Of a DNA stretch of 50,780 nucleotides, positions 1 through 50,780 are shown one piece after another. Where the stretch lies: the NCBI GenBank assembly GCA_964535035.1, contig CAZHRV010000081.1:1-50780 (forward strand), read 5' to 3'. The notes beneath the pieces were generated by a model. The model worked only from the letters and a program-made list of their open reading frames with translations, ran no database searches and was not told the DNA's origin. The first letter of the stretch is position 1. The number at the start of each line of letters is the position of its first letter. This DNA is from an uncultured Rikenellaceae bacterium. GTDB taxonomy: Bacteria; Bacteroidota; Bacteroidia; Bacteroidales; VadinHA17. The position numbers and the translations under genes were made by a program.

Positions 1-1687
1 TTTCAGTCCCAAAGGGCATAAATATGTAGAGGATTTTGAAACAGAGACGATACCGATAAGGATATTCAGGGTTGGAGGTGTTTTGCTTAAGGTTGAAAGG
101 CTCCTGGTACATTATGAGGAACAGTTACTGGTAAGATACACTATTCTTGAGGCTACAGAGTCAATGAAGCTGCAAATAAGGCCGCTCCTTGCTTTCCGCA
201 GCATTCACGAACTTACACATGCAAACCTTGCAGCAAATACAAAATCAGAACCCGTTAAAAACGGGATCAAATCAAAAATGTATGAAGGCTTCCCATGGCT
301 GCACATGCAGTTTACCTCACCGGTTGAATTTATACATGTACCCGACTGGTATCTTGGAGTGGAATATATTGAGGAACAAAAAAGAGGGTATGATTATTCT
401 GAAGATCTTTTTACTCCCGGATTCTTTGAACTGGATGCAAAAAAGGGTGACAGTATTGTATTCTCTGCTTCAACACACGAAGAAAAACCCTCAGGATTAA
501 AGGCAAAATTCACCAGAACAGTTGCCGGTAAAATTCCACGTAACTGTTTTATTAACTGCCTGAAAAATGCTGCTCAGCAATTCGTTGAAAAACACGGAGA
601 AGATACTCTGATAATTGCCGGATATCCGTGGTTTGGATCATGGGGCAGGGATACATTCATATCCCTTCCCGGTATTGCATTGGCGCGTCAAAAGCTTGCA
701 TTATACAGGGATGTTCTTGACACTCAGGTAAAAAGAATGAAAAACGGACTCTTCCCCAATATGGGGTCAGCAGGAAATTACGCATACAATTCTGTTGATA
801 CCCCTCTCTGGTTTTTATGGACACTCCAGCAGTATGTCCTGAATGGTGGATCTGATTGTTGCGAACGTTACGGTACAGCTGCCAAATCTGTTCTGGAAGC
901 CTACAAGAAAGGTACTGCTTTTAACATCCATGTACGTGAAAACGGCCTTGTTTATGCTGATGCTCACGGGAAAGCTCTTACATGGATGGATGCCGTTGTC
1001 AATGGTGTTCCGGTAACACAGAGAAGAGGCTATGCAGTAGAGATAAATGCATTATGGTATAATGCTGTATGCTTCGCCCTCGAAATGGCAAAAGTTGAAA
1101 AGGATAATAATTTTATAAAAGAGTTTGAATATTTACCCGGGCTGATCAAACAATCATTTCTTGAGATATTCTGGGATGGAAAAAGAGGCTGCCTGGCCGA
1201 TTATGTCAATGATGAAGAGGGCAGCAATTTCTTTGTCAGGCCAAACATTGTTATTGCAGTGTCTTTACCTTACTCCATGCTTGATAAGGAACAAATGAAA
1301 TTGGTTTTGGATGTTGCTGATAAAGAGCTTGTTACACCAAGAGGTTTAAGGTCTCTATCTCCGGCTAACACGTTGTATGAAGGAACCTACTGCGGCAATC
1401 AGGAAGAGAGAGATAATGCATATCACCAGGGAACGGTCTGGCCATGGCTCTTAGGTCCTTTTTGCGAAGGCTGGCTTAGAGTGTATGGAACCCAGGGTGT
1501 TCAAAAGGTTGAGAACCTGATCTACGGGCTTGAAGAGGTGATGGCGGAGCATGGGGTAAGCACTCTGTCAGAAATACATGACGGAGATCCGCCGCATGCG
1601 CCGAGGGGAGCAATTTCCCAGGCATGGAGCATTGGGGAGGTATTAAGGATTATTGATCTTCTTGAAAATAAATATTCAAATCTTTAA
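1..1687 (+). CDS. Glycogen debranching enzyme / amylo-alpha-1,6-glucosidase (GH133-like), 5'-truncated by window edge
   Basis: The frame is open from base 2 (FSPKGHKYVEDF...), so the true start is upstream. Motifs IIAGYPWFGSWGRDTFISLPG, LTWMDA, VEINALWYNA, AYHQGTVWPW, QAWS. Confidence 0.92.
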   Translation, partial: FSPKGHKYVEDFETETIPIRIFRVGGVLLKVERLLVHYEEQLLVRYTILEATESMKLQIRPLLAFRSIHELTHANLAANTKSEPVKNGIKSKMYEGFPWLHMQFTSPVEFIHVPDWYLGVEYIEEQKRGYDYSEDLFTPGFFELDAKKGDSIVFSASTHEEKPSGLKAKFTRTVAGKIPRNCFINCLKNAAQQFVEKHGEDTLIIAGYPWFGSWGRDTFISLPGIALARQKLALYRDVLDTQVKRMKNGLFPNMGSAGNYAYNSVDTPLWFLWTLQQYVLNGGSDCCERYGTAAKSVLEAYKKGTAFNIHVRENGLVYADAHGKALTWMDAVVNGVPVTQRRGYAVEINALWYNAVCFALEMAKVEKDNNFIKEFEYLPGLIKQSFLEIFWDGKRGCLADYVNDEEGSNFFVRPNIVIAVSLPYSMLDKEQMKLVLDVADKELVTPRGLRSLSPANTLYEGTYCGNQEERDNAYHQGTVWPWLLGPFCEGWLRVYGTQGVQKVENLIYGLEEVMAEHGVSTLSEIHDGDPPHAPRGAISQAWSIGEVLRIIDLLENKYSNL

Positions 1688-1699
1688 CAGGAGAAGAAG

Positions 1700-2992
1700 A
1701 TGCGTGTGTTAATGTTTGGATGGGAGTTTCCACCGCATATTTCAGGCGGTCTGGGTACAGCCAGTTTTGGATTGACGAGAGGAATGTCCACGCTCGACAA
1801 CCTGGAAGTCATCTTTGTTGTTCCTAAAGCATGGGGAGATGAGGAGCAGGGGATTGTACGCCTGGTAGGCGCAAATAAGGTGCCGGTTGCTTTCAAACAA
1901 ATTTTTTACAAAGGGACCAGAAGACCTGTTGAAAAGATAGAAGTATCATCAAAGATTGTCCCATACATAGATCCTGAAGATTTCTGGAAACTTGTGAAAT
2001 CAGAAGTAAGCGGACACAGGCTCTTTGTCCAGACAGACGACAGGGGGATGATTGATTTCTCAGGAAGATACGACAGTAATCTGATGGATGATATCTATAA
2101 ATATTCCATAGTGGCATCAGTAATAGCCGAAGAAAACGAGTTTGACATTATACATGCCCACGACTGGCTTGCCTATCCTGCAGGGATTGCAGCAATGGAA
2201 GTTTCCGGGAAACCCCTTGTGATACATGTTCATGCCACAGATTTTGACAGAAGCGGGGGTAATGTCAATCCGGATGTTTACCGCATTGAAAAAAACGGTA
2301 TGGATGCCGCATCCAAAATAATCACGGTCAGTAACCTTACCCGTGATGTTGTAATTAATAAATATAACATTCACCCTGATAAGGTAGAAACAGTATATAA
2401 TGCCGTAGAACCTGTTCATATTGCCGACGACATAGTGGTGAAAAAGGGCTTCGATGATAAGGTAGTAACGTTCCTTGGGAGGATTACTCTTCAGAAAGGA
2501 CCGGAATACTTCATCGAAGCTGCCTATAAAGTCCTCAGAGTGATGAACAATGTACGGTTTGTGATGGCCGGTTCGGGAGATATGATGGACAGGATGATAA
2601 GAAGAGCAGCATCATTGAAAATAACCGACCGTTTTCATTTTACGGGATTTCTGCATGGAAGAGATGTATTTACAATGCTGGCTATGAGTGACGTATATAT
2701 TATGCCCTCGGTGTCAGAGCCCTTTGGAATATCCCCCCTGGAGGCTATGCAATCAAATGTGCCTGTAATAATCAGTAAACAGTCGGGTGTGGCTGAAATA
2801 CTTACCCATGCAGTTAAAACCGACTTTTGGGATATCGATGCAATGGCTGACGCTATCTATGGTATTCTTAACTATCCTGCACTGGCGCGTATGTTCATCA
2901 GAAACGGCAAGGAGGAAGTTATCAGGCTTAAATGGGATAACTCAGCTAAACATGTTAAGGATATTTATGAAAGAGTGATTTGGAAAAAATAG
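1700..2992 (+). CDS. GT4-family glycosyltransferase (glycogen/alpha-glucan synthase-like)
   Basis: MRVLMFGWEFPPHISGGLG, HAHDW, GRITLQKG, EPFGISPLE (EX7E motif); lies in glycogen cluster. Confidence 0.88.
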   Translation: MRVLMFGWEFPPHISGGLGTASFGLTRGMSTLDNLEVIFVVPKAWGDEEQGIVRLVGANKVPVAFKQIFYKGTRRPVEKIEVSSKIVPYIDPEDFWKLVKSEVSGHRLFVQTDDRGMIDFSGRYDSNLMDDIYKYSIVASVIAEENEFDIIHAHDWLAYPAGIAAMEVSGKPLVIHVHATDFDRSGGNVNPDVYRIEKNGMDAASKIITVSNLTRDVVINKYNIHPDKVETVYNAVEPVHIADDIVVKKGFDDKVVTFLGRITLQKGPEYFIEAAYKVLRVMNNVRFVMAGSGDMMDRMIRRAASLKITDRFHFTGFLHGRDVFTMLAMSDVYIMPSVSEPFGISPLEAMQSNVPVIISKQSGVAEILTHAVKTDFWDIDAMADAIYGILNYPALARMFIRNGKEEVIRLKWDNSAKHVKDIYERVIWKK

Positions 2993-3001
2993 TATTAAGA
3001 T

Positions 3002-4477
3002 ATGAGCGCAGCAGGTAAAAAAGCAATATGCTTATACTTTCAGATTCATCAGCCTTTCCGACTAAAACGCTATAGGTTCTTTGACCTTGGCCTTGATCAT
3101 TATTATTATGATGATTACTCGAATGAGTCAATAATGAGAAAAATCGCAGGGAAATGTTATCTCCCTGCCAATAAGATTATTATGGATCTCATTCAGAAAC
3201 ACAAAGGGAAGTTTAAGGTGACTTTTTCCCTTTCGGGAATAGTTATAAACCAGTTCAGGTTATATGCCCCTGAAGTACTTGATTCTTTCAGGGAGCTTGC
3301 TGAAACCGGGATGGTGGAATTTCTTGCCGAAACAGATTCCCATTCACTGGCCTCACTGAAAGACAGGGCTCAGTTTGAAGAGCAGGTAAGGATCCACAGG
3401 GAGATGATGAAAACATACCTGGGCGTTGAGACCACATCATTCAGGAATACAGAGTTAATATATTCCGATCAAATCGGTTCATGGGTTGCTGATATGGGCT
3501 TCAAGTCGATGCTTACTGAAGGCGCCAAGCATGTACTGGGATGGAAAAGCCCTAATTATCTGTACTGTAACTCAATAAATCCACGATTAAAGGTACTCTT
3601 AAGGAACTTCGTTTTGAGCGATGATATAGCTTTCAGATTCTCAAATAGAAACTGGAGCGCCTGGCCTCTGACAGCAGAAAAATATGCTTCGTGGATTAGT
3701 AAACTTGCACCCCAAAGCGAGCTGATAAATATTTTTCTCGACTATGAAACATTTGGAGAACATAACTGGAAGGAGACAGGGATATTTGATTTTCTTCTCC
3801 ATCTGCCGGGAGCAATACTTAAAAAAACACCATTTAAGTTTATGACCCCGACAGAAATTGCTGACACATTACAGCCTGTTTCTGCCATAAGTGTTCCTTC
3901 ACCCATTTCATGGGCCGATGAAGAGCGTGATATAACTGCATGGCTTGGTAATGAACTGCAGGTAGCCGCTCTCAATAAGCTATATGAATTATCTGAAAAG
4001 GTAAAGATTTGCGATAACGATGAGCAACTGGCAAAGGACTTTGAATACCTTCAGTCCAGCGACCACTTTTATTACATGGCAACAAAGTTCTTTTCAGATG
4101 GCGCCGTACATGCATATTTCAATCCATATGAGACGCCGTATGATGCATTTATGAATTATATGAACGTGCTGAGCGATTTTGAAATAAGGGTTAACAGAAG
4201 CCTTCCTGCCGTAGATGATAAGGAACAGCTCTCAAAACTCGAAGCGTTGCTGGTGGAAAAGGAAAAAATCATTGAACAGCAGTCAGATGAAATTGAAAAA
4301 CTAACTAAACGGAGGACTCCAAAAACAAAACCCGGCCGACCCTCAGCTGTAAAAAAAGAACCAAAGACCTCTTTACAGGAACTGGCTCATGAACTGCTGA
4401 CAGAATCAAACAGAAAAACTGCTGCAAAGAAAACCACATCGAAAAAAACCGGTAGTGGAACAAAAAAAACCAAATAA
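3002..4477 (+). CDS. GH57 alpha-amylase-family protein with coiled-coil and Lys-rich C-terminal tail
   Basis: FQIHQP, HSL, FRNTEL, DYETFGEH, SWAD, QSSDHFYY GH57 regions. Confidence 0.9.
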   Translation: MSAAGKKAICLYFQIHQPFRLKRYRFFDLGLDHYYYDDYSNESIMRKIAGKCYLPANKIIMDLIQKHKGKFKVTFSLSGIVINQFRLYAPEVLDSFRELAETGMVEFLAETDSHSLASLKDRAQFEEQVRIHREMMKTYLGVETTSFRNTELIYSDQIGSWVADMGFKSMLTEGAKHVLGWKSPNYLYCNSINPRLKVLLRNFVLSDDIAFRFSNRNWSAWPLTAEKYASWISKLAPQSELINIFLDYETFGEHNWKETGIFDFLLHLPGAILKKTPFKFMTPTEIADTLQPVSAISVPSPISWADEERDITAWLGNELQVAALNKLYELSEKVKICDNDEQLAKDFEYLQSSDHFYYMATKFFSDGAVHAYFNPYETPYDAFMNYMNVLSDFEIRVNRSLPAVDDKEQLSKLEALLVEKEKIIEQQSDEIEKLTKRRTPKTKPGRPSAVKKEPKTSLQELAHELLTESNRKTAAKKTTSKKTGSGTKKTK

Positions 4478-4505
4478 CTGAATCACATATTATGAAACAC
4501 TTACC

Positions 4506-7500
4506 ATGAAGGCTGATTTTATTTTCGAAACCAGTTGGGAAGTATGCAACAAGGTAGGAGGCATACATACTGTCATCTCAACAAAAGCACTTAATATTGT
4601 TGACGAAATCGGTGATAACTATATACTTATTGGTCCGGATGTATGGAGAGAAGATGTTAAAAACCCGGAATTCATACCGGATGAATCTTTGTATGCCGAA
4701 TGGAAAGGAAGAGCAGAATCGGAAGGATTAAGAGTCAAGATTGGAAGGTGGAATATTGCCGGCAAACCTGTTGTTTTTCTTATTGACTTCACTCCCTATT
4801 TCGGACAGCAAAATGAGATATTTGCATACTTCTGGGAAACCTACAAGCTTGATAGTATTTCAGGTCAGTGGGATTATGTTGAACCTGCTCTTTTCGGATA
4901 TGCTGCAGGTAAGCTTATAGAGAGTTTTACCTCTTTTTATCCTGACTATAATAATATTGTCGCCCAGTTCCATGAGTGGATGACCGGCACAGGGATTTTA
5001 TATCTTGAAAAGCAGGTACCCTGGATTGCCACATCTTTTACATCTCATGCAACAGTCCTTGGCAGATGTATTGCCGGCAACAACCGGCCATTATACGGGA
5101 AGATGAAGGAATATAATCCCGCACAGATAGCCCGTGAGTTCAACATTGTTGCAAAACAGTCACTTGAAAAATTATCAGCTTCAGTAGCAGATGTCTTTAC
5201 TACAGTCAGTGAGATAACATCGAGAGAGTGCAGCCATTTCCTGGGAAAGGATGTTGACATCGTAACTCCCAATGGTTTTGAAGATTCATTTATTCCGGCG
5301 AGTGATGTTTTTGATGAGAAAAGAGTTGCCGCAAGGTCAAAACTAAAGAGTGTTGCAGAGGCTATTCTTGGATACACCCTTTCGGATAATTGTGTACTTG
5401 TTGTAAACAGCGGCAGGTATGAATTCAGAAATAAAGGAATTGATATTTTTATTGATTCTCTTGGTCAGCTCAATAAGAATGAGAACCTTGACAAGGAGTG
5501 TGTAGCATTTATCCTGATGCCTGCATACCATAAAGGGCCGCGCCAGGACCTGGTTGATATTCTGTACAATAATGGACCTGCAAACGGGGGTGACAGGTAT
5601 CTCACTCACAGTCTGCACTATCCTGGTACAGACCCGGTGCTGCAGCAGATTCATGCCAATAATCTGAGTAATGATCAGAAGTCGAAAGTTAAGATAATCT
5701 TTGCGCCCTCTTACCTGAATGGGAATGACGGCATATTCAATTTACCATATTACGATCTCCTGATCGGCTTCGATCTGTCAGTATTTCCATCATATTATGA
5801 ACCATGGGGATATACACCCCTTGAAAGCCTGATGTTTTCAATTCCTACTGTTACAACTTTATTGTCAGGCTTTGGACTCTGGGTAAGAAAATATTTTGAA
5901 AATCCGGGTAATGGTATTGCCTTGATCGAACGTACTGACAACAATGAAAGCAAGGTCGTGTCAGATATTAAGGATTTCATATCTATGTTTATCGGTCTTT
6001 CTGAGGCAGAGGTGCTGGAGGCAAGGGAAAAAGCTCATGAGATATCAAGGATTGCCATGTGGGACAGTCTTGTAGAGTATTACTTCAAGGCATATGAGAT
6101 TGCTCTTGAACACAGCACACCAAGAAGAGAGGAACCAAGAGAATTTGCCCGATTTATAGAGGCTCCGGGTATACCTGTTCGAAAACCTCATCAGGTTCCG
6201 GTGTGGAAAGATATCTATGTTCAGAGCGACGTTCCTGAAAAACTGGCATCTCTTAATGCTCTGGCAAATAATCTATGGTGGTCATGGAACAGTAATGCTG
6301 AACAGTTATTTAAAAGAATGGATCCCTCCCAGTGGGAAGATGTAAAGCATAACCCGAAGCTTCTTCTCGAAAAGATTGATTATAAAAGACTTCTGGTTCT
6401 CGAGGATGATGAAGAGTTTGTTACCGACCTCGAAAAGACGGATAAGGAATTCATGGAATACATGAACCGCCCGGGCGATCCTGAAAAACCCTGTATAGCC
6501 TATTTCAGCATGGAGTTTGGAATACATCCCTGCCTGAAAATATATTCCGGAGGACTTGGTCTTCTTGCCGGTGACTACCTCAAGGAAGCAAGCGACTCTA
6601 ATATCAATATTATAGGAATAGGACTGTTGTACAGGTTCGGTTACTTTAAGCAGAAACTGGGACCTAAAGGAGAGCAGCTTGCAGTATATGTAGCAGAAGA
6701 ATTTTCAAGGCTTCCTATCAATCCGATAAAGGACCAGGATGGAAATAACCTGTCTGTGAGCCTGGTCTGGCCCGGCCGAACGGTAATAATACGTGTATGG
6801 GAAGCAATGGTCGGTAAAGTACGGCTTTTACTTCTCGACACCGATAATGAAGATAATACACCTGAAGACAGGACTGTTACTCATCATCTGTATGGAGGCG
6901 ATAATGAAAACAGGCTGCGGCAGGAACTTATTCTTGGAATAGGAGGGATGAGAGCCCTGGTTGCCATGGGAATAAAACCTGATGTATTTCATAGCAATGA
7001 AGGCCATTCAGCTTTTGTAAGCTTTGAGAGACTAAGAACAATGATTGATGAACATCATCTTACCTTTAAAGAGGCTGTTGAAGCTGTAAGAGCCTCAACA
7101 CTCTTCACTACTCACACACCAGTTCCCGCCGGTCATGATGCCTTTGACGAGGACCTGCTCAGGAAATATATATCTCACTACCACAGCAGGTTGAATATCT
7201 CCTGGGAAGAGCTGATGGCTCTCGGCAGATGCGAAAACGATACTGACAGGAAATTCAATATGAGCTACCTGGCAACAAGGATGTCGCAGGAGGTCAACGG
7301 CGTAAGTAAGCTTCACGGCGAGGTGAGCCGGGGAATATTCAATAAGTTGTGGCCAGGTTACCTGAAGGAAGAGCTTTTTATAGGGTATGTGACCAACGGT
7401 GTTCACCATCCTACATGGACAGCATCGGAATGGAAAGAGGTATATAAGGAGCTTACAGGAAGTATAAATTTTGACCAGACCGACAGGTCGCTCTGGGAAA

Positions 7501-8729
7501 AGCTTTACACTATCGATGATAGAAGAATTTATGAGATCAAAAAAGATCTTAAAAAGAACCTCTTCTCAAACATCCGCAAACGGCTTCAGACAAACATGAT
7601 GGAGAAACATGTGAGTCCCCGTACTCTGCTTAACATAAGCAGCCATCTTGATGAAAAGGCTCTGACTATTGGTTTTGCCAGGCGTTTTGCAACATATAAA
7701 AGAGCTTCACTCCTGTTCAAAGATCTCGACAGACTTGACCGTATTGTAAATAATCCGGATAAACCGGTTCAGTTTATATATGCAGGTAAAGCACATCCTC
7801 ATGACGGCGGGGGGAAAGACCTTATCAAAAGGATATTTGAAGTATCCCAGATGCCCCAGTTTGCAGGAAAGGTAATATTCCTTGAAAACTATGATATTGA
7901 GATGGCAAAATACCTTGTCAGGGGTGTTGATATATGGCTGAATACACCGACAAGACCACTGGAGGCTTCAGGAACAAGCGGCGAAAAGGCAGTAATGAAC
8001 GGGACAATCCATTTCAGCGTTCTCGACGGCTGGTGGGTTGAAGGCTACAGGGCATTTGCAGGCTGGGCACTTCCCAAGAAGAGGACCTTCGATAACCAGG
8101 ATCTCCAGGATGATATTGATGCTGAGACAATCTATAATATGCTTGAATATGAAATAGTACCGGCATATTACTCATTTGATGACAATGGTATTCCGGCTGA
8201 GTGGATCAGCCATATAAAAAACACCATGGTGAAGATTGCACCGGAATTTACTATGAAGAGACAACTGGATGATTACTATGAAAAATATTATTCCAGACTG
8301 TTCACGCGAAGTAAATACCTCACGAAAAATAATTTTGAAAAGGCAAAAGAACTTGCAGTGTGGAAGAAAACAATGATTGAAGAATGGGATAATATTGAGG
8401 TTCTGAATTACAGCTTTGAAAAACCGGAGGAAAATGTATATCATTCAGGCCATGACTACAAAGCTGAAATTGCACTCAATGTCAAGAAGATTCCTGAAGA
8501 AAATGTTGGTGTGGAATTTATTATTACCCACATGAACAAACAGGGTGAACATGAATTTGTTGCCAGCGAGGATTTTGAAATAATAAGCTGCAAGAGCGGG
8601 AAATGCCTTTACAGGGCAAGTCTTGTACCTGAAAAGGCAGGTACATTTTTCTATGGCATACGAATTTATCCTAAACATAAAGATCTACCCCACAAACAGG
8701 ATTTTTATCTGCTCAGATGGATTGATTAA
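4506..8729 (+). CDS. glgP: Fusion: GT3 glycogen synthase (approx. aa 1-535) + GT35 alpha-glucan phosphorylase (approx. aa 575-1407)
   Basis: GT3 motifs WEVCNKVGGIHTV, FHEW, GRYEFRNKG, PSYYEPWGYTPLE; GT35 motifs YFSMEFG, YSGGLG, NEGH, FARRFATYKR, GKAHP, EASGTSGEK (PLP lysine). Confidence 0.92.
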   Translation: MKADFIFETSWEVCNKVGGIHTVISTKALNIVDEIGDNYILIGPDVWREDVKNPEFIPDESLYAEWKGRAESEGLRVKIGRWNIAGKPVVFLIDFTPYFGQQNEIFAYFWETYKLDSISGQWDYVEPALFGYAAGKLIESFTSFYPDYNNIVAQFHEWMTGTGILYLEKQVPWIATSFTSHATVLGRCIAGNNRPLYGKMKEYNPAQIAREFNIVAKQSLEKLSASVADVFTTVSEITSRECSHFLGKDVDIVTPNGFEDSFIPASDVFDEKRVAARSKLKSVAEAILGYTLSDNCVLVVNSGRYEFRNKGIDIFIDSLGQLNKNENLDKECVAFILMPAYHKGPRQDLVDILYNNGPANGGDRYLTHSLHYPGTDPVLQQIHANNLSNDQKSKVKIIFAPSYLNGNDGIFNLPYYDLLIGFDLSVFPSYYEPWGYTPLESLMFSIPTVTTLLSGFGLWVRKYFENPGNGIALIERTDNNESKVVSDIKDFISMFIGLSEAEVLEAREKAHEISRIAMWDSLVEYYFKAYEIALEHSTPRREEPREFARFIEAPGIPVRKPHQVPVWKDIYVQSDVPEKLASLNALANNLWWSWNSNAEQLFKRMDPSQWEDVKHNPKLLLEKIDYKRLLVLEDDEEFVTDLEKTDKEFMEYMNRPGDPEKPCIAYFSMEFGIHPCLKIYSGGLGLLAGDYLKEASDSNINIIGIGLLYRFGYFKQKLGPKGEQLAVYVAEEFSRLPINPIKDQDGNNLSVSLVWPGRTVIIRVWEAMVGKVRLLLLDTDNEDNTPEDRTVTHHLYGGDNENRLRQELILGIGGMRALVAMGIKPDVFHSNEGHSAFVSFERLRTMIDEHHLTFKEAVEAVRASTLFTTHTPVPAGHDAFDEDLLRKYISHYHSRLNISWEELMALGRCENDTDRKFNMSYLATRMSQEVNGVSKLHGEVSRGIFNKLWPGYLKEELFIGYVTNGVHHPTWTASEWKEVYKELTGSINFDQTDRSLWEKLYTIDDRRIYEIKKDLKKNLFSNIRKRLQTNMMEKHVSPRTLLNISSHLDEKALTIGFARRFATYKRASLLFKDLDRLDRIVNNPDKPVQFIYAGKAHPHDGGGKDLIKRIFEVSQMPQFAGKVIFLENYDIEMAKYLVRGVDIWLNTPTRPLEASGTSGEKAVMNGTIHFSVLDGWWVEGYRAFAGWALPKKRTFDNQDLQDDIDAETIYNMLEYEIVPAYYSFDDNGIPAEWISHIKNTMVKIAPEFTMKRQLDDYYEKYYSRLFTRSKYLTKNNFEKAKELAVWKKTMIEEWDNIEVLNYSFEKPEENVYHSGHDYKAEIALNVKKIPEENVGVEFIITHMNKQGEHEFVASEDFEIISCKSGKCLYRASLVPEKAGTFFYGIRIYPKHKDLPHKQDFYLLRWID

Positions 8730-10753
8730 ATTTCAGTAGCTCTCCTTATAGGTTCTTTCTTTAAGACAAGAGCAGTCCGGGAAGGAAGATAGAGATACAG
8801 GTAGAAGGGGACATTAAGGGTCAGCCTTTCCGCTTTTTTGACAGAAGCATATATAGCAGTTCTGTCTATCCGGTCAAAACCCCCGAATGCCGGATCATCA
8901 GAATCAAGAACGATCTTAAATTTACTTTTAACAGGGATCCCGTAATCTGTGAAAGATGATACGGGATTGAAGTTGAAAACAAACAGCAGCTCGCCTCTTG
9001 AATAAGCTATAACCTTATCATGGCTATTCTCATATATCCTGTCAATATAGGGGATGTCGAGTATCTTGAAATCGTTGTGGAGCTTCACCATATCTTTGTC
9101 GAAGTTGGCAAGATAGTGGTATTTAAGATCTTTATCTTCAACAAGATGCCATTGCCTTTTGGCATATTTATAGCTCCAGTTATTTCCTGCACGAGGGAAA
9201 TCAATCCAATCCGGATGGCCAAACTCATTTCCCATGAAATTCAGATATCCGCCTGCTGATGTACTGAATGTAATAAGACGTATCATTTTAAGCAACGCAA
9301 TGCCACGGTCAATAGTAAAACTATGGTGTGATTTTGTCATCCCGGTATACATCTCTGCATCGATCATCCTGAAGATTAGTGTTTTATCACCAACAAGAGC
9401 CTGATCGTGCGATTCACAATATGATATTATTTTTTCCTCCGGACGGTGTTGTGTGAGTTCATGCATAAGCTTTCCCATATCCCACTGTTCATCGGGAGTA
9501 TCCTTAACGAGCTTTATCCAGAAATCGGGAACCCCCATGGAGAGACGGTAGTCAAATCCGTATCCATTTCTGTTTGTACCGGCAGCAAGACCGGGCATTC
9601 CACTCATTTCCTCTGCTATGGTCAGTGCTCCAGGACTGAATTCATGGATCATTTTGTTGGCGAGATACAGATAGACCAGTGCATCAATATCCTGACCACC
9701 ATCAAAATACTCATCATAGGTGGTAAAATTCTTTCCAAGACCATGGTCATAATAGATCATACTTGTTACTCCATCAAAGCGGAATCCGTCAAATTTGAAC
9801 TCCTCAAGCCAGTACCGGCAATTTGACAGCAAAAAGTGGATTACATTATCCTTTCCATAGTCAAAGCACAGGGAATCCCATGCGATATGGTTTCTACGTT
9901 CGTTGTTATGAAAATACTGACCGGGAGATCCATCAAAGAGTCCAAGCCCTTCGTTCGTGTTCTTAACTGAATGAGAATGAACAAGGTCCATTATAATCCG
10001 GAGCCCTGCCATATGGGCTCTGTCAATAAGTTCCTTTAGTTCCTCAGGTGTTCCGAAACGAGATGAAGCTGCAAAGAAATTAGCAACATGATATCCGAAT
10101 GATCCGTAAAAGGGATGTTCCTGTACAGCCATTAATTGGATAGTATTGTATCCCGCCCTGGCTATTATGGGAATAATCTTCTCGGCGAACTCATGGTATG
10201 TACCTGTCCTTTCCTCCTGAGTTGCCATCCCGACGTGAGCTTCGTATATTACGGTAGTTGTGGCCTCGTGACTGAAATTCTCAATCTTCCATTTATAGGG
10301 TTCATCAGGACTCCAGACCTGTGCGGAAAAGATCTTGGTGCTGTCATCCTGAACCACCCGCCTGGCATATGAAGGGATCCTTTCGCCCTTTCCTCCTTCC
10401 CAGTGGATAGACAGCTTAAAAAGATCCATGTGATTCAGTGCATTTAACGGAAGAGTAATCTCCCAGTCTCCATGCTGATTGATTTTTATTAACCTGTAGT
10501 CGGGTTTTTCTTCCCAACTATTGAAAGTTCCGATGATAAAAATATCTGTGGCATTGGGAGCCCGCTCCCTGAAGATCCATTGATCACCTGTACGATGAAG
10601 TCCGTAATAATAATGTCCCATTGCAAATTCAGAAAGTGAAGACTTGCCTGCCAGGTGCCTCTCTTTCTGAATACACTGATTGATACGGGCATCAATAATA
10701 CAGGTAAATGGTTTCAGCCAGCTGTCATCATTGTAAAATTTGGTGTTCCTCAT
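8726..10753 (-). CDS. glgB: 1,4-alpha-glucan branching enzyme (GH13, GH13_8-like)
   Basis: IYEAHVGM, SFGYHV, MDLVHSH, FDGFRFDGVTSM, IAEEMSG, ESHDQALVGDKT, FMGNEFGHP. Confidence 0.93.
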   Translation of the reverse strand: MRNTKFYNDDSWLKPFTCIIDARINQCIQKERHLAGKSSLSEFAMGHYYYGLHRTGDQWIFRERAPNATDIFIIGTFNSWEEKPDYRLIKINQHGDWEITLPLNALNHMDLFKLSIHWEGGKGERIPSYARRVVQDDSTKIFSAQVWSPDEPYKWKIENFSHEATTTVIYEAHVGMATQEERTGTYHEFAEKIIPIIARAGYNTIQLMAVQEHPFYGSFGYHVANFFAASSRFGTPEELKELIDRAHMAGLRIIMDLVHSHSVKNTNEGLGLFDGSPGQYFHNNERRNHIAWDSLCFDYGKDNVIHFLLSNCRYWLEEFKFDGFRFDGVTSMIYYDHGLGKNFTTYDEYFDGGQDIDALVYLYLANKMIHEFSPGALTIAEEMSGMPGLAAGTNRNGYGFDYRLSMGVPDFWIKLVKDTPDEQWDMGKLMHELTQHRPEEKIISYCESHDQALVGDKTLIFRMIDAEMYTGMTKSHHSFTIDRGIALLKMIRLITFSTSAGGYLNFMGNEFGHPDWIDFPRAGNNWSYKYAKRQWHLVEDKDLKYHYLANFDKDMVKLHNDFKILDIPYIDRIYENSHDKVIAYSRGELLFVFNFNPVSSFTDYGIPVKSKFKIVLDSDDPAFGGFDRIDRTAIYASVKKAERLTLNVPFYLYLYLPSRTALVLKKEPIRRATEI

Positions 10754-10857
10754 TTGGTAGTATGATTGAATGACTGACGATAAAAATACAAAAACAAAAT
10801 CATTATATTATGTCATATCCCGGCGCTTTGCTAATTTTACAGGACTAATTTCATTTT

Positions 10858-11787
10858 ATGATTATTCATGAGGGATACGAGAATCTTATGTTCACCAATC
10901 CTGTTGTAACCCTTGGGATATTTGACGGTGTTCATTCAGGTCACAGGGCGCTGCTTGACCTGTTAGTATCACGCGCGCGGAAGGTCAAAGGAGAATCGGT
11001 CGTTATAACTTTTCACCCTCACCCCCGGCTGGTACTGGAAAAAGAAACTGAAGGGATATTCTTCCTCTCTACCCTGGATGAAAAAAAGATGCTGATAGAA
11101 AAAGCAGGTGCAGACCACCTGGTAATTATAAGGTTCACGAAACAGTTCAGCAGGATTAAAGCCTGCGATTTTATTGAAAAAATACTTATCAATAAAATCG
11201 GAACAAGATATCTCATTATCGGTCATGATCATCATCTTGGGTATCATGGAGAAGGCAACTATGATACAATAGTAAAATGTGTATCATCCCTGAAATTTAA
11301 AGTTGAACAGATAGAAGGCTTCAGAACGGGCGAAGAGACAATAAGCTCATCGCTGATACGTGAAGCATTATTAAAAGGCAGGCTGAATGAAGCAAAACAA
11401 TGGCTGGGTTACAATTATTCATTAAAGGGGACGATAATTGAAGGCAGGAAAATAGGAAGAGAAATAGGGTATCCGACGGCAAATATAAAACCGTGTGATC
11501 AGAATAAACTTATACCATGCGACGGAGCCTATGCAGTAGATATTCAGATAGATAGTAAAAAATATCCGGGAATGCTGAGTGTAGGGAAGAATCCCACGGT
11601 AAATAAAACAACCGGATCAAGATCGATCGAAGTCAATATTTTTAATTTTAAATCCGATATCTACGGAAAGGAAATTGAAATAATATTCAGGTACAGGTTA
11701 AGGGATGAAATAAAATTTGACAATACTGATCAACTCGCCAAACAAATGGAAAAAGATAAAGCAAGAGCCATGCAATTGCTTAAATAA
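10858..11787 (+). CDS. ribF: Bifunctional riboflavin kinase / FAD synthetase
   Basis: GIFDGVHSGH, TFHPHP, ISSSLIR, GREIGYPTAN. Confidence 0.95.
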   Translation: MIIHEGYENLMFTNPVVTLGIFDGVHSGHRALLDLLVSRARKVKGESVVITFHPHPRLVLEKETEGIFFLSTLDEKKMLIEKAGADHLVIIRFTKQFSRIKACDFIEKILINKIGTRYLIIGHDHHLGYHGEGNYDTIVKCVSSLKFKVEQIEGFRTGEETISSSLIREALLKGRLNEAKQWLGYNYSLKGTIIEGRKIGREIGYPTANIKPCDQNKLIPCDGAYAVDIQIDSKKYPGMLSVGKNPTVNKTTGSRSIEVNIFNFKSDIYGKEIEIIFRYRLRDEIKFDNTDQLAKQMEKDKARAMQLLK

Positions 11788-11805
11788 ACAAAAGTGGATT
11801 TTTAT

Positions 11806-11813
11806 TACCTTTG
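11806..11813 (+). promoter_or_regulatory. Bacteroidota sigma-A -7 element upstream of ahcY
   Basis: TACCTTTG matches TAnnTTTG, 22 nt before ATG 11836. Confidence 0.6.
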
Positions 11814-11835
11814 CATCCTTAATCATATTTTTCAA

Positions 11836-13254
11836 ATGGAATTAGTTACAGAAAAGACAATGCTATATAAGGTTAAAGATATCTCTCTTGCCGAATCTGG
11901 CAGAAAGGGGATAGAGATAGCGGAAAAAGAGATGCCGGGACTTCTGTCTATAAGGAAGAAGTACTCTTCTGAAAAACCGTTGAAAGGAGCACGGATCACC
12001 GGGTCGCTGCACATGACAATTCAGACAGCAGTTCTTATAGAGACCCTGGCAGAGCTTGGTGCTGATGTGCGATGGGCCGGCTGTAATATTTTTTCAACCC
12101 AGGACCATGCCGCAGCAGCAATAGCTGAAAGAGGCATTCCGGTGTTTGCCTGGAAAGGGGAAACTCTTGAAGAATACTGGTGGTGTACGGCTCAGGCACT
12201 CTCATTCCCCGGAGGGGAAGGCCCTAACCTGATCGTTGATGACGGCGGTGATGCATCGCTGTTCCTGCATCTTGGCTATAAAGGCGAAAAAGATCCTTCG
12301 ACTCTTGACAGGAAACCTGCCAACAGGGAAGAGGCTATTATTCTTGCCACACTGAAAAAGATACAGGCAAACGAACCCGGGAAATGGCATAATGCCGTCA
12401 GCGAGATGAAGGGAATATCGGAGGAGACAACCACAGGGGTTCACAGGTTATACCAGATGATGGAACGGAATGAACTGCTTGTACCTGCAATTAATGTTAA
12501 TGATTCAGTCACAAAATCGAAATTTGACAATCTCTACGGATGCCGTGAATCACTGGCCGATGGCCTTAAAAGGGCAACTGATGTAATGATTGCCGGGAAA
12601 GTAGTTGTGGTTTGCGGATATGGTGATGTCGGAAAAGGATCTGCAAAATCAATGCGATCCTACGGCGCAAGGATAATTGTGACGGAAATTGATCCGATAT
12701 GCGCACTCCAGGCAGCCATGGAAGGCTTTGAAGTCAAAACTGTTGAAGATGCTCTTGATGAAGGAAATATCTTTGTTACAGCCACAGGCAACAGGGATGT
12801 TATAACTGTGGAACATATGAAGAAGATGAAGGACCAGTCGATAGTCTGCAATATTGGTCATTTTGATAACGAAATACAGGTCAATGATCTGAATGATTTG
12901 AAAGATGTAAGGAAAATAAATATAAAACCGCAGGTTGATAAGTACCTGTTCCCTGACGGACATGCTATTTTTATGCTTGCCGAAGGAAGACTTGTAAACC
13001 TTGGCTGTGCCTCAGGTCATCCCTCCTTTGTCATGAGCAACTCATTCAGTAATCAGACACTTGCTCAGATCGATCTCTGGAAGAATAATTACAAGATAGG
13101 TGTATACAGGCTTCCGAAACATCTTGATGAAGAGGTTGCCAGACTTCACCTTGACCAGCTGGGGGTTAAACTTACAAAGCTTACAAAGGAACAATCGGAT
13201 TACATAGGGGTACTGGAAACAGGGCCCTATAAACCTGAGCATTACAGGTACTAG
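11836..13254 (+). CDS. ahcY: Adenosylhomocysteinase
   Basis: [53 protein letters not shown]. Start moved to ATG 11836, downstream of the promoter element. Confidence 0.97.
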
Positions 13255-13257
13255 ATT

Positions 13258-13737
13258 TTATTTATTCCACACACTCAGGTACTTTCCGTCAAAATGGGTT
13301 TTATAGTTCTTTAGTTGATATTGGCCGGGTCCTGAGACAGGCATTCCGAAAGCAGAAAGAGCATAACAGGTGCTGCAGCGGGGGCAAACAGCCTGTGTAA
13401 AATCAACATTGACCTTGATACTGAGCCCGTTCACTGCATAGTCATGAGGACAGGTGCGGTCATACGCATTAAACTCATCCGGATTCGACCTGTAAACAAT
13501 AATGCCATTATTATCGTAACCGGCAGCTTTACTACCCCAGTTATTGGTCTGTGAGGTGACAATAACATGATTACCAATTGCGGCAAGATCAGAAAAGAGT
13601 ATATCCCCGGTAATGTCCATGTAAAAGTTTACATAAACATCAGGTATTATATCGTTTTTGTTCTTTTCACAGGAAGCCGGCAAAAAAACAAATAGGATTA
13701 AAAACAAAAAAAACCTTATTTTTGAACCTTTTACCAT
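13258..13737 (-). CDS. Rieske-like lipoprotein
   Basis: Lipobox LPASC (C23); GIIVYR...AYDRTCPH...CPRC...G.P..GP...LKNY. Confidence 0.7.
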   Translation of the reverse strand: MVKGSKIRFFLFLILFVFLPASCEKNKNDIIPDVYVNFYMDITGDILFSDLAAIGNHVIVTSQTNNWGSKAAGYDNNGIIVYRSNPDEFNAYDRTCPHDYAVNGLSIKVNVDFTQAVCPRCSTCYALSAFGMPVSGPGQYQLKNYKTHFDGKYLSVWNK

Positions 13738-13756
13738 TCAAAAATGATTAATGGTA

Positions 13757-13764
13757 CAAAATTA
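13757..13764 (-). promoter_or_regulatory. Bacteroidota -7 element upstream of Rieske-like lipoprotein
   Basis: TAATTTTG on minus strand. Confidence 0.45.
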
Positions 13765-13821
13765 GTATTACTCCGGTAAATATAACGATGCTTATCATAC
13801 TAATATTATAATTATAACGAG

Positions 13822-14205
13822 ATGAACAAGTTATTCATCATGTTTACAGTATTGATCCTTCTATCGGGCATGACTTTATGCAATGCCCTTCCGGTTATTA
13901 AAAGTAAAGCCGGTTATGAGAGCAACGAAATTTCCATTAGTCAGCAGTCAAAGAATAAAAGGACAAAGCTCAGGAAACCGATGAGTGTTAAAAGAGCCCG
14001 GAGATTGCAGGCTAAAAAGGAAAAGAAGCTGAAGCGTGACTCAGAAAAGTTCATTAAGGAAAATCACGAGAGATCATTAGAAATACAGACACCTGAAGTT
14101 CGGGAACGCATGAAGCAAAATGTAAAGGATGCAAATACACGATATAAGAATAAAAAGAAAACCAGTACATCAAGAACTAAAAAAGCAGGAAGGAAATATA
14201 AGTAA
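13822..14205 (+). CDS. Hypothetical secreted, highly basic protein
   Basis: N-terminal hydrophobic signal-like segment; about one third K/R afterwards; fills an otherwise empty interval. Confidence 0.7.
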   Translation: MNKLFIMFTVLILLSGMTLCNALPVIKSKAGYESNEISISQQSKNKRTKLRKPMSVKRARRLQAKKEKKLKRDSEKFIKENHERSLEIQTPEVRERMKQNVKDANTRYKNKKKTSTSRTKKAGRKYK

Positions 14206-14255
14206 TAGAGGCTGGGCTGTCCCGGACCTGTAAACAACTAATTTTCAGCTTTTTT

Positions 14256-14286
14256 TTTGTAGTTATTTAAAAGTTTTTTATATTTG
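14256..14286 (+). promoter_or_regulatory. Bacteroidota sigma-A promoter for greA
   Basis: TTTG (14256-14259) and TATATTTG (14279-14286), 19-nt spacer. Confidence 0.7.
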
Positions 14287-14291
14287 TGGAT

Positions 14292-14328
14292 GAAGAGTTC
14301 CGGAATTCCTGGAATTCTTCCTTTTTTT
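14292..14328 (+). terminator. Intrinsic terminator-like hairpin upstream of greA
   Basis: GAAGAGTTCC...GGAATTCTTC stem (one G-U pair) followed by CTTTTTTT. Confidence 0.65.
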
Positions 14329-14345
14329 AAAATATGTAAGGAAAA

Positions 14346-14819
14346 ATGTCCGAGGTTTTATATGTAACGGAAGAGGGTCTTCAAAAGCTTAAAGATGAGC
14401 TTGAGAATCTGAGAACTGTTGAGAGGCCGAATATCGCCGGGCTGATAGCAGACGCCAGGGACAAAGGCGACCTTACCGAGAATGCAGAATATGCAGCAGC
14501 CAAAGAGGAACAGGCTATGCTTGAAATGAAAATAGCAAGACTTGAGGATGTTATTGCCAAATCAAGGATAATTGACGAATCTAAAATTGATACGTCAACC
14601 GTAAGGATATTGAATAAGATAAAAATAAAGAATAAAAAGAATAACAGTGTAATGGAATATCAGCTTGTTCCTGAAAGCGAAGCTAATTTCAAAGAGGGCA
14701 AGATTGCCATCAGTTCACCAATTGCACAGGGACTGATGGGTAAAAAAGTCGGAGAGATTGTGCAGATTAAGGTGCCGGCAGGAATAATTCCTTTTGAAAT
14801 CATTTCTATCTCATTGTAA
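14346..14819 (+). CDS. greA: Transcription elongation factor GreA
   Basis: ARDKGDLTENAEY, ISSPIAQGLMGK. Confidence 0.96.
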   Translation: MSEVLYVTEEGLQKLKDELENLRTVERPNIAGLIADARDKGDLTENAEYAAAKEEQAMLEMKIARLEDVIAKSRIIDESKIDTSTVRILNKIKIKNKKNNSVMEYQLVPESEANFKEGKIAISSPIAQGLMGKKVGEIVQIKVPAGIIPFEIISISL

Positions 14820-14829
14820 TATTCAGATC

Positions 14830-15228
14830 ATGGCAACTCTTTTTACAAAAATCATTAATGGGGAGATCCCATGTTATAAAATCACTGAAGATGAAAGGTA
14901 TTTCGCCTTTCTTGATATAAATCCATTGAAGGCCGGTCATACCCTGGTGGTCCCAAAACAGGAAATCGATTACATTTTTAATCTGGATGATGATCTTCTG
15001 GCCGGACTAATAATATTTTCAAAAAAAGTCGCAGCGGCCATTGAATCAGTTGTCCCATGTAACAGGATAGCTGTGGCAGTTGTAGGTCTCGAAGTGCCTC
15101 ATGTTCATATACACCTTATCCCTATGGATACCATGGAGGATGTGAACTTCAGAAATCCCAAGCTTAAATTCACCAATGAAGAGTTTATGGAAATAGCAAA
15201 AAAGATAAGAGAGAAGGTTTTGCAATAG
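14830..15228 (+). CDS. HIT family nucleotide hydrolase
   Basis: MATLFTKIINGEIP, AFLDINP, GHTLVVP, VPHVHIHLIP; start at ATG 14830. Confidence 0.93.
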   Translation: MATLFTKIINGEIPCYKITEDERYFAFLDINPLKAGHTLVVPKQEIDYIFNLDDDLLAGLIIFSKKVAAAIESVVPCNRIAVAVVGLEVPHVHIHLIPMDTMEDVNFRNPKLKFTNEEFMEIAKKIREKVLQ

Positions 15229-15325
15229 AATCTTTTTGCTACTCATAAGAAATCCGTGGCTCTCGGTGTAAGTTTTTCATTTCTTATAAAAAACATATCT
15301 TTACATAAATAATTCAGCTCGCTGC

Positions 15326-16027
15326 ATGAGTTATATGTATGATTTGTGGGATGATGTTATAAGCCTTCTTTTTCCAAGGCTTTGCTATGCATGTGGGAAC
15401 CACCTTCTGAGAAATGAAAAGCTCATTTGTACTGAGTGTTATATCCTGATACCCAGAGCTAATTATCATAATGAGTCAAACAACCCGGTAGAACAATTAT
15501 TCTGGGGAAGATGCAGGATTGAAAAGGCTGCAGCTTTCTCATTCTATAACAGAGGCAGTCGCATCAGGAATCTTATACACAACCTTAAATATAAGGGTAT
15601 CAGAGAGATAGGCTACGAGCTCGGGAAAATATATGGATCTGCACTTAAAAATTCAGATTTTACCGATGGTATTGACGTTATTATTCCTGTTCCGCTGCAT
15701 CCTGCAAAACAACGGATAAGGGGCTTCAACCAGAGTGAAATTATCTCACAGGGCATCTCTGAGGCCACCGGTATTCCTGTTGACAGGATTTCGCTTTCAA
15801 GAAAAAATCTCTCCGCCACACAGACAAAAAAATCGAGATATGAACGATGGACAAATGTTGAAGGAATTTTTTGCGTTACCGACTCAGCAGGCATCAGGGA
15901 TAAGCATATATTGCTTGTTGATGATGTGATAACGACGGGATCAACCATTGAATCGTGTGTGACGGAGCTGCTTAAAACAGAGGGTGTAAGGGTAAGTGTT
16001 ACCACTCTTGCCGTAGCCCTCATCTGA
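15326..16027 (+). CDS. comF: ComF-family double zinc-ribbon phosphoribosyltransferase
   Basis: CYAC...CTEC, PVPLH, RGFNQS, LLVDDVITTGST. Confidence 0.9.
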   Translation: MSYMYDLWDDVISLLFPRLCYACGNHLLRNEKLICTECYILIPRANYHNESNNPVEQLFWGRCRIEKAAAFSFYNRGSRIRNLIHNLKYKGIREIGYELGKIYGSALKNSDFTDGIDVIIPVPLHPAKQRIRGFNQSEIISQGISEATGIPVDRISLSRKNLSATQTKKSRYERWTNVEGIFCVTDSAGIRDKHILLVDDVITTGSTIESCVTELLKTEGVRVSVTTLAVALI

Positions 16028-16036
16028 AGAGCTCTA

Positions 16037-16600
16037 TTATCTGACTCTTCCCGGATTTTTGCTCATGAAATCTTTCCAGCTTGAACAGGCTTTTTCACTT
16101 TTCACTGTTCCCGACTGGAAGAAATGACAAAGTGCAGCAGCAAGACCATCAGTAGCATCAAGTTTCATTTCGTGCCGTTTAAATTTTAGTATGTATGCCA
16201 GCATGGCAGCAACCTGTTCCTTTGATGCCGCTCCCTGTCCCGTTATCGACATTTTGATCTTCCTGGGAGCATATTCATAAATTGGCAATGAACGTGTAAG
16301 AGCCGCAGCTATCGCTGCTCCCTGTGCCCTTCCAAGTTTAAGCATCGACTGTACATTTTTACCATAGAAGGGAGCCTCGATTGCCAGTTCATCAGGGTGG
16401 TATTCATCTATTATCCCGATGGTTCTGTCAAAGATATGTTTAAGCTTAAGGTAATGATCGCCGAATTTTGACAGGTCAATTGCACCAATGGTAATAAGTT
16501 CGGGATTATTTTCTGAGACCTTTATCACTCCATACCCGGTAATGTTTGTGCCGGGATCGATGCCAAGGATTATTCTCTCTTGAGCATTGCCTTTTCCCAT
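16037..16600 (-). CDS. ruvC: Holliday junction resolvase
   Basis: [28 protein letters not shown]. Confidence 0.96.
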
Positions 16601-16615
16601 CCTGATAAATGGTTT

Positions 16616-17911
16616 TTATTTTTTAATCACAAATGTATTGTTTACCCATGATGGTTTTTCGGAGAAGTTTGCTGACCGGCTGAATTCTTCGCTTCCTTTT
16701 GCCTGGAAGAAACCTGTTTCGAGCCAGTATATAGCCTCTTTTAAACATTCTTCGTTACGGTCATCAAAATCATGGGTTATATCATCAGTGCATATTTTTG
16801 AAGGGGCAATGCCGTCATAATATTCACCTTCATCAATGGAATTCACAATCTTAAATGTGACCGGCCAGAAAAAATATGTATCAGCACATGGCCATCCATT
16901 CATTCCCATAGGTTTGCCGGTTGTTGTATCACCTATACTTACAAGGTTTAAATGCGGTTTGAGGCCATTCATAACTGCTTCACTTGCAGAGGCTGTTAAG
17001 CGTGTGGATATAACAACAAGTCTCGGAAGCGAGAGGGGGTATGAAGAAGTTTTAAAAGGATAATCGACATTATAATCCTGGTTCTTATCATTATAATTCA
17101 GACTGGCAAATATCACTCCTGTATTTGAATTACCTGCAATATAGCTTGCCAGCTGTTGTGCTATATAAAGGTATCCTCCCGAATTATACCTGAGATCAAG
17201 AATAAGATCCTGTACATTATTGTCCTTGAAAAAAGCAAATGCGGTATCAAGTTCATTTTCAGAAGGTTTGATGAATGATTCAAACACAAGATGACCCGTT
17301 ATACCGGATGAGAGGTGGAGGGTATCATAAAGGATCACCGAGTTGATGGTAAAGCTTTGTTTGGTTGAGGAGATAGATACTTCTGTTCCATCAGGCCGCT
17401 GGAAAAGAAAGTTGTTCGTTACTCCTGCATCTGATGGGCCTATTGCTTTCAGGTAGGCTTCTGAGTCGTTTGCTAACAGTATAGAAGCAATATCATAACC
17501 GTTTATCTGTTTCACGATCCAGCCGCGACGCACACCCTCGTCATATAAAGGTGAGTTGTTATAGATCATGGCTATCCTGGCATTAAGTGATTTGTCGAGA
17601 CCTATTCTAAAACCATGTCCCACAAATATTCCATCCATTTCAGCCATGAACTCATTATAATCAGCTACAAAACTCCACTTATCTATTTCTTTGTATCTTA
17701 ATGCTTCCAGCAGCGTATAAGGATCAGCATAATTTTCCTTTGTCACTGATGGCATCAGGTCATACCAGTAATACCAATGCTTCATAATATAATATAATGT
17801 ATCCCTGGACAGGGCCGGAAGATCGTCAGTGACAACAGGTTCGGGTTCCTCTTTTTTGCATGAGGCGGATATTATCAGTAGTGCAAGAAGGAGATAAAAT
17901 AACTTCTTCAT
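16616..17911 (-). CDS. S41 family peptidase lipoprotein with PDZ domain
   Basis: Lipobox SASC; LILDLRYNSGG, TASASE, IGDTTTGK. Confidence 0.88.
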   Translation of the reverse strand: MKKLFYLLLALLIISASCKKEEPEPVVTDDLPALSRDTLYYIMKHWYYWYDLMPSVTKENYADPYTLLEALRYKEIDKWSFVADYNEFMAEMDGIFVGHGFRIGLDKSLNARIAMIYNNSPLYDEGVRRGWIVKQINGYDIASILLANDSEAYLKAIGPSDAGVTNNFLFQRPDGTEVSISSTKQSFTINSVILYDTLHLSSGITGHLVFESFIKPSENELDTAFAFFKDNNVQDLILDLRYNSGGYLYIAQQLASYIAGNSNTGVIFASLNYNDKNQDYNVDYPFKTSSYPLSLPRLVVISTRLTASASEAVMNGLKPHLNLVSIGDTTTGKPMGMNGWPCADTYFFWPVTFKIVNSIDEGEYYDGIAPSKICTDDITHDFDDRNEECLKEAIYWLETGFFQAKGSEEFSRSANFSEKPSWVNNTFVIKK

Positions 17912-17937
17912 TATTGTAATTAATACTTTAGCGGGTT

Positions 17938-17945
17938 CAAAGGTA
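17938..17945 (-). promoter_or_regulatory. Bacteroidota -7 element upstream of S41-ruvC
   Basis: TACCTTTG on minus strand. Confidence 0.55.
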
Positions 17946-18081
17946 ATAATTTATCACATTGCCGGTTTACGGTTCCGGATCCAAATTCCTGTAATAATAA
18001 ACAACAGACCGACAAGAGTTGTATAGTAAACGGACTCATGAAGGATAAAGTGTATGAATATGAGTGAAAGAAAAGGAGTCG

Positions 18082-19356
18082 TCAATCGATGATTTTAAAT
18101 CCTGTATATGATACCAGCACTTCAGGGATCATGATCCCTTTATCTGTCTGGTTGTTTTCGAGTATAGCAGCTACAATTCTCGGAAGTGCAAGAGCGCTTC
18201 CGTTAAGAGTATGGGTAAGCCGGGTTTGTTTATCGCCTTTATCTTTAAACCTGCATTTCAGCCTGTTTGCCTGAAATGATTCAAAATTTGAAACGGAGCT
18301 TACTTCAAGCCATTGTTTCTGGGCAGCCGACCAAACCTCGAAATCGTAGGTAAGAGATGAAGTAAAAGACATATCTCCTCCACAAAGCCTCATGATACGG
18401 TATGGAAGGGCAAGTTTAACGACAAGGCTTTCGACATGGCTGGCCATTTCCTCAAGAGATCTATAAGAATGATCAGGGTGTGCAATCTGAACAATTTCGA
18501 CCTTATCAAACTGGTGCAGCCTGTTAAGTCCTCTGACATGGGCTCCCCATGAGCCGGCTTCTCTTCTGAAGCAGGGTGTATAGGCAATGTTCCTTACCGG
18601 GAGATCATCGGCACTGAGTATCACGTCCCTGTAAATATTGGTCACAGGCACTTCGGCAGTAGGTATCAGGTAAAAATTATCCTGAGTAACATAGTACATT
18701 TGTCCATCTTTATCCGGAAGCTGCCCGGTACCGAAACCTGAGTCCTCGTTTACTATTATGGGTGGCATAACCTCAGTATATCCTGCTTTGATTCCCTCAT
18801 CGAGGAAAAAACTGATCAAAGCTCGTTCAAACCTGGCTCCTTTACCCTTGTAGACAGGAAATCCGGCGCCGGTAAGTTTTATCCCGAGATCCAAATCTAT
18901 TATGTCGTATTTCTTTATCAATTCCCAGTGAGGTAGAAAATTATCAGTAACAGAGGGCATTGATCCTCCTTCCCGTACCTTCACATTATTTTTTGCTCCG
19001 AAGCCCCCGGCAACAGATTCATGCGGCAGATTGGGCAGCTTCATTATTTCATTCCTCAGTTCGTTGTCGACAAGGATTAGTTTATCCAAAAGAGACTTTA
19101 TCTCATTCTTGAGTTTATATGTCTTTTCCTTTGCTGTTTCAGCATCCTTTGTTCGCCCCTCTTTAATCATGGTACCTATCTCTTTCGAGATCCTGTTCAT
19201 TTCCCCCTGCATGGAATCAGACCGGGATTGTATTTCACGCCGTGATGTATCGAGAGTAAGGATTTTATTAATTATTTCCCCGGCATCGAAATTCTTTACT
19301 TTAAGACGTTCAATAATAAAATCTTTCTTTTCACGAATAAGGTTTATCGTAAGCAT
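18082..19356 (-). CDS. serS: Serine--tRNA ligase
   Basis: LIPTAEVP, FRREAGS, RLHQFDKVE, EVSSVSN, HTLNGSALA. Confidence 0.97.
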   Translation of the reverse strand: MLTINLIREKKDFIIERLKVKNFDAGEIINKILTLDTSRREIQSRSDSMQGEMNRISKEIGTMIKEGRTKDAETAKEKTYKLKNEIKSLLDKLILVDNELRNEIMKLPNLPHESVAGGFGAKNNVKVREGGSMPSVTDNFLPHWELIKKYDIIDLDLGIKLTGAGFPVYKGKGARFERALISFFLDEGIKAGYTEVMPPIIVNEDSGFGTGQLPDKDGQMYYVTQDNFYLIPTAEVPVTNIYRDVILSADDLPVRNIAYTPCFRREAGSWGAHVRGLNRLHQFDKVEIVQIAHPDHSYRSLEEMASHVESLVVKLALPYRIMRLCGGDMSFTSSLTYDFEVWSAAQKQWLEVSSVSNFESFQANRLKCRFKDKGDKQTRLTHTLNGSALALPRIVAAILENNQTDKGIMIPEVLVSYTGFKIID

Positions 19357-19411
19357 CTTGAAATATTTATTAATAAAAAAGCAGGCTAAAGAATGCCCGC
19401 TGTAAAATTAT

Positions 19412-19460
19412 TAAAAACTCCCGATAATGCTTTTAACAATATTAAAAGAATTTCGGGAGT
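19412..19460 (-). terminator. Probable terminator hairpin after rplU-rpmA
   Basis: ACTCCCGA/TCGGGAGT outer arms and CTTTTAA/TTAAAAG inner arms; T run follows on the minus strand. Confidence 0.55.
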
Positions 19461-19481
19461 CTTATAGCCTGAGATAAGAGT

Positions 19482-19742
19482 TTAATTACTTACCGGTTTA
19501 ACGGAAATGAAAGTCTTGTTGTTTTTTCTTTTTTTGAATTCAACCTCCCCATCAGTCAGAGCATACAGAGTATGATCTTTACCCAGTCCCACATTAAGGC
19601 CCGGATTGTGTTTTGTACCTCTCTGACGAACAATTATGTTGCCTGCCTTTACGACACTTCCGCCGAAGATCTTAACGCCCAGCCTTTTACTCTGCGAATC
19701 GCGACCGTTGCGTGAACTGCCTGCTCCTTTCTTGTGTGCCAT
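19482..19742 (-). CDS. rpmA: 50S ribosomal protein L27
   Basis: [24 protein letters not shown]. Confidence 0.98.
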
Positions 19743-19772
19743 GGTTATAAGTAGTTTGTAATATTTATCTAT

Positions 19773-20309
19773 CTATTTTGACGTTTTCCCTTTTACTGGT
19801 TTTTTATCAGCTGGTTTTTTTAATGCCGTCTTTTTTGCAGTAGTTTTCTTCTCAGCTGATTTTTTTGCAGGAGCTTTCTTCTGTTTGGTTACACTCTTTT
19901 TTGCCTCCGGTTTTTTATCAGCGTTCTTTTTTTCTACATCAGGTTCAGCTTTAACGGAAACTGTTTCTTTCTTTTCCGGGGCTTTTTTTGGCAGACTCTT
20001 TTCGTTGATTCTTAATATCTCAACCTGGGTAAAATTCTGACGATGACCTTTTGTGACCCTATATCCCTTTCTTCTCTTTTTCTTGAAAACAATAACCTTG
20101 TCTCCCCTTACCTGGTCAAGTACCATTCCCTCAATAACAGCATCTTTTATTACAGGCTCTCCAATAGTTATTTTCCCGTCATCCTCAATTAAAAGGACCT
20201 TGTCGAATTCAATCTTTTTCCCGTTTTCAGCATCAAGACGGTGAACAAATATTTTCTTACCTTTTTCTACTTTAAACTGCTGCCCTGCAATTTCTACGAT
20301 TGCGTACAT
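19773..20309 (-). CDS. rplU: 50S ribosomal protein L21 with Lys/Ala-rich C-terminal extension
   Basis: MYAIVEIAGQQFKV, KVIVFKKKRRKGY, GHRQ. Confidence 0.97.
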   Translation of the reverse strand: MYAIVEIAGQQFKVEKGKKIFVHRLDAENGKKIEFDKVLLIEDDGKITIGEPVIKDAVIEGMVLDQVRGDKVIVFKKKRRKGYRVTKGHRQNFTQVEILRINEKSLPKKAPEKKETVSVKAEPDVEKKNADKKPEAKKSVTKQKKAPAKKSAEKKTTAKKTALKKPADKKPVKGKTSK

Positions 20310-20338
20310 TATTATTCGATGTATTTAATTTCGGACTG

Positions 20339-20346
20339 CAAAGATA
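20339..20346 (-). promoter_or_regulatory. Bacteroidota -7 element upstream of rplU
   Basis: TATCTTTG on minus strand. Confidence 0.65.
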
Positions 20347-20562
20347 TACAATTTCAATTATTTTCAAACCTATATATGAATTTTTTAAATGTTGATAAAG
20401 GCAGGATCAAACATATTATCATACTCTCTGGACATTACATGAATGAGGATGGTTACATAAGGTGTTGAAAAGATTTTTTGACTGTACAGATACTTCTATT
20501 ATCTTTATGTTGGTATGAATCAGGAATGATTAATGTATTTATTTGGCGCATAACTAATTGAC

Positions 20563-21156
20563 ATGAAAAGAGTAAAGCTAAAGGTGATGGGTATTTCATA
20601 CAGCCAGACTCAGTCAGGGGCCTATGCGCTTATATTGATAGAGGAAAACGGGGATAGAAGAATACCTATTATTATCGGTGGTTTTGAAGCTCAGGCTATT
20701 GTAATCAAACTTGAAAATCTTGAACCTCCCCGCCCTCTTACTCATGACCTTATTAAAGTAATAGCGGATCAGTTTGACATAACGATAATAGAGGTCGTGA
20801 TCAATAAACTGGAAGATGGAGTTTTCTTTTCAAAACTTGTTTGTAACAATGGAGAGAAGGAATATTCTATTGACAGCAGGACATCCGATGCTGTGGCAAT
20901 AGCATTAAGATTCGGATGTCCGATATACATCAATGAGGAGATCCTTGAGAAGGCACAGCTTACAAACGCTCCATCCGATACTGAATTGTCAAATTCAAGA
21001 GAAAATGATAATATACAGGAATCGAGTCCCAAATATGCTACATATTCGGATGAGGAACTCTATAAAATGATTGATGAGGTAGTGAAGACAGAAGATTACG
21101 AACGTGCAGCTGCCATCCGGGATGAGATTGAGAAGAGGAAAAAGAAAAAACAATAG
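20563..21156 (+). CDS. Bifunctional nuclease (DUF151) protein with C-terminal UVR motif
   Basis: [44 protein letters not shown]. Confidence 0.92.
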
Positions 21157-21158
21157 GG

Positions 21159-21953
21159 ATGAGGCAGTATCTCGATCTTCTTGATCATGTACTGAAAACG
21201 GGTACTAATAAACACGACAGAACAGGTACAGGTACAATAAGTGTATTCGGATACCAGATGAGATTTAACCTTGAAGAGGGTTTCCCGTTGCTGACAACTA
21301 AAAAGCTTCATCTGAAATCAATAATACATGAATTGCTTTGGTTCATTTCGGGTGATACGAATATCAGGTATCTTACCGATAACGGAGTAACTATCTGGAA
21401 TGAATGGGCTGATGAGAATGGCAATCTTGGACCAGTGTATGGTTACCAGTGGCGATCATGGCCTGCTGACGGTAACAAAAAAATTGACCAGCTGTCAAAC
21501 GTTATAAGTGCAATAAAAGAATCACCCGATTCGCGGCGTCATATAGTAAGTGCATGGAATGTGGGAGAGATAGAGAAAATGGCCATCCCTCCATGCCATG
21601 TATTGTTTCAGTTTTATGTTGCCGCCGGGAGATTATCATGCCAGCTTTACCAGAGAAGCTGTGATATTTTTCTGGGTGTGCCTTTCAATATTGCATCTTA
21701 TGCCCTTCTGATACTTATGGTAGCACAGGCAACAGGACTACAGCCTGGTGATTTCGTTCATACACTGGGTGATGCCCATATTTACCTTAATCATTTAGAA
21801 CAGGTAAAATTACAGCTTACCCGTGAACCTTATTCTCTGCCCGGAATGATTATTAATCCTTCAGTAAAAGATATTTTTAAATTCCGCTTCGAAGATTTTA
21901 ACCTTGTAAATTATGTATCTCATCCTAATATAAAGGGAGAGATTTCAATATAG
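21159..21953 (+). CDS. thyA: Thymidylate synthase
   Basis: [42 protein letters not shown]. Confidence 0.98.
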
Positions 21954-21960
21954 TTTATTT

Positions 21961-22458
21961 ATGATCTCAATAATTGTTGCTGTTTCTGAAGATCTTGGAA
22001 TAGGGAAAAACAATGAGCTTTTATGGCACATCCCTGAAGATCTTAAGCGTTTTAAAAAAATCACATACGGTAAAACCGTGATAATGGGTAAAAGGACCTG
22101 GGAGTCGTTACCAAAAAAGCCGCTGCCCGGACGAAAGAATGTAATTATAACCGACATACCATATGAAGATATTTTTGGTGCGGTAACAGCATATTCTATT
22201 GAAGATGCATTGAATAAATGTGAAAAGGAAGAAGAGATATTTATCATAGGTGGCGCAAGCATTTACAGCCAGTTTATGCCTCTTGCCGACAGGCTTTATG
22301 TTACTCATGTCCATAAAAAAAATCCTGCAGATACCTGGTTCCCCAGAATAGACCGCAGGGTCTGGAAAGTGATTGAAAAGGAGGAATTTAATCCGGTAAT
22401 TGAATTAATCCCGTATACATATGTAATATATGAGAGGAAGAGGGGGATTACTGGCTGA
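21961..22458 (+). CDS. folA: Dihydrofolate reductase
   Basis: IGKNNELLWHIPEDL, VIMGKRTWES, PLPGRKN, IIGGASIY. Confidence 0.96.
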   Translation: MISIIVAVSEDLGIGKNNELLWHIPEDLKRFKKITYGKTVIMGKRTWESLPKKPLPGRKNVIITDIPYEDIFGAVTAYSIEDALNKCEKEEEIFIIGGASIYSQFMPLADRLYVTHVHKKNPADTWFPRIDRRVWKVIEKEEFNPVIELIPYTYVIYERKRGITG

Positions 22459-22534
22459 TGCTTTTTGCCGGTACGATCCCATTTTTGTATAAAAAAATCT
22501 TCTCTCCGGCTTTATTTTTGAATACTTTTTGTTC

Positions 22535-23752
22535 TTACGACGCTTTAAGCATATTCACATCTATTCTCCCGAGCTTATGTGATGCATAATCGATAGTAAT
22601 CGTAAGCTCATTTTTCTGCTGTGAAGGCATTTCGTACATGGCATCGAGCATTATTGTTTCGCATATTGATCTTAGTCCGCGTGCTCCAAGCTTAAACTCA
22701 ATTGCTTTATCAACTATGAAATCGAGAACCCCGTCAGCAAAGGTAAGGTCAATATTATCCATCTTAAACAACTTGAAATATTGCTTTACAAGTGCATTTT
22801 TAGGTTCAGTGAGGATAGATCTCAATGCCTCTCTGTCGAGGGGATTAAGATGCGTGACAATCGGTAGTCTTCCGATAATCTCGGGAATCAGGCCATAAGC
22901 TCTAAGATCCTGTGGAGCAATATATTGAAGCAGGTTATCCTTATCGACCTTTTCCCTGATCTTTGAAGCCCCGTAGCCGATTATCTGCGTATTAAGCCTG
23001 TTGGCTATCTTTTTTTCGATACCCACGAATGCACCTCCGCATATAAAGAGAATATTCTTTGTATCTACAGGTATCATTTTCTGTTCGGGGTGTTTACGGC
23101 CACCCTGGGGTGGTACATTTACTATAGAGCCTTCAAGCAGCTTAAGCAGACCCTGTTGAACTCCCTCGCCTGATACATCACGGGTTATTGAAGGATTATC
23201 TCCCTCCTTTCTTGCAATTTTATCTATCTCATCGATAAAAACAATCCCTTTTTCAGCTGCTTTTACATCATATTCAGCATTCTGGAGCAGTCGGGTAAGA
23301 AGGCTTTCTATGTCTTCACCCACATAACCTGCTTCGGTAAGAACCGTTGCATCAACTATAGTGAAGGGAACATGAAGTATTCTTGCTATTGTTCTGGCCA
23401 GAAGGGTTTTACCGGTACCTGTCTCTCCAACAAGGATAATGTTTGATTTTTCTATTTCGACATCATCATTATCCGGTTTTTGTATCAGTCTTTTATAATG
23501 GTTATAGACTGCCACGGATATAATCTTTTTGGCCATATCCTGTCCGATGACATATTGGTCCAGGAGACTCTTTATCTCGGAAGGTTTAAGGAGGTTAATT
23601 GCATCGAATCTGATACTTTTTTTGGTGCCGAGCTCTTCGTTCATTATGCTGTAAGCCTGCTCAATGCAGTGGTCACATATGTGACCTTCCAGCCCGGCAA
23701 CAAGCATATTGGCCTCCTTTTTCGTTCTGCCGCAGAATGAACATTTATCCAT
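22535..23752 (-). CDS. clpX: Clp protease ATP-binding subunit ClpX
   Basis: CSFC zinc finger, [30 protein letters not shown]. Confidence 0.97.
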
Positions 23753-23757
23753 TTTTC

Positions 23758-24435
23758 CTAATGTTCTGTTTTTTCAAGGATTTCATCAATCATCCCGTAA
23801 TCTTTTGCTTCCTGGGATGTCATCCAGTGATCCCTGTCAGAATCTTTTTCGACTTTTTCAACAGGATTGCCTGAATGGAGAGCAATAATTTCAAAAAGCT
23901 CTTTTTTAAGTTTGAGTATCTCGCGTGCCTGTATCTCGATATCTGAAGCCTGGCCTTCAACACCGCCCATAGGCTGGTGGATCATTATTCTTGAATGCTT
24001 CAGCGCGGATCTTTTACCTTTTTTACCTGCGGTAAGAAGGACTGCTCCCATAGAAGCAGCCATCCCCGTGCAGATAGTTGCTATGTCGGCTGAGATATAC
24101 TGCATTGTATCGTAAATTCCAAGTCCCGCATGAACTGAACCTCCGGGAGTATTAAAATAGATCTGTATATCTTTCCCAGGGTCAGAAGAATCAAGATAAA
24201 GCAGCTGAGCCTCAATTATATTTGCTACATAATCGTCTATAGGCAGACCTAGAAAGATTATCCTGTCCATCATCAGCCTGGAAAATACATCCATTGATGC
24301 CACATTCAACTGTCTTTCCTCAATAATTGTCGGAGATATATAACTGCTCCATATCGATGAATACCTGTGCAGTGTCAGACTGCTGATACCAAATTTACTT
24401 CTTGAATATTTTCCGAAATCGTCAATATTGCTCAT
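23758..24435 (-). CDS. clpP: Clp protease proteolytic subunit
   Basis: [27 protein letters not shown]. Start placed at ATG 24435 to avoid overlap with tig. Confidence 0.96.
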
Positions 24436-24459
24436 TTTTTTCTTTTTGAAATTAACAAA

Positions 24460-24467
24460 CAAAGATA
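24460..24467 (-). promoter_or_regulatory. Bacteroidota -7 element between tig and clpP
   Basis: TATCTTTG on minus strand. Confidence 0.55.
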
Positions 24468-24502
24468 CAGAAATTATAATTATCACTGCAATACACTGAT
24501 TA

Positions 24503-25852
24503 CTATTCAAAAAGCTTATTGAATTTTTCAACCGTGATACTCTTACTCTCAATTTTAACAATCTCTTTCAGCAAGCCGATGACTTTTTCTTCAAGAATCT
24601 TATCGGCGATTCTTTTTGCATCATCCTCTTTTTTCAGTGTTTCCCTGGCATAATTTAATATCTGTTCATCTGTAGCGTAGAACAATCCATATTGCTGAAA
24701 CTGGTCTCGGGTGATTTTTTCAGCTTCTTTCTGCAGTTCTTCTTCAGTAATCTTTACTTCATTGTCTTTTACTACTTTATTCCTTATAAGCTGCCACTTC
24801 AGATCTTTCCTGAAGTTGTCGAATTCCTTTTCTATCTGTTCCCCGGTAGTATTTTCATTAACCCTGAGCAACCATTTTTTCAGAAAATCCTCAGGAAGTC
24901 GGAGATCAGTATTTTCAATCGTCAGGTCTTTAATGTCCAGCATCAGTTTGTAATCACTCTCATGCTTTAGACTTGCTGTAATCTCCTCCTCAATTTTTTT
25001 CATAAAATCTTCCTCGGAGTTGATTACACCTTCCCCATAAATCCTGTTAAAAAGTTCTGTTCCTATCTCGGCAGGGTAAAACCTTGATACTTCATTGATG
25101 GTAAACCTGAAATTACCGCTAATATCCTTGACCTCCTCCTTCTTCATTTTCAGTAATCCTGCAATTTCGTTCTCATCGGGGAATGCTTTTTTAACATCAA
25201 AATCGATAAAATCGTTAACATATTTACCTATGAAATCCCTCTTGATATTATCATCTTTGATAATATCAACAGCCAGGGTGGAATCATCTGTAACGTGGCT
25301 GTCGGACAAAGGATTCCCGTTATCATCAATAGCTTCAATTCTGCCTTTAAGGATATCCTTGTCTTCTGAGACATCAGCTTTTCTGAACTCCCCGAACCTG
25401 CGGGTATAATTATCCACATGATTATTTTTCATCTTTTCGTCGATGATAATATCATATGAAGTGACCTTATTTTTCTTGCTGATGTTTAGTTCTACAGCTG
25501 GGGCCAGGCCAAGTTCAAAAGAGAAGGTGAAATCCTCCTGGGTCTCATAGTTAATATTTTCAAGCTCGTCCGTTTTTGACAGGGGATCTCCGAGGATCTC
25601 CAGTTTCTCGTCGGTGAGATATTTATGTATATTTTCAGAGACAACTTTATTGATCTCATCTACCTTTACAGCATTTCCATACATTTTTCTTATGAGTCCT
25701 ATAGGCACCATGCCAGGACGAAATCCTTTTATATTTGCCTTTTTCCGGTAGTCTTTCAGCAAATTTTCAACTTTATCCTCATAATCAGCTTTATCGATTT
25801 TTATTTTCAGAACCGCATTCAGATCATCAATGTCTTCTCTGATAATATCCAT
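24503..25852 (-). CDS. tig: Trigger factor
   Basis: GFRPGMVP ribosome-binding motif; tig-clpP-clpX order. Confidence 0.95.
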   Translation of the reverse strand: MDIIREDIDDLNAVLKIKIDKADYEDKVENLLKDYRKKANIKGFRPGMVPIGLIRKMYGNAVKVDEINKVVSENIHKYLTDEKLEILGDPLSKTDELENINYETQEDFTFSFELGLAPAVELNISKKNKVTSYDIIIDEKMKNNHVDNYTRRFGEFRKADVSEDKDILKGRIEAIDDNGNPLSDSHVTDDSTLAVDIIKDDNIKRDFIGKYVNDFIDFDVKKAFPDENEIAGLLKMKKEEVKDISGNFRFTINEVSRFYPAEIGTELFNRIYGEGVINSEEDFMKKIEEEITASLKHESDYKLMLDIKDLTIENTDLRLPEDFLKKWLLRVNENTTGEQIEKEFDNFRKDLKWQLIRNKVVKDNEVKITEEELQKEAEKITRDQFQQYGLFYATDEQILNYARETLKKEDDAKRIADKILEEKVIGLLKEIVKIESKSITVEKFNKLFE

Positions 25853-25930
25853 ATATTAATTATTTAATACACATTTTAAAAAAACAGCCAAAACGATGTT
25901 AAAGAGGTTAAGGGCAGTTTGCCACAGTTG

Positions 25931-26013
25931 TGCGGATGAAGGGACTCGAACCCCCACGTCATTAAGACACAAGATCCTAAATCTTGCTCGGCTACCAATT
26001 ACGACACATCCGC
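25931..26013 (-). tRNA. tRNA-Leu (anticodon TAG)
   Basis: Reverse complement GCGGATG...CATCCGC-A acceptor stem; CAAGA-TTTAGGA-TCTTG anticodon arm; long variable arm; GGTTCGAGTCC T arm; CCA not encoded. Confidence 0.96.
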
Positions 26014-26026
26014 ATTAAAATTTTCG

Positions 26027-26034
26027 CAAATGTA
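26027..26034 (-). promoter_or_regulatory. Bacteroidota -7 element upstream of tRNA-Leu
   Basis: TACATTTG on minus strand, 13 nt before the tRNA. Confidence 0.65.
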
Positions 26035-26066
26035 TAGAAAATAACAATAATAACAACCGGGATGAC

Positions 26067-26792
26067 TTATCTGCGAAGTTCAAATTTAGTTCCAAGATAT
26101 ACCTTTCTTACATGTTCGTCTTCAGCAAGTTGTGATGATGTGCCCGACATAAGTATTCTGCCTTCAAAAAGAAGGTAAGCACGATCGGTTATTGAAAGTG
26201 TCTCATGTACGTTATGATCAGTAATGAGTATGCCTATGTTTTTGTTTTTCAGGTGCGAAACGATATTCTGGATGTCTTCCACGGCAATAGGGTCTACTCC
26301 GGCAAAAGGTTCATCGAGTAATATGAACTTGGGTTTCAGTGCAAGAGCTCTCGCAATTTCTGTTCTCCTTCGCTCGCCTCCCGATAACTGGATCCCTTTG
26401 TTTTTCCTTATTTTCTGGAGGCCGAACTCACTGAGAAGCGACTCAACTCTTTCTTCCTGTTCTTTTTTTACAAAACCTGACAACTCGAGTACAGCACGCA
26501 AATTATTTTCAACAGAAAGATTCCTGAAAACCGAGGCCTCCTGTGCGAGATAACCAATACCTTTTCGTGCCCGCTTATATACGGGAAGGGTTGTAATCTC
26601 TTCGTTGTCAAGAAATATCCTTCCTTCCCTGGGCCTTATTAAACCAACTATCATATAGAAGGAAGTTGTCTTACCGGCACCATTCGGACCAAGAAGGCCC
26701 ACTATTTCTCCCTGTTCAACCTCGATTGACACATTATCGACTACAGTACGGTTTCGGTATTTTTTAACAAGATTTTTGGTATAGAGTTTCAT
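26067..26792 (-). CDS. lptB: LPS export ABC ATPase
   Basis: [48 protein letters not shown]; start ATG 26792. Confidence 0.95.
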
Positions 26793-26823
26793 GTGTAAAT
26801 AATCTATCTTAATTGTCACATAG

Positions 26824-26903
26824 CCTGTCCCGCCAAAGCGGGAGAACCCACATGTTTAGAAAAATATTTTCATTATTGTTTGTGTTTGAAAAACATGTGG
26901 GTT
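26824..26903. repeat. Short GC hairpin plus perfect 13-bp inverted repeat
   Basis: TCCCGC-CAAA-GCGGGA (26828-26843); AACCCACATGTTT (26845-26857) / AAACATGTGGGTT (26891-26903). Confidence 0.75.
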
Positions 26904-26915
26904 TCATACTGAATA

Positions 26916-27794
26916 TTAGTTTGTAGAATTTTCAGTGCCGTCCGGAGCATTATCCTCCATAAAATCCGTATGATTTTTTTCTTTTTTTCTCATAACACGT
27001 TTTGAGATCATGATGCTTATTTCATAAAGTATAAGAAGAGGAAAACATACAAGTATCTGTGAAAACACATCAGGAGGTGTAATTATTGCTGCAAGAACAA
27101 CAATTACAACAATTGAATGTTTTCTGTATTTTCTCATGAAGGCCGGAGTAACCAAACCTATCTTTGTCAGAAAAAATGTTATTATCGGGAGTTCAAAAAT
27201 AAGTCCTGTAGCAAGGCATATCGAAGAAAGCGTACCTATATATGACCTTATGTTTATCTGGTTTGTAACATCAGCGCTGACTTCATATCTGCTGAGGAAA
27301 TGAATCGAGAGCGGAGTGAGGAGAAAATACCCGAAAAGAACACCTGCAAAGAACAGAAGCGAAGCAGAAAGAACTGCCCCGCGGGTATGTTTTTCCTCAT
27401 TGGAATGGAGGGCGGGTTTAAGGAACCTCCAGAATTCCCATAAAATATATGGGAATGCAAGTATCACTCCTGCCACCATGGCAACAGCAATATGTGTGGT
27501 CAGCTGCCCCGACATTTTTATATTTATAAGGTTGAAAGGCTGAGTGTTTATGCATAAGAGGCTGGTATTTACCAGGTGACCAAGTCCACATAAAAGCCTG
27601 TTGGTAATAAATTGAGAATTTCTAGGTGCGAGGATTATTGTATCGAAAATAAGATTCTTAAACATAAATGCCACAACCATAAAAATTACTACTGCCAGTA
27701 TTGACCGGATTATATGCCACCTCAACTCTTCGAGATGTTCAAGGAATGACATTTCACCTTGAGCCTTCTTCCAGCTCTTCCAGTCCAAAGCCAT
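26916..27794 (-). CDS. tatC: Twin-arginine translocase subunit TatC
   Basis: MSFLEHLEELRWHI, PALHSNE, FELP, AAIITPPD. Confidence 0.96.
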   Translation of the reverse strand: MALDWKSWKKAQGEMSFLEHLEELRWHIIRSILAVVIFMVVAFMFKNLIFDTIILAPRNSQFITNRLLCGLGHLVNTSLLCINTQPFNLINIKMSGQLTTHIAVAMVAGVILAFPYILWEFWRFLKPALHSNEEKHTRGAVLSASLLFFAGVLFGYFLLTPLSIHFLSRYEVSADVTNQINIRSYIGTLSSICLATGLIFELPIITFFLTKIGLVTPAFMRKYRKHSIVVIVVLAAIITPPDVFSQILVCFPLLILYEISIMISKRVMRKKEKNHTDFMEDNAPDGTENSTN

Positions 27795-28006
27795 AGTTAC
27801 AGATATTATTCTTAAAATTCAGCCTGTAAAGATGATAAAACTTATTGGTCAAAACAATATGATGCTTGTTATACGTTGAATTTACAGAAAACAAATATGT
27901 TAATAATTATAAATTTCTGGTATTTGATCAGGAAATTTATTAATTTAGGATAACTGTTTAAAAGGTAAGCTTTTGACAGCATTTATTTTTGCCAATCAAC
28001 ACTAAA

Positions 28007-30187
28007 ATGGTAAGTGATGCAATTATACATGATTATCTGAAAAAGTATTTTGGTTTTAACACATTTAAGGGAAACCAGGAGCAGATAATCAAGAATGTTC
28101 TCGAAGGAAGAGATACTTTTGTTCTCATGCCGACCGGCGGAGGAAAGTCTCTTTGCTATCAGTTACCAGCTGTTATGGGTCAGGGTACAGCTATAGTTAT
28201 TTCCCCTCTGATTGCACTGATGAAAAACCAGGTGGATGCCATGCGCAACTTCAGTACCAGCGACGAGGTAGCTCATTTTCTTAATTCCTCTCTTACTAAA
28301 ACAGAAATAGCACGTGTTAAAAGAGATGTGCTTAACGGAGGAGCTAAGCTTCTTTACGTGGCTCCGGAATCACTTACAAAAGAGGAAAATATCGAATTTC
28401 TCAAGAATGTAATAGTGTCGTTCTATGCAATAGATGAAGCTCATTGCATTTCGGAATGGGGTCACGACTTCAGACCTGAATACAGGCGAATAAGACCTAT
28501 AATAGATACAATAGGCAGATCACCCATCATAGCTCTTACTGCAACGGCAACACCCAAAGTACAGCACGACATACAAAAAAATCTCGACATCCTTCAGGCT
28601 AATGTTTTTAAATCATCGTTTAACAGACCCAATCTTTATTATGAAGTAAAATCAAAGCAGGATGTTACCAAAGAGATAATAAAGTACATTAAGAACAATC
28701 CCGGCAAATCAGGCATAATATATTGTCTGAGCCGAAAGAAGGTGGAAGAGATGGCTGAAGTGCTTAAGGTAAATGGCATTAAGGCACTTCCATATCATGC
28801 AGGTATGGATTCAGCAACCAGAACCCAGAACCAGGATAAGTTTCTCATGGAAGAGGCAGACGTCATTGTTGCTACCATAGCTTTTGGAATGGGAATAGAT
28901 AAACCGGATGTGAGGTTCGTGATCCATTATGACATACCTAAAAGCCTTGAGGGATATTATCAGGAAACTGGTCGTGCCGGCCGCGATGGAGGTGAAGGGA
29001 ACTGCATAGCCTATTACAGTTATAATGATATAATGAAGCTTGAAAAATTTATGCAGGGTAAACCAATAGCCGAACAGGAGATAGGCAAACAACTGCTTCT
29101 TGAAACAGTGTCGTATGCAGAATCATCCGTCTGCCGCAGAAAACTGCTGCTTCATTATTTCGGGGAAGAGTATGAAAAGGATAACTGCGAAGCATGCGAT
29201 AATTGCCTCCACCCGAAGGCACAATTCGAAGGCAGTGAATCAGTGGTGAACGTGCTCGAAACAATACTTGATATAAAGGAGAAATTCAAGGCCGACCACA
29301 TAGCAAATATCCTGTCAGGAAAGATGACCTCCTCAATAAAGTCATATAAACATCATAAGCTTGAGTTTTTCGGTATGGGGGAAGAAAAGGATGAAAAATA
29401 CTGGAACATGGTTATCAGGCAGGCACTGATAGCAAAATTTCTGACAAAAGACATAGAAAACTATGGGCTTTTAAAGGTAACCCAGCAAGGGATGGAATTC
29501 CTTAAGAACCCTGTCTCCTTTATGCTTGCAGAGGACCATGACTATGCTGATACAACAGATGAAGAAAATGCCTTCGGGGCCAAAACTGCAGCTGTTGATG
29601 AGGAACTTTTCAGCATCCTCAAGGATCTTCGCAAGAAAATATCAAAACAGAAAGAGGTGCCTCCGTTTGTAATCTTCCAGGATCCATCCCTGGAGGATAT
29701 GGCTATTCAATACCCCATTACCCTTGATGAGCTTCAGAATATTTCTGGGGTGGGCGCAGGTAAAGCCCAGAGATACGGCTCCGAATTCGTGGAGATAATT
29801 AAAAAGTATGTTGAAGAAAAAGAAATAATCAGACCCCTCGATATGGTCGTAAAATCGGTAGTAAACAAGTCAGGAATGAAGGTTTATATTATCCAGAGCA
29901 TTGATATAAAGCGCCCTCTTGAAGATATAGCCGAGGTCAAGGGACTTGAGATGAATGAACTGTTATCAGAGGTAGAGGCAATAGTAAATGCAGGGACCCG
30001 CCTGAACCTCGACTATTATATTAACTCAGTTATTGATGAGGAACGTCAGCATGATATTTATTCATATTTCAGGGAAGAGGCTGAATCAGACTCGCTGGAG
30101 GACGCAATAAATGAGCTGGGGAGTGAGTATGAAGAGGAAGAAATAAGACTTGTCAGAATTAAATTCCTGTCAGAAATGGGGAATTAA
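28007..30187 (+). CDS. recQ: DNA helicase RecQ (helicase, RQC, HRDC, C-terminal HTH)
   Basis: MPTGGGKSLCYQ, DEAHCISEWGHDFRP, QETGRAGRDG, CRR...CEACDNC; start ATG 28007 preferred over TTG 27989. Confidence 0.96.
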   Translation: MVSDAIIHDYLKKYFGFNTFKGNQEQIIKNVLEGRDTFVLMPTGGGKSLCYQLPAVMGQGTAIVISPLIALMKNQVDAMRNFSTSDEVAHFLNSSLTKTEIARVKRDVLNGGAKLLYVAPESLTKEENIEFLKNVIVSFYAIDEAHCISEWGHDFRPEYRRIRPIIDTIGRSPIIALTATATPKVQHDIQKNLDILQANVFKSSFNRPNLYYEVKSKQDVTKEIIKYIKNNPGKSGIIYCLSRKKVEEMAEVLKVNGIKALPYHAGMDSATRTQNQDKFLMEEADVIVATIAFGMGIDKPDVRFVIHYDIPKSLEGYYQETGRAGRDGGEGNCIAYYSYNDIMKLEKFMQGKPIAEQEIGKQLLLETVSYAESSVCRRKLLLHYFGEEYEKDNCEACDNCLHPKAQFEGSESVVNVLETILDIKEKFKADHIANILSGKMTSSIKSYKHHKLEFFGMGEEKDEKYWNMVIRQALIAKFLTKDIENYGLLKVTQQGMEFLKNPVSFMLAEDHDYADTTDEENAFGAKTAAVDEELFSILKDLRKKISKQKEVPPFVIFQDPSLEDMAIQYPITLDELQNISGVGAGKAQRYGSEFVEIIKKYVEEKEIIRPLDMVVKSVVNKSGMKVYIIQSIDIKRPLEDIAEVKGLEMNELLSEVEAIVNAGTRLNLDYYINSVIDEERQHDIYSYFREEAESDSLEDAINELGSEYEEEEIRLVRIKFLSEMGN

Positions 30188-30191
30188 TTCC

Positions 30192-31268
30192 TCAATCTGA
30201 CCGATAACAAAGAAACCTTAAAACCACACCAACCACATAAAAGGGATAAAATAACTGAGCCGGGAAAAACCATTTCATCAGGTATTTTTTCTTATATCTT
30301 GAAGCTGTGTTGTTCAGGATCATAAAATCAGGAATCGATTTTAAAAGGTATATAGCAAGATAAACCAGCAGAAAAAGCCGGTCAAATATTCCTGCAGCCA
30401 GAAGAGTTAACTGAAGTGAAATTATGATCAATGTCACAATTGCCAGGACCACCGTAAACATGTCACGATAGCTTCCCGCCTTTGATATCCATCTTGCCCG
30501 CTGAAGCAAGAATGAATCTAATGTAGTTGCTGATCGGGTTATAACATAAGCTTTTTCCGATTCTAACCAGACTATCTTACCAGATTCTTTCTTAATGCTG
30601 TGAAGAAGAAAGACATCATCACCTGAGATCAGCTCGTCATGCAGATTACCGGCATGCCTGTTGTAAGCCTCTTTTCGGAAGGCAAGATTGGCACCGTTGC
30701 ACATCACAGGGTTGCCGGCAGCTGCTGTTCCTGCGGTAATTCCCTGCAAACTAAGAAATTCAAGCTCCTGGAACCTGTTGAAAAATCCTTTTCGGCTCTC
30801 TAATGTAACAGGACCGATAATCAGTTCAGGTTTATTATCTGTATAAAATGAAACTATGGTTTTTAACCACTCCTTGCCCATTCTGCAATCAGCATCGGTT
30901 GTAACAATAAGCGAGCCCCTGCTTGCGTCCACTCCTGTGCTTATGGCCTTTTTCTTTCCGCAGCCTTTATTTTTCAGTACTATCAGGTTTTTAGAATTAT
31001 TGTATCCCATGGCGGTTTCATACGAACCATCAATTGAATTATCATCAACAACAATTAACTCAAAGTGATCAGGATTATAATCCTGTGACATAACATCTGT
31101 AATCAGAAAGGGAAGACTCTTTTCTTCATTCCGGCAAGCAACTATGACAGACACAAATAATTCAGGTGTTTCGGATGGTTTATGAGGTTTGATATTTAAT
31201 AGTCCGGAATATATCTTAAGCAATAGATATAAATAAGGTATCAGAATTAAAATAATCAGCCATACCAT
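30192..31268 (-). CDS. Membrane-bound GT2 glycosyltransferase
   Basis: VSVIVACRNEE, VVDD, GKK, TDAD, SGDD, QRARW (QxxRW) and flanking TM segments. Confidence 0.88.
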   Translation of the reverse strand: MVWLIILILIPYLYLLLKIYSGLLNIKPHKPSETPELFVSVIVACRNEEKSLPFLITDVMSQDYNPDHFELIVVDDNSIDGSYETAMGYNNSKNLIVLKNKGCGKKKAISTGVDASRGSLIVTTDADCRMGKEWLKTIVSFYTDNKPELIIGPVTLESRKGFFNRFQELEFLSLQGITAGTAAAGNPVMCNGANLAFRKEAYNRHAGNLHDELISGDDVFLLHSIKKESGKIVWLESEKAYVITRSATTLDSFLLQRARWISKAGSYRDMFTVVLAIVTLIIISLQLTLLAAGIFDRLFLLVYLAIYLLKSIPDFMILNNTASRYKKKYLMKWFFPAQLFYPFYVVGVVLRFLCYRSD

Positions 31269-31271
31269 GGT

Positions 31272-31721
31272 TCATTTCCTCATCCATTCGTAGAAAGAAT
31301 AGTGTTCGGAGCTCATTCCGAGTGACTCATATGTTTTTTTTGCAGCACTATTTTTCGTTTCGACATATAGTCTTAATCCTGCTATATCGTTTTTTTCAGC
31401 CAGAAGACGTATATGTTTATACATTTGCCTGAAAACACCCTGCCGGCGATATTCAGGCAGCACATAAACCGACTGAAGCCACCAGACATTGCAATTTCTC
31501 CAGTCGCTCCACTCGTAAGTTATCAGCAGGGATGCAATCAGATTCTCATCTTCTTCGGCAACATAATATTGCCCTCGTGAATGATCTTCAAATACAGCAT
31601 TTACACCCATCCTGACTGTTTCGGGATCAAGTTTCAATTCTTCTGTTTCCCATGCCATTTTCAGCTGAAAGTCAATGATTGATGAGGCATCGGACGGGAT
31701 TGCTTTTCTAACTGTTATCAT
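31272..31721 (-). CDS. GNAT family N-acetyltransferase
   Basis: TYEWSDWRN, SVYVLPEYRRQGVF, N..A...Y..LG. Confidence 0.9.
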   Translation of the reverse strand: MITVRKAIPSDASSIIDFQLKMAWETEELKLDPETVRMGVNAVFEDHSRGQYYVAEEDENLIASLLITYEWSDWRNCNVWWLQSVYVLPEYRRQGVFRQMYKHIRLLAEKNDIAGLRLYVETKNSAAKKTYESLGMSSEHYSFYEWMRK

Positions 31722-31767
31722 AGGATGAAAGATAATACTTTTTAACCACGGAGTAACACTGTTTTCT

Positions 31768-31796
31768 CCCCTTCTCTCCCTCTCCCTTTCACCCCC
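31768..31796 (-). repeat. Polypurine tract with four G runs
   Basis: Minus strand GGGGG-TGAAA-GGG-AGA-GGG-AGAGAA-GGGG. Confidence 0.6.
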
Positions 31797-31798
31797 TC

Positions 31799-34700
31799 TT
31801 ATTTATATTCATCCCAGCTCTTTATTGACAGTTCCTTTTCGCTCATTCGGCAAAAAGCAAGGATGAATGCACTCGCCAGCCTTGCATTTGTAAGAAGGGG
31901 AACGTTATAATCGACAGCGCTTCGTCTTATGGAATAATCATTATCAAGTTCTGAAGCGCTGAGGTTTTTCGGGATATTTACGACAAGATCCACCTCACGT
32001 GTCCTGATAAGTTCAATAGTGTTGGGTGATTTGTCTTCATCCGGCCAGTAAGCCACATGAGCTTCAACACCTGCATTTGTAAGAAATTGCTGTGTGCCCC
32101 TTGTAGCATAAAGCTTATGTCCCTTTTCACGAAGGGCTTTAGCACTGTTAAGAAGCTCTACCTTTGATCTTGCCGGGCCTGTGGAGAGAAGAACACTTTT
32201 TTCAGGCACCTTGTAGCCAACTGAGAACATTGCTTTAAGTATTGCTTCGTAGAAACCTTCTCCTATGCATCCCACCTCACCTGTTGATGCCATATCGACT
32301 CCAAGCACAGGATCGGCCTTTGCCAGGCGTGAAAAACTGAACTGTGGTGCTTTCACTCCCACATAATCGAGCTCAAAAACCGATTTATCAGGTTTTTCGG
32401 CAGGAATACCCAGCATTACTTTTGTTGCAAGTTCTATCAGGTTCGATTTGAGGACTTTGGAAACAAAGGGCATGCTTCGGCTTGCCCTGAGGTTGCACTC
32501 AATAACCTTAATGTCATTGTCTCTGGCAAGGTACTGTATGTTAAACGGACCGGTTATATTAAGCTCTTTTGCGATATGGCGGGAGATACGTTTAATGCGC
32601 CTGACAGTTTCAAAATATATCTTCTGGGGAGGAAAGACAATTGTGGCATCGCCGGAATGGACCCCGGCAAATTCGACATGTTCACTGATGGCGTAGGCCA
32701 GTATTTCTCCCTCTCTGGCAACTGCATCAATCTCAATCTCCTTGGCGCTCTCAATAAATTCTGATACAACTACCGGGTATTGCTTAGATATCCGGGCAGC
32801 CAGGTCAAGAAAGTGAATCAGCTCATTTTTGTTTGAGACTACATTCATTGCAGCGCCTGAAAGTACATAGGAGGGTCTTATAAGGACAGGGAATCCTATG
32901 CGGTCAACAAAGTTAAAAATATCCTGTGTTGATGAGAGCTCTTTCCACCGGGGCTGATCAACAGACATGTTATCCAGCATTTCTGAAAATTTATGTCTGT
33001 TCTCTGCCCGGTCAATAGATACGGGGGAGGTACCCATGACAGGTACATTCTCTTTAAACAGCCTCATTGCAAGGTTATTCGGTATCTGTCCGCCCACTGA
33101 TACAATTACGCCGCCCGGATTTTCCAGATCTATTATATCAAGTACCCTTTCAAAGGTAAGCTCATCGAAATAGAGCCTGTCGCATATATCATAGTCGGTA
33201 CTTACAGTTTCCGGATTATAATTTATCATTATCGACCGGAATCCCTCTTTCCTTATTGTCTCTATTGCATTTACCGAGCACCAGTCGAATTCCACGCTGG
33301 AGCCGATCCTGTATGCACCGGAACCCAGTACTATTACAGACTTCCTGTCGTTTTCATATTGTATATCGTGCTCTGATGCACTGTATGTAAGATAAAGGTA
33401 ATTTGTTACTGCAGGATATTCAGCAGCAAGTGTGTCAATCTGGTTAACATATGGAACAATTCCAAGTGATTTCCTGTGATTTCTCACTTTCATCAGGTCA
33501 TCATTGATCTGGGCAGGTACTGACTTCAGGACATGCCTTGCTATCTGGAAATCGCTGAATCCGTGTACTTTAACGTGGACAAGAAGCTCCTGCGGAATAC
33601 TTTCAATAGTTTTGTATTTACACAGTACATCTTTAATGTTTATTATATTCCTGAGTTTGAAAAGAAACCATTTATCAATCCGCGTAAGTTCATATATCCT
33701 GTTGATCGATATCCCTTTCTCAAGAGCTTCCGCTATTGAAAAGATCCTCATGTCGGTTGGTTCTGACAGTTCGGTTTCTATTTCTCTGAATTTCAATTCC
33801 CTGTTGCCGGTAAAACCATGCATTCCCTGGCCGATCATTCTCAAACCTTTCTGGATGGCCTCTTCGAAATTTCTGCCTATCGACATTACCTCACCGACGC
33901 TTTTCATGCTGCTGCCAATTGTATGAGATACTCCCTGGAATTTATTCAGGTCCCACCGTGGTATTTTGCATACGATATAATCAAGTGCAGGTTCGAAAAA
34001 GGCTGTAGTATTTTTTGTCACAGAGTTTTTCAGCTCATGCAGACCATATCCAATGCCAAGTTTTGCTGCAATGAAGGCAAGAGGATACCCTGTGGCTTTT
34101 GAGGCCAGAGCACTTGACCGTGACAGCCTGGCATTGACCTCAATGACACGATAATCTTCTGAGTTGGGAGAGAGGGCATATTGAACATTACATTCACCAA
34201 TGATCCCTATGTGTCTTATTATTTTGATTGACAGCTCCCTCAGTTTATGATATTCACTGTTGGTCAGAGTCTGGGAGGGTGCCACAACAATACTTTCACC
34301 GGTATGGATCCCAAGAGGATCGAAGTTCTCCATGTTGCATACAGTGATACAGTTGTCATGCCTGTCCCTTACAACCTCATATTCGACCTCTTTCCATCCT
34401 TTCAGGCTCTCTTCTACAAGGATCTGGTCAGTATATGAGAATGCTCTGGCTGAAAGATTTTGTAATTCCCCGGCATCGGAAGCAAAACCACTGCCCTGAC
34501 CGCCAAGGGTATATGCAGCTCTGATGATTACTGGAAATCCAAGGTTTTCAGCAGCTTCAAGAGCCTTTTCAACACCGGTTACCGCAATACTCCGGGGTGT
34601 CTTTATTTCTATTTCATTCAGTCTTGTTACGAACAGCTCCCGGTCCTCGGTGTCCATAATTGCAGCAACCGGTGTTCCCAGCACCTTTACGCCGTACTTT

Positions 34701-35020
34701 TCAAATACTCCCGATAAATACAATTTTGTACCACAGTTGAGAGCAGTCTGACCTCCGAATGAGAGCAATATACCATCCGGCCTCTCTTTTTCAATAACTC
34801 TTTCAACAAAATAAGGATTTACAGGAAGAAAATATATCTTGTCTGCAAGCTTTTCTGATGTCTGTACGGTTGCAATGTTGGGATTTATAAGTATAGTCCT
34901 GATACCCTCCTCCTGTAATGCCTTAAGCGCCTGGGAACCAGAATAATCAAACTCGCCGGCCTCGCCTATCTTGAGCGCCCCTGAACCCAGGATTATTACT
35001 GTTTTTAAATCAGTATCCAT
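31799..35020 (-). CDS. carB: Carbamoyl-phosphate synthase large subunit
   Basis: GEAGEFDYSGSQA, IEVNARLSRSSALASKATG, EFDWC, two ATP-grasp domains, MGS domain; start ATG 35020. Confidence 0.97.
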   Translation of the reverse strand: MDTDLKTVIILGSGALKIGEAGEFDYSGSQALKALQEEGIRTILINPNIATVQTSEKLADKIYFLPVNPYFVERVIEKERPDGILLSFGGQTALNCGTKLYLSGVFEKYGVKVLGTPVAAIMDTEDRELFVTRLNEIEIKTPRSIAVTGVEKALEAAENLGFPVIIRAAYTLGGQGSGFASDAGELQNLSARAFSYTDQILVEESLKGWKEVEYEVVRDRHDNCITVCNMENFDPLGIHTGESIVVAPSQTLTNSEYHKLRELSIKIIRHIGIIGECNVQYALSPNSEDYRVIEVNARLSRSSALASKATGYPLAFIAAKLGIGYGLHELKNSVTKNTTAFFEPALDYIVCKIPRWDLNKFQGVSHTIGSSMKSVGEVMSIGRNFEEAIQKGLRMIGQGMHGFTGNRELKFREIETELSEPTDMRIFSIAEALEKGISINRIYELTRIDKWFLFKLRNIINIKDVLCKYKTIESIPQELLVHVKVHGFSDFQIARHVLKSVPAQINDDLMKVRNHRKSLGIVPYVNQIDTLAAEYPAVTNYLYLTYSASEHDIQYENDRKSVIVLGSGAYRIGSSVEFDWCSVNAIETIRKEGFRSIMINYNPETVSTDYDICDRLYFDELTFERVLDIIDLENPGGVIVSVGGQIPNNLAMRLFKENVPVMGTSPVSIDRAENRHKFSEMLDNMSVDQPRWKELSSTQDIFNFVDRIGFPVLIRPSYVLSGAAMNVVSNKNELIHFLDLAARISKQYPVVVSEFIESAKEIEIDAVAREGEILAYAISEHVEFAGVHSGDATIVFPPQKIYFETVRRIKRISRHIAKELNITGPFNIQYLARDNDIKVIECNLRASRSMPFVSKVLKSNLIELATKVMLGIPAEKPDKSVFELDYVGVKAPQFSFSRLAKADPVLGVDMASTGEVGCIGEGFYEAILKAMFSVGYKVPEKSVLLSTGPARSKVELLNSAKALREKGHKLYATRGTQQFLTNAGVEAHVAYWPDEDKSPNTIELIRTREVDLVVNIPKNLSASELDNDYSIRRSAVDYNVPLLTNARLASAFILAFCRMSEKELSIKSWDEYK

Positions 35021-35036
35021 CTGTGAGATTTGAAAG

Positions 35037-35044
35037 CAAAAATA
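35037..35044 (-). promoter_or_regulatory. Bacteroidota -7 element directly upstream of carB
   Basis: TATTTTTG on minus strand, 16 nt before ATG. Confidence 0.5.
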
Positions 35045-35081
35045 ACACAATTTTCATATCAGTGTGTTGCGGAATAAAAAT

Positions 35082-35120
35082 AATGAATATATTTGCAGAA
35101 ATAATGCATAAATATGCAAA
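35082..35120 (+). promoter_or_regulatory. Tandem ARG boxes overlapping argR promoter and start codon
   Basis: AATGAATATATTTGCAGA (35082-35099), 3-nt spacer, AATGCATAAATATGCAAA (35103-35120); TATATTTG -7 element at 35088-35095. Confidence 0.82.
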
Positions 35121-35593
35121 AGGTAAAAAGATTACTGGCAATTGAAAAAATAATTGCTAAAGCAAACATAACATCACAGGAGGTGCTGTTAAAGAAGCTT
35201 GCAGGCAAAGGTATAGCTTGTACGCAGGCCACTCTTTCACGCGACTTGAAGCAACTGGGAGCAGGAAGGATTTCTGACGGCAGGGGAGGTTGCATCTATT
35301 CTTTACCGGAATACGGTAAAAATCCGGCTCTGATTCAGGGTAAACAGCAGCTTTTACCTGTTATCTTCGATCTTGTTGATGCCCGGGGTCTTTTGGTAAT
35401 AAGAACTCTGCCCGGAAATGCAAACAGCACGGCATATTACATCGACAATGCCTCGCGATATGAGATTGCCGGCACAATTGCAGGTGATGATACAATCCTT
35501 GTAATTCCCCGTGACGGGATAACAATTTCCCAGATACACACATGTCTTGAGACAATAATTCCGGGTTTGCACGGGAAGATTAAGAAAAAATAG
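35114..35593 (+). CDS. argR: Arginine repressor
   Basis: TQATLSRDL, RTLPGNA, IAGTIAGDDTI. Confidence 0.96.
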   Translation: MQKVKRLLAIEKIIAKANITSQEVLLKKLAGKGIACTQATLSRDLKQLGAGRISDGRGGCIYSLPEYGKNPALIQGKQQLLPVIFDLVDARGLLVIRTLPGNANSTAYYIDNASRYEIAGTIAGDDTILVIPRDGITISQIHTCLETIIPGLHGKIKKK

Positions 35594-35654
35594 TTTAGTA
35601 AAGAATGAAATACCAGAGAAACCAATCTATAATTGATAATTAAATATTATAAAC

Positions 35655-36887
35655 ATGAAGGAAAAAGTAGTACTGGCATACAGTGGAGGACTGGATACAT
35701 CGGTTATTCTAAAATGGCTGATAGACAAGGATTATGATGTAATTGCGTTCGTGGCAGATGTGGGGCAGAAAGAGAACTTTGGAGAGTGCAAGAAAAAAGC
35801 ATTAATGCTTGGAGCCTCAAAAGTGATTATTTCTGACCTGAAAAGAGAATTTGTAGAGAATTATGTTTTAAAGGCAATAATGGCAAATGCGATATATGAG
35901 GACAGGTATCTGCTGGGTACTGCGCTGGCAAGACCCCTTATAGCAAAGAAGCAGATTGAAGTAGCAAGACAGGAGGGAGCAAATGCAGTGGCTCATGGAG
36001 CAACCGGAAAAGGAAACGACCAGGTCAGATTTGAACTTTGTTATTATGCTCTCATGCCTGGAGTGAAAGTAATCTCACCGTGGAAAGACAGAGAATTTCT
36101 GGCTACATTCAAAGGCAGGACAGATCTTCTGAAATATGCCGGGGAAAATAAAATACCTGTAAAGGCAAGCATAGATAAACCTTACAGCGAAGATGATAAC
36201 TTAATGCATATAAGCCATGAAGCAGGTGTCCTGGAAGATCCTATGTTTTCAATAAACAAGGATATGCTTGAAAAGATGGTAATGCCCCAGGATGCACCGG
36301 ATAAAGAAACAAGAATCGTTATTAAGTTTAAAGACGGACTCCCGGTGAAGGTGATAAACAAGGATGATGGTACTGTAACGGAAGATTTATATGAAATGTA
36401 TATATACCTGAATAAAATTGCAGGGGAAAACGGTATCGGCCTTCTCGACATGGTTGAAAACAGGTTTGTCGGCATTAAATCCAGAGGAGTCTATGAAACT
36501 CCTGCTGCAACAGTTCTTCACATAGCTCATAAGGATATTGAAGGAATCGCCATGGACAGGGAAGTTATGAGACTGGTTAATATGCTTACGCCGAAGTTTG
36601 CCGAGATCATCTACAACGGATTCTGGTTCAGTCCTGAAATGGATTTCCTCATGGCGGCAATCAAAAAGAGCCAGGAACTTATTGATGGCAGCGTTCACCT
36701 GTGCCTTTATAAAGGGAATGTGATTATAGAGGGACGCGAATCACCATCCTCACTGTATAATGAAAAGTTGTCAAGCATGGATATTGAAGGTGGTTTTGAC
36801 CAGACTGACAGCAAAGGTTTTATAAAGATCAATGCCATAAGGTTGATGGCCCACAGGGCAATAGTCGAACAAAGCAAGAAGAAATAA
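35655..36887 (+). CDS. argG: Argininosuccinate synthase
   Basis: [34 protein letters not shown]. Confidence 0.98.
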
Positions 36888-36898
36888 TGTAATGATCA

Positions 36899-36999
36899 GG
36901 CCCCGATTACAACCGAGCAAATGGCACGGATTACAAATCCGCGCCGGCGGAACCAAGTAACATCATTTGCGAGCTCGCTAAAAGCAAATCGGCGCCAGC
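36899..36999. repeat. Nested REP-like palindromic element between argG and argH
   Basis: Outer arms GGCCCCGATT/AATCGGCGCC; inner hairpin GGCACGGATT-ACA-AATCCGCGCC; palindrome GCGAGCTCGC. Confidence 0.7.
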
Positions 37000-37040
37000 A
37001 AAAAGGATTTGGATTTGTGTACTAAAATATAAAAGTCTAT

Positions 37041-38381
37041 ATGAAACTCTGGGAAAAAGGGATAAATCCCGAACCTGCAATAATTGATTTCACTGCAGGA
37101 AAAGACAGAAAGACCGATCTTCATCTTACAAAGTGGGATATTATCGGATCAATGGCTCATGTAATAATGTTGCATGATGTCGGATTGATACTTAACGAGG
37201 AAAAAAATGATCTTCTGAAGGCTCTTAACTCCATTCTTAAATGCGATGAACAGGGAACTCTTGTAATAGAAGATGATATGGAAGACATCCATTCTCAGAT
37301 TGAAAAAGAGATGGCATCAATTCTCGGAACAACGGGCAAGAAGATCCATACCGGCAGATCAAGAAATGATCAGGTTCTTGTCGATATCAGGCTGTATACC
37401 CGTGAGGAAATTGACAATCTTTCCGTTCTGGTTGCAAGACTCTTTAGCAGGCTTCAGGAACTGAGCGAACAATATAAAGAGGTTCTCCTGCCCGGCTATA
37501 CACATATGCAGCCTGCAATGCTTTCGTCATTCGGGTTATGGTTCGGAGCTTATGGAGAATGCCTGGCTGATGATATACTCCTTCTTAATGAAGCCAGAGC
37601 CCTGAACAACAGGAATCCGCTTGGAACAGCAGCCGGTTTTGGCACAACCCTCCCTCTTAACAGAAAGCTGACATCGGAACTACTGGAATTTGATGATTTG
37701 CTGTATAATTCAGCATATGCAAGCCTGAGCAGGGGAAAGGTGGAAATGGCTGTTACTTCGGCCCTTGCTTCACTGGCACAAACTCTTTCACGTTTCTCAA
37801 TGGATATATGTCTCTATATGAGCTCTGAATTCAGATTCATAGATTTTCCCGATGAATATATTACAGGTTCAAGCATCATGCCTCAAAAAAGAAACCCTGA
37901 TGTATTCGAGATCATAAGGGGACGATCAAATATAATTCAGACGCTTCCAGGCCAGGTTGCTATTTTAACTTCAAACCTGCAATCGGGATATAATCGTGAT
38001 CTTCAGCTGCTTAAGCAACTTGTCTTCGATTCATTCTCTGAAATAAAAGAGTGTATTGAAATAATGCTTTTAATGCTGAAAAATATAAAGGTCAGGAAGA
38101 ATATAACAGACAATCCTTTATATAACACGATTTTCAGCACCGAAGAGGTCAACAGGCTTGTCAAAGAGAGGATTCCTTTCCGTGATGCATATAAAGCGGT
38201 TTCAGAGATGGTTAAAAACTCAACCTTTTCAAAGACTACAGTATCCGATTATGTTCATGAGGGAAGTATTGGAAACCTGTGTAATAAGGAGATCGCGGAG
38301 ATCTTCAAAGAAAGGATGAAATGTTTTAAGAACAGATCTGCTGAAGATCTGGCGAACAAGATGATGGAACATGTCAGGTAG
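37041..38381 (+). CDS. argH: Argininosuccinate lyase
   Basis: MKLWEKG, HTGRSRNDQ, PGYTHMQ, TGSSIMPQKRNPD. Confidence 0.97.
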   Translation: MKLWEKGINPEPAIIDFTAGKDRKTDLHLTKWDIIGSMAHVIMLHDVGLILNEEKNDLLKALNSILKCDEQGTLVIEDDMEDIHSQIEKEMASILGTTGKKIHTGRSRNDQVLVDIRLYTREEIDNLSVLVARLFSRLQELSEQYKEVLLPGYTHMQPAMLSSFGLWFGAYGECLADDILLLNEARALNNRNPLGTAAGFGTTLPLNRKLTSELLEFDDLLYNSAYASLSRGKVEMAVTSALASLAQTLSRFSMDICLYMSSEFRFIDFPDEYITGSSIMPQKRNPDVFEIIRGRSNIIQTLPGQVAILTSNLQSGYNRDLQLLKQLVFDSFSEIKECIEIMLLMLKNIKVRKNITDNPLYNTIFSTEEVNRLVKERIPFRDAYKAVSEMVKNSTFSKTTVSDYVHEGSIGNLCNKEIAEIFKERMKCFKNRSAEDLANKMMEHVR

Positions 38382-38405
38382 CCCCCCTTAAGGTGGTGTG
38401 GATCA

Positions 38406-39482
38406 TCAGTGCTTTTTAATATTATCTATGAACACATCAAAGAGGTAATCCGTATCCGTAGGTCCGCCGGAAGCTTCAGGATGAAATTGAGTAGAAAAGA
38501 AGGGCTTTGTTTTATGATGCATTCCCTCATTGGTTTTATCGTTTATATTGATGAAGAGTGGATCCCAGTCCTTGTCCAGTGTATCGTTATCAACAGCATA
38601 TCCGTGGTTCTGTGATGTGATGTATGCCTTATTGGTCCCGATTTTTATCACAGGCTGGTTATGACTCCTGTGTCCGTATTTAAGCTTATATGTGTCAGCA
38701 CCTGAAGCAAGAGCCATCAGCTGGTTACCGAGACAGATTCCGAAGACAGGGATATCTTTCTCAAATGATCTTTTTATGTTTTCTATTGTAGCGGTACACA
38801 TTTTGGGATCACCCGGCCCGTTTGAAAGGAAAAGCCCGTCGTACTCCTCGTCGTGGTAGTCGTAATCCCACGGAACTCTGATTATTGTAGTATCACGCTT
38901 CAGCAGGTTTCTGATTATGTTATACTTAACGCCGCAATCTACCAGGAGTATTTTATATTTTCCCGATCCATAGGTTTTCTTTTCATGAGTACTGACTTCA
39001 GCTACCAGGTTTACTTTATTAGGATCAAAAAAGGGTATCTCTGTTCCTTCTGGTTCAATTTTACCAGGCATTGTTCCATTTTCCCGGATTCTTTTTGTAA
39101 GGGCCCTTGTGTCTATTCCATATACTCCGGGGATACTGTTTCTGAGGAGCCATTCATGAAGGCTTTCTGATGCATTCCAATGGCTGTATTCAAAAGAATA
39201 ATCAGATACTATTAAACCTGAAATATGTATTGATGAAGACTCATAAAACCTGTAAAGATCATTCTCTTCGCTTTTTGCCGGTGCTCCGTAATTTCCAACC
39301 AGGGGATATGTCAGACAAAGGATCTGTCCGCGGTATGACGGATCGGTAAGACTTTCAGGATAACCGGTCATTGCAGTATTGAACACTACTTCTCCTGCAG
39401 CAGGAACCGGTGCTCCAAAAGATCGGCCGCGGTATATTGTTCCGTCTTCCAATACCAGCCTAACCTTCATCTTATCATTCAT
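38406..39482 (-). CDS. carA: Carbamoyl-phosphate synthase small subunit
   Basis: GEVVFNT, LTDPSY, SNGPGDP, GICLGNQ, SQNHGY, QFHPE. Confidence 0.97.
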   Translation of the reverse strand: MNDKMKVRLVLEDGTIYRGRSFGAPVPAAGEVVFNTAMTGYPESLTDPSYRGQILCLTYPLVGNYGAPAKSEENDLYRFYESSSIHISGLIVSDYSFEYSHWNASESLHEWLLRNSIPGVYGIDTRALTKRIRENGTMPGKIEPEGTEIPFFDPNKVNLVAEVSTHEKKTYGSGKYKILLVDCGVKYNIIRNLLKRDTTIIRVPWDYDYHDEEYDGLFLSNGPGDPKMCTATIENIKRSFEKDIPVFGICLGNQLMALASGADTYKLKYGHRSHNQPVIKIGTNKAYITSQNHGYAVDNDTLDKDWDPLFININDKTNEGMHHKTKPFFSTQFHPEASGGPTDTDYLFDVFIDNIKKH

Positions 39483-39500
39483 CCGGTCATCTACATTTTA

Positions 39501-39532
39501 TTCAGGTAAGCAGGTTCACTGCTTAACCTGAA
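39501..39532 (-). other. Hairpin in predicted carA 5' leader
   Basis: TTCAGGTAAGCAG-GTTCA-CTGCTTAACCTGAA: 13 bp with a one-base bulge. Confidence 0.55.
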
Positions 39533-39552
39533 AGGGTCTTATTTCAAAGGGT

Positions 39553-39560
39553 CAAATATA
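39553..39560 (-). promoter_or_regulatory. Bacteroidota -7 element upstream of carA
   Basis: TATATTTG on minus strand. Confidence 0.55.
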
Positions 39561-39741
39561 ATTAAAACATTTATAAACGGGCGATAGTGAAATGGCAGAA
39601 CTCTTACAATATGATACATTAAACTTGCATTATGTTGTACTGATTTAAAATTCAATTTAGAAATCTTGTAGGAGTTTATTTAATATTTTTATTACTTTTA
39701 TGGGCGATTTTTAATATGGTCATTAATTAAAATAGAATTTT

Positions 39742-40560
39742 ATGAAAAGAGCTATAGCAGTGGTTATACTTCCGTTTGTTTTATTATGCTTTGCAGGTGT
39801 TACGTCTTGTAAATCAGGGAAAAATACTGAACAGAAAAAGGTTGAACTTGAGCAGGTAAAAACAATAGAAAATGAGATTGAATCCAATGTTTACCCTCTG
39901 CCTTCATCGGCTGAAGTTATCAAGATGCTCTCTGACCTTGAGGTTGGTTACATATTTGGAATATCCAATCCTGTTGAAAATACTAAAAAGTACTTCACCA
40001 ACACAGCCAGAGCTATAAACATGGGGGTATTTGGCGCTGATCTGAGCTATGCAACATTATATAATATTCAGCAGGAGGTTATAAACTACCTGTCTGCCAT
40101 CCAGTCTCTTGCTGCTGAGATTAATATGTCACAGATCTATGATGAGACATTATATGACAGGATAAAGCAAAATTTTGATTACAAGGACAGACTTGTTGAG
40201 GTCCTTACAGAAGCATTTGACGCCACCTATTCTTATCTGAGTGATAATGACCAGCAGTCTCTGGCTTTGCTGGTTGTCGGTGGAGCCTGGGTTGAGGGAA
40301 TGTATCTCACAACACATGTTACGGAAGCCGCATATCAGGTAGCAGGAATAGCAAAAAACCTTCTTGAACAGAAGAACTCATTCGAACTTTATCTCGAAAT
40401 CACCAAACCATATGAGGATGATCCTATCTTGAGTGATTTTGTCAAAAAGCTGGATCCCATTAAGAAGGTATATGAGGGACTGAGTACAAGCCTTACACAG
40501 AAAGACATTATGGACATAACAAAGGCAATGGAAGAAGTAAGAAGCCTGATTGTACAATAA
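39742..40560 (+). CDS. Uncharacterised alpha-helical lipoprotein
   Basis: Lipobox VTSC (C23); acidic amphipathic-helical sequence; no catalytic motif recognised. Confidence 0.8.
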   Translation: MKRAIAVVILPFVLLCFAGVTSCKSGKNTEQKKVELEQVKTIENEIESNVYPLPSSAEVIKMLSDLEVGYIFGISNPVENTKKYFTNTARAINMGVFGADLSYATLYNIQQEVINYLSAIQSLAAEINMSQIYDETLYDRIKQNFDYKDRLVEVLTEAFDATYSYLSDNDQQSLALLVVGGAWVEGMYLTTHVTEAAYQVAGIAKNLLEQKNSFELYLEITKPYEDDPILSDFVKKLDPIKKVYEGLSTSLTQKDIMDITKAMEEVRSLIVQ

Positions 40561-40577
40561 ATAAAAAATGAGTCTCC

Positions 40578-40612
40578 GGCCGCAAAAAAATCTGACTTTG
40601 CGGTCTTTTTTT
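40578..40612 (+). terminator. Intrinsic terminator-like hairpin between lipoprotein and ABC gene
   Basis: GGCCGCAAA / TTTGCGGTC stem followed by T7. Confidence 0.62.
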
Positions 40613-40625
40613 AGTTGATGTCTTC

Positions 40626-43600
40626 ATGAGGGAATCTGTATTACTGGCATTGATCCATATTTTTGCGATTGTCTCGACAATTAATCCGGCAGGAATAACG
40701 TCACGGGGCAAAAAGATCCTTCGCAGCTATCTCCGCAGATATCTTAACAGGGAACTTGAGGAGGAGTATTTCGCCCTTTTTGAAAACAATCTTGAATTTT
40801 ATTCCAATGAATTAAAAAGCGTTGACAAAACAGAACTAGCTGACGAAGATTCTCTGATTGCGTTCCAGATTACGAACATATGCAGGCAGATAAAAAAGGG
40901 ACTCTTTCTGGAGGAGAGGATGATTGTATTTCTTCAGCTGATAGAGTTCGCTTTTGAAGATGGAATGATTACAGAACAGGAAAAAACCATCATTGACATT
41001 GTAGTCAGGACATTCAACATTTCGAAAAAAGAATATGATAATGCTTCTGCTTTTATGATAAGCAGAACATTTGATGAAATAACTCCTGAATGTATTCTGC
41101 TGATAGAGAGCGATAATCCTGAACATTCGGCCGCAGGCAGATATGAAAATTATGATAAATGGCACCATATCAGGATTAAAGGCTTCAAGGGGCATCTTTT
41201 TATTGTTCATATTGAAAGCACGGGTACTCTTCTTCTGACTTATGATGGTTCGCTGGCACTCTATTTCAAAGGAAGGGATATTATAGCCTACCGGCCCTAT
41301 TTACTTGAAAAGGGAGTTAATATAAAAGGACAGGGTATTGAACCTATTTACTATTCAAAGATCTTCAAAAAGTTTGTTTCCGGAAAATTCTCCGAAAAGA
41401 TAGTCTTTGAGGGTCATAATATCGAATACCAGTTTAAGAACTCTGATAATGGTGTTCAAAGAATGAATTTCAGGATTGAATCAGGTAACCTTATCGGTAT
41501 TATGGGAGGAAGCGGTGTTGGTAAAACCACAATGCTGAACCTCCTGAACGGAAAGATTAAACCTTCAGGCGGAGAACTCTATATAAACGGCTATAACATT
41601 CATTCCGATTATGAAGAAATTAAAGGGCTGATAGGTTATGTTCCGCAGGACGATATGCTTATTGAAGAACTGACTGTTTACCAGAATCTCTATTTTAATG
41701 CACGGCTCTGTTTTGGAGATTATACCGAGGAGCAGCTCAACACCACAGTGGAGAAATTATTAACCGACCTTGATTTGCTTGACATTAAGGATCTTCAGGT
41801 AGGTGATATCCTGAACAAGAAGGTGAGCGGAGGTCAGCGTAAGCGGCTCAATATCGGACTGGAGCTTATGCGCGAACCTGTTGTACTCTTTATTGATGAA
41901 CCCACATCCGGACTATCCTCATTCGATTCGGAAAAGGTGATGGATCTGATTAAAAACCAGTCACTGAGAGGGAAGCTCGTATTTGCAATTATTCACCAGC
42001 CCTCTTCAGATATTCTTAAGATGTTTGACCGGCTCTGGATCCTTGATAAGGGTGGTTACATGATATATGACGGTGACCCCGTTGAAGCTCTGGTCTATTT
42101 TAGAACAGAAACATCACAGGCAAATGCTGCAGAAAGCGAATGTCCCAACTGCGGAAACATAAAGACTGATAATGTACTGGAGATTATCGAGGTAAAAATT
42201 ATTGACAATGCCGGTTATCCCGGAAAAGAACGACAGGTCAGCCCAAAGGAATGGTACGAAAAGTACAGGAAAAAAATGATGCCTGTTACGGAAGAAAAAC
42301 CTGAAAAGGTGCCTGTCAAACCAGGTAAATACCGGGTGCCGTGCAAATCGGAACAGATAAAAACATTTATCAGACGCAACCTTATCCGTAAGCTTGCCGA
42401 TACGCAATATATGACCATTAACCTGCTTGAGGCTCCCCTGCTGGCATTAATACTCGGTTATATCTCGAAGTACAGCGGAAACGGAACATATTTGTTTTCG
42501 GATAATAAAAACTATCCAGTATTCCTGTTCATGTCAGTCGTTGTCGCCCTTTTTATTGGGCTGACAGTTAGTTCGGAAGAGATATTCCGTGACAGGAAAA
42601 TTCTGGAGAGGGAGAAATTTCTTAATCTTAGCAGGTTAAGCTACCTGGTGTCGAAAATCAATTTCCTTTTTACCCTGTCCGCAATCCAGACATTATCCTT
42701 TGTACTGGCCGCAAATGCCATCCTTGAGGTCAGAGGAATGCTGTTTCAGCAGTGGCTGATCCTCTTTTCAGCTGCTTGCTTCGGTAATCTCGTGGGATTA
42801 AATATTTCAGCCGGCATGCGGTCAGTTATAAGTATTTATATACTGATCCCGCTGATACTTGTACCGCAGCTTCTGCTGGGCGGTGCAATGATTAAGTTTG
42901 ATGAATTACACAAGTCGTTAAGCAGGAAGATTTATGTCCCTGTAATTGGAGACATAATGACAACACGATGGGCATATGAGGCTATAAGTGTTGAACAGTT
43001 CAAAAGCAACAGATTCGAAAAGCCTTTCTTCGAATATGACATGGAGCTTAGCCAGAATGAATGGTATGCTTCTTTCCTGATACCAACTCTCAGAGTAAAA
43101 GTAGATGAGTGCCTTGTAGCTGGCAGAAATCCCGAATATCGTGAGTACACGGAAAACAATTTCAGGAAGATCAATTATCATTTAAATGAACTCTCTGAAA
43201 TGTCGGGTGTAAAACCCGGAGACTGGATCAGCAGTGTAAATTATTCAAAATTCAATGATATTACTGGTGATGATGTAAAGCTGTTCCTCGACAGCCTGAA
43301 AGTTACTTTCAGGTTACAAAACAGGGAAATATCGCTTCAGCGAGATTCGTTATACAATTTAAAAACAAGTCAAATGGGCCATGATCAGTTTCTCAGGTTA
43401 AGAGAAACTGATTATAATGAAAGCCTTGCCGATATTGTGCTTAACAGACTGACTACAAGTAAGATATATGAGACTGACACCAGACTTATTCAGAAGGCCG
43501 ATCCTATTTTTATGCGGCCGGGCTCAAAATACGGGAGAGCACATTTTTTTGCCCCTTACAAGCTGCTGGGTAATATTAAAATAGAGACAATGATCTTTAA

Positions 43601-43739
43601 TGTTGCTGTTATCTGGATCATGACATTGTTCCTCTTTGTTACATTGTATTATAATGTTCTGAAACGTTTCTTACAATTTCTTGAAATCCAGCGATTACCA
43701 TTCTGGAGAAAATTCGGAAGGGAACTGCTTCAGATCTGA
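40626..43739 (+). CDS. ABCG/White-type half transporter (NBD-TMD) with N-terminal TerB-like domain and large extracytoplasmic domain
   Basis: Walker A GGSGVGKT, GYVPQDD, VSGGQRKR, FIDEPTSGLSS, IHQPS; C-terminal ABC-2 type TM helices; N-terminal EDGMITEQE helix pattern resembling TerB. Confidence 0.85.
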   Translation: MRESVLLALIHIFAIVSTINPAGITSRGKKILRSYLRRYLNRELEEEYFALFENNLEFYSNELKSVDKTELADEDSLIAFQITNICRQIKKGLFLEERMIVFLQLIEFAFEDGMITEQEKTIIDIVVRTFNISKKEYDNASAFMISRTFDEITPECILLIESDNPEHSAAGRYENYDKWHHIRIKGFKGHLFIVHIESTGTLLLTYDGSLALYFKGRDIIAYRPYLLEKGVNIKGQGIEPIYYSKIFKKFVSGKFSEKIVFEGHNIEYQFKNSDNGVQRMNFRIESGNLIGIMGGSGVGKTTMLNLLNGKIKPSGGELYINGYNIHSDYEEIKGLIGYVPQDDMLIEELTVYQNLYFNARLCFGDYTEEQLNTTVEKLLTDLDLLDIKDLQVGDILNKKVSGGQRKRLNIGLELMREPVVLFIDEPTSGLSSFDSEKVMDLIKNQSLRGKLVFAIIHQPSSDILKMFDRLWILDKGGYMIYDGDPVEALVYFRTETSQANAAESECPNCGNIKTDNVLEIIEVKIIDNAGYPGKERQVSPKEWYEKYRKKMMPVTEEKPEKVPVKPGKYRVPCKSEQIKTFIRRNLIRKLADTQYMTINLLEAPLLALILGYISKYSGNGTYLFSDNKNYPVFLFMSVVVALFIGLTVSSEEIFRDRKILEREKFLNLSRLSYLVSKINFLFTLSAIQTLSFVLAANAILEVRGMLFQQWLILFSAACFGNLVGLNISAGMRSVISIYILIPLILVPQLLLGGAMIKFDELHKSLSRKIYVPVIGDIMTTRWAYEAISVEQFKSNRFEKPFFEYDMELSQNEWYASFLIPTLRVKVDECLVAGRNPEYREYTENNFRKINYHLNELSEMSGVKPGDWISSVNYSKFNDITGDDVKLFLDSLKVTFRLQNREISLQRDSLYNLKTSQMGHDQFLRLRETDYNESLADIVLNRLTTSKIYETDTRLIQKADPIFMRPGSKYGRAHFFAPYKLLGNIKIETMIFNVAVIWIMTLFLFVTLYYNVLKRFLQFLEIQRLPFWRKFGRELLQI

Positions 43740-43741
43740 AA

Positions 43742-44518
43742 ATGGTAAATCCTAAAAAAAATCTTGGCCAGCATTTCCTTAAAGACAGGGACATTGCACG
43801 GAGAATAGCCGACACTCTTTCCGGTTCAGCTTACTCATCTGTTCTGGAGATAGGCCCTGGAACAGGCATTCTGACACGATTTCTTATAAACAGGCAATTC
43901 CCTGATTTCAGGGTCATTGAAATAGATAATGAATCAGCATATTACCTTAAAAAAAACTTCCCGGATCTTAAAGAAATTATAAGGGGCGATTTCCTGGTGA
44001 TGGATATCGATCAGTATTTCCCTGATAAGCTGGCAGTTATAGGTAATTTCCCATATAATATCTCATCTCAGATCCTGTTCAAAGTACTTGACCACAGGGA
44101 TAAGATCATTGAAATATGCGGTATGTTTCAAAAAGAGGTTGCTGAGAGAATTTGCTCTCCCCCGGGTTCAAAAGTATACGGAATTCTGAGTGTTATGCTG
44201 CAGGCTTTTTACACTCCGGAATATCTTTTTACAGTTCCTGAACATGTTTTTTCTCCTCCCCCAAAAGTAAAATCTGGTGTGATACGGCTTACGCGAAACA
44301 GTATAAGGGAACTCGGATGTGATGAATCACTGTTTCAGAAGGTTATCAAAGCCAGCTTTAATCAGAGGAGAAAAACTCTCAGAAATTCTGTTAAAACGGC
44401 ATTTAACCTGAAAAGGGAAGATTACAAGGATTTTGGATTAAGGCCCGAGCAGTTATCTGTTGAACATTTTATTGAGCTTACAAATTGGATTGAAGAAAAC
44501 AGGATTTTACCCGAATGA
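43742..44518 (+). CDS. rsmA: 16S rRNA m6,2A dimethyltransferase
   Basis: PKKNLGQHFL, LEIGPGTG, GNFPYNISS, FNQRRKTL. Confidence 0.97.
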   Translation: MVNPKKNLGQHFLKDRDIARRIADTLSGSAYSSVLEIGPGTGILTRFLINRQFPDFRVIEIDNESAYYLKKNFPDLKEIIRGDFLVMDIDQYFPDKLAVIGNFPYNISSQILFKVLDHRDKIIEICGMFQKEVAERICSPPGSKVYGILSVMLQAFYTPEYLFTVPEHVFSPPPKVKSGVIRLTRNSIRELGCDESLFQKVIKASFNQRRKTLRNSVKTAFNLKREDYKDFGLRPEQLSVEHFIELTNWIEENRILPE

Positions 44519-45757
44519 GTAGCCTATTGCATCAACAGGATTCATCCTGGAAGCTGAATAGGCAGGGGCATAACCGGCAATAATCCCTATTAATCCTGAA
44601 ATAAAGATTGCCAGCATTGCATTTGCAAAGGTAAGATGCATATTAAGCTCCCAGAGGTAGTTTATAACAAGAGTTGCAATCAAAATAAGGACAACACCAA
44701 TCAGCCCTCCGGCAATTGAAAGCAACACCGATTCTGTCAGAAACTGCTGTAGTATGAAAAAGCGTTTTGCCCCAAGAGCTTTCTGAATGCCTATTATATT
44801 TGTCCTTTCCCTGACCGAAACGAACATGATGTTGGCAATCCCGAACCCACCTACAAGGATAGCAAATCCCCCGATGATCCAGCCTCCGATATTTATTCCG
44901 GTAAATACCGAATCAAAGCCCTGGGTCAGCAGGCTTGCCTTATTTAAAGAGAAATTGGATTTCTCCCCCGGATGAAGTCTGCGAGCAGCCCTCAGAATCA
45001 TGGTTACCTCATCACTGAGCTCCTGAACCGGAACACCCTCTTTACTCTTTATCATTATGTTGGATCCAAGGAAGGGATTACGCATGTTAATGAAGTTACG
45101 TGCAAAATTTATCGGAACAAGTGTCATCTCATCCATTCCGTTGTCACTTATCCCTCCTTTACCCTCTTTTTTAAAGACTCCGATCACATTCGTTTTATGA
45201 CCGGCAATTGAGATCTCTTTGCCAACAGGATTTATCCCTTCAAAAAGCCTGTCAGCAACCTCATATCCTACTATCGCAACATTCTTTCCTGAAGCTGACT
45301 CTTCAGGAGTAAAATATCTGCCAGTCTCTATTTCAAATGACCTGAGTTCGTCAAATTCATGAGTGGATGCCCAGATGTATGCATTATTTGCCTGGGTTTT
45401 TCTATAGCGGATTGATTCTGCTTCAGTGACTGAAAAACAGGTTGCCTCGGCCTTGGTTGACCTTCTGAGTAAAGCTTCATAATCCTTTAGCGACACCACA
45501 GGCCATTTGATGATATCCCACCACTCAATGTTGGGATCAAATGACCATGGGAATTTCTGTACATAAATTATATTATCTCCAAGGGTTGCAATAGAATCAC
45601 GAATCGCTTTTTCCAGCCAGTCAAGAACAGTAAATACCGAGATGATCGAAAATATCCCGATTGTAATGCCAAATAACGACAGGAAAGTTCTTAACTTATT
45701 AACAAGGAATGAGTTAGCAGCGTACAGAATACCTTCTTTAAATAACCTGAAAAACAT
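44507..45757 (-). CDS. MacB/FtsX-family ABC permease (no fused ATPase)
   Basis: NKLRTFLSLFGITIGI, GRYF, LVGGFGIANIMFVSVRERT.IIG..KALGA, PA..ASRMNP. Confidence 0.9.
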   Translation of the reverse strand: MFFRLFKEGILYAANSFLVNKLRTFLSLFGITIGIFSIISVFTVLDWLEKAIRDSIATLGDNIIYVQKFPWSFDPNIEWWDIIKWPVVSLKDYEALLRRSTKAEATCFSVTEAESIRYRKTQANNAYIWASTHEFDELRSFEIETGRYFTPEESASGKNVAIVGYEVADRLFEGINPVGKEISIAGHKTNVIGVFKKEGKGGISDNGMDEMTLVPINFARNFINMRNPFLGSNIMIKSKEGVPVQELSDEVTMILRAARRLHPGEKSNFSLNKASLLTQGFDSVFTGINIGGWIIGGFAILVGGFGIANIMFVSVRERTNIIGIQKALGAKRFFILQQFLTESVLLSIAGGLIGVVLILIATLVINYLWELNMHLTFANAMLAIFISGLIGIIAGYAPAYSASRMNPVDAIGYSFG

Positions 45758-45786
45758 CTTTTTAACTAAAGAAATTTATCGAGCCT

Positions 45787-45794
45787 CAAAGATA
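45787..45794 (-). promoter_or_regulatory. Bacteroidota -7 element upstream of permease
   Basis: TATCTTTG on minus strand. Confidence 0.55.
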
Positions 45795-45928
45795 AGAAAA
45801 AAGAATGCTCATGACCAATTAATTCTCTGTTGCAGATATTCATGATGCTTATTTATTGAGGTTAACAAAAAAATATATATTTTTAATCGCCAGGATTTCA
45901 AGGATCTGACAATCATAATCATCAGATA

Positions 45929-47452
45929 ATGAGAGATAAAAGAATCAAAAGTGCTTTAGTTTCAGTTTATTATAAGGAAGGTCTGGACGATATAATCAGG
46001 ACTCTGCATAATCTGAATGTTAAAATATATTCAACAGGAGGTACTTTTAGTTACATTAAAGATCTGGATATTCCTGCGGATAAGGTTGAGGATCTTACTA
46101 CATATCCATCAATCCTCGGAGGCAGGGTCAAAACACTTCATCCATCAGTTTTCGGTGGTATTCTTGCACGAAGGGAGAATACTCAGGATATGGAGCAGAT
46201 GGCAAAGTATAAGATACCCGAAATAGACCTGGTAATTGTCGATCTTTATCCATTCGAAGAAACGGTAAGCAGCACTAATGATGAGAATGAAATAATTGAA
46301 AAGATAGATATCGGAGGTATATCTTTAATCAGAGCAGCAGCAAAAAACTATAACAATGTACTCATCATCTCCAACAGGGAACAATACCCTGACCTCCTGA
46401 AGATTCTGCAGGAGAAGAAGGGTATTACAACGCTCCGGGAAAGAAAACTTTTTGCTGCCCATTCATTTAAAACCTCATCAAATTACGATACGGCAATTTT
46501 CAGGTATTTCAACAGGGAGGCAGGGATCCAGGCTTTCAGGGAAAGTATAGATAAGGTATATCCTCTCAGGTATGGGGAAAATCCTCACCAGAAAGGGATA
46601 TTCTTCGGCGATCCGGGCAAGCTGTTTGATAAGCTCCACGGAAAAGAAATATCATATAATAACCTGCTGGATATAGAATCTGCCTTTAATCTGATCGATG
46701 AATTTCCTGATACAACGGTATTAATAATCAAACATAACAATGCCTGCGGGGCAGCCTCGAGGGACAATATCAGAGAGGCCTGGCAAGCAGCCCTGGCATG
46801 CGATCCTGTTTCAGCCTTTGGAGGTATCATTGCAATTAACAGGACTGTTGATGAGATATCTGCAGCCGAAATGGGTAAAATATTCTTCGAAATAATCATT
46901 GCACCCAAATACACACAACCGGCGCTGGAAATTCTCAAACAGAAGAAAAACAGGATCATCCTTGAAAGGAAAGAACAGCAAAAGAACCTGTACGGTTACA
47001 GATCATTACTGAATGGCGTTTTATGGCAGGAAAAAGACAACAGCAGCGAATCGGAAAAAGACATGAGACCTGTTACACCCAGGGTTCCGGAACCCTCTGA
47101 ATTTAGAGATCTTGTCTTCGCAAATAAAATTGTAAAGCACAGTAAATCAAATACCATTGTTCTTGCCAGGGATAACCAGCTTTGTGCAAGCGGTGTTGGT
47201 CAAACCTCAAGGGTTGATGCTCTGAAGCAGGCAATTGAAAAGGCAAGAGCATTCGGATTCGACCTGAAGGGATCAGTGATGGCATCCGATGCCTTCTTTC
47301 CTTTCAGCGATAGTGTGGAAATTGCACATAAGGCAGGTATAACTGCTGTAATACAACCCGGGGGATCAGTGCGCGACCAGGAATCAATTGATTACTGTTC
47401 GTCGAACGAAATGGCAATGGTATTTACAGGAATAAGGCATTTTAAACATTAA
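45929..47452 (+). CDS. purH: AICAR transformylase / IMP cyclohydrolase
   Basis: ALVSV, GRVKTLHP, IDIGG, LRYGENPHQ, ASDAFFPF, QPGGS, RHFKH. Confidence 0.98.
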   Translation: MRDKRIKSALVSVYYKEGLDDIIRTLHNLNVKIYSTGGTFSYIKDLDIPADKVEDLTTYPSILGGRVKTLHPSVFGGILARRENTQDMEQMAKYKIPEIDLVIVDLYPFEETVSSTNDENEIIEKIDIGGISLIRAAAKNYNNVLIISNREQYPDLLKILQEKKGITTLRERKLFAAHSFKTSSNYDTAIFRYFNREAGIQAFRESIDKVYPLRYGENPHQKGIFFGDPGKLFDKLHGKEISYNNLLDIESAFNLIDEFPDTTVLIIKHNNACGAASRDNIREAWQAALACDPVSAFGGIIAINRTVDEISAAEMGKIFFEIIIAPKYTQPALEILKQKKNRIILERKEQQKNLYGYRSLLNGVLWQEKDNSSESEKDMRPVTPRVPEPSEFRDLVFANKIVKHSKSNTIVLARDNQLCASGVGQTSRVDALKQAIEKARAFGFDLKGSVMASDAFFPFSDSVEIAHKAGITAVIQPGGSVRDQESIDYCSSNEMAMVFTGIRHFKH

Positions 47453-47469
47453 ACTATTATTATCATTAA

Positions 47470-48492
47470 ATGGGACTCTTTTCATTTTTAACACAGGAGA
47501 TTGCTATTGATCTCGGAACAGCAAATACTATTATTATTCACAATGATAAGATTGTTGTGGATGAACCATCTATAGTAGCAATAGACAAAAACACGGGAAG
47601 GCTTATAGCAATAGGAGAAGCAGCAAGGCAGATGCATGGTAAAACACATGAGAACATAAAAACAATCAGACCGATGAAAGATGGCGTGATTGCAGATTTT
47701 AATGCTGCCGAGCTGATGATAAGAGGAATGATCAAAATGATTAACAGGGGTCCGCGTTTCTTTTCTCCATCCCTGAAGATGGTGGTGTGTATCCCGTCAG
47801 GAAGTACAGAGGTTGAAATACGTGCAGTTCGCGATTCTTCCGAGCATGCCGGGGGCAGGGATGTTTATATGATCTATGAACCTATGGCTGCAGCTATCGG
47901 GATCGGACTTGATGTGGAGGCCCCTGAAGGTTTTATGTTAATAGATATTGGAGGAGGTACAACCGAAATAGCTGTAATTGCCCTGGGCGGTATTGTATGC
48001 AACAAATCAATAAGGATCGCAGGTGATGGCTTTACAGCTGATATTCAGGCTTACATGCGGCACCAGCATAATATCAAAATTGGCGAAAAAACTGCTGAAG
48101 ATATTAAAATAGGTGTAGGAGCAGCCCTTCCGGACATCGATGATCCACCAGCCGATTATATTGTCAGGGGGCCAAATATAATGACTGCCCTGCCTATTGA
48201 AATACCTATTTCATACCAGGAGATTGCCTATTGCCTGGATAAATCACTATCAAAGGTTGAGGCAGCGCTTTTAAATGTGCTTGAGCAAACACCTCCGGAG
48301 CTCTACGCAGATGTGGTGAACAAAGGAATATACATGGTTGGCGGAGGAGCTCTGTTGAGAGGTCTGGATAGGAGATTTACAGATAAGATAAATATTAAGT
48401 TCAATGTTGTTGAGGATCCCCTTCATGCTGTTGCACGCGGCACAGGTGTGGCTCTAAAAAATGTTGACAAATTTCCGTTCCTCATGAGGTAA
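47470..48492 (+). CDS. mreB: Rod shape-determining protein MreB
   Basis: IDLGTANT, RPMKDGVIADF, DIGGGTTE, GGGALL. Confidence 0.98.
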   Translation: MGLFSFLTQEIAIDLGTANTIIIHNDKIVVDEPSIVAIDKNTGRLIAIGEAARQMHGKTHENIKTIRPMKDGVIADFNAAELMIRGMIKMINRGPRFFSPSLKMVVCIPSGSTEVEIRAVRDSSEHAGGRDVYMIYEPMAAAIGIGLDVEAPEGFMLIDIGGGTTEIAVIALGGIVCNKSIRIAGDGFTADIQAYMRHQHNIKIGEKTAEDIKIGVGAALPDIDDPPADYIVRGPNIMTALPIEIPISYQEIAYCLDKSLSKVEAALLNVLEQTPPELYADVVNKGIYMVGGGALLRGLDRRFTDKINIKFNVVEDPLHAVARGTGVALKNVDKFPFLMR

Positions 48493-48505
48493 TTTAACAA
48501 TGTGA

Positions 48506-49327
48506 ATGAGAAACCTGCTGAATTTTCTGGCGAAGTATAACAACCTGATAATCTTCCTTATACTTGAAGGGATTGCACTTTATCTGCTCAGTACGGGTAA
48601 TAATTATCACAACACACGGGTGGTAAAAGGGATGCGCGGTATTACAAGGGGAGTGGAACAGAGAATCAACAACACAAAATCATATTTCAGACTAAAGGAA
48701 ATAAACCAGGAGCTTGCAGCAGAAAACACTTCACTTAAAAGTACTCTGGAGAATCTGAAAAATAAAGAAGACCTGCTTTTTTTTTCTGTTTCCGATACAG
48801 TATACCGGCAACAATACACATATTCTTTAGCCAGGGTTATTGATAATTCTGTAAATAAACAGAAAAACTACTTTACAATCAATAAGGGGGGAAAGCATGG
48901 TTTATCAGTTGACATGGCAGTAACTTCGGCTGAAGGTATCGCCGGTGTTATAGTGGGCTGCTCCGAAAACTTCTCTGTTGTCATGTCGCTTCTGAACCTT
49001 GACTTCAGGATCAGCGCAAGAATTAAATCAAACGGGTATTTCGGGTCATTAAACTGGGATGGCCGTAACTATAAATATGCAGTGCTGAGTGAGATACCAC
49101 AACATGTGCCTGTCAGTGTGGGAGATACAATTGAAACAACAGGTTTCTCCGCAATCTTTCCTGAAGGGATAATAATAGGAACAGTGAGCGATTTTGAAAA
49201 TCCGGGAGGAGATTTTTATAAAATTGAAGTCTTGCTAAATGCAGATTTCAAAAGACTTCATTTTGTGAATGTGATCGGGAATATGCAGAAAGCAGAACAG
49301 CTTCAACTTGAAAATACATTTCAATGA
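48506..49327 (+). CDS. mreC: Rod shape-determining protein MreC
   Basis: TM segment + coiled coil, INKG, TTGFSAIFPEG; operon position. Confidence 0.94.
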   Translation: MRNLLNFLAKYNNLIIFLILEGIALYLLSTGNNYHNTRVVKGMRGITRGVEQRINNTKSYFRLKEINQELAAENTSLKSTLENLKNKEDLLFFSVSDTVYRQQYTYSLARVIDNSVNKQKNYFTINKGGKHGLSVDMAVTSAEGIAGVIVGCSENFSVVMSLLNLDFRISARIKSNGYFGSLNWDGRNYKYAVLSEIPQHVPVSVGDTIETTGFSAIFPEGIIIGTVSDFENPGGDFYKIEVLLNADFKRLHFVNVIGNMQKAEQLQLENTFQ

Positions 49328-49830
49328 TCAATTCGATTTTAAGATATGGTCTGATATTTATTATACTGATGCTTCTGCAGGTTTTGTTGTTCAATAATAT
49401 AGAATTCAGTGGTTATGTAAACCCTTATATTTATATTATGTTCATCTTGCTCCTTCCTTGTGAGATATCGTCATGGATGCTGCTTATTATTGCATTTTTC
49501 ACGGGGCTTACTGTTGACCTGTTCTGCGGCTCTCCGGGCATGCATGCATCAGCAACGGTTCTTGCAGGATTTGTCCGTCCCCATGTTATGAGATTAATTT
49601 CACCCAGGGATGGTTATGAGCCTGGTTCTGATCCTTCGATGATCATTTACGGATTCAAATGGTTCCTGATTTATACATTAATTATAGTCCTGATTCATCA
49701 TACAGCCTTGTTTTATCTCGAGGTTTTCCGTCTTACTGACTTCTTCCGGACACTGTTAAGAGTTATATTAAGTTCTCTTTTCTCGGTAACCTTTATTATT
49801 CTCCTGGAATATACCAGGAAAGGGAAATAA
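49324..49830 (+). CDS. mreD: Rod shape-determining protein MreD
   Basis: Hydrophobic, FFTGLTVDLF...PGMHA; lies between mreC and mrdA. Confidence 0.9.
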   Translation: MINSILRYGLIFIILMLLQVLLFNNIEFSGYVNPYIYIMFILLLPCEISSWMLLIIAFFTGLTVDLFCGSPGMHASATVLAGFVRPHVMRLISPRDGYEPGSDPSMIIYGFKWFLIYTLIIVLIHHTALFYLEVFRLTDFFRTLLRVILSSLFSVTFIILLEYTRKGK

Positions 49831-49841
49831 ATAAAAGGCTC

Positions 49842-50780
49842 ATGAAAGATACATATACCAGCAGGAGATATGTAATAGCCGGGATCATAGTCCTTGCATC
49901 CGTGATGCTGATAATCAAATTATTTTCAATTCAGATTGTTGAAGATACCTACAGGTTATCGGCTGATAATAACGTCTTAAGATATGTAACTCAGTATCCT
50001 GCAAGAGGACTGATATACGACAGGAATGAAAAGCTTATTGTTTTCAACCAGGCGGCTTATGATCTCATGGTTGTGCCGGCACAGACAGGTAACATGGATA
50101 CCTCGTTATTTTGCCGTGGACTGGGAATTACGGAAGAATTTTTTACTGAGAGGATGAAGGCAGCTGTCAGCTATTCACTCAGGGCCCCTTCAGTATTTTT
50201 AAAGCAGATATCTGTTGAGACTTATGCCCGGTTTCAGGAAAGAATGTTTATGTATCCTGGGTTTTATGTTCAGCCGAGAACCCTCAGAAAATATTCAAGA
50301 TCCGTCGCCTCACATCTGCTCGGATATGTCAGCGAAGTGGATGAAAACATTATTAAACAGAATCCCTATTATAAACCAGGTGACTATATTGGGAAGCTTG
50401 GTATTGAAGAAGCCTATGAAAGAGAGCTGAGAGGAACACGCGGTATAAAGATCTATATGGTAGATGTTTACAGCCGAATAAAGGGATCATACGCTGATGG
50501 CAGCCTCGATACACTGGCTGTCCAGGGAGCAGATATTATTTCAACAATCGATCTTGATCTGCAGGATTATGGCGAACAGCTTATGCAAAACAAGACAGGC
50601 AGCATTGTAGCTATTGAACCGGCAACAGGAGAGATACTAACACTTATCTCATCTCCCTGTTATGATCCCGGCCTTCTGGTGGGAAGAATAAGATCGGAGA
50701 ATTATTCCAGGCTTCAGTCCGATACCCTGCTGCCTCTTTTTAACAGGGCTTTTATGGCTTCATATCCTCCGGGGTCAACC
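49842..50780 (+). CDS. mrdA: Penicillin-binding protein 2, 3'-truncated (not in ORF track)
   Basis: Manual translation: MKDTYTSRRY, TM segment, PARGLIYDRN, HLLGYV, TIDLDLQ, GSIVAIEPATGEIL, ending YPPGST at the catalytic serine motif. Confidence 0.94.
   Translation, partial: MKDTYTSRRYVIAGIIVLASVMLIIKLFSIQIVEDTYRLSADNNVLRYVTQYPARGLIYDRNEKLIVFNQAAYDLMVVPAQTGNMDTSLFCRGLGITEEFFTERMKAAVSYSLRAPSVFLKQISVETYARFQERMFMYPGFYVQPRTLRKYSRSVASHLLGYVSEVDENIIKQNPYYKPGDYIGKLGIEEAYERELRGTRGIKIYMVDVYSRIKGSYADGSLDTLAVQGADIISTIDLDLQDYGEQLMQNKTGSIVAIEPATGEILTLISSPCYDPGLLVGRIRSENYSRLQSDTLLPLFNRAFMASYPPGST

Follow-up and report, generated by a model that had tools for sequence, protein, structure and literature searches.

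Do a lipoprotein gene and the ABC transporter gene that follows it, in an uncultured Rikenellaceae bacterium, encode a joint envelope system, and if so, of what kind? The original prediction, drawn from the window (the whole stretch of 50,780 nt that was analysed), proposed a sensor-regulated homodimeric exporter handing lipid-like cargo to the lipoprotein. Two ORFs of the predicted sizes lie on the + strand, as do all features described here: 39742..40560 (272 aa, the lipoprotein) and 40626..43739 (1037 aa, hereafter the pump), with a terminator-like hairpin between them. The predicted rsmA is also present, its ORF starting at 43742, 2 nt past the pump stop, and matching RrnaAD (rRNA adenine dimethylase family). 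This gap measures 5 to about 355 nt across orthologous loci, and the nearness of rsmA to the pump gene is local synteny only.

Architecture of the pump

From an M1 that is invariant among 21 full-length relatives, the pump comprises a TerB-like domain, an FHA-like domain, a nucleotide-binding domain (NBD), a CxxC linker, an ABC-2 type membrane domain (TMD), a periplasmic insert of ~200 aa and a last helix, TM6. Pfam places ABC_tran at aa 278-428 (41457..41909), ABC2_membrane at aa 576-769 (42351..42932, covering TM1-TM5) and ABC2_membrane_7 at aa 457-492. The NBD thus precedes the membrane domain in a single chain and, as originally noted, the translation contains YVPQDD, SGGQRKR, DEPTSGL and IHQPS. 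Walker A, Q loop, signature, Walker B and H loop form a complete set, and G294, K300, Q341, S401-R407, D424-L430 and H457 are invariant in 21 relatives. The CxxC linker is CPNC, aa 506-509 (42141..42152); in the alignment of relatives, 19 of the 21 full-length sequences retain the C..C pair and the other two have it deleted. Source annotations call the protein 'ABC-type multidrug transport system'.

TIGR00955 aligns with aa 283-797 (E 1.2e-64), and its 219 bits lie under the curated cut-off of 736.35. Consequently, the earlier assignment to the ABCG/White type holds for the core, which appears ABCG-like, yet the pump is not a TIGR00955 member by NCBI's rule. ABCG2 (7oj8_A, 6eti_A) and ABCG1 (7fdv_A) align with residues 23-513 of a 779-aa piece of the pump, from the NBD to TM5, and the solved structures nearest in sequence are exporters (ABCG2, ABCG1, ABCG5/G8, PDR pumps). 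Its motifs and alignments mark the pump as a half transporter of the ABCG-like (ABC-2) type whose ATPase is intact.

Hydropathy places TM segments at 628-654, 678-700, 711-729, 727-758 and 984-1013, which leaves ~225 residues between TM5 and the last helix (TM6, 43575..43664, followed by a short cytoplasmic tail), close to the ~230-aa extracytoplasmic stretch proposed at the outset. The alignment delimits the insert to aa 785-983 (42978..43574), which probably faces the periplasm if the topology is of the ABCG type. Invariant residues in this region are E785, V789, Q791, N795, N931, P977 and K979. No known family was found for the insert, the Atlas returning only unnamed Bacteroidota clusters, and hhalign did not relate it to the lipoprotein (probability 2.9%).

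The pump shares with ABCG2, ABCG1, ABCG5/G8 and the fungal PDR pumps the NBD-before-TMD order, an ABC-2 type membrane domain and a largest outside loop between TM5 and TM6. Ahead of this loop, where the ABCG re-entry helices sit, an invariant EA...QF..N motif is found, which we take to resemble the ABCG re-entry sequence. In contrast to ABCG proteins, the outside loop has grown into a domain of ~200 aa and the TerB/FHA head has no counterpart; compared with the eukaryotic members, the pump is bacterial and has a lipoprotein partner.

The head occupies the cytoplasmic N-terminus. Pfam TerB (PF05099) scores 21.4 bits with the whole pump and 24.0 bits with the N-terminal piece, against a gathering cut-off of 24.4; among 32 aligned relatives, 25 reach E <= 0.01 (best 1.7e-11), and 11 among the 120 orthologues listed carry a precomputed PF05099 match. 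A search of 48,161 chains with the head model (pLDDT 88 in the TerB-like region) returned two TerB-type structures at the top, 2h5n_A (PG1108 of Porphyromonas gingivalis; Z 9.2, rmsd 3.6, 119 aligned) and 2ou3_B (Npun_F6341; Z 7.6, rmsd 4.5, 132 aligned). On this model, aa 1-145 (40626..41060) is a helical bundle with the TerB fold, bearing out a call first made by eye. The DG.I...E motif of the family is retained in its second half as EDGMITEQE, and the first copy is degenerate in this window's pump (PAGITSRGK). Unlike the solved TerB relatives, the domain is fused to a transporter. To our knowledge, the ligand of TerB domains is not settled.

The following region, aa 146-256 (41061..41393), had been described as a probable beta-rich domain at aa 150-250, and the model resolves it as an FHA-like beta sandwich. 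More than 25 FHA domains match it at modest Z values of 5.2-6.5, including FHA-2 of Rv1747 (6cah; aa 150-247, Z 5.2). The top Foldseek rows for the head are also FHA domains, with probability up to 0.99 and E only about 0.08, and Pfam FHA (PF00498) matches none of the 32 relatives at E <= 0.01. Conservation is seen at G189, Y206, G208, N215-G216 (K215 here), G230, Y242 and Y243. Phosphothreonine binding by canonical FHA domains depends on conserved Arg, Ser and His residues. In aa 150-255, none of these three amino acids is conserved at any position in at least 15 of 21 diverse rows, and a conserved Arg or Ser-x-x-His is absent from the domain, which is thus a degenerate FHA-like domain lacking the usual phosphothreonine-reading residues. 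Among the best 150 representatives (60 of at least 950 aa, the rest fragments), the TerB/FHA head is restricted to this transporter family.

The lipoprotein and its association with the pump

The 272-aa protein carries a signal peptide with a lipobox (FAGVTSC, aa 17-23) whose Cys23 is invariant in all 36 aligned family members, as are G95, D100, G181, E185 and R267. Its model (pLDDT 82) contains helices only, with an all-helical body after a low-confidence tether that extends to about aa 50. The description of this protein as having no known function still stands: no Pfam family matched, the best Foldseek hit (E 0.27) is not a convincing solved relative, and the best VIA match (Z 7.3) is within noise for helical bundles. 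Since the fold lacks a convincing solved relative, nothing ties the lipoprotein to known lipid carriers, and the invariant D100, E185 and R267 would suit a site that binds a polar group or acts on it catalytically at least as well as they would a hydrophobic pocket. We also considered a surface-exposed lipoprotein. The export signal of such Bacteroidota proteins, as given in an excerpt of PMC5080379, is acidic and directly follows the Cys (C-X-K-(D/E)2 or SDDDD-like); here KSGKNTEQ occupies this position, and the assignment was rejected.

In the class sample of 301 Bacteroidia genomes, 172 contain both families, 1 the pump only, 6 the lipoprotein only (completeness 60-95%) and 122 neither; the pump head is thus in 173 genomes and the lipoprotein in 178, and the two occur together in 172 of the 179 genomes with either, counts that overstate the number of independent events because related genomes are not independent. 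The pump family is found in 57% of this class sample, and its sequence is highly conserved. Of 401 genomes sampled across the phylum, 13 carry the lipoprotein family, those same 13 carry the full-length pump family, and one further genome matches the NBD-TMD core only.

Adjacency in the 75 close orthologous loci proves nothing, because the whole argH-carA-...-rsmA-purH block is syntenic throughout them. Beyond this block, a lipoprotein gene lies within 1.5 kb of 14 of 21 full-length pump genes (7 have none), a pump gene lies within 1.5 kb of 18 of 29 non-orthologous lipoprotein loci (11 have none), and in at least 59 further genomes, among the matches listed for the class sample, a pump gene is preceded on its own strand, at a distance of 0.4-0.9 kb, by a lipoprotein gene. 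The adjacency spans paralogous sets, unrelated neighbourhoods and both gene orders. Five lipoprotein clades pair with five pump clades, and the trees mirror each other; the genome studied here has four copies of each gene, with one further adjacent pair on another contig. The lipoprotein family therefore occurs in the same genomes as the pump, is usually adjacent to it and has diversified in parallel, in agreement with the co-occurrence that the original prediction had named as its check and far beyond local synteny.

Most relatives have a third gene, encoding a small secreted protein, which is absent from this window's subfamily. SiaC, DUF6272 or SpoIIE genes adjoin 7 pump loci of relatives, the SpoIIE-type phosphatase gene accompanying SiaC-family and DUF6272 genes once, and STAS, Hpt and receiver-domain genes also adjoin paralogues. 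DUF218 lies immediately downstream at 6 relatives' loci and LolA_like adjoins 2; the neighbours DUF218, LolA_like and SiaC/DUF6272/SpoIIE share an envelope theme. The genome itself encodes 11 SiaC-family and 5 DUF6272 genes, none of them on the contig of this window's copy, which is a reduced two-gene form with neither the small secreted partner nor an adjacent switch. Neither the third partner nor the phospho-switch neighbours had been part of the original prediction.

In SiaABCD of Pseudomonas aeruginosa, DUF1987/SiaC proteins are suggested to modulate adjacent proteins, and the output is a diguanylate cyclase, according to excerpted text of PMC8457831. The SiaC-family and DUF6272 genes beside the 7 loci recall this partner switch, whereas the neighbour in the relatives is a transporter and no switch gene lies near this window's copy.

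A candidate envelope module and competing explanations

In the mechanism that we favour, the pump would act as a homodimer that, powered by ATP, extracts a hydrophobic or lipid-linked component of the envelope from the inner membrane. The paired periplasmic inserts would present this component to the tethered, periplasm-facing lipoprotein, which would take the cargo or pass it on, and the TerB/FHA head would gate the ATPase in answer to a signal from the cytoplasm, which in paralogues is probably a phospho-switch protein of the SiaB/SiaC type. Taking the two genes as one conserved envelope module of class Bacteroidia, jointly with this whole mechanism of extraction, hand-over to the lipoprotein and gated head, we put its chances at about even.

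Transport might instead run inward, or the pump might be a flippase, the lipoprotein capturing a periplasmic or outer-membrane ligand that passes through the pump to the inner membrane or cytoplasm in a retrograde, Mla- or ABCA4-importer-like manner. The order of a binding-type protein, a hairpin and a transporter does resemble binding-protein-dependent importer operons, and the polar invariant residues of the lipoprotein are those expected of a specific binding site. Nevertheless, the nearest solved sequence relatives of the pump are exporters, no importer-type permease is nearby, and the lipoprotein is all-helical, whereas classical substrate-binding proteins have two-lobed alpha/beta folds; we regard this as unlikely, if the least so of the alternatives. 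The pump could also be mainly a sensor, as in BceAB-type transporters and their kinases, relaying the envelope state through lipoprotein and insert to a head that docks switch proteins as its output. Switch-type genes (SiaC, DUF6272, SpoIIE, STAS, Hpt, receiver-domain) adjoin many paralogues and the first two are numerous in this genome, and the head is confined to this transporter family among the representatives mentioned above, but switch genes are absent from the contig that carries this window's copy, and the intact, invariant ATPase motifs fit real transport, which makes a sensor quite improbable.

That the genes are mere neighbours and the pump a general multidrug or detergent efflux pump would accord with its automatic name and with the synteny of the 75 loci as a whole block; given that the families are together in nearly all genomes with either, adjacent in unrelated neighbourhoods and in both orders, and have matching trees, we give this very little credence. 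An anti-phage system comes to mind because TerB domains occur in several defence systems and are mentioned in defence-system papers. PADLOC, however, returned generic ATPase matches to the NBD only and none for the head or lipoprotein, and the locus is surrounded by housekeeping genes whose synteny is conserved, in a family that is widespread and highly conserved, so that the probability of such a role is close to negligible.

No characterised member of the pump or lipoprotein family was found in the literature searched or in NCBIfam, as had been anticipated, and the pump is an uncharacterised form of a known transporter kind. Because of the pump's FHA-like domain, as modelled, Rv1747 of Mycobacterium tuberculosis appears to be a closer analogue than the original prediction thought: this FHA-regulated ABC exporter, tied to phosphatidyl-inositol mannoside levels, also places an FHA-fold module ahead of a half transporter in which the NBD precedes the TMD, and regulated export of an envelope glycolipid is the role proposed for it in an excerpt of PMC5549992. 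Rv1747 has two phosphothreonine-reading FHA domains and a cognate kinase, PknF, whereas the pump has one FHA-like domain lacking the phosphothreonine-reading residues, a TerB-like bundle ahead of it, the ~200-aa periplasmic insert and a dedicated lipoprotein partner. No kinase family was seen among the window genes scanned, and assignment as an Rv1747-type FHA-ABC exporter (tandem FHA and a cognate Ser/Thr kinase gene) was rejected on these two counts.

If the favoured extraction mechanism applies, the module may work like a second set of systems. LolCDE-LolA, MlaFEDB-MlaC and LptB2FGC-LptA are ABC extractors with periplasmic acceptors, each combining an ABC machine of the inner membrane, equipped with a periplasmic domain, and a periplasmic partner dedicated to it; the pump and lipoprotein can be read by analogy with them. 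Membership is not claimed, the transporter fold class being different from LolCDE, MlaFEDB and LptB2FGC and the partners unrelated in sequence. A bolder and rather doubtful extension is a Bacteroidia-specific trans-periplasmic delivery route, in which paralogous ABCG-like extractors, each having its own lipid or lipid-linked envelope component and a matched helical lipoprotein to receive it, would act with or without the small beta-sandwich partner and would be switched by Ser/Thr phospho-switch proteins docking on the degenerate FHA domain. If true, this route would be a regulated counterpart of Lol, Mla and Lpt built from unrelated parts.

The gene pair is widely conserved in Bacteroidia and unstudied. 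Traffic of lipids and lipid-linked components across the periplasm is far less understood in Bacteroidota than in Proteobacteria, and the pump-bearing module, present in 173 of the 301 sampled genomes and often multicopy, has no curated family name. It unites a transporter of the human ABCG lipid-exporter type with two protein families whose folds are unknown and, in many of its copies, with a phospho-switch. Work on the module in a cultured carrier could thus give access to a new area of envelope biology and, for the first time, to a bacterial model in which an ABCG-like pump is paired with a periplasmic acceptor.

The intergenic hairpin

Between the two genes lies a hairpin (40578..40612) with a 10-bp stem, a loop and a run of 7 T, ending 14 nt upstream of the pump start codon. 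It is a single occurrence in the 3.24-Mb genome, has no Rfam match and was not mentioned in the original prediction. Its fold has -12.7 kcal/mol with a z of only -1.47, and its loop, longer than 8 nt, is the reason that a consensus scan did not pick it up. With a G+C-containing stem-loop followed by a T run, the hairpin is a predicted intrinsic terminator, and its position 14 nt before the pump start means that lipoprotein and pump may be separate transcription units. Lying 3' of the lipoprotein gene, it would make the lipoprotein more abundant than the pump in the module that we favour. The same hairpin is found in all 29 loci examined out of the 75 orthologous ones, with CCGCAAA/TTTGCGG invariant in 30 of 30 sequences and a variable loop, and all seven distant lipoprotein-then-pump modules carry hairpins of other sequence with a T run.

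Architecture of the pump and of its lipoprotein partner

The two genes lie on the + strand exactly where the original prediction placed them, with a 272-aa lipoprotein (39742..40560), which carries a signal peptide and the lipobox ...VTSC, followed by a 1037-aa ABC half transporter, hereafter the pump (40626..43739). The next open reading frame starts at 43742 and matches the rRNA adenine dimethylase family, in agreement with the rsmA expected 2 nt downstream. A MacB_PCD/FtsX-type permease gene (44507-45757, - strand) is convergent with rsmA, overlapping its end by 12 nt, and has no adjoining ATPase gene. Elsewhere in the window, a 1407-aa open reading frame (4506-8729) inside a glycogen-metabolism cluster combines glycogen synthase, DUF3417, and carbohydrate phosphorylase domains in a single chain.

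The pump translation contains the complete set of ATPase motifs listed in the original prediction, and Pfam recognizes ABC_tran (aa 278-428), ABC2_membrane_7 (aa 457-492), and ABC2_membrane (aa 576-769). The ABCG-like core that had been proposed is seen both in the best NCBIfam family, TIGR00955, the White/pigment-precursor ABCG subfamily (aa 283-797, E 1.2e-64, with a score far under the curated cut-off), and in a search of solved structures, where ABCG2 and ABCG1 chains align with the pump from the NBD through TM5. Although the pump is ABCG-like in build, the NCBI cut-off places it outside the ABCG subfamily. The CxxC pair of its linker is retained in 19 of 21 full-length relatives.

The N-terminal head was analyzed from an alignment of aa 1-262 with 31 relatives, 20 of them from distant genomes or paralogues (20-31% identity) and 11 orthologues. 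At E <= 0.01, 25 of the 32 sequences match TerB (PF05099), the best with 1.7e-11; the window's own head scores 24.0 bits, just under the cut-off of 24.4. Among 48,161 representative chains, the top two structural matches of the AlphaFold2 head model (pLDDT 88, pTM 0.81) are of TerB type, 2h5n_A (Z 9.2, rmsd 3.6, 119 aligned) and 2ou3_B (Z 7.6, rmsd 4.5, 132 aligned), and both cover the helical half (aa 1-145), so that the TerB-like N-terminus called by eye is borne out. Next after them come more than 25 FHA domains matching aa 146-256 at Z 5.2-6.5, including FHA-2 of the mycobacterial ABC transporter Rv1747; FHA domains also fill the top rows of a Foldseek search, with a weak E of about 0.08. 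Because these structural matches are FHA domains, the region foreseen as a beta-rich domain adopts an FHA-like fold. Pfam FHA has no match among the 32 head sequences. The conserved columns of this domain are G189, Y206, G208, N215-G216, G230, Y242, and Y243, and include neither an Arg nor the Ser-x-x-His with which canonical FHA domains read phosphothreonine; the domain is degenerate.

A profile of the head found no match among PDB sequences and 333 proteins at E <= 1e-30 among 1.84 billion representatives. Among the best 150 matches, 60 have at least 950 aa and the rest are truncated pieces; Walker A is still visible in 32 of the 42 sized 290-949 aa. The head is confined to the pump family. 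The lineage of the window (40626-41411) departs from near-invariant head positions of the family by R2 for S, K90 for N, and K215 for N, and further by V231 for S and K245 for D. An insertion at aa 168-175, longer when read from the full-length alignment, occurs in the lineage of the window and in just one other of 21 diverse rows.

By hydropathy, the transmembrane helices of the pump lie at 628-654, 678-700, 711-729, 727-758, and 984-1013, and about 200 residues (aa 785-983, the insert) separate TM5 and a conserved EA..V.QF..N motif from the last helix. Since the NBD is cytoplasmic and the topology is of ABCG type, the insert would face the periplasm. No relative of the insert was detected outside the pump family, and the Protein Atlas returned unnamed Bacteroidota clusters only, as it did for the lipoprotein; PDR_CDR, with 0.83, is no more than a weak lead. 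Kinship between insert and lipoprotein is ruled out by an hhalign probability of 2.9%. Interface prediction for insert aa 785-984 and lipoprotein aa 45-272, with alignments supplied, gave scores of 0.00 and 0.11 with a mark of 0.32, and weighs neither in favor of binding nor against it.

The lipoprotein matches no Pfam or NCBIfam family. Across 36 lipoproteins with identities down to 21%, six residues do not vary: lipobox Cys23, G95, D100, G181, E185, and R267. The model (pLDDT 82) shows an all-helical body after a tether of some 30 residues predicted with low confidence. The best Foldseek match in the PDB was EfeO, at E 0.27, with EfeM and Algp7 ranked lower, and the best match of the VIA wide search was NasR, whose Z of 7.3 falls within the stated helical-bundle noise; neither was retained, and for these reasons the lipoprotein cannot be assigned to a fold family. 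Lipoproteins of Bacteroidota can carry an acidic surface-export signal, as described in PMC5080379, and the KSGKNTEQ following the Cys does not correspond to the signal given there. The lipoprotein probably faces the periplasm.

Linkage of the two genes and the hairpin between them

The lipoprotein gene precedes the pump in 72 of 75 close-orthologue loci, the three misses being contigs that start within the pump gene. These loci are uninformative on linkage because the entire block from argH to purH is syntenic. In most orthologous loci, for instance L014:4718-5896, carA and the lipoprotein gene are separated by a gene of about 390 aa that the window does not have; here, carA stops at 39482 and the lipoprotein ORF begins at 39742. 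The contig of L043 is labelled as a Chloroflexota MAG and carries the entire Bacteroidales block from argH to purH, with proteins 60-82% identical to those of the window (pump 74%), and the label is probably a binning error. A protein search with alignment A1 at 'longer' lengths recovered close orthologues only and no named cultured organism. The datasets listed as containing the window sequence are DNA metagenomes of salt marsh, soil, and sediment, with no RNA set among them.

Co-occurrence across Bacteroidota, which the original prediction had put forward as a check, is observed well beyond these orthologues. In a phylum sample of 401 genomes, the lipoprotein family occurs in 13 and the full-length pump family in the identical 13, one additional genome having an NBD-TMD core match only; pump paralogues are under-counted here because only two candidates per genome were scored. 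Among 301 Bacteroidia genomes, the pump head is present in 173 and the lipoprotein in 178, with both in 172, the pump only in one (G603), the lipoprotein only in six (G420, 91% complete; G444, 95%; G448, 72%; G461, 83%; G606, 60%; G621, 68%), and neither in 122. Two unpublished genomes, G481 and G553, are counted here as having both families; leaving them out gives 171 genomes with the pump head, 176 with the lipoprotein, and 170 with both, of 299. Families of genomes with partial presence give equal counts for either gene (4/8 in f15, 7/8 in f71, and 4/7 in f78).

The genes are also close neighbors, a lipoprotein gene lying within 1.5 kb of 14 of the 21 full-length pump genes from the phylum-sample loci, and a pump gene within 1.5 kb of 18 of 29 non-orthologous lipoprotein loci, in either order. 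Among the matches listed for the Bacteroidia sample, a by-eye reading found at least 59 further genomes in which a lipoprotein gene lies 0.4-0.9 kb upstream of a pump gene on the same strand. Maximum-likelihood trees of 21 pumps and 29 lipoproteins, built without L133 (partial), L126 (core only), L112 (weak), and seven orthologue rows, share five subfamilies, every pump clade having its own lipoprotein clade as counterpart. The window's genome itself holds four pump copies, the other three 45, 40, and 37% identical to that of the window and the last split across two contig ends, and four lipoprotein copies, with one more adjacent pair on contig C53. The gene pair is real, and its linkage goes far beyond chance neighborhood, even if the sampled genomes are related and hence not independent.

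Between the two genes lies a terminator-like hairpin (stem-loop 40578-40605, whole feature 40578-40612), followed by seven T and ending 14 nt before the pump ATG. The hairpin recurs in all 29 loci examined of the 75 orthologous ones. Neither arm (CCGCAAA, TTTGCGG) changes in any of 30 sequences, whereas loop and flanks vary, in a set spanning orthologues of 66-92% protein identity, and only two of ten base pairs show a double change. The sequence occurs once in the window's genome and has no match in Rfam; a hairpin of other sequence with a T run occupies the same site in 7 of 7 distant modules with the lipoprotein gene before the pump gene. A sigma-70 promoter scan is uninformative for Bacteroidota. 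The hairpin looks like an intrinsic terminator or attenuator, which would raise the amount of lipoprotein above that of the pump. Since the arm sequence is conserved beyond the needs of a terminator, it may double as a binding site.

Proposed mechanism and closest analogue

On the observed architecture and gene linkage, the best-supported reading is a head-gated exporter. The pump, which we infer to be a homodimer, would be an ATP-driven, ABCG-like exporter gated by its TerB/FHA head, and its insert would work together with the tethered periplasmic lipoprotein, perhaps in direct contact, on a cargo that may be an envelope component, either hydrophobic or linked to a lipid.

Among characterised proteins, the nearest analogue is Rv1747, an ABC exporter with an FHA head; its loss reduces phosphatidyl-inositol mannosides, according to PMC5549992. 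Both proteins carry an FHA-fold head on an exporter-type ABC protein. Unlike the pump, Rv1747 carries two FHA domains of the canonical kind and comes with a kinase, and it lacks the TerB domain, periplasmic domain, and lipoprotein that are all found with the pump. As anticipated, we found no characterised example of the module in the literature searched and no curated NCBIfam name for the pump; no paper there deals with a Bacteroidota ABC transporter that bears a TerB or FHA head. The module is uncharacterised and widespread, joining a transporter of known kind to two partner families of unknown fold.

Third gene and neighboring genes in relatives

In 17 of 29 loci, the lipoprotein gene is followed on its 3' side by a small gene (L010:2392-2832, L012:2192-2626, and 15 further loci) whose secreted product, about 140-150 aa long, has conserved cysteines and no Pfam entry. 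Features of this small protein are a mature N-terminus Q-C, four conserved Cys, and a C-terminal G(F)K. The corresponding profile recovers every one of its members and finds two copies only in the window's genome, none of them inside the window. A 26-29-residue insertion occurs in the lipoproteins of all 17 loci with the small gene, and in that of L011, which has no small gene. In the 10 aligned loci that lack both, the lipoprotein has no more than 16 residues at this site. The association suggests that the insertion is a contact site for the small protein. With no small gene and 3 residues at the insertion site, the window represents a reduced two-gene subfamily, set amid housekeeping genes.

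In one subfamily, all 6 loci (L116, L119, L121, L125, L132, and L133) have a DUF218 gene as the immediate downstream neighbor of the pump, and two of them also have a receiver-domain gene upstream of the lipoprotein gene. A LolA_like gene is divergent beside the pump in two loci (L127:4743-5474 and L128:578-1336), which belong to the pump subfamily with no lipoprotein gene next to the pump. An unassigned ORF (about 145 aa), not of the small-protein family, lies 3' of these pump genes.

Pfam neighbor scans placed SiaC-family and DUF6272 genes beside seven pump loci, one of which also has a SpoIIE-type phosphatase gene. SiaC acts as a phosphothreonine switch protein, and PMC8457831 proposes that its family modulates adjacent proteins. 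The window's contig carries none of the genome's 11 SiaC or 5 DUF6272 genes, and the seven loci include both other complete pump paralogues of this genome, L003 (C10:29594-35632) and L002 (contig C204). Neither has a lipoprotein gene within 1.5 kb in assembled sequence, C204 ending about 20 nt past the pump gene. Around the L003 pump lie DUF6272, SiaC, STAS, and Hpt genes, and L002 has a DUF6272 gene; such genes belong to a partner-switch or phosphorelay set.
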